In this document: piece by piece, positions 1 through 64,000 of the stretch | Layout of the letters: every line of letters begins with the position of its first letter | How positions within the stretch are numbered: position 1 is the stretch's first letter | Source of the DNA: Sphyrna mokarran | Lineage: Eukaryota | Direction of reading: 5' to 3' | Assembly: GCA_024679065.1 (NCBI GenBank) | Contig: JAGIQG010000040.1 | Coordinates: 10,354,001 to 10,418,000, forward strand | Length of the DNA: 64,000 nucleotides | Notes under the pieces: generated by a model | Told to the model about the DNA's origin: nothing | The model's database searches: none | What the model saw: the letters and a program-made list of their open reading frames with translations, nothing else | Made by a program: the position numbers and the translations under genes

Positions 1-125
1 TGTTTAATTTTCTCTAAGTTTGTCAGAAGCGGTTTGCATTTTGATTCTGATCACTGTCGTTAATATATTTAAAACAGGTAGTTACCTTCAGGTTATATTG
101 GAAGTTGCTGAATTCTCTCACAAGC

Positions 126-164
126 TGTTCTTGTCCGGGTCCGGCCCAGATTTCTCTCGCTGTG
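126..164 (-). other. Recombination signal sequence (23-bp spacer) of the VH segment
   Basis: Minus strand directly after ...TGT GCA AGA GAC: heptamer CACAGCG (164-158), 23-bp spacer AGAGAAATCTGGGCCGGACCCGG, nonamer ACAAGAACA (134-126). Consensus is CACAGTG/ACAAAAACC. Confidence 0.93.
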
Positions 165-469
165 GTCTCTTGCACAGTAATAGACGGCGGTGTCTTCGAT
201 CTTTAGTCCCGTAATGTGCAAAGCGAAGATATTATTTGAAAGGTCTTTGGATGGAGGAAATCGGCCCTGAATCCCTGGGGCGTAATTATTGCTCGATGAA
301 CTTTTGTACTCTAGGAGCCATTCGAGCCCCTGTCCGGGAACCTGCCGGATCCATTGCAGCCAGTCACTGTCAAGATTGAAGCCGCTAGTTTTACAGGTCA
401 GTTTCAGGGAGCCTCCGGGACGCCCGGTCTCTGCCTCTGGCTGGGTCAACACAATCTCCGACTGGACAC
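165..469 (-). CDS. IGHV: Immunoglobulin heavy-chain variable segment (shark IgM-type VH), V exon, germline unrearranged
   Basis: Acceptor tttttacag, then (G)[30 protein letters not shown]...[13 protein letters not shown]...[11 protein letters not shown]. Both Cys and the FR2 Trp are present, the frame is open, and an RSS follows. The [14 protein letters not shown] motif is typical of shark IgM VH. Confidence 0.95.
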
Positions 470-599
470 CTGTAAAAATATATCAAAAACCCAAAGGGTT
501 ATTCGCGATGCATTGATTTCTGATTCTGAAACATTCCAGAGATAAACTGACACTGAGATAGTAACAGTGAGAGATTTCGTCAATAAATAAACTACTCAC

Positions 600-645
600 C
601 AAATAAGAAACTCAACAACAAACTGAGAGAAATCACCGACCTCAT
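600..645 (-). CDS. IGHV: VH leader (signal peptide) exon MRSVISLSLLLSFLFG
   Basis: ATG at 645, 15 mostly hydrophobic codons plus G, donor GTGAGT at 599; 130-bp phase-1 intron joins in frame to the V exon. Confidence 0.92.
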
Positions 646-732
646 CTTTCTGGTGAGTTGGGGGAAATGGTTGTGTCAGGAACTCAGTGAACAAACCAAC
701 TCCCAGACTGTTGGATTCCGGTCCCAGTGAGC

Positions 733-819
733 GGTATTTAAATACCCGGCAGAAGGGGGCGGCTTTCCAGGCGCCGCCTGTTGATTCCCTGCTGGAGGCG
801 GCGCCTGGATCCACGTCCC
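733..819 (-). promoter_or_regulatory. VH promoter: TATA-like TTTAAATA within a perfect 14-bp palindrome, plus GC-rich inverted repeat
   Basis: GGTATTTAAATACC at 733-746, ~90 bp upstream of the leader ATG; inverted repeat 766-779/796-809; no ATGCAAAT octamer seen nearby. Confidence 0.7.
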
Positions 820-3511
820 ACCTTCCACACCCCCAACAGAATGGACTCCGAGATTTACAATATGTTTGTTTGGCTCCATTATCAATGATGATGATATTAC
901 AGTTCAGCATTCCTTTATTTAAAAATCTAATTCCATTATAAGTATAGTGATGTTATTACCACGCACCTAACAAGAAGACGGATCTAAATATGACTAAACA
1001 ACATTTTCAGAAAAGTAAAAAGACTGTCAGTCAGTTTTGCAACATTTGCTGGTCTCTGTCACATTACAATAATAAAGCAACACTTAACAAATGAATTGTT
1101 ATCGATTTCTGTAACTAAATGCGGGGGATGAACAAAGTGATTCGATTTGCTATCACTGTACATTTTGGGTTTGGAGATGAGAAGAAACTCACACACAATA
1201 CAATGTTTCTCCTTATATTTGTCAAACTGCCCCAATCTCGAAGTCAGTTCTTTAAAAATAACACGACTCCCGCCCTCCTGTTAATTAAATAGTGAAATGA
1301 CAGAGAAACATGAAATTAAATCGGCATTTGACAGAGAAGTTAATGAACCGGAACGGGCACTGACATCATTAAAGTTCTCCTTCAGCATCTAAATCATTGC
1401 AGCTCACTCTATTGGCCAAGGGTTGTCTAACATTCGCTGGTATTGTGAACATAGGATATCAGAACTTTGTGGCACATTGCACTGTATCACAAGACTTAAT
1501 GTTTTATTTTCCATTGAATCAGGTTATGAGCTGATCATTTCTCCACTCATTGGCAACTATGAGAAGAACTCTTCAATAACAGAAATCCGATTAGACTGTA
1601 CAATAGAACACGGTGTAAATCAGGGATAAGAGACCCTTGTGTTTAAATGGGGTGCAGAACTTTCACAATATTACAGGAACCCCACTGTTCATGTCAGTTT
1701 CATGATGTTCTAATATCATTTCGATACATTTTTGCATCGCTCTGATCTCAATTGGCAGAATTGGGAGAATCAACATCTCTCACATTTCATGAAGTCGTTA
1801 ATAAACAGAATTTCATTACTGGAAGGGCAATTACTTGAAGGTTATACAAATGGAAAAAAAATCCCATCACTTTATTGTTTTGCGATACTATTTATTCACA
1901 TAATAAACAGGACATTGAATGGAAATATTTGATTAGAATGATTACGATTTAAAATGTGTCTTTCTTCTGGGAACGAAACATTAATTGTTCAAATAGCTGA
2001 ATCCCATTTTGTCTATTCAGGTTCACGCTAATCTGTCCCACACAGTATTTGGCAACAATCCAGACTGCTGTCAAATACTCAAAGTTATTGACAGGAAGCA
2101 TCTGGGGGTGTTTGTGCAGTAGATCAAAGACCTGTTTCCTCAGTACTGACCGCTTGGCTGCAAGCCAACCTAAAACCTTTCACGTTATCAATGAGATCTA
2201 TTTATAAACAAATCTACCCAGAAACAATGCTGGAGACACTTTAATTTTTAAAAGTTGTAAATCTAGATGATTTTTTCCATCTCTATAGAAAGGAAAGTAA
2301 TGCAGCTTCTCTAGCACCCTGTTAGCAACAAGAATGACTTTCCCAACACATGAGGATATTGTGATGGATGGATAGAAAGAATTAAAGGCAAACTGAGAGA
2401 TGTCTCAGAGAGACGATACATGAACATGTATGTTTGTATTTTCTTTCCATTTACCTTTTCATGGGCTGTTTGGTTGGAAAGACCAGCACTTTTTGCCTGT
2501 CCCAAATTCCCTTGAACTGACTGATTTTCTAGGCCACTACTGAATATATTAAAGAGTCAGTTATTTCGCTGTCCGCCTGGCATTTTTGTGTAGCGATGAC
2601 AGATTTCCTCCATTGGGAAATCAGAGAAGTTCCAATAGTCCCCATTAGTATCCGTTTCCGATTTATTAATTTAATTCAAATACCACCAGCTGTAATGCTC
2701 CGATTTAAATCCCTGTTCTTACACCATCGCCCTGGGCCTCTGGGTTATTGAATTAATTAAGTTAATATGAAGTCACAATCTACGCAAATAATAAATGTAT
2801 TACTGTGTTGGTGCAGGAATGAATGACATTTGAATGAATGACGTTTGGATGAATGACAATTTAATGCCTGAATATTTTGATTGAGGAATCAATGAATGGA
2901 TTCTTAGAAGCTGTAATAAATGGCATTGAAAAATGCTCTTCTACATTCCCATATTTGTGCTTGATTATTACATAAATTGAATCAGCTCTTTATTCCATTT
3001 CTGTCAGCCTAATAACTTCAATTCTTCCAGAGTGTCTGAGTGAAATCCATCCTGAGTTTATCGGGAATTAGCAAGCTGATGCTTATGGAGAGAAGAACGA
3101 GACATTCCTCCAGCTCAGATAGTTCATTTCTCTGCTGATTCTGAACTTTCATATCCAAGATAAAAAGACTGAAGATGACTAGTTTGAGGAGGGAGGATTG
3201 TAATATTTGAAATATGTGTGTTTTTTCTCACACACAGAAAATCACTCAACATGCCCTCACCCAAAATAGTGAAGGTAACAGGGTGAAAAAGAAACAAGGT
3301 AGCAACAGAAATATTGTAAGACTCACTGGACAATTACAGATGTTGCATTACTTCCCAGAACGTCTGATAGTACCTGTGAAGACAGAATACTGACAACGTC
3401 GGGAGTCTGGGTGACGCTTCAGCAGAGTATTCCTGATGCGGTGTTAAGCTCGTCATTGTTTCTGACAAGGTGTCAGTGAAGATGCATAACTTTTCTGTTT
3501 AAGTAGTTACT

Positions 3512-4360
3512 ACAAAGAACAAAACAAAGAACAAAGAACAACACAGCACGGGAAACAGGCCCTTCGGCCCAACGAGCCCGCGCCGCCATCCTAACATCTT
3601 AATGACATATAGAGACCAATATAGGGACAATTTGTTACCCAATCAGCCTAAGAGCACATTTTTGGGATGTGGGAGGAAACCGGAGCACCCGGAGAAAACC
3701 CACGCAACCACGGGGAGAACGCGCAAACTTCCGCAGACACAGGCCCAAATCCATGTGTCTGCACAGCAACAGCGATAGTCTCTGAGCTGTCATGTTGCCC
3801 ATCTGATGGTCCAGTTTACGCATACACTAACGACATGAAGCACTAGGCCACTCCTGAAGTAACATCCAGGAGCAGCCCTCGCACGACCTGCCGAATGCAT
3901 GCACCTTGTTGGTCAACAAGGTGGACCGAACAGCATGTGGAAACAATTAAAGTATTTAAACAGTCCTCCTATATCCCTCTATCTGCAGACCGCTCATGTG
4001 GCTGTCCAAGAGACCCTTAAACAACCCTAGCGTGCCTGCTCCCACCACCTTACTCGGTAGTGCATTCCACACACCCACTACCCTTTGTGTGAAAAAATGC
4101 CCTCTAATATTAGTCTTATACATAGCCCCCCTCACCCTAAGGCCGTGACCCCTCGTTCTATCCGATTCTAATGGTGGAAAAAGCTTACCATCATTTACTC
4201 TATCTATACCCCTCATAATCTTATATACCTCTAATAGATTCCCTCTCAGCCGACGTCTTTCAAGGGAAAACAACCCCAGTGCGTTCAACCTTTCCTCGTA
4301 AGACAGCCCTTCCATACCAGGCAGCATCCTGGTAAATCTCCTCTGCACTCTCTCCAGGGA
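3512..4360 (-). mobile_element. CR1 LINE, 5'-truncated (ORF2 C-terminus + long 3' UTR with embedded V-SINE)
   Basis: ORF 3956-4375 [14 protein letters not shown]...LFSLERRRLRG...FFTQRVVGVWNALP; tail of TTCTTTG-type repeats. Confidence 0.9.
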
Positions 4361-4520
4361 CTCCTCGAGCCACACACAAGTTACATCAATTACATACCGA
4401 TCCCAAATATCATAATCAACTTCTCCATTCTAACTAACCTTATCAACGTTTCAATCACTATCTATATCCGAAAGGAAAACTTCCAAATCTCTATCCACCC
4501 TCATCATTTCCAAATTTAAA

Positions 4521-6972
4521 CATAGACCATAGAAGACTACAGCACAAACAGGCCCTTCGGCCCACAAGTTGTGCCGAACACATCAAAACCTACCCAGCCA
4601 TAGACCTATCTATAAACCCCAATCCCATTGGATCCCATATACTCATCCAGAAGTCTTTTAAAAGACCCCAGCGAGTTCGCCTCGACCACCACCGACGGCA
4701 GCCGATTCCATTCACTCACCACCCTCTGAGTGAAAAACTTTCCCCCAGCGTCCCCTCTGTACTACTTCCCTGCACCTTAAATCTGTGCCCTCTCGTCGCG
4801 ACCATTTCAGCCCTGGGAAATAGTCTCTGAGAGTCCACCCTATCTATTCCTCTCAACATCTTGTAAACCTCTATCAGGTCGCCTTTCAACCTTCGTCTCT
4901 CCAGGGAGAACAGTCCCAGCTCCCTCAACCTGTCTTCATAAGGCATGCCTCCCAATCCAGGCAACATCCTTGTAAATCTCCTCTGCACCCTTTCAATAGC
5001 TTCCACGTCCTTCCTATAGTGAGGCGACCAGAACTGCACACAGTACTCCAAGTGTGGTCTGACAATGGTCCTATAAAGCTGCAGCATTACCTCCTGACTC
5101 CTGAACTCAATCCCTCGATGAATGAAGGCCAATACACCGTAAGCTTTCTTAACCACATCCTCCACCTGGGAGGCCGATTTGAGAGTCTTATGGACCAGGA
5201 CCCCAAGATCTCTCTGCTCCTCCACACAGCAAAGACTCCTATCTTTGATAGTGTACTCATTCATCCCGTTGGATCTGCCAAAATGGACCACAACACATTT
5301 ATCTGCGTTGAAGTCCATCTGCCACTTCTCCGCCCAGTCTTGCATCCTGTCGATGTCATACTGCAACTTCTGACATCCCTCCAGACCATCCACAACACCA
5401 TCGACCTTCGTGTCATCGGCGAACTTACTCACCCATCCCTCCACTTCCTCATCCAAGTCATTTATGAAAATGACAAACAGCAAGGGTCCCAGAACAGATC
5501 CCTGGGGCACTCCACTGGTGACCGACCTCCATGCAGAAAAACAGCCATCCACAACCACCCTCTGCCTTCTGCAGGCAAGCCAGTTCTGGATCCACAAGGC
5601 CAAAGTCCCTTGGATCACATGGCCTCTCACCTTCTCAAGAAGTCTTGCATGTGGGACCTTGTCAAATGCCTTGCTGAAGTCCATGTACACCACGTCCACT
5701 GCTCTTCCTTTGTCAATGTGTTCAGTTACATTTTCGAAGAACTCAATTAAAATCGTAAGGCACGACCTGCCTTTTACAAAACCATGTTGACTATTTCTAA
5801 TCAACCTAAACTTCTCCAAATCCTCATAAATCTTGTCCCTCAGAAGCCTCTCCATCAGCTTACCAACCACTGAGGTCAGACTCACTGGTCGGTAATTTCC
5901 AGGACTATCCCTGTTCCCTTTCTTGAAAATAGGGACCACATCCGCAATCCCCCAATCCTCCGGAACCTCTCCTGTCTCCATCGACGATGCAAAGATCATC
6001 GCCAGGGGCTCTGCAATGACATCCCTCACCTCCCACAACAACCTGGGGTACATCCCATCTGGTCCCGGAGACTTGTCTATCTTGATAGCATTTAAAAGTT
6101 CTAACACATCCGCTTCCTTAATATCTACATACTCAATCTTTTCAGTCTGCCGCAAACTTGTAGCGCATCCTCCCAGATCACTTTCCATCGTGAATACTGA
6201 GGCAAAGTACTCATTAAGCACCTCTGCCATTTCTTCCGGTTCCATACAGACTTTTCCCCCTTCACCTTTTATAGGTCCTATCCCTTCTCTTCTCATCCTT
6301 TTACTTTTCACATATTTGTAGAAGGCCTTGGGATTCTCCTTAATCCTACCAGCCAAGACCTTCTCATGACCCCTTCTGGCTCTCCTAATTTCCTTTTTAA
6401 GCTCTCTTCTATAAGCCTTATACTTCTCTAGATCCCCAACATCTCCTAGCTCTTTGAACCTTTTATACACCTTTCTTTTCTTCCTGACTATGTTCACCAC
6501 AGCCTTCGTGCACCACGGTTCCCGCGTCCTACCAAAACCTCCTTGTCTCACCGGAATGTTGTCGTGCAAAGCTCCAGACAAGCATTCCTTGAATATCTGC
6601 CACCTTCCTTCTGTGCTTTTCCCCAAGAACACCTCCTTCCAGTTTATTCGCCCCAACATCTGCCTGATGTCTTCATATTTCCCCTTATTCCAGACAAACA
6701 CCTTCCTAGCCTGCCTGATCCTATCCTTTTCCAATGCAAGGGTGAAGGAGATAGAATTATGATCTCCATCCCCAAGATGCTCTCCTACCGAGAGATCCAT
6801 CACCTGTCCTGGTTCATTAGCTAGTACCAGGTCCAGTACAGCCTCTCCTCTCGTAGGCTTGTCCACGTGCTGTGTCAGGAAACCCTCCTGAACACACCTA
6901 ACAAACTCCTCCCCATCCAAACCCCTTACCCTTGGGATATTCCAGTCGATGTTTGGGAAATTGAAGTCTCCT
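4521..6972 (-). mobile_element. Young CR1 LINE, 5'-truncated, with a 764-codon open ORF2 segment (end of AP endonuclease + reverse transcriptase)
   Basis: GDFNFP, LDLVLAN, GDGDH, KSPGPDG, YRPVSLTS, DFSKAFDKV, GVPQGSVLGP, KFADDTK motifs; frameshift near the C-terminus; TCTATG tail at ~4521. Confidence 0.95.
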
Positions 6973-7199
6973 GAAACATCCTCTTCAAATTTCTCCAAAT
7001 ATACAACCAAAGATCTTCCTGATTCAAAACTTTGGCTCTATTCTCTCTACACAGATGTAAGACCTGTTGAGATTTTCCAGATTTTGTTTCAGTTTCCAGT
7101 TTCCAGAATCTGCAATATAGTGTTTTTTTTTCCAAAATGCTGAATATAATTGGTGAAATAATTGTTTATCTGAATGAATTGATGAGAATCAGTGAATTG

Positions 7200-7690
7200 G
7201 AACAACTCTGCCTGGAAATTCCCCACCAAGCCATTCATCAACCTGACTTAACGCATATACTATCATTATATCTTATCATTCCTACACTGTCGCTGTGTCA
7301 GAAACCATGAGCACCCTCCCTAACAGCACTGTGGGTGTATCTATATTGCAGGCTTTGCAGCAGTTCAAGAAGGTGACTCATCACTACTGCAGTTAATGGT
7401 AATCAGGGGGAAAACAGTCCATCGGCTGGAACACAAAGGAAGATGGCTTTGGTTGTTAATGGTCAATCATCTCAGTCACAGAGTTTTGTGGGAATTCTTC
7501 AGCTTAGTGACCTAGCCCCAAGCTTCATCCATCATCAAAATTCATATGTGGGATGTTCATTGAGGACTGAACAAAGTTCAACACCAGTTCGGACTCCTCA
7601 GGTGTTGACACAGTCTGCCTCCATTTCAAGCAAGACTGAGAAAACATTCAGTCTTGGGCTAATGAGTGGCAAGTAACATTAATGATGTAC
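7200..7690. mobile_element. Old degenerate non-LTR retrotransposon fragments (same family also at ~8660-9190, 18290-19010, 21440-23100, 50570-50720)
   Basis: Recurrent degenerate motifs such as tggcaagtaacatt, aactccctcc..aacagcactgt and ttcaagaagg..gctcaccacc in all listed copies. Confidence 0.55.
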
Positions 7691-7774
7691 AGATGCCCGC
7701 GTTTGACTGGGATAAACTCAGTAAGAGTTCCGGTAACATCAAGTTTAAATCCAACCGGTTTATTTGATAGTAAA

Positions 7775-7812
7775 CTTACAAGCTTTCGACCCTATGGTCT
7801 TCATCAGGTGAA
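7775..7812 (-). ncRNA. Minimal type I hammerhead ribozyme (Penelope-associated)
   Basis: ttcac-CTGATGA-a-GACC-atag-GGTC-GAAA-gctt-gtaag: conserved core boxes, stem II and palindromic AGCT stem III. Confidence 0.75.
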
Positions 7813-8569
7813 TGAGGGGGTCTGGTCTCCAACAGCACATGTAACAGCACAGACAGTTACAGATTACTGATTAGAATGCGAATCTTTACACCCAACCTGC
7901 TATTCAAGTCTTAAAGTGGCTAACAATATGAGTGGAAGGAGCACTGAGCACAGGTTAGAGAGATATGCATTGTCTCCAGACAGCACAGTAAGTGAGGTTT
8001 TTTGCTAACCCAGGCAAGTCATGGCGGATACAGATAGTGTGACATGAAGCCAAGATTCCTGTTAGGACCATCCTCATGTGTGCGCAACTTGGCTATCAGT
8101 CTCTGCTGGTATATTGGGGAGACTATGCAGACACTACGACAGCGGATGAATGAACACCTCTCGACAATCACCAGACAAATCTGTTCCCTTCCTTCTGTCG
8201 AACACTTCAGTGGTCACAGGCGTTCGACCTCTGACCTTCAGGTAAACGTTCTTCAAGGGGGCAGAGCTGTTGAGCAGAGATTGATAGCCAAGTTCCACAC
8301 ACATGAGGACGGTCTTAACAAGGATCTTGGTTTCATGTCACACTATCTGTAACCCCCATGACTTGCCTGGGTTAGCAAAAAAGCCTCACTTGCTGTGCTG
8401 ACTGGAGACAATACACATCTCTTTAACCTGTGCTCAGTGCTGCTTCCACTCACATTGTTAGCCACTTTAAGACTTGAATAGCGGGTTAAGTGTAAAGATT
8501 CACATTCTAATCAGTAATCTGTAAACAGTCTGTCCTGGTATGTGTGCTGTTGGAGACCAGAACACCTCA

Positions 8570-8607
8570 TTCACCTGACGAAGACAATAGGGTCGAAAGC
8601 TTGTAAG
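8570..8607 (+). ncRNA. Minimal type I hammerhead ribozyme (Penelope-associated)
   Basis: ttcac-CTGACGA-a-gacaatagggtc-GAAA-gctt-gtaag. Confidence 0.7.
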
Positions 8608-9204
8608 TATAATATCAAATAAATCAGTTGGATTTAAACCTGGTGTTGTCAGACCTCTTACTGAAGTAACATTAATGACATACAAGTGGCAGGTAATGAC
8701 CCTTCCAATAAGGGAGATTCCAACGATTTCCCCTTGACACTAAGTAGCATTATTATTGCAGAATCCTCACTGTCAACATCCTGGGCTTGAATATCTGAAC
8801 TGGAACAGGCATTTAAATCATGTGGCTACAAGAGCAGATCAGATGCCAGGAGTTCTGCTGTGAACAGCTCACTTTCTGAATTCCCAACTCCTATCCATCA
8901 TCTACAAGACCTACGTGAAGAATATGAACAAAGAACAAAGGACAATCCAGCACATGAACAGGCCTTTCTGTGCACCAAGTCTCTTGTAACATAAACGATT
9001 GAATATTCTCTACTTGGCCGACTTGTGCTACTCAGAAATCTCAACACTACCCTGGAAAAAGTAGCTGTCTCGAAGAATACCCTATTCACCAGCTTTCCAA
9101 AGCCTGTCACCACATTCTCAAAGGAAATTAGGATATAGCAAAAAAAGTTGACTTTGCCAGTGAAGCCAAAATCTCATGAAATAAGAAGGTTAGGGGAGGA
9201 AAAA

Positions 9205-9495
9205 AAAACAGGACATGGGTTAAGGACGAAAGGAGAAACGTTTAAAGAGACTATTTGGAGGGGGGGGGGTGCTTTCTTCACGCAGAGTGTGGTGGGAGTG
9301 TGGAATGAGCTGCCGGATAAAGTGATAAATGTGGAATCACTTTTAAATTTTGAGAAAAACTTGGATGGGTTCATGGATTAGAGGGGTATGGAGGGAAATT
9401 GTTCAAGTGCAGGTCAGTGGAACAAGGCAAAAAAAATGATTCGGTACAGACAAGAAGGGCCAGAAGGCCTGATTCTGAGCTTTAACTTTCTACTT
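9205..9495 (+). mobile_element. CR1 3'-end fragment
   Basis: GHGLR...FFTQSVVGVWNELP and CR1-type tail aagggccagaaggcctg. Confidence 0.8.
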
Positions 9496-11289
9496 CTTTT
9501 TTCTCATTTTAAACGTATAATATTTCGCATATATTCAACTCATTTCTGACTTTTTGTTACACTAGGCTCTGCCTGGGTCACATTCCAGGAGTTCCTATCT
9601 AAATTTTCTTTTCCTTCACTCGGCTCAATTTCAGGTATTCATACATGAAGTAACGACCCTGTTAATATTATAATTTCTAAGTTATGACCACACTTAGCCA
9701 TGTCTCTTCTAATCTGACAAGAGGTTGTATCTTAATTCTTACAGCCTCAGAACATTTACCACTCCATACTGAACTGGATATACAATCTTCATGCGTAACA
9801 CATGGTTCTTCCACAGTTGCTTTGCTAATAGTTCATTAGATTTTAATAACTTAAGTCATGTCTAAGTTAATGCCGCACCATCGTTGTGTTTCATTATTTA
9901 AGACAACGCCATATCTCAGTTTTATTACACTTTGCAATACCTTCTCATTGCTGCATTGTCCGAATCTCAGTATGTCTCAGTCTAGGTCCAGAATGAATAA
10001 TTATTATGAATAAGTAGACTCTGTCTTAGTTTATATCAGTCGGGATACTGTATCAGTAGTTATCATTAACACACTGGACTCTGTCTCAGATTAAACCTGT
10101 CTCAATCCAGTATCAGTCATTATTACTAACGCACTTGTCTCCATCTCAGCTCATATAAATCTAGGTCTAGTATCATTAATTAGTCGACGATGTCTCCGTT
10201 GATGTCACACAAGCTCCTATATCAGTAAAACTGCAGAATACACCGTTTCAGTTTTCTCTTCCTTGACAATGTCATTTTTAAAAATGTTTCTTTCATGGGG
10301 TGTGAGGATCATTGGAATCAGATACCTGACCACCCCAACACCCGGCACTCGGCACTAACTCATTTCTATTTTGTTGTATCAGGCCCATGTTTATATTAAA
10401 TTACAGTCTGGCTCTGTTAGTACTCTGCTAGATCAGAACTCAGTTTATATTGCTCTCTAGACATTCTCTCTGGATATGTAATATTCGATACTGACCCTGT
10501 ATATACTGCAGTAGAATATGTCAGTGTTATTCCTGCACTTAGTGGAGACTCTATTTGAATTATGTCTCTGTTATTACACAGTTCTGCGAGAAGAAGAGGT
10601 AATATGTTGGGATAAACATATTGCTATCAGGCAGGATCCAGAATCCGGCAGCACTGGGTCGACCGTATTTGATTGGTGCAATCATGGAGGCCGACGGGCC
10701 TTTTCCTGTGCTGTAATTGTCTTTGATTTTTGGTGTTTTTTGACAGTGCATTCTACACAGGGATTGGTATCCATTTTCAGTGCAGTCAGCAGAAGTAGAT
10801 TTCAGGCATTCCTTCTTCTTTTCCAGTGCCCAGAATCTCTCAGAGTTTGCACTTGCAGAAGGAAGCAGAGAATTATGTAATTTCAGCCAGTTTTATCATT
10901 ATTAGCCTTGACCAGTGTAATAAAAACTGAGGCCGAGTCCAATGCAATATAAACGTGGACATGGTCAAATGCAGAAATCAGGCTGCATCTAGTTTGATAC
11001 AAACAGAGAGAGATCTAAATTAATATAAACAGAGACAACATCTCGCTTTATATAAACAGAAACGGAGTGACGTACAACATAGACAGGGACAGCCTATAAC
11101 TTAGTATAAACAGATAAAAGATTCAGTTTTATATGAGTAGAGACAGTCAATATAAAATTTTATGTGCAATATGAAAAGAGTTAGAGTCTAGTGCAAAATA
11201 AACAAAGACATGGCCTCATAAAATATGGTAACACAGGGCAAATTTACTATAATATAAGGAGAATTTCAATTCTCATGAAATTTGCAGAG

Positions 11290-11900
11290 AAGGCCTATTG
11301 TCCCATCAAAAACTTCCAGGACAGGAGTGACATGGTGTTTGCTGCAGAATGCAAAGTTCTCTCTGCATTGCCAAATTAAACATTCTTAAGGCAGAAATAG
11401 CATGAATTAGATACAAAATGAATCTCCCTCTACAAATCAAACATTGCAAGAATAGTATACTGTCTAGAAACAGAGTGAAACTCCCTCTACAACGTCTGCT
11501 CAAACAAAATAAAGGCAGAAAGAGAATGGATTCTCTTCTACGTAAAACCACTCCTGCACTCTTCCTTTAGATATTCAGTAGGCAGGTGCTAGGTACAGGG
11601 GAAAGATTGTCTACACCGTTCCATAAAATACACCCAGGACAGGTACAGCAGAGATTAGATACGGATTAAATCTTGATATCGACAAAGTCATATCAAACAT
11701 TCAAGAGGTGGGTATAGTGAGTTTAAATGCAGAGTAAATATTCCTCGACACTGTCCAGTCAAATACTCCAAGGATAGGGGCAATACCGGCTAAATGTAGG
11801 AAAGATCCTTGGTGCTGCCACATCGAATCCTTATCGCGAGCTACAGCTGAGGTTAGATGCAGAAGAAAATGTAGCAAGAATTTCAATTCATAGAATGTTC
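11290..11900. repeat. Degenerate ~65-70-bp tandem repeat (paralogous copy at ~24940-25220)
   Basis: Recurrent ctccctctac...tcaaac...ccaggacagg..cagca..g.ttagatac units. Confidence 0.55.
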
Positions 11901-12769
11901 CAGAGATTTTTTTAGAGCAAATCTCATTCACCCATCCCAATTTATTGCATTACATTTTTTAAGAAGCTATAACTCTGGCTGAAAAAATATATTGGACAGA
12001 CATTGACTTTATGCTGTGGAGTGAAGACCATAAGCCGTCGTGGAGAGACAAGGCGCAGAACCAGATAGGAGAAAGACAGAGAAAGATGAAACTCGGGAAA
12101 TTCCCACATACACATTTGCCATATTATTGTATTTCGGGATCAGACGGGTTATTTCCTAATTTTGAACATAGACATCATACAATGTTTTTTCCTCACATAA
12201 CAACTGAATAAATAATGTTGAAAAACAATCATTACTGGAATCTGTTGATTGATTTGCATGGTTGTCTCTATTTCTGTGCTGCGTTGGTGGGGAAATATTT
12301 GTTGTGTTTTTGTCAGTCAACAATCTAATCTAGAATTTCTATTTTTGTATTTATTGACATAAATATCTCACTGTTTACAATGAAATGTGCATGACAGCAA
12401 AACCAGTTAAACCGTCATTTATTGATCAGTTTCAATTCAAAATAGTGGATTATTTTAAGAAAATTAACAGTTGGTTGAAAATGAATGGAAACTTTTTCAA
12501 CATTCATTACACTAGTTGCATTTAATTTAAAAAATGATACATTCCATTTCAGAATTAGTTCTGAAAGTTCTGATGTCACAATTAATAAAACAACCACGAA
12601 CAGGCAGATATTCCACTGGATGTTAATTTGATTGAGAATTTAATCTGTTTAAACTGGACAAGTTAAATTAAAAAAAAATCTGACTGAAGTATTCCTGTCA
12701 CAAATAGTGATCCCACTCACACGACAGAAGAATAAAAAATCCAATATGGTTATCACTAAGAGATACAAT

Positions 12770-13240
12770 TAGCTTTGCTGCCTCACAGGGAAACGGGTTC
12801 GATTCCAGCCGTGGGTGAATGTGAGTGGTTTTCATATTTTACCCATACCCACGTGAGGTCCCTCTGAGTGTATCAGTTTCCTTCCATACTCCAAGGATAT
12901 GCAGAATAGGTGGATTGGCTCTGATAAGTTGCCCTTTGTGCTCAATGGTGTGCAATGTAGAATCACGGAATTCCTACAGTGCAGAAGACCAATCAGTTCA
13001 TCAAGTCTGCACCAGCTATCCAGCAGAGCATCCTTCCCAGGTCCAAGGTGGATCATCTGTGCTAAATTTCCTATTAGTGTTCAACAATGTGTAGGTTTCA
13101 GGGGATTATCCTGTGAATACGTGTCATTGTCAAGATAGGTTGAAAGCTGGACTCTGGTAGGATGCTTTGCTGAAGAGCCACTGCAGACTTTTTGGACCGA
13201 ATGGCCTCCATTTGAACTGTAGGGATTCTATGATTTGATG
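12770..13240 (+). mobile_element. Degenerate V-SINE (HE1-like). Further copies at ~15600-15880(-), 23315-23600(+), 26063-26420(-), 43960-44075(-), 45025-45300(+), 62420-62705(-)
   Basis: tRNA-like head (ctgcctcacag..gggttcgattcc) and V-domain core (gggtgctccggtttcctcccaca...gctaaatt); several copies have a CR1-like tail. Confidence 0.75.
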
Positions 13241-13984
13241 CTGCTATGATCTAGCAAAAGAGTGAATATATCCGCAATAATCTCAGCTCTTCCAAAGAAT
13301 TACAACTTTCATTTTGGTGGTACTTTCATTTATAGAACAATTTACCCAACCTCATTTCGCCCCAAAGTTCTTAGAGCTCACTAATGTACCTTTGCTGAAT
13401 TTAGTCACTGCTATAATGTCAGAAATACAACAGGTAATTTACGCATAACTTGCTTTAACAAACAGAGATATGATAAAAGACCATAACTTTGCGATTTTGT
13501 TACAAAAATGAGGATTTGTGTAGAATATTGAGCACAACAGCCTTGCTTTTTGTAGTTATATCAAGAGATTTTGCATCCTGGCATCGACCTTAAATGTGAA
13601 TCTGGTTCTCTCTTTGCTGATGGCCATTGAGCTGCATGGTAGTGTTTTTATTTTTTTTTTATAGTTATGGAATCTGCAGCACTTTGCTCAGTTTTCATTG
13701 ATCCTGTGGATGTGAGCATCACAGACAAAGCCAACATTAATTATCCCTGCTGAAAAGGTGATTGTGAAACTTGCCCTCTAGATGATTTTATTGTTTGATT
13801 CTCCATAAAAGCTTTGACACAACTGGCTGGCTTGTTCGGAAATTTCAGTGATTCTGAATTTCATCACAGTGGAACTGGATTCTATGTGGGACAGACAGGA
13901 TAAAAATGGGAATCGTCGGTTCTTGTGCTATTTCCAAATGATAGTGCTTTTGAAGTATAAAAGTAAATTACTGTGTATTCTGGA

Positions 13985-14180
13985 ATTGAAACCAAAAGAA
14001 AAAAAAAGCTGGAAAATCTCAGCAGGCCTGGTAATGTCTGTAAGGAGAGAAAAGAGCTGTCGTTTCGAGTCCAAATGGACTTTTGAGAAAGTTTGAAAAA
14101 GGGACATTGGATTCGAAAATTCAGCTCTTTTCTCTCCTTACAGATGCTGCCAGACTTGCTGAGATTTTCCAGCATTTCCT
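13985..14180. mobile_element. Small palindromic Penelope-derived element at the broken 3' end of the VH pseudogene (related fragments ~7015-7120, 14880-14975, 49260-49370, 55190-55290, 59100-59205)
   Basis: Arms gctggaaaatctcagcagg..ctgtaaggagagaaaagagctg / cagctcttttctctccttacag..tgctgagattttccagc are reverse complements; degenerate hammerhead-like centre. Confidence 0.7.
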
Positions 14181-14184
14181 TTTA

Positions 14185-14425
14185 ACATTGTTTTACGTGT
14201 CTTTGGGCGAGTGAATTGATTCTGAATTCCTGAGAAGAAAAAATTGTAGGTTGATCCTGTTGTACTGAAGAAGATATTATAAACAATGTCCAGGGAGCTG
14301 TGAGACCCAGACTATCCAGTTGCTGCCAATATTCAATATGTTGGCTTTACAGCTCAGTCTCAGGGACTCTCAGGGACGCCGGGTTTCTGCCTCTGGCTGA
14401 GTCAACATAACCTTCGATTCGATAC
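14185..14425 (-). pseudogene. IGHV: IgM-type VH pseudogene (stops, frameshift, mutated splice acceptor, 3' end missing)
   Basis: Minus strand [27 protein letters not shown]...NWIVWVSQLPGHCL*YLLQY, then GIQNQFT..KDT*NN after a frameshift. Acceptor reads tttttataa. A homolog of the leader intron survives at ~14766-14850. Confidence 0.88.
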
Positions 14426-17400
14426 TTATAAAAACATTTAAAAAATGAAAACAGAACTTCACAGACCCCCGGACTTATTCTGTATCGGGAACGTGGCAGA
14501 AAATTATGAGGACACGTACAAACCGACTAAAAACAGCTTCTTTCCTGCTACAATCAAACTTTTGAAGGACCTACCTCGCGTTAAGTTCATGTTTCTCTAC
14601 ATCCTGATTGCAACACTATATTCTGCACTTTGTCGTTTCCTTCTCTATGTACGGTATGCTTTCTTTGTATATTGTGTAAGAAACATTAACTTTCATTGTA
14701 TACTAATATGCATGACAATAATAAATCAAATGGAACCAAATCAAATCAAATCATATCAAATAAATCAAAAAAAGAGGATTATTCCCAGTGAATTGATTGC
14801 TGACACTGTAACATTCCACGGATAGACTAATGCTGAGGCAGTAATAGTGAGTTCCATTGTCATGTCTCTGCTAGTGCAGAGGTGGATTCGACACATCAGC
14901 TCTTTTCTCTCCTTACAGATATTACTAAGCCTGCTGAGGTTTTCCAGAATTTTATCTTTTGGTTTCAATTGCAGAAGCATGTTTACTCTGTATGCCCAAC
15001 AGAGACTCCAGTTCCAATCTGTTATAGAGGGAAAAAAACAATTTTATTGTAAATTAATTCCCTTCATTAATGTGCCTCTCCAGAAGGAAATAGATATAAA
15101 CAAAATGACATTATCTTATCAGGGTAAAGATGTCAATCTGATTTGCAGTAATTTTGTGTCTCTAACATATTACAACAAATATATAATTAATTAGAGGAAT
15201 TATTATTCATTTATTGTATTTCAGGTGAAGATGATTATCACTATAACTTGGGACTGGATATAAGAAAATGGGAAGTAATGGCCTAATTTTTTTTATCGCT
15301 AGATAATTAATTCACAAACTCAAATAATGTTCTCAGGATCCGACTTCGAATCCCGCGCAGCAGACAGTAGAATTTAAATTCAGTAAAAACATCTGGAATT
15401 AAGATTGTCTTTATGACAATGATATCATTGTCGATTGAGTAAAAACTTTTCTTGTTCACGGATCTCTTTTAGGGAAGGGGAACTGTTGTCCTTGCTTGGT
15501 CTGGCCTACATGTGATTCCAGAGCCATAGCAACAGTTGTCTCTCAACTGCCTCGGACAAGGAGTGGACAATCACTGATGATCATTCAGCGACACCCATCT
15601 CCATAGAATCTTTACAGAACAGAAGAGGGATTTGTGGCCTATCTGGCCAACCATCATTCCCACCTACGCCTTATACCCATCACCCCAGATGTGTTCCTTG
15701 ACACCATGGGAAAAATTATCGTCGCTCATCAGCCTATCCTTGGCCCATGTGAGTAAATGGATAGACAACTGGAGTATGTGTAGACTGCACAGAAACAGTA
15801 GCTCCACACAGACCCAAACCGGAAATTGAAGCCGGGTCCCTGGCGCAGTGAGACAGAAATGCTAACAACTATACCACCGTGAGGTCCACGAATGAATTCA
15901 AAAAAGAAAATTCTCATATATTACAATGTTACATCTTATATTTCTCAAACTGCTCCTCAAGCCTGTGAAAATTGAAGGCGAAAGAAACCTGATTGGCTTA
16001 TAATTAATTGAGTTGACAGAGAAACATAAAATTGAAATCGACGTTTGACAGAGAACTCAATGGATCAGAATGGACACATCAAGATTTTGTGGCGTATTGC
16101 ACAATATCAGGGGAATAAATATTTTATCTTCCACTGAACCAGGTTGTGAAAGGCTCATTTCTTCACAGATTGGCAGCTCCGAGAGGTACTGTTCAATAAT
16201 CGAAATCATATTATGCTGCACAACAGAACATGGTGCTAATCAGATGTAAGAGCCTTTTTAATGAAGGGCAGAACACTGAGAATATTCCAGGAATCGGCAT
16301 TGTTCAAGGCAGATCTATGACTTCCTTTTGCTTTTAATTATTTTCAAATGGGCCATTGCACTGATCTCATTGGACTGAGGGATTGGGGACATCATCATCT
16401 CTTTCGTGCACTTCATGAAGTTGCTCACAAAGTGGCTTTAATTGTTGGAAAGATATTTATCTGGAAGTTATATAAATGAAACTGCACCGTGCCAATTTAC
16501 TAGTTGTCGGTACTATTTAATCATACAATGAATAATGCAGTCTTTTAAAATATTGCTTGGAATGAATACCATTTACGACATGACTTTATTGTGGGAATTA
16601 AACATTTATTATGTCACTGGTTAAGTCCCATTTTATCTTTACATGTTCACGTTAATCTGTCGCACGCAGTATTTGGCACCAGTCCAACCTGCTGCCAAAT
16701 ACCGAAAATATTTACAGGAAGCATCTGAAGGTGTTTTGCTCAGAAACTCAAAGATCTGTTTCCTCAGTACTGAACAGTTGGCTGCAAACCAGCGTCAAAC
16801 TCACAGCATCGTCAATGGGCCTATTTATAAACAAATCTGCCTAGCAACAGTACTGGAGACAATTTTAAAGTTGTAAACTGATATGAATGTTTCCCATTTG
16901 TTAGGAAAAGAAAGTCATTCAGTTCTCTGGAACTTTGCTGGCAAAATAATCTATCCAATACAACAAAACACTGATCGAAGGATATAAATAAATACACGCA
17001 GACTGTGAGAGTTAATTCAGAGATGGAATATTTTACACTATATAAATGTATATGCTTATCTTTTATTTCACTTTACTTTTCCATGGGACATGGGAGTCTC
17101 TGAAAAAAATCAACATTTGTTTATTGTGCCTCGTTTCTTTTCAACTGAGTGGCGTACTAAAGTAATTCAGAAGCCATTGCCTAGTTACACTTGTTGCTGT
17201 CCGTCTGGAGTCACATCCTGGTGAGAACAAGTAAGGATGGCAGATTCTTTGACTGCGAGATCAGAGAGATTTATCAGGTCTCTGTCAGAATGATTTATTG
17301 ATTGAATTCAAATTCCATCAGCTGCCATGGTCGGATTTAATCTCGTGTTCCCCCATCATTGGCCTGGGTTTCTGGATTACTGGCATTTATATGGGCACCA

Positions 17401-19678
17401 TCGTCACAATTTTTTTAAACTGCTTGTGTTGAGACAGAGATGAAAGATAGTTGAGTTCCTGAATGCTTTGATTGAGGAATTAGTGAATGGATTTACTGAT
17501 CTGACAATAGCTGGTCCTGAAGTTTACTGTTCTACATTCGCATACGTTTATTTTACCACATCAAAAATCGAACAGATCCTTTATTACAATTGTGTCAGCC
17601 TATAACCTTTAGTCCTTCCAGATTTTCCCAGTGAATTCCATTCCCGGCATGCCGGGAACAAATGAACTGAAGCTTTTTCCTCCATGTTGATAGCGAATCG
17701 TCAAACCCAAGATGGAATGAGGAAACATGAGCAGATTGCTGATCGCGGATTGTTATAGTTGGATCATGTGGCCTTTCGAGTGCAACAAATCATTCAACAG
17801 ATCATCACCCAAATTAGTGAAGATAACAGGCTAAAAAATAAATCATGTGACAACTAAAATATTGTGAAATTCATTGGAAAGTCTCACGTTTTAAATGAGT
17901 TTCCAGAACTGTTTAATAATGAACCCCGATTTTAAACTTTTATAACTTTACATTAGATACAGATACTTTCAGTTATGCAGCCATTTTAAAACTGATCACA
18001 CAATCCAGTTGTATATCAGGAATTTCTGTGTGATGGTGGCGTGATTATTTGTCAAGAAAACATAGATGCTGCTGGGTAGCTGCTCTTGATCCTCGGTCTG
18101 AATTAATCCCATTTCCCGCTGAATGCTGGGGCAGATTTGATTCTTTGGTGAAGAAAGGCCAATGTGATCTCAATATATGCGAATCTCAATAAATTATATT
18201 AAATAAACTGCAGTTGTATTTGCATACAATAAAATATTGGCAACAATGGCTGAAATGTTGATGTAGTTTTGTGAATTGAAGATTATTGGTAATATTGGCG
18301 CCAGGCAATGACCATCTGCAAAAAGAGAGAATCTGACCATTGCCCCTTGTTACTCAATGACATTATAATATTGAATCAACCACTATAAATGTCATCAGGG
18401 CTACCATTGGCTAATTGCTGTATTAACTAGGTATGTACATGCTCCGGCTGGAATATCAGGTCAGCCTGCTGTGAGTAACCCGCCTTCTGACTCCCCAAAC
18501 CTGTGCACCACCTACGCGACACAAGTCAGGAGAATAAAAGAGTCCTCTCCACTTGCTTGAGTAAGTGCAGTTCAAACAAAAATCTTCATACCATTCCGGA
18601 CAAAGCAGCCGATTTTTCAGGTATAATATTTGCAAGTGCTCAATCTGTCCACCACAGAGAACAGCATTATGAACCATCTACCATTTTCACTTCCGAAACT
18701 CACCAAGACTCCTTAGGCAGCACCTGCCAACTACACAACCACCTGAAAGACAGGGGTAACAGTTATCAAGGAATATCACCTATAAATTCCCCTCCAAGTC
18801 AGTCATATATCTGAATGGAAATATATCATCCTTCCCTCACTGTCGCTGGATCGAAATCCTAGAACTCCCTCAGCAACAGCACTGTATATATACCTAAACA
18901 CAGGGTCTGCAGCCATTCAAGAAGGCTGTTCACCACCAGCTTGCTAAGAGCAATTAGGGATAAGTAACAAATGTTGAATTCACCAGCAACGCCCATATCT
19001 CTTAAAATAAAACTTAAACGCATTAATGTTTATGATGGATGAAAACCTGTGAAAAAATTGTGCATCTTTGTGAATGGATGGCAACTGGTGAAAATACATG
19101 CCAACTTTCTGATTATTTATGACCTATTCTTTCTCTGTCAGAAGATAGGTTCCGTTCCACATGAGATTCATGATTCAGAAACATCATACTATCCGAAGAC
19201 AAGGCCGATACAAGAGAAAGCAACATCTGTAGGCATATCTCAATCATAACATTACGAGAAAGGTGTTTGATGGAATGACAATTTTGTTGCATATCTGCTT
19301 GAAGACCAGGAGTAACCTGAAGCACAGTGTTGTATTTGTTTTTGAAGGTGTACGTGTCATAACCATACGTTCGTGAATTTCAGTACGACATTCGACACTA
19401 GCATCAGAGCAGAGACTACAAGATTTGGGGGAACTAAGCTCTCCACCAAAAAAATCTTTAGTATCATTGCTGATATAGAAAAGGACAATTTACGACACAA
19501 CTGTTGGCTTCATGAGCAGTTGAATCAACCTGTCAAAAATTGTCCTCCTCAGTCATCAACAAATGTGTCATATAAAAAAAGAAACCAAACTGAAATGTAT
19601 GTGTTTACTGTGATTCTAACTTCTATTGTAAATGGAATGATGCCGGTTATCATTGTGACATTGATTTGTAAACTATAT

Positions 19679-19882
19679 NNNNNNNNNNNNNNNNNNNNNN
19701 NNNNNNNNNNNNNNNNNNNNNNNNNNNNNNNNNNNNNNNNNNNNNNNNNNNNNNNNNNNNNNNNNNNNNNNNNNNNNNNNNNNNNNNNNNNNNNNNNNNN
19801 NNNNNNNNNNNNNNNNNNNNNNNNNNNNNNNNNNNNNNNNNNNNNNNNNNNNNNNNNNNNNNNNNNNNNNNNNNNNNNNNNN
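19679..19882. other. Assembly gap (204 N)
   Basis: Run of N. Confidence 1.
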
Positions 19883-20099
19883 TATCTTGGCTTCCTGAAG
19901 GCTTCAGTGATAATGGCCCCCACCATCTTTTACCTGGAATGATGAACAAATAAGCTTTTTCCCAACGTCATGTTTGCTGAGCTCGATGTTAATGGTCCGG
20001 TGCCCTCTGCACCCTGGCCAACATCCCTCTTATTAAACCGAAATGAACAAAACTCATTCCCATTGATTGAGCCATTTTGATCTGATGCTGACCTGACAA

Positions 20100-20720
20100 C
20101 ATCGGAACATAGCGGCAGGAGTTAGGCCATTCAGTTCCTCGAACTCGCCCCGCCATTCAATAAGATCATGGCTGACCTGCGGCTGAATCCATGTAACTTC
20201 CCTCGGCCCATGTCCCTTGACACTCCTATTCAATACAAAAAAAAATCGATTCTCAAACTTAAATCTAACAATTGAACCAATATCCACCGTCATTTGGGGA
20301 AGAGAGTTTTAAGATTGTACCTCTGTCTGCATGTAGAAATGTTTTCTATCAAATCTCCTGGACGGTTTGTCCCTTTTTTTAATGTGACCTTTTATTTTCG
20401 AATCTTCAACTGATGGAAACATTTTATCTTTATCTACTCTATCCCTTCCTGTAAATACTTCATAGATTTCTATCAGATGGACATTCAAGCTTCTGAATTG
20501 GAGAGAAAAAGTCTGAATTTGTCTTGTCTGTCCTCACAACTTGAGTTGATTTCCCTCCAGAGACGACATCTTTCCAAAGGTGTGTTGCCCATACTTGTTC
20601 ACAGTACTCAAATTGGGGTCGAACGAAGATTTTGCACAATTGCGATATAAAATCTGCATCCTTATACTCCGCTCCTTTGGATACGAAGGTCAGCATTCCG
20701 TTGGCCTTAATGACTATTTT
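20100..20720 (-). mobile_element. Old CR1 3' fragment
   Basis: LCKIFVRPQFEYCEQVW in ORF 20460-20696; CR1 tail gttaggccattcag. Confidence 0.75.
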
Positions 20721-23700
20721 TTGCAGGAGGTCGTGACATTTTAAGAAACTAGGTGCCTAACACAAAATCTTGTTTGGCACCCACTAAATTTAACTTTGTT
20801 CCTTCTAATATATATTGATTTCTCATTTGGACACTTGACATTTTGTGCCATTATTTAAGCTCTTAATGAGTATTGCAAATAATTGAAGTCCCAGACAAAT
20901 TCCTGTGGGAAACCATTTACCCTGCATGATTCAGCAACATACGTGCACAATTACACTGCACCTGACATTTTGGCACCTTGCAGAAGGAGACATGATGTTA
21001 ATGGATGTTAGCTCTTGGTTCATTAACATCATAGATCATATCTGACAGCGATATTTTCACAGTAACTGTAATTACAAAGATTTGCCGGCAGATGGAAATG
21101 AAATCTTCATGGGTTACATTATATGAAGGATGAACTGACGCTATAAATACTGCACTGGATCCTGTATCTGTTCGTTTTGAATTGGCTCCATATGTATATT
21201 CTTAGATTGCACTCTGTCTCTGATTATAATACATTATATTATATGACCCCCTGTTTAAACTAATATTGCACCAGTATATGTTAATGTACGCATCACACAA
21301 TCACTCTGATCCGAGTATTTCCAGGAAGGATCTAACTTTGCAGTTCTGCCATATGCTGTCCTGAACGGTGGTGGACATTTAAGCAATTAATCACAGCAGG
21401 AGCGTCAAATAAAACTGTCTTTTTTAATAATGGAGGAGGGCAGCAAAAACAAGAGCGATAGAAGTGCTGAGAGGATTTTCCATCTCGACATCCTCCTGCG
21501 GTCCCGAGCATCACAGGTGCCAGTTTCCAAGCTGCTTAATTCATTACATGGAATAACATTGGAACAGGAGGAGGCCATTCAAGCCCTGGAGCCCGCTCAG
21601 CCATGCAAAATGATCGTGATTGATGATTGGCCTAACCCTCTGCTGAAGGTATTGGACGCTGCAAGGATTATTGGTCCTGACAATATTTCACCAGTAATAA
21701 TGATGATTTGTGCCCTGGAGCTAGCTGCGTCCCAGCCAATCTATTCAGGTATTGTTACATCACTATCACATGCCCAACAGTATGGAAAGTTGGTAGACGT
21801 GCCTTGTCGCAAAAGGCAAGGCAAATCCAGTCTGGCCGAGTGCCGCCAAATGTGATCTCACAGATCAAAATAATAGAAAGTATCGAGGATCATCCGATCA
21901 GAAATAATAGTAATAATCTACTCAATAAAGCTCTGTCTGGGTTCCACTCGGAACACTCGGTTTCAGAAATCACTTAAAATCGTTAGTCCAAATATAGTGG
22001 AAATAGCTGATTTAATGAGGTGAGGTGAGAGTGCCTATCCTTGGCATGACTTGACCGATGATGGCATCAAGAAGCCCGAGTAAGGCTGCAGCCAATGGGG
22101 ATCCGGGGGTAAACACTCTATTCACACCGAGTACAGAGTGAGATGGGTGTGGTCGTTGAAAACCAATCACCTCAGTCACATAGCATTGCTGAAGGAACTC
22201 TTCAGGATAATGTGTACGACCTAATCTTCACCCTTCGTTAGAAGGTCAGAAGTGAGATGTTCACTAATGATTGCAACTCCTCAGATACTGAAGCATTCCG
22301 TGTCCACATGCAGCAAGACTTAGAACACATTCAGGCTTTGGCTGAAGAGTGGAGAGTAACATTCTCGCCATACAAATGGAGACAATGACTTTTTTCAAGT
22401 AAGAGAGGTTCCAAACATCTCCCTTTGACACTAAACGACATGACGACCACTGAAATCCCACTATCATCATTCTGGGAATTACTGTTGATTAATAACTAAA
22501 CTGGGACAGCCATGTAAATAATATTGCGATAAGAACAGGCCAGAGGATTGGAATTTTGTACTGAGTGACTCATCTCCTCACTTCCCAAACCCTCTTTATC
22601 AAGTACAGGGCAAATGTCAGGAGTGTTATTTGAATATTCTCCACTTGTTTAATGTGTGACCCCGAAGCAACACCCAAATATCTCGATACCACCCAGCAGA
22701 AAGCAGGGAGCTCGATGAACGCCACACACGCCACTTTAAGCATGCACTTTCTGCGTTACAGATATACACCTCCTGTAACGTGAACTACAAACAATTCGTA
22801 TAGCAGAAACATAAACTTTCCATAGGAACTTCTAAAGACATTAGCTCTGACACTTAAAACGACAGGACAGCAGATGCACAAGAACACAATTAGCTTCAAG
22901 TGACCATAAAACCCACACTCCATCTTCACTGTATATTTCAGTGTTAAAAGGAAAAAACTTGTAACTCCCTTCCTGTCAGCACTGTACGTTTATTTGCTCT
23001 GTGGAATTCAATGGTTCGAGAAGAGAGCTCACCAGCACATTTTCAAAGGGAGAAACGAAGCAGCAACAAATGCTCCTTTACCAGCGATACCAAAATCTCA
23101 TAAAATAACTTTGAACATGTCATATCTCAGCTTACATTCAACTAGCCCCTATCTCTGTCTGTATTGCAATAGACCATGTCTCGATTACATTTCAACATGT
23201 CCCATCTCCTTTAGTTCTCGGCTCATTATCAGTTCTTCCTACATGAGGCCAAGGCCCTACTTTGACGATACTTTTGGAGTCATGACTGTGCTGAACTATG
23301 TTTCAGTTATTATGGGCGGCAAAGTGGCACAATCGTTATCACTGCAACCTGATAGCACCAGGGATCTGACTTCACTTCCCAGCTACGATGACTGTTTGTG
23401 TGTCATCTGCATGTTTTCCCTGTATCTGGATAGGTTTCATCCGGGTGCTCCGGTTTCCTCCCACAATCCGAAGGATGTGCTGTTTAGGTGTATTTTGGCC
23501 ATGCTAAATTTTCCTCTAAATTCTATCTGAACAGGCGACTAGGGGATTTTCACATGAATTTAATTGCAGTCTTAATGTAGGCCTACTTGTGACGCTAATA
23601 ATAAGTTTTAAAACTTTCATCTGCCCGTGTCTCAATTCCTATTGCATCAGAACATGTATCTGTGTGTATTAAACTGAAACAACATTCTTGTGCTACAAAT

Positions 23701-23774
23701 GATTCGGTCACATTATTTGCTTGAATAGTTCATGAGATTAAATGAATTCGCCCTTGTTTTGATTAGAAGTTGCC

Positions 23775-24215
23775 TGTGAGGAAATGCTGAGGAATCTGGG
23801 ACTGTACTCGTTGGCGTTTAGAAGGATGAGGCGGAGGGAGGGGATCTTATCGAAACTTACAGGATACTGCGAGGTCCTGGATAGAGTGGACGTGGAGAAG
23901 ATGTTTCCACTAGTAGGAAAATCTAGAACCAGAGGACACAACCTCAGGCTAAAGGGGTAATCCTTTGAAACAGAGATGAGTAGGGATTTCGTCAGCCAAA
24001 GAGTGGGGAATGTGTGGAACTCTCTGCCACAGAAGGCTGTGGAGGCCAGGTCATTGAATTTCTTTAAGACAGAGATAGATAGATTCCTGATTAATAAGGG
24101 GATCGGGAAAAAGGTAGGAGAATGGGGGATGAGAAAAATATCAGCTATGATTAAATGTCGGGGCAAATTTGATGGGCCAAGTGGCCTCATTCTGCTCCTG
24201 TGTCTGATGGTCTTA
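23775..24215 (+). mobile_element. CR1 3' fragment
   Basis: FVSQRVGNVWNSLPQKAVEARSL...EIDRFL; tail gatgggccaagtggcct. Confidence 0.85.
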
Positions 24216-27200
24216 TCGGTCAGGTCTTAATGCTGCCTAAATCCATGTATGTGTTTCGTTAATCCTGACTCTGCCTATATTTCATGCGGCCAGGTCACTG
24301 TTATTAATGAACTAGATTATGTTTCTGCTTGAATTATGGCCGCATTACTCTACGGTATTGCGAGGAGGAGAATAATGCAATACATAGACCTGCTGTGCTT
24401 TAAAAAAAAACTTGTTTAGGCAGCAGGATCCTGAAAGAGAAACATTGGGTCGACAGTGCACCTAGCGCAGGGTTTGATATCCACTTGCAATGCAGTCAGC
24501 AGAATTGGATTTCAGCTTTCACTTCTTCCAGTGTCCAAGACCAGTCTCCATCCGAGAGAGTTGTGCCTGTAGGAGGATGCAGAGAAATGTGTTCCCCAGC
24601 CATTTTTCACATTATTGCGTCTTGTCCAGTGCAGTAAAACTGAGATCGTGTCCAATATAAAATGGAAATGGTCATAGTCAAGTGCAGAACTAAGACCAAA
24701 TCCAGTTTACTATAGAGACAGCTCTATATTAATAAAAACGGAGTCACTGTTGAGCTTAGTATAAACGGAGATATCGCGACGTGTAGTATAAAAAGAGACA
24801 TTATCTAGTTTTAGTGTAAAGAGAGAGCACGTCTAGTGTAATATGAACAATGACATAATCATCTTTCATATAAACTGACACACGGATTAGTCAATTTAAC
24901 AATAGTAGAGCAGGGTCACAGAGGAGTGCAATATAGAGACAGGGCCTAATGTCCCATCAAACATTCCAAGGACAAGTGCAGCATGTGTTTAGGTACCGAA
25001 TGTTCAGCTCTCTCCACTTTGCAACATTAAACACTCCCAAAGCAGGTGTAGCACGGAATAGATACGAAGTGAATCCCTCTCTTCGCTGTCCCAATCAAAC
25101 ATCCCCAGCAAATGTAGAAACAGTAAACCTTTTTCTACACTGTCATTCAAACAATTGGATGGCTGGGACAGGACGAGTTAGATTCCGGGAATGAACAAGA
25201 CACATTTTGGAGCAAAGCTCTCCCGATATGTTGCAATTAATTGAATTAGATCCATTTAGTTAGAAGCCTGTCAATATGGTTGACAGAATACATTAGATGG
25301 TGTTTGACTTAATGTTGTTGACAACGATCCATTGTGGAGAGACAAGACGTGACACAGAATCAGAGAGGAGAAAAACAGAGAGATAAAACACAGGAAATCT
25401 CCACAAATATATTTGTGTGGCATTATATTTCGAGGTTAGAAGGAATATTTCATACTTTTGAACAGAGCCTTTTTTTTGTGCATATAACTGAAGAAGAAAA
25501 ATACCCAAAAAACAATCCCGACTGGAATTCGTTGATTCATATACACGTTTGTCTATTTCTGTGCTGTGTTGATTTTTTTTTTGCCTTTTTCTCAATCAAT
25601 AAATGTATTCTGAGATTGCTATTTCTCTGTTTATTTACACAAACACTTCACTGGTTAGAATGATCGATCACGGCAGCAAAACCAGATAAATGGTCACTTA
25701 TTGATTCGTTTCAACTCAAAATAACGTTTTAATTTAAGTATATTGACAGTTGGTTCAAAATGAGTGGAAGCTTTATGAATATGCATGAGAGCAGATGTTG
25801 TTTAGTTCAATAAAGAGATACATTCTAGTAAAAAAAATGTTCCGAGTGTTCTGATGTCACAGATAAATAAAACATATTTGAACAGGTTGGTTTTCCACTG
25901 GATGTCAATTTGATTGATGACTTAATCTACTTAAACTGGACAAGTTACTACACCAGACAGTGGAATGAATACAATCACATTAATCTCAGAGCTTTCAACA
26001 TATCAAATTCTGCATTTTGTAATGTTAACACTTGAAAAGAACTTGAATTTGGTTCACTTCAACATAGAAACCCTATAGTGTAAATAAGGCCATTCAGCCC
26101 GTCGAGTCTGCACCGACAACGATTCTACCCACGACCTATCCCCGTAACGCAACATTGTTACTCTGTTAATCTCGCTAACCTATGTATCCTGGGGCACTAA
26201 GCGACAATTTAGCATGGCCAATCAACCTAACCCGTACATCTTTGCACTGTGTGAGGAAACTGGAGGTTTTCGGAAGAAAACCTCACAGACATGTGAAGAA
26301 TGTGCGAACCATACGCAGATAGTGACCCAAGCTGGGAATCGAACCAAGGATCTAGAGATATAATACAGCAGTGCTAACCACTGTGCCACCGTACCACCTC
26401 ACTGTGCCACCGTGCCAACCACTTTTATAACAGTTTCCCCGACCGCAGTTGGCCCCAAAGCATTTAAAACTTTCTGCCGTTTTTCCGATTAATTTATTCA
26501 CTAACTGTAATATTGGGAATATAGCGAGTATTTTGGGGCACAGCAGCCTCCCATGATCCGAAATGTGATAAAGGAACAACAATTTTGTGATTTTACTTGA
26601 AGAATGAATGATCCAGGAATCTGGGGAGAACAGCCCTGTTTTACACAATTATATCATCGAGATTTTGCATCCGACCATTTACCTGAACTGAGAAGCTGTT
26701 TCACTCTCTGCTGATGCCCACTGATCAACATTTTTTTTGTTGTTTTCCTGTTAGATTTCCAGAATCTTCACTGTTTGCAATGTAATTGTCAAACGCAATC
26801 TTCTCCTAGCCTTGAATCTCATTCTGACACAATGGCAATGACTAATTGGAATCCATATAAAAGTTCCATCAATTCTTAAAATGACATCGGGAAACAGATG
26901 ATGTAGGAGGTCTTATCGAACTTGACATTAATCTGGTATGAGCTGTACTATCAGAACAGCCGAACTTTCGGTTTGCTTCCCTTACAACTGAGCAGTTTAT
27001 GGGAGATATTGTACAGAGTTTCAGAGTTATGAATGGAAATGTTTTATTCGTTTGGAAGAAACTATTATCCACTAGCAAGAGGGCCAGAGTATGGAAGACA
27101 CTTCTTGATTGCATTGCGGAAAGCCGTACTTCTATTTGTGTTGTACCCGATTTTAATTATATGACAGTAGGAACCTAATCTTTTCACTCAATTAACGGCT

Positions 27201-27504
27201 CTCCTCTATTTCTCGCGCACAACATCTAGCACACTGAACCTTTCTATTTTGTAATACCTCTGTGTGGGGGGGGGGAAGAAATGTTGCTTTAATTTTCCCT
27301 CTTGTCTCCCAGTGGTAATCTTCGGTCCATGTTCACTTCAATTAATCTATTTAAACTCCAAATATGATCATTTTCTTGATTCATTAAAATGGGAATGAAG
27401 CTGAATGTAATGCTGGGAGCAGCAGCATTCTGTGTATCTGCTCTTCATGCTTTCAGAGTGAGTTCACCCTCACAGGCAGGAAGACTGTTCACGGTGATAA
27501 CATC

Positions 27505-27700
27505 AAACTGGACCCGGTTGTTTCATTCTCAGGTAACAACTTCCTGTTTCATGCTGCCGGTTCCAAACCGCACATCTCACTTCTGAGCAGAAAATAAATC
27601 CAGAGACCACAATCTGGTGAGAACATCTGTCAGTGCGGCCTATATCTGTCGGCAAAATCACACAGATCACATTGCGGTGACATTTACAAATGAGTCTGTT
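27505..27700. promoter_or_regulatory. Candidate lymphoid enhancer (ETS/IRF, RUNX, E-box cluster)
   Basis: ACTTCCTGTTTCA (minus GAAACAGGAAGT) ~27539-27551, AAACCGCA ~27565, GACCACA ~27605, CATCTG ~27624, TGCGGT ~27673, in non-repetitive DNA 2.5 kb upstream of the TM exons. Confidence 0.4.
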
Positions 27701-28214
27701 GTGATCTGCTCAGAGTTTCCATTCCCGGACATAACTGGATGGTCAGTGGATCAGTCACTGACTCCCCCGGGTTCTCTGAAGAAAGATAATGATTAGCTGT
27801 TATTGCTTTAACATTTTCTCTCCATCTTATTTTTTTGTCTTTTATCTGTCAGCACCTGTTGTTCTTTCTTCTAACTCTCCCGTGTTTCTGCCTGACTCTT
27901 TGTCAGTCTTGTGAACTATTATCAATGTTCATAATCATGAAGTTGTGACTGGGTTAATTAAAGAGACAATCATTCAACTTTGAGGACGGTCAGCACCTAA
28001 TGGGCACAAATTCACTTTATTGAGCAGGAAGACAGAAAGATAATTGCTTGCTTTTACAGAAGCGTTGTTATGAGCTTGAAAGGGTGATCAAATTAGATTT
28101 CACAGAAATTTTGAAAAATCAATTAAATATATCCTTCATAGGATTAAAATTTAAAGGGTTTTCGAGAATGGCAGCATTTTAATGGTTCATCTATATCATT
28201 GTTCTAGCACTCTT

Positions 28215-28810
28215 TTTGTATCTCTCCCTCTCTCTCTCTCTTCTCACACACACACACAAACATGGACATAATTGCACAAATATACACACAAATACACATA
28301 CTTATGCATATGCACACAAATACAGAAAGACACAGGTAAATACACACACAAAAGCATACACATATCCCCCACACACAGAAATATGGACAGAGACATTCAA
28401 ATACAGAAACAGAATCACACAAATACACAACACAAACAAATAGATACACAAAAAAGTACAGATACATCCATACATACGAATGCACATTCACGGACCATAA
28501 GTGCACATAATATACGCACAAACGAACGCAAACAAGCACGCTCCCACAATAGGCTATTTGACCGTAAATACACGCAGAGACAAATACTCTCTCTCTCTTT
28601 CTCTGTCCCACAGAGGCACAAAAGCAAAACCATGCACACAAATTATCATATACAAACGTACGCAGAAACACACAAGTACACACACACTTAAACATACGTG
28701 ACTAGGTACACAGACCCAAACACAAACACATGCCTGCAAACAAACAGTATGGCCAGATAACACGCATGCAGATCCAAAACATACAAAAGCACACACATAC
28801 TCTCAAACAA
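28215..28810. repeat. CA-rich low-complexity tract (pure (CA)n also at ~29538-29582)
   Basis: acacacaaatacac-type degenerate repeats; gives spurious C/V-rich and T/H-rich ORFs. Confidence 0.9.
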
Positions 28811-29049
28811 ATACATTTTCTCACATGTTCACGCTGAAGTGAATACAGTTATAGAGACATACAATGTTATACACATGATCACTTATACAGGGAAATACAC
28901 ATAACAATATTAATACACTGCATAAAGATGAACAGAGAGCAAAATATTTTCATGCAAACACGTGGACGCAAACTTTATCATGCTCATACAGAACACAGTA
29001 AATTTTTACAACACCAATTTTAAATCCAACCAAAATATTTGATAGTAAA

Positions 29050-29087
29050 TTCGCGAGCTTTCGACTCTATAGCCTTCGTCAGGCAAA
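29050..29087 (-). ncRNA. Minimal type I hammerhead ribozyme in a short Penelope terminal fragment (~29005-29130)
   Basis: TTTGC-CTGACGA-a-GGCT-atag-AGTC-GAAA-gCTC-GCGAA: stems I and II pair, with compensatory changes relative to the 7.8/8.6 kb copies. Confidence 0.8.
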
Positions 29088-29539
29088 TGCAGTGTTCTGG
29101 TCTGCAATAGCACTCATATCCACACAGACAGAACACCACAGCACACAATACTGCACATGGAAACACACGCATACACTGTCATATCTATCAACACGGATAT
29201 ACATGCACTAACATGTTAACAAATATGCACACAAACACACAGGAGAATAAACACACACAGAAAGGGAAGGAAACATTACTCGAGTGACACAAATTAACAT
29301 ATTGAAATAGGCAGGAACACGTTCACACATTAAGAATGGCATTAATAAATTTACATAAACTTCACACAATAATAATCATATATCCAAAATGTCTGAAGGA
29401 AAAAAATATACTCACAGAGGCAGACACACAACTTCACAAATGAACAAACACAGGCAAATGTACACGATCATTGTTTTTCAAAGACACATATTAACTCAGG
29501 ACCAAAGATTAATGTAGCTCACGAAGTGTTCATGTATAT

Positions 29540-29570
<31 letters not shown>

Positions 29571-30196
29571 CACACACACACAGAATTTTAAATACAAACG
29601 ATAGATAAATTATGAAAGTAACACAGAATTTTAAATATAAACGACAGATAAATTATGAAAGTAAACTTTAGATGTGAATTTGAATAGACACATCCACCGA
29701 CAACTATCCCAATGCATAATGCACCGCCAAACACGTTGAGAAGCTGAATTAAGGTCATGATTTACTAAAATGTCCACCGTTAATAAGCAAAGATCGGAAA
29801 TTACATCCCAACTCTTAAACAGCAACATTCACAGTTTACAGATCAGTCACCATCTGTAAAAACAATCATTGATCAGTGAACGTTCCTCCACATCAGTCAG
29901 AACATTCTTCAATAAGGGCTAGTGGCCAATAGTTCAAAATGAACTGCTTCTCAAGAAAGCATCTTCAGCGTTTTTTGACATGGACTATCCAGGGAATGTC
30001 AGTAAGGATCAGGTGTGAAAATAGTTACGAAAATCGGATACTCAGTGTCCTGAACTTAACTGTAGATACACATTGAAAATTATACAAGAGAATGCATCAA
30101 CATTTTATGAAGGAGAACAGGGAAAAGATAAATAACAATAAGATTCCCTGGATAAATAAAGTAATCTGATTTCAGTTTCTTGTCTCCATCACCTAG

Positions 30197-30324
30197 AACC
30201 CACTGACCACATCTGGACTGACGACAATGAGGATGATATCAGCAACATCTGGACAGCCGCTTCCACATTCATCGTCCTGTTCTTCCTGAGCATTTTCTAC
30301 AGCACTGCCGTCACTCTGATGAAG
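30197..30324 (+). CDS. IGHM: Immunoglobulin heavy-chain transmembrane exon 1 (IgM-type)
   Basis: Acceptor ...ccatcacctag; (E)[42 protein letters not shown] with the conserved W..ASTF..LF.LS..YS..VT antigen-receptor TM motif; donor GTGAGG. Confidence 0.92.
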
Positions 30325-30464
30325 GTGAGGTGATTCCATTCGCTCACATTTCAAACTGGCAGAATGGATTTGAAAAATCTCTCAATGTTTCACTGATTAA
30401 AAACACCAACATTAATGTCCCACATCATAAACATCTGCTTCATTATTGTATTTTTCTTTTTCAG

Positions 30465-30473
30465 GTCAAATGA
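30465..30473 (+). CDS. IGHM: Immunoglobulin heavy-chain transmembrane exon 2 (VK-stop), 3' UTR to AATAAA at 30919-30924
   Basis: ttttctttttcag|GTC AAA TGA completes the KVK cytoplasmic tail typical of membrane IgM. Confidence 0.9.
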   Translation, partial: VK

Positions 30474-31331
30474 TTGAATTTTGGACGCTGCAGGTTTTCC
30501 TCAGCTGATTATGAGATCTCTGTCTGGCTCATATACAATATTGGCTCTTGGTGACTCTATCAGTAAATTTCTCTTTGTTTATCATTCTGAATCTGTAACT
30601 GAATCAATTTATAGACGTAATTTCAGTTTTCAGTGTGAAACGTACGGCATTTTTTGTTATAATGTAATTGTGGTTAACACTTTCCTCACAGTTTATGTAT
30701 CATGTATAATTAAGAAACTTATCTCATTCCTTATTCACTTTTCTTAATTACACTTTCTTTAAGGTCCTGAATTCAGTTTCTGGTGTATGTCACAAATGTA
30801 CAAATATTGACGGATTCCATGTGCATGTGTTCAGTTCTTAATGTGGAGCTCAATCCTTTTATTCAGTTTTCTAACTTTAGGCAATAATGTTGCTATAAAA
30901 TATTCACTTAATTTTTAAAATAAATACTGAATGAGAATTTAACCATCTCTGGTTTGGCTTAATTCCGTTTTCCAAAACCCACCTACTCTGCTCCATTTTC
31001 CCTATTAGAGGGTTTACCCCCTTTCCCAGACAGGCATGTTCCCCCAGTCACGTGTGGGATGTGGTTTAACTCAAGGCCGTTCAATGAAAGTGTTACTCCG
31101 CCACCCAGTGGCCAATCTGTGTAAATACACCTTTATTTCTGCCTTTTTCTGATAAAATCCAGAGACAGAATGAGTGAACAATGAGGAGGCATCGGTGACT
31201 TCACTCATAAACTGATATGTCACTATCCGAGATTCAGGTAATTCTAAAAAAAACAAAAGGCTCTGTTTCATCAAAGGCCGATGCAGGGTAGTGTGTGGAA
31301 GAAGATAGTTTCTTTCACACTGCCCTTAAAA

Positions 31332-32420
31332 ATAGAACATAGAACATAGAACATAGAACATTACAGCACAGAACAGGCCCTTCGGCCTTCGATGTTGCGC
31401 CGACCAATATAAAAAGCAATGCCCCTCCAAACTGAACCATTCCCTTCTCTTCCATATACTTATCAACTAACCTCTTAAACGCCACCAAACTTGGCGCATC
31501 TACAACTGCTGCAGGCAGGGCATTCCACTCCCAACCCACCCTTTGGGTAAAGAACCTGCCTCTGATATCCGTCCTATAACTATCACCCCTTAATTTAAAG
31601 CTGTGTCCCCTCGTGCTAGCTTTTTCCATCCTCAGAAAAAGGCTATCACTGTCCACCCTATCTAAACCTCTAATCATCTTATATGTTTCGATCAGGTCCC
31701 CTCTTAGCCGCCTCCTTTCTAACGAAAACACCTCAAATCCCTCAGCCTCTCCTCATAAGACCTGCCCTCCATACCAGGCAACATCCTGGTAAACCTCCTC
31801 TGTACCCTCCAATGCCTCCACATCTTTCTTATAATGTGGGGACCAGAACTGCACACAATACTCCAAGTGCGGCCGCACTAGAGTTTTGTACAGTTGCAAC
31901 TGACGTTGCGGCTCCGAAATTCAATCCCCCTACCAATAAAAGCTAAGACTCCATATGCCTTCTTAACAACCTTCTCGACTTGACTGCCTACTTTCAGGGA
32001 TCTATGCACATACTCACCAAGATCCCTCTGTTCATCTAGACTACTAAGAATCCTACCATTTGCCCTATACTCTACACATTTATTATTTCTGCCATAGTGC
32101 ATTACCTCACACTTTTCCACATTAAACTCCATTTGCCACCGCTCGGCCCAGCTCTGCAACTTGTCTAAGTCCCTCTGCAAACTATAACACCCCTCTTCAC
32201 TATCTACCACTCCACCGACTTTAGTGTCATCTGCAAATTTACTACTCCATCCTTCAATACCCTCATCCAGATCATTTATAAAAATTACAAACAGCAGGGG
32301 CCCCAAAACAGACCCCTGAGGTAAACCACTTGTCACCGTACTCCAAGATGAATATCTCCCATCAACCACCACCCTCTGTCTTCTACCTGCTAGCCAATTC
32401 CTAACCCAATTAGCTAAAAT
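31332..32420 (-). mobile_element. CR1 LINE, 5'-truncated
   Basis: GLPQGSVLGP, KFADDTK, FSLERRRLRGD; (TTCTATG)n tail. Confidence 0.92.
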
Positions 32421-33029
32421 ACTATTAGAGTCGCTGCAGCATGGGTTAACAGTATGAATCTCTCTATTTTCCGTCCGATGGAATACTTACAAGGCAGACA
32501 TGCCACAAGCTAGATAGAGAACACAGACAGAACAGAGGTCCAAACCGTGAGGTGAAACCCAAGAGACGGAGGTGTATTTCACATAAGCACATACTAGATC
32601 ATAAATTTTCAAATTAGGACGAGTGTTGTGGGATAATTTGAGGTGATCAATGCTGTCTTTAACTACAGAAAGAAAAACTCACTCTTTGTGTAAAGACAAA
32701 ACATTTATTTTGAAAAAAAAAACACAAAATACAACTGTTAGAAGATTAATAGATGGGTTGAGTAGCTCTGGAGTACAGTGTCAGTCCCTTTCCGATGCAT
32801 CTAAAGCGTACAATCAATAACAGATCAATTATACACTCTCCTACCGATCATTTCGGTTTCACATCTGTTTAAAAATCAATTACATTAGGTAAACATACAT
32901 GAATAATAATTCCTGACAAGTTGTTCAGCCAATCGCATTTTACAACGCAGCATAATGATATCTCATCCATCTACTTAAACAGGAGGCTGATTTATCTGTA
33001 ATCAGTACCTGAGAGAATCAGGAAGATGA

Positions 33030-33495
33030 GATAGAGTCATGAAGTCACAAAGGTTTACAGCACGGAAGCAGGTCTTTCGGCCTTTTTTTTAACAAGTAAA
33101 CTAGTCCCAATTGTCCGTTTTTCGCCCATCTCCCTCGATCGCCATCTTACTCATGTAAACTTGTAAGCGCTTTTTAAAGGATAAAATCGTATCCGCCTCT
33201 ACTACTACCTCTGGTAGCTTGTTCCAGACACTCACGACTCTTTGTGTGAAAATAATGTCTCTCTGGACTCTTTTATATCTCTTCCTCCTCACGTTAAACC
33301 TATGCACTTTAGTTTTCGACACCAATGCAGTTGGGAAAAGATATTGCCTATCTAACTGATCTCTGTCCCACATTATTTTATCGACGTCTATAAGATAACC
33401 CCTCAGCTTCCTACACTCCAGGAAAAAAGTCTATCCAAACACGCCTTATAATTCAAACCATCAAGTCCCGTGAGCTTTTTCGTAAATATTTTCTA
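33030..33495 (-). mobile_element. Older CR1 3' fragment
   Basis: FTQRVVSVWNKLP in ORF 33101-33373. Confidence 0.75.
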
Positions 33496-33499
33496 CACT

Positions 33500-35668
33500 C
33501 AGGCGGAGATCCTGAATGAATACTTTGCGTCGGTATTCACGAAGGAGAGGGGCTTGTTGACAGCTCCTGTCTCTGAGGGAGCTGTGGACCAGTTGAGGGA
33601 AATATCCATACCGAGGGAGGAAGTGTTAGAGCTTCTAGGTAGCATTAAAGCTGATAAATCTCCAGGGCTTGATGGCATTTATCCCAGACTGCTTAGAGAG
33701 GTGCGAGGTGAAATTGCTGGGCCTCTGGCGCAAATCTTTGTCTCTTCCTTGGGCACAGGTGAGGTCCCAGAGGACTGCAGAATAACTAATGTTGTACCGT
33801 TGTTTAAAAAGGGTGGTAGGGATAACCCTGGAAATTATAGGCTGGTGAGTTTGACGTCAGTGGTAGGGAAGCTGTTGGAGGGGATTCTTAGAGATAGGAT
33901 GTATAGGCACTTAGAGCATTGCAATCTGATTAGGGATACGCAGCATGGATTTGTTAAGGGGAGGTCGTGCCTTACAAATCTGGTAGAATTTTTTGAGGAG
34001 GTGACGAAAACGGTGGACGAAGGGTGAGCTGTTGATGTTGCCTATTGGATTTTAGTAAGGCATTTGACAAAGTCCCTCATGGGAGGTTAGTCGAGAAGGT
34101 CAAGGCTGATGGGATACAAGGACAGGTAGCTAGATGGATAAGCAACTGGCTTGGTAATAGGAGACAGAGAGTAATAGTGGAAGGGTGTTTCTCTAGCTGG
34201 AGGTCGGTCACTAGTGGTGTGTCGCAGGGCTTGGTACTGGGACCTCTTTTATTTGTAATATGTATAAATGACTTGGAAGAGGGAGTAAGTGGAGTGATCA
34301 GCAAGTTTGCAGACGATACAAAGATGGCTGGACTTGCAGATAGTGATGAGCATTGTCAGGCGATGCAGCAGGACATAGATAGGCGGGTAGCTTGGGCTAC
34401 TAGATGGCAGATGGAATTCAATCCTGATAAATGTGAGGTGATGCATTTCGGGAGAAAGAATGTAGGGGGGAGGTATATGATAAAGGGTAGACCTATTAAG
34501 AGTATAGAAACGCAGAGGGACCTGGGGTGCAGGTGAACAAGTCTCTGAAGGTGGCAGAGCAAGTGGAGAAAGTTGTGAAGAAAGCATACAGTATGCTAGC
34601 CTTTATAGGAAGGGGTATAGAGTACAAGAGCTGGCCTTTAATGTTGCAGTTGTATAAAATGCTGGTTAGACCTCATTTGGAATACTGTGTCCAGTTCTGG
34701 TCGCCTTACTACCGGAAGGACGTGGAGACTCTGAAAAGAGTGCAGAGGAGGTTTACCAGGATGCTGCCTGATATGGAAGGTCTGAGTTACGAGGAGAGAT
34801 TAGGCAAATTGGGACTGTTTTCCCTAGAAAGACGTAGACTTAGAGGAGATCTAATAGAGGTGTACAAGATTATGAAGGGGATAGATAGAGTAAACAGGGT
34901 TAAGCTTTTTCCTAGGATGGACTCAAATAGCACGAGGGGTCACGGGCTTAGGGTGAGGGGGGTAAGGTATAGTTTGGATGCTAGAGGGAGTTTTTTCACA
35001 CAGAGGGTGGTGGGGGTATGGAATGCGCTGCCAAGTAAAGTGGTGGAGGCAGGTACTCTGGAGTTATTTAAGAAACACTTAGATGGGCACATGAACAAAA
35101 TGGGAATGGAGGGGTATAGAAAACTGATTTAAAATAGGGATCATGAGCCTTGGGAGTCCCTGGAAGTGTGTAAATAGATGATGATATTGATGTATTTGTT
35201 TTTATCCTACAGGTGCTTTGGTCCACCTTGTTGTCTAACGAGGGGCATACACGCGATGGGTCGTGAGAGGGCTGCTCTTGGACCTTTTTCGAGAGTATCC
35301 TACTGCTTCACATCGTTAGTGTATGCTTGACCTGGACCATCTGATGGACAACATGACAACACAGTGACTATCGCTGTGCTGTGCAGATACATGGATTTGG
35401 TCCTGTGTCTGTGGGAGTTTGCGCATTCTCCCCGTGCTTGCGTGGGTTTTCTCCGGGTGCTCCGGTTTCCTCCCACATCCCAAAGATATGCTCTTAGGCT
35501 AATTGACAAAACAAATTCTCCCTAAATTGTCTCAAATTTGGTTTTTAATCCATAGATCTATAAACATGGACAGGGATCGCGTGTAGAAGTGGGAACATCG
35601 AGGTGGCGGCGCGGGGTCGTAGGACCGAAGGGCCTGTTTCCCATGCTGTTTTGTTCTTTGTTCTTTCT
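33500..35668 (+). mobile_element. CR1 LINE, 5'-truncated, RT with stop and frameshift, long 3' UTR with embedded V-SINE
   Basis: ORFs 33470-34027, 34045-34536 and 34527-35132 tile CR1 ORF2; tail ttctttg repeats. Confidence 0.93.
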
Positions 35669-35994
35669 TGTTTATTCATATCCTTTCTATAATAGGGTGA
35701 CCAGAATCATGCTGAATTCCTAGAACTCTTTGTCTCACCATTCATAGTTCACCTTCTTCTTGATAGAAAAGAGAAATTTCGGTAACTCCTTCATCCCTGA
35801 TCTTCTCTTGCCTTACACATACAGCCCTAGTAGACAGGGATTCAGCCTTATCAGGTCTTGACCTTTTCCCGTCTTATTCATTTCTTAGTTTATGCAGAGT
35901 CAGCTTTCGTTATTTTGAACCAAATAGTTGACCAATTTTCCCATCATGCCATTACTTCATTCATACAACTTCACAACAGGACTAAGTCAGTTCA

Positions 35995-36667
35995 GCTTTG
36001 TCAAGGGAAGCTCATGTCTGGCACATCTGTTAGAGTTCTTTGAAGAGGTAACAAGGAAGTTAGATAGGGAGAACGAGTGGACCTGATTTATTTCAATTTA
36101 CAGAAGGCCATTGATAAGGCACAGCAGAGGAGACTTCTAAATAAGTTAAATCGCAATGGTGTTGAGAGCAAGATCCTGGTATGGCTAGAGGATTGGCTGT
36201 CTGGCAGCAGGCAGAAATTGGGCATGAAGTGATCTGTTTTCAGGATGGCAGCCAGTGACTAGTGGTGTGCCTCAGGGGCCGGTGCTGGGAACACAACTTT
36301 TCACAATGTACATTAAAGAATTGGAAGAACGAAATGAAGGCACTATTGCTAAATTTGCAGGTCATACAAAGATATGTAGAGTGACAGCGAGTGTTGAGGA
36401 ACTCGGGCAAGAGAGGGGTGGGGGCTGGAGGACTGAGACAGGCCAGAGACTGGGCAAGGAGGTGGCAGATGGAATACAATGAGGAAAAGTGTAAGATTAC
36501 GCACTTTGGAAGGAGGAATGGAGGCATAGACTTTTCTAAATGGGGAAATACTTACAAAATCAGATGCACAAGGTATTTGGGAGTCCTTGTTCAACATTCT
36601 AAAGGTTAACCTGAAGGTTCAATTGGCAGTTAGAAAGGCAAATGGAATGCTGGCATTCGTGTCGAAT
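35995..36667 (+). mobile_element. Old CR1 RT fragment
   Basis: TSGVPQGPVLG; WARRWQMEYNEEKC..HFGR. Confidence 0.8.
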
Positions 36668-36785
36668 GGGCTCATACCAGGCTCGGGCTCATACCAGGCT
36701 CAGGCCCGCACCAGGCTCGGGTCCGCACCAGGCTCGGGTCCTCACCAGGCTCGGGCCCACACCAGGCTCAGATCCACTCAGGTTC
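36668..36785. repeat. 17-bp GC-rich minisatellite (~6-7 copies, GGGCYCRYACCAGGCTC)
   Basis: gggctcataccaggctc gggctcataccaggctc aggcccgcaccaggctc ... at the junction of two opposite CR1 fragments. Confidence 0.85.
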
Positions 36786-36889
36786 AGACAGACGCGGTTC
36801 AGATTCACACAAGTTGTGGACTCAGGCGAAGTTCAGAGTTACACAAAGTTCGGACGCAGACCTTGTACCGACTCATTTCAACTTCACAA

Positions 36890-37950
36890 TCATAGAATTA
36901 TTGAAATATGGTGAAAAGGAGTAGGGCATTCATTCTTTCGACCCTGCTCCGCCATTCAGTTTGATCATACCTCATCATCAACTTCAATATCCTGACCAAC
37001 CGTTCCTCCCATATCCTTGATCAATTTAGCCCCAAGAGTTATACATCATTTCTTCCTGAAAATACTAAAGATTTTGGCCTCAAATACTTTCTGCGGTTGT
37101 GGAGTCCAAAGGTGATTTGGGTGGAAAAAAATTCTCCTCATCTCTGTTCGAAAAGGTTGATGCTTATCCTCAAACTTCATGAAGCTTAGTCCTCAACTTC
37201 CTGAGCATCGGGGACATTCTTTCTGAATCGCCCCTGGCTAAACCTGTTCCAGTATTGTATGTTTCACCGTAGTAACATCCAATGAATAAAGCCCTAACCG
37301 AGTTTGTCTCTCTTCATATCACAGATTGTTATCCCAGGAATCGGCCTGGTAAACAGATGCCGTACTCCCCCTGTGCAAGAACATCCTTCCTCAGATAAGG
37401 ACACCAAAACTATACACAATACTCAAAATATGGCCTCAGCAATGCCCTGTATAAATGAGGTGACACATCTCTATTCCTGTACTCAAATCTTCTCCCTTTG
37501 ATGGTCATCTTACCATTGGCCTTCTTTACTGCCTGTTGTACATGCGCGCTTACTCTCAGTTACTCATGCATACAGGCAACAAGGTCTTGCTAAGTAGCTA
37601 CCTCTCTCAATTTACACTCATTCAGATAATAATCTTTCTTCCTATTATTGCTGGAAAGAGATAATCTCACACTAACCCACATTTTACTGCAACTGCTTTG
37701 CACATGGCCAACACATTGAACCTGTTCAGAAGACACTGAAGCATGTCTGCAGATTTCTCATAGCTCAATCGCATTTACCTTTTATCATCTGCAAATTTCG
37801 GAATAATGCATTTAGTTCCATTTTCAGATTAATTAATACATAATGTGAACAGTTATGTCCGTGCACAGATTCCTGCAGTACTCCATTAAACACTGAATGG
37901 CAACTCTTTGCTTTCTGGTAACTAGCGTTCTATTCATATCAAAACAAAGC
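36890..37950 (-). mobile_element. Old CR1 fragment
   Basis: CR1 tail (ggagtagggcattc..cctgctccgccattca) and tcatctgcaaattt (KFADD on minus). Confidence 0.7.
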
Positions 37951-38749
37951 CTGCAATCCCATGTCTTTCACTTACATGATAGTGTGTATATGAGACCATG
38001 TCGAAATCCTTCTGAAAGCCTCAATAAAACATCAGCTGAAGTCACTTTCTGAGCTGTAATGTCTCGGAGATTCCTGCCTGCACTGGATCTGCTTGTAAGG
38101 GACACAAGGCACAATAACACTACTCTATCCATTTCCCCAAACTTCCACACTTATCCCAAAACTCAGTGCTTCACTCATTGCAGATTCGAACTCTCTGTGG
38201 AGCTCCCTGAGTGGGTAGATTTCACAGGTCTCAGTTCGGTAGTTTACCTTTGCTCTTGTCCAACTCATGAACCTATCTGAAGTAATTACACAGCCCGCCC
38301 CTCCCCTCCCCGCCCCCCCAGGTCTGAGTAACCACCGAGGGCTGACGGTCTTGAAAGCCTTTTCTAGAGTTTTCAATGCTGGGTTTGGTTCCTCCTGCTC
38401 AGCCTCGGAAGTGAGTGGGGTTCAGCAGACCGGAGCTTACCTCTTCCACCATGAGCGCTGTGGCCAGAGTTCGCTTTATCGGGAAACAACGTATTCGAGA
38501 GGCTAAACCCACTGTATCCATTTTAGAGTCCGAGTTATCACTGGCGGAGTTGGAGAGCAAGAACCAGACTGCCTGGAATTCTTTCCAAAATCCCATGTGT
38601 ACCTGGAATTGATTTTTCCTGCATGGGGTTTGATGGCTTCTAGATGGTTGAAGCATTCCCATAGGATGATATCTTCCAAGTGGACTTGATAGAAAACTGA
38701 CCCAAACGTGCTTCATAATCAAGCGGATCTATTTCCATGAATCTTTACT

Positions 38750-39300
38750 AATAACCTATCGAATGCCAATTGGTGGGAGTGGCACTGGGCGTCAACTCCC
38801 GCTTTCAGAGATCGGACTTAACTTTGGGTGGCATGATCTTCTCGTGAGCAATTCTGCTTGGGCTATTCCAGTTGTTGAAGGTGGGGCCTGTGGTTTGAAG
38901 AGGAATCTGAATGGTTTGGTGTCCAAGGAGGCGGTGGGATGATTTTTTGAACTTGTTTTTACTGTTTGGGCGGCTCTTTCTGCCAGACCGTTGGATGACG
39001 GGTGAATGTGGCACCGTCCTAACGTGTCAAATTCTGCTCAACTTCATGCAATGCACAAATTACTGGCTGATGGAGGCTGGTCTATTTTCAGAAACAAACA
39101 CCTGTGGGACGCCAGGTGTCAAACGAGGTGTGAACTTTTTCCAATCTTGTTTGATTAACTCATGTGTGTAAGGCCATCCGTTTTGAAGCAGCTCCTACCA
39201 TTATCAGGAACATAGACCCTATGAACAGTTCAGCACTGCCCATGTGTAGCCACGTCTACGGACGTCCCAACCATCCCCAAGTGTGAAGATAGTGACTGGG
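38750..39300 (-). mobile_element. Ty3/Gypsy LTR-retrotransposon integrase remnant
   Basis: Minus-strand translation gives WGWLGRP*TWLHM and HPSSNGLAERAAQTVK...RFLF...TTGIAQAELL, matching the Gypsy integrase core pattern. Confidence 0.8.
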
Positions 39301-63227: not shown

Positions 63228-64000
63228 AATACAGAGACATAGAAACACAGAGAGAGAAAAACAGAGATTCAGAGACACAGAGAGAAAAACACAGAGAGAC
63301 AGAGACACAGAGAAACACAGAGACACACAGACAGAGAGAAAGAATAACACAGAGAGACAGAGACACAGAGACAGAAAAACACAGAAACACAGAAAAACAC
63401 AGACAGACAGAGACACACAGACAGAAAAACACAGAGAGACAGACACACAGAGAGAAAAACACAGAAAGACAGAGACACAGAGAAACACAGAGACACACAG
63501 ACAGAGAGAAAAACACAGAGAGACAGAGAAACACAGAGACACACAGAGAGAAAAACACAGACACACAGACAGAGAGAGAGAAAAACACAGAGAAACACAG
63601 AGAAACGTAGAGAGAAAAATAGAGAGACAGAGACACACAGAGAGAAAACACAGACAGACAGAGACACAGAGAAACACAGAGACACACAAAGAAAAAAACA
63701 CAGAGAGACAGAGACACAGAGAAACACAGAGACACATAGAGAGAAAAACACAGAGACACAGAGAAACCCAGAGACACAAAGACACACAGAGACACAGAGA
63801 CACACAGAGAAAAACACAGAAATACAGAGATACAGAGAAACATAGAGACACACAGACACACACAGAGCAAAACACAGAAATACAGAGACACAGAGAAATA
63901 CAGAGACACACAGACACACAGAGAAAAAACACAAAGGCACATAGAAACACAGAGACAAATAGAGAAAAAAAACACAGACACAGAGAGGATAGAGACAGAG
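63228..64000. repeat. ACAGAG/ACAC low-complexity satellite, runs off window
   Basis: acacagagagac/agaaacacag degenerate units; source of spurious C/V/S/L-rich ORFs. Confidence 0.95.

Follow-up and report, generated by a model that had tools for sequence, protein, structure and literature searches.

A predicted three-way-junction RNA joined to a V-SINE domain in the 3' untranslated region of CR1-like LINEs from Sphyrna mokarran

The window, a 64,000-nucleotide stretch of the Sphyrna mokarran genome, contains four LINE copies with a predicted three-way-junction RNA downstream of ORF2. The copies represent only two CR1 subfamilies, or lineages: subfamily A is copy 1, and subfamily B is copies 2–4. 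The features are listed below.

33502–35132, plus strand: copy 2 CR1 ORF2 (reverse transcriptase, C-terminus), 5'-truncated and frameshifted, stop TAA at 35130–35132
35133–35219, plus strand: variable linker, 28 nt in A and 87 nt in B
35195–35213, plus strand: linker end, pyrimidine tract and CAG/G, also able to form a small hairpin
35220–35338, plus strand: predicted three-way junction of copy 2 (subfamily B), from folding and a covariance model; P1 closing stem 35220–25/35333–38, P2 hairpin 35226–43, P3 long irregular arm 35244–35327 with a G-C flanked U-U/C-U mismatch pair at 35260–63/35306–09
35339–35413, plus strand: remodelled tRNA-type SINE head with decayed A and B boxes
35414–35492, plus strand: V domain of V-SINEs within the LINE 3' UTR
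35496–35603, plus strand: variable spacer, the internal control for low constraint
35604–35670, plus strand: terminal CR1 stem-loop and short-repeat tail
3956–4367, minus strand: copy 1 ORF2 3' end (subfamily A), stop TAA at 3956–3958
3808–3927, minus strand: predicted three-way junction of copy 1 (subfamily A), from folding and consensus pairing
3654–3807, minus strand: copy 1 remodelled SINE head and V domain
46507–46629, minus strand: predicted three-way junction of copy 3 (subfamily B), in the element at 46424–46991
52236–52354, plus strand: predicted three-way junction of copy 4 (subfamily B), in the element at 51315–52684
23315–23614, plus strand: free V-SINE copy without the junction, for comparison; another lies near 45000–45308

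The ORF2 of copy 2 matched Pfam RVT_1 at E values of 1.7e-6 and 3.6e-21. Among named proteins, those closest to ORF2 are from ray and shark (55–63% identity), as suits an elasmobranch host, and bird proteins match at 40–55%. The RVT_1 domain and the closeness to CR1 proteins place the ORF2 putatively in the CR1 clade, an assignment by protein similarity rather than by a tree with reference CR1s. The 3' end is of the CR1 type, with a terminal stem-loop and a short-repeat tail and no poly(A). All four copies are 5'-truncated, and the ORF2 end of copy 1 is identical to that of copy 2 at 99 of 134 residues. Further proteins align with the ORF2 end at 72–93%, which suggests more subfamilies of the A/B clade, and the protein matches include at least four of its ORF2 subfamilies. 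Four-fold sites differ between A and B at 20 of 42 positions (48%) compared with 48 of 268 at codon positions 1 and 2, and ORF2 was therefore kept under selection in both lineages.

The coordinates and strands of the four junctions given in the earlier note were confirmed, and each junction lies 3' of a CR1 ORF2 end. The junction with its SINE segment is joined to ORF2 in all four copies, and ORF2, structure, and tail are uninterrupted in copies 1, 2, and 4. Copies 2–4 are 89–94% alike. The copy 3 element (46424–46991) is without most of the V domain and without its own tail; it ends at the V-domain start and is followed by a decayed piece (46300–46424, minus strand), which we take to resemble another SINE/LINE tail. 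The ORF2 tree groups the A and B ends in a single clade (99/97), separate from the five short-UTR CR1 copies included, and the junction is inherited together with this monophyletic clade. Six CR1 3' ends in the window have a short UTR of about 100 nt, at 4517 (minus), 31343 (minus), 42260 (plus), 46990 (minus), 48444 (minus), and 51110 (plus). They have the terminal stem-loop and lack the module, and two of them lie directly upstream of copies 1 and 3. Because these six copies spread without it, the module is not essential to CR1 and is probably accessory.

The four copies are predicted to fold alike, as described before: a stem closes the structure around a short hairpin and a long, irregular arm. 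The folding energies of copies 1–4 are −59.7, −52.4, −44.4, and −42.1 kcal/mol. The sense-strand z-scores are −6.46, −5.51, −3.75, and −2.21 against 200 shuffles, and the antisense values are −1.2, −1.8, −3.4, and −0.85. Sense specificity is clear in three of the four copies, with copy 3 the exception, and this bias is expected of an RNA fold with the 8–9 G-U pairs found in each copy. Strand bias and G-U content led us to reject a MITE or a DNA palindrome. A 120-nt segment in the ORF2 end of copy 1 (3948–4067, minus strand) also folds strongly (z −4.8, 25 shuffles), and this fold is not common to copies 2–4. Because this unrelated segment reached such a score, a single-sequence z-score alone is no proof.

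A covariance model built from the four copies recovered the same four at 123–132 bits, as it must by construction. The next match scored 16 bits, and the model found no fifth junction copy in the window. The earlier note had proposed an Rfam search, and it held the junction to be separate from the terminal CR1 stem-loop, as is borne out here. Rfam at the gathering score returned 10 tRNAs over the window and nothing at the junction, and a search to E 10 with copies 1 and 2 gave either nothing or chance miRNA matches (E 1.3–7.3). The junction lies 285–330 nt upstream of the extreme 3' end, and the element has a terminal stem-loop besides. Other structural readings were rejected. For a C/D box, the C-like box is present in copy 2 only and the D-like box varies; a kissing pair between the P2 loop and the internal loop fits copy 1 only; and a longer stem at the base suits copy 1 and the centroid fold of copy 2 but does not suit copies 3 and 4. 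A SECIS element does not fit an ORF2 stop that is UAA rather than UGA or a copy 1 junction without RUGA.

The 10 tRNA genes are clustered at 47981–60976 with inverted segmental duplicates (47569–48444 versus 59557–60443, and 48914–49766 versus 58711–59550). The window also contains an inverted pair of 390-nt repeats (7718–8107 and 8273–8664), 89% identical and 165 nt apart, with a relative at 29008–29131. An assembly gap of 204 N occupies 19679–19882.

The consensus structure has 46 pairs, and 96.2% of its 184 cells are paired compared with 35–48% when the partners are slid. Copy 1 and the B majority differ at 13 of the 46 pairs. The earlier note had called all differences compensatory or G-U. 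This holds for 10 of the 13, which are canonical in both subfamilies, but not for the other three. Two have no pairing in copy 1 under the shared register but pair in its own fold through a bulge shift, and one is mismatched in B. The mismatched pair, 35247–35324, is A-C in copies 3 and 4, and position 35324 is C in 60% of genome reads. Three pairs changed on both sides, one of them by a U-G/G-U swap. The two-sided change at 35278–35292 likely passed through U-G because T occurs at 35278 in A-type reads.

When the same 16 substitutions are placed at random, 7–9 pairs are broken on average. Pair preservation has a p value of 0.0009–0.009 under this null when starting from B, and was reached in none of 50,000 trials starting from copy 1. 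Of 600 B sequences mutated at random, none reached a fold as good as that of copy 1. The long arm P3 differs between A and B at 17 of 84 sites (20%), and its helix is kept. Because the four copies are two lineages, a single contrast, A versus B, carries the covariation. The evidence is strong but short of R-scape grade since the structure was derived from the same sequences and the lineage contrast is single. The pairs kept above the random-substitution null, the arm helix kept at this divergence, and the mostly sense-specific folding uphold the earlier proposal of selection on the RNA fold and indicate, from sequence comparison, that the junction fold is likely under selection.

Private changes at paired columns in copies 2–4 break a pair in 4 of 10 cases, from which we infer that selection acts on master elements. 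Such decay after insertion would also be seen if the fold were a functionless relic of a captured RNA or of an old inverted repeat, a reading we consider improbable. The pair-preserving changes postdate the A/B split and arose within the LINE, folding is mostly sense-specific, free V-SINEs lack the fold, and decay of dead copies is expected if only master elements are selected.

Conserved and variable segments alternate along the element. Copy 1 is distinct from all B copies at 86 of 405 sites in the ORF2 end (21%), 10 of 28 in the linker (36%), and 21 of 61 in the spacer (34%), which also has a 46-nt indel. The corresponding counts are 2 of 24 for P1 and P2 (8%), 1 of 11 for the junction strand, 3 of 71 for the SINE head (4%), 5 of 86 for the V domain (35410–35495; 6%), and 1 of 62 for the tail (2%). 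This alternation of frozen and variable segments favors selection over a single recent exchange. The head, V domain, and tail might instead have become near-identical through recombination or gene conversion, either among subfamilies or with free V-SINEs, which would leave only the junction as selected sequence. The differences of 2–6% in these three segments are about what decay of a single copy gives, and PMC5804259 and PMC4758252 propose that conserved SINE domains are hot spots of exchange. However, two separate tracts are needed because the spacer between the V domain and the tail is so divergent and carries the indel. The remodelled head is unlike both free SINE heads in the window, and invariant and variable sites alternate within the junction itself. 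Recombination through two conversion tracts is an unlikely explanation, and selection on the segments remains the preferred one.

The SINE head lies directly 3' of the junction and is followed by the V domain. The earlier note had missed that the junction belongs to a conserved module of about 270 nt, with the junction as its 5' domain and a captured V-SINE, consisting of the remodelled head and the V domain, as the remainder. The V domain aligns to the free V-SINE copies in the window, and 69 of its 79 bases, counted by eye, equal the frog V-SINE Racla consensus in the supplement of PMC5804259. In copies 1, 2, and 4, the best A box has 2–3 mismatches and the best B box 4–5 against the consensus sequences; the two old free V-SINEs are also decayed, with 1 and 3 mismatches in the A box and 4 and 2 in the B box. 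The junction was absent from the free V-SINEs of the window by both the covariance model and alignment. In the consensus fold, the 5' end of the head base-pairs with the V domain and the V hairpin is retained, but these segments vary too little to reveal covariation. No copy has AATAAA or ATTAAA in its sense-strand UTR.

Of 23 listed runs, 20 contain all or part of the stretch. Four were compared, with a single run per organism (A, E, F, and H), and one of the four is a presumed RNA run, used as contigs. The segment was covered in all four organisms. In the raw genome reads of organism A, the junction has a depth of about 29,500 per 1,919 million letters, or about 15 copies per Mb, which would be tens of thousands of copies if the genome is multi-gigabase. 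Among the rows listed, in unphased tables, most variants at paired sites either preserve pairing or fall at CpG. In the most distant organism, the depth at 80% likeness is 2,400–4,000 over P1/P2 and the start of the arm, 130–150 over the distal arm, and 0 over the linker. The loose ends reveal further subfamilies. Those of organism F have U at 35259, one organism H variant alters 35265–35268 and would turn the internal loop into a full helix (with the partner deduced from another contig), and another organism H variant alters 35302 and 35310. The earlier statement that the internal-loop bases are largely conserved was thus too strong. P1 (with one G-U), P2, and the G-C flanked U-U/C-U mismatch are constant among the rows listed.

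Pattern scans for the junction gave 0 matches in the metagenome, viral, and prokaryote collections. Scans based on ORF2 kept 80 of 239 metagenome loci (all 33–51% identical) and one genome locus, and returned no viral loci. The covariance model had 0 matches in these 81 loci, and blastn gave one 20-nt chance match. One locus (L081, 1501–1848), from a contig assigned to a bacterial metagenome-assembled genome, is a CR1-like ORF2 piece with 38% identity and probably reflects contamination by animal DNA.

The pyrimidine tract and CAG/G at the linker end, 7 nt before P1, resemble a splice acceptor, and the module might then be a spliced exon that yields an ORF-less RNA or captures transcripts of the host. 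The motif occurs in copies 2–4 and in one A-type contig from organism F, although the linkers are 54–64% identical. Against this reading, copy 1 has CAT at that place and the same bases can form a small hairpin. We found no GT..AG joint within the stretch and no class of loose ends at 35213 among the rows listed. A spliced exon has a low probability.

That the structure is a new class of self-cleaving ribozyme, which would liberate a short RNA bearing the tail, is a still slimmer prospect. The size, the junction shape, and the near-invariant junction bases would suit a ribozyme, ribozymes are known in non-LTR elements (as reported in PMC5786205 and PMC8501958), and the GCUUCA and GGUCG strands loosely echo a twister-sister-like loop. 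However, the loop is 4x4 rather than 6x5, has no U-A pair, and carries U-C at the position of the C-A cleavage site described in PMC11620745. A hammerhead core is absent, in agreement with the earlier note: CUGANGA does not occur on either strand of the four UTRs, and Rfam gave no match. Hairpin ribozyme loop B strands are absent from the sense strand and have no Rfam match, twister-sister-like motifs are absent from the sense strand of the UTRs, and the sequence-model search of Rfam to E 10 gave no HDV-like or twister match. Cleavage would separate ORF2 from the tail that is needed in cis, and no dominant start position appears among the loose ends listed. The absence of hammerhead, hairpin, and twister-sister-like cores from the sense strand, the ORF2-to-tail continuity, and the lack of a single start site among those ends leave the ribozyme option that the earlier note had entertained without support.

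The lowest probability falls to the long arm as a small-RNA precursor or double-stranded editing substrate that serves silencing or escape from it. The 33 consensus pairs of the arm form an imperfect helix, close to a pri-miRNA in length. However, the base of the arm is closed by the junction rather than by single strands, conservation is in the junction and not in the arm, and the miRNA matches are at chance level only.

With slightly better than even confidence, we read the module as an accessory cis-acting protein-docking site that would raise the element's own retrotransposition. LINE ORF2p binds 3' stem-loops, as described in PMC4176376, and binding by the R2 protein depends on two stem-loops according to PMC11194090. 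By docking a protein on the element's own RNA, the module might improve RNP loading, export, or the stability of a transcript that lacks a poly(A) signal. The candidate partner is ORF2p or an RNA-binding protein of the host. Contact points would be the U-U/C-U mismatch and the P1/P2 junction, which is near-invariant, and the long arm could be a scaffold that needs only to be a helix. Counting against protein docking are that only two full-length lineages could be aligned, that no more than three pairs changed on both sides, that the main B subfamily has the A-C mismatch in its arm, and that the short-UTR CR1 copies spread without the module.

At somewhat less than even confidence, an autonomous vertebrate LINE lineage may have acquired a V-SINE and combined it with a new three-way-junction RNA into a domesticated retrotransposition enhancer. 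If this is true, the V domain, which is conserved across animals, would work in cis for the mobile RNA itself, and the LINE would be its natural assay system. The carrier encodes its own enzyme, so a standard retrotransposition reporter could test the junction and V domain directly. CR1 3' UTRs could then hold regulatory RNA domains beyond the terminal stem-loop. As of 2016, PMC5804259 states that conserved SINE domains such as V had not been found in LINEs. No description of the junction or of a LINE V domain was found in the literature searched. The CR1 family with the junction may already be catalogued as sequence, for example in Repbase or Dfam, and the original V-SINE and HE1 papers and the supplements of the 2026 CR1 survey may bear on priority. 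Cis-acting structures in LINE UTRs are already known; the part that appears new is the fold, its position, and the captured V domain.

The LINE tail stem-loops of ZfL2-1/ZfL2-2 and UnaL2 are likewise structured, located in the 3' UTR, and conserved within lineages (PMC4176376, PMC1636434). They are at the extreme 3' end, whereas the 120-nt junction lies well upstream and alongside a separate terminal stem-loop. The two-stem-loop site of the R2 3' UTR (PMC11194090) is also multi-helix, and a role for the element's own protein is suggested here by analogy to it; that site belongs to another clade and has no sequence link to the junction. Twister-sister-like (lantern) ribozymes share an internal loop between two stems and a few matching bases, but their 6x5 loop GCUCAA/GCUAG, U-A pair, and C-A cleavage site, as given in PMC11620745, are not matched. 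V-SINEs share the V domain, the remnant of a tRNA-type head, and the V hairpin in the consensus fold. They are free-standing, non-autonomous, and without the junction, whereas the V domain here is inside an ORF2-bearing LINE with decayed Pol III boxes. The tail and SINE of the junction-bearing CR1 presumably resemble HER1 and HE1. HE1 of sharks and rays is paired with the partner LINE HER1 in PMC3747384. MER6, a DNA transposon with a headless V-SINE (PMC6887750), is another mobile element that captured a V domain. MER6 is non-autonomous and has no RNA step, whereas the carrier described here is a retrotransposon with a V domain that is near-frozen between lineages.
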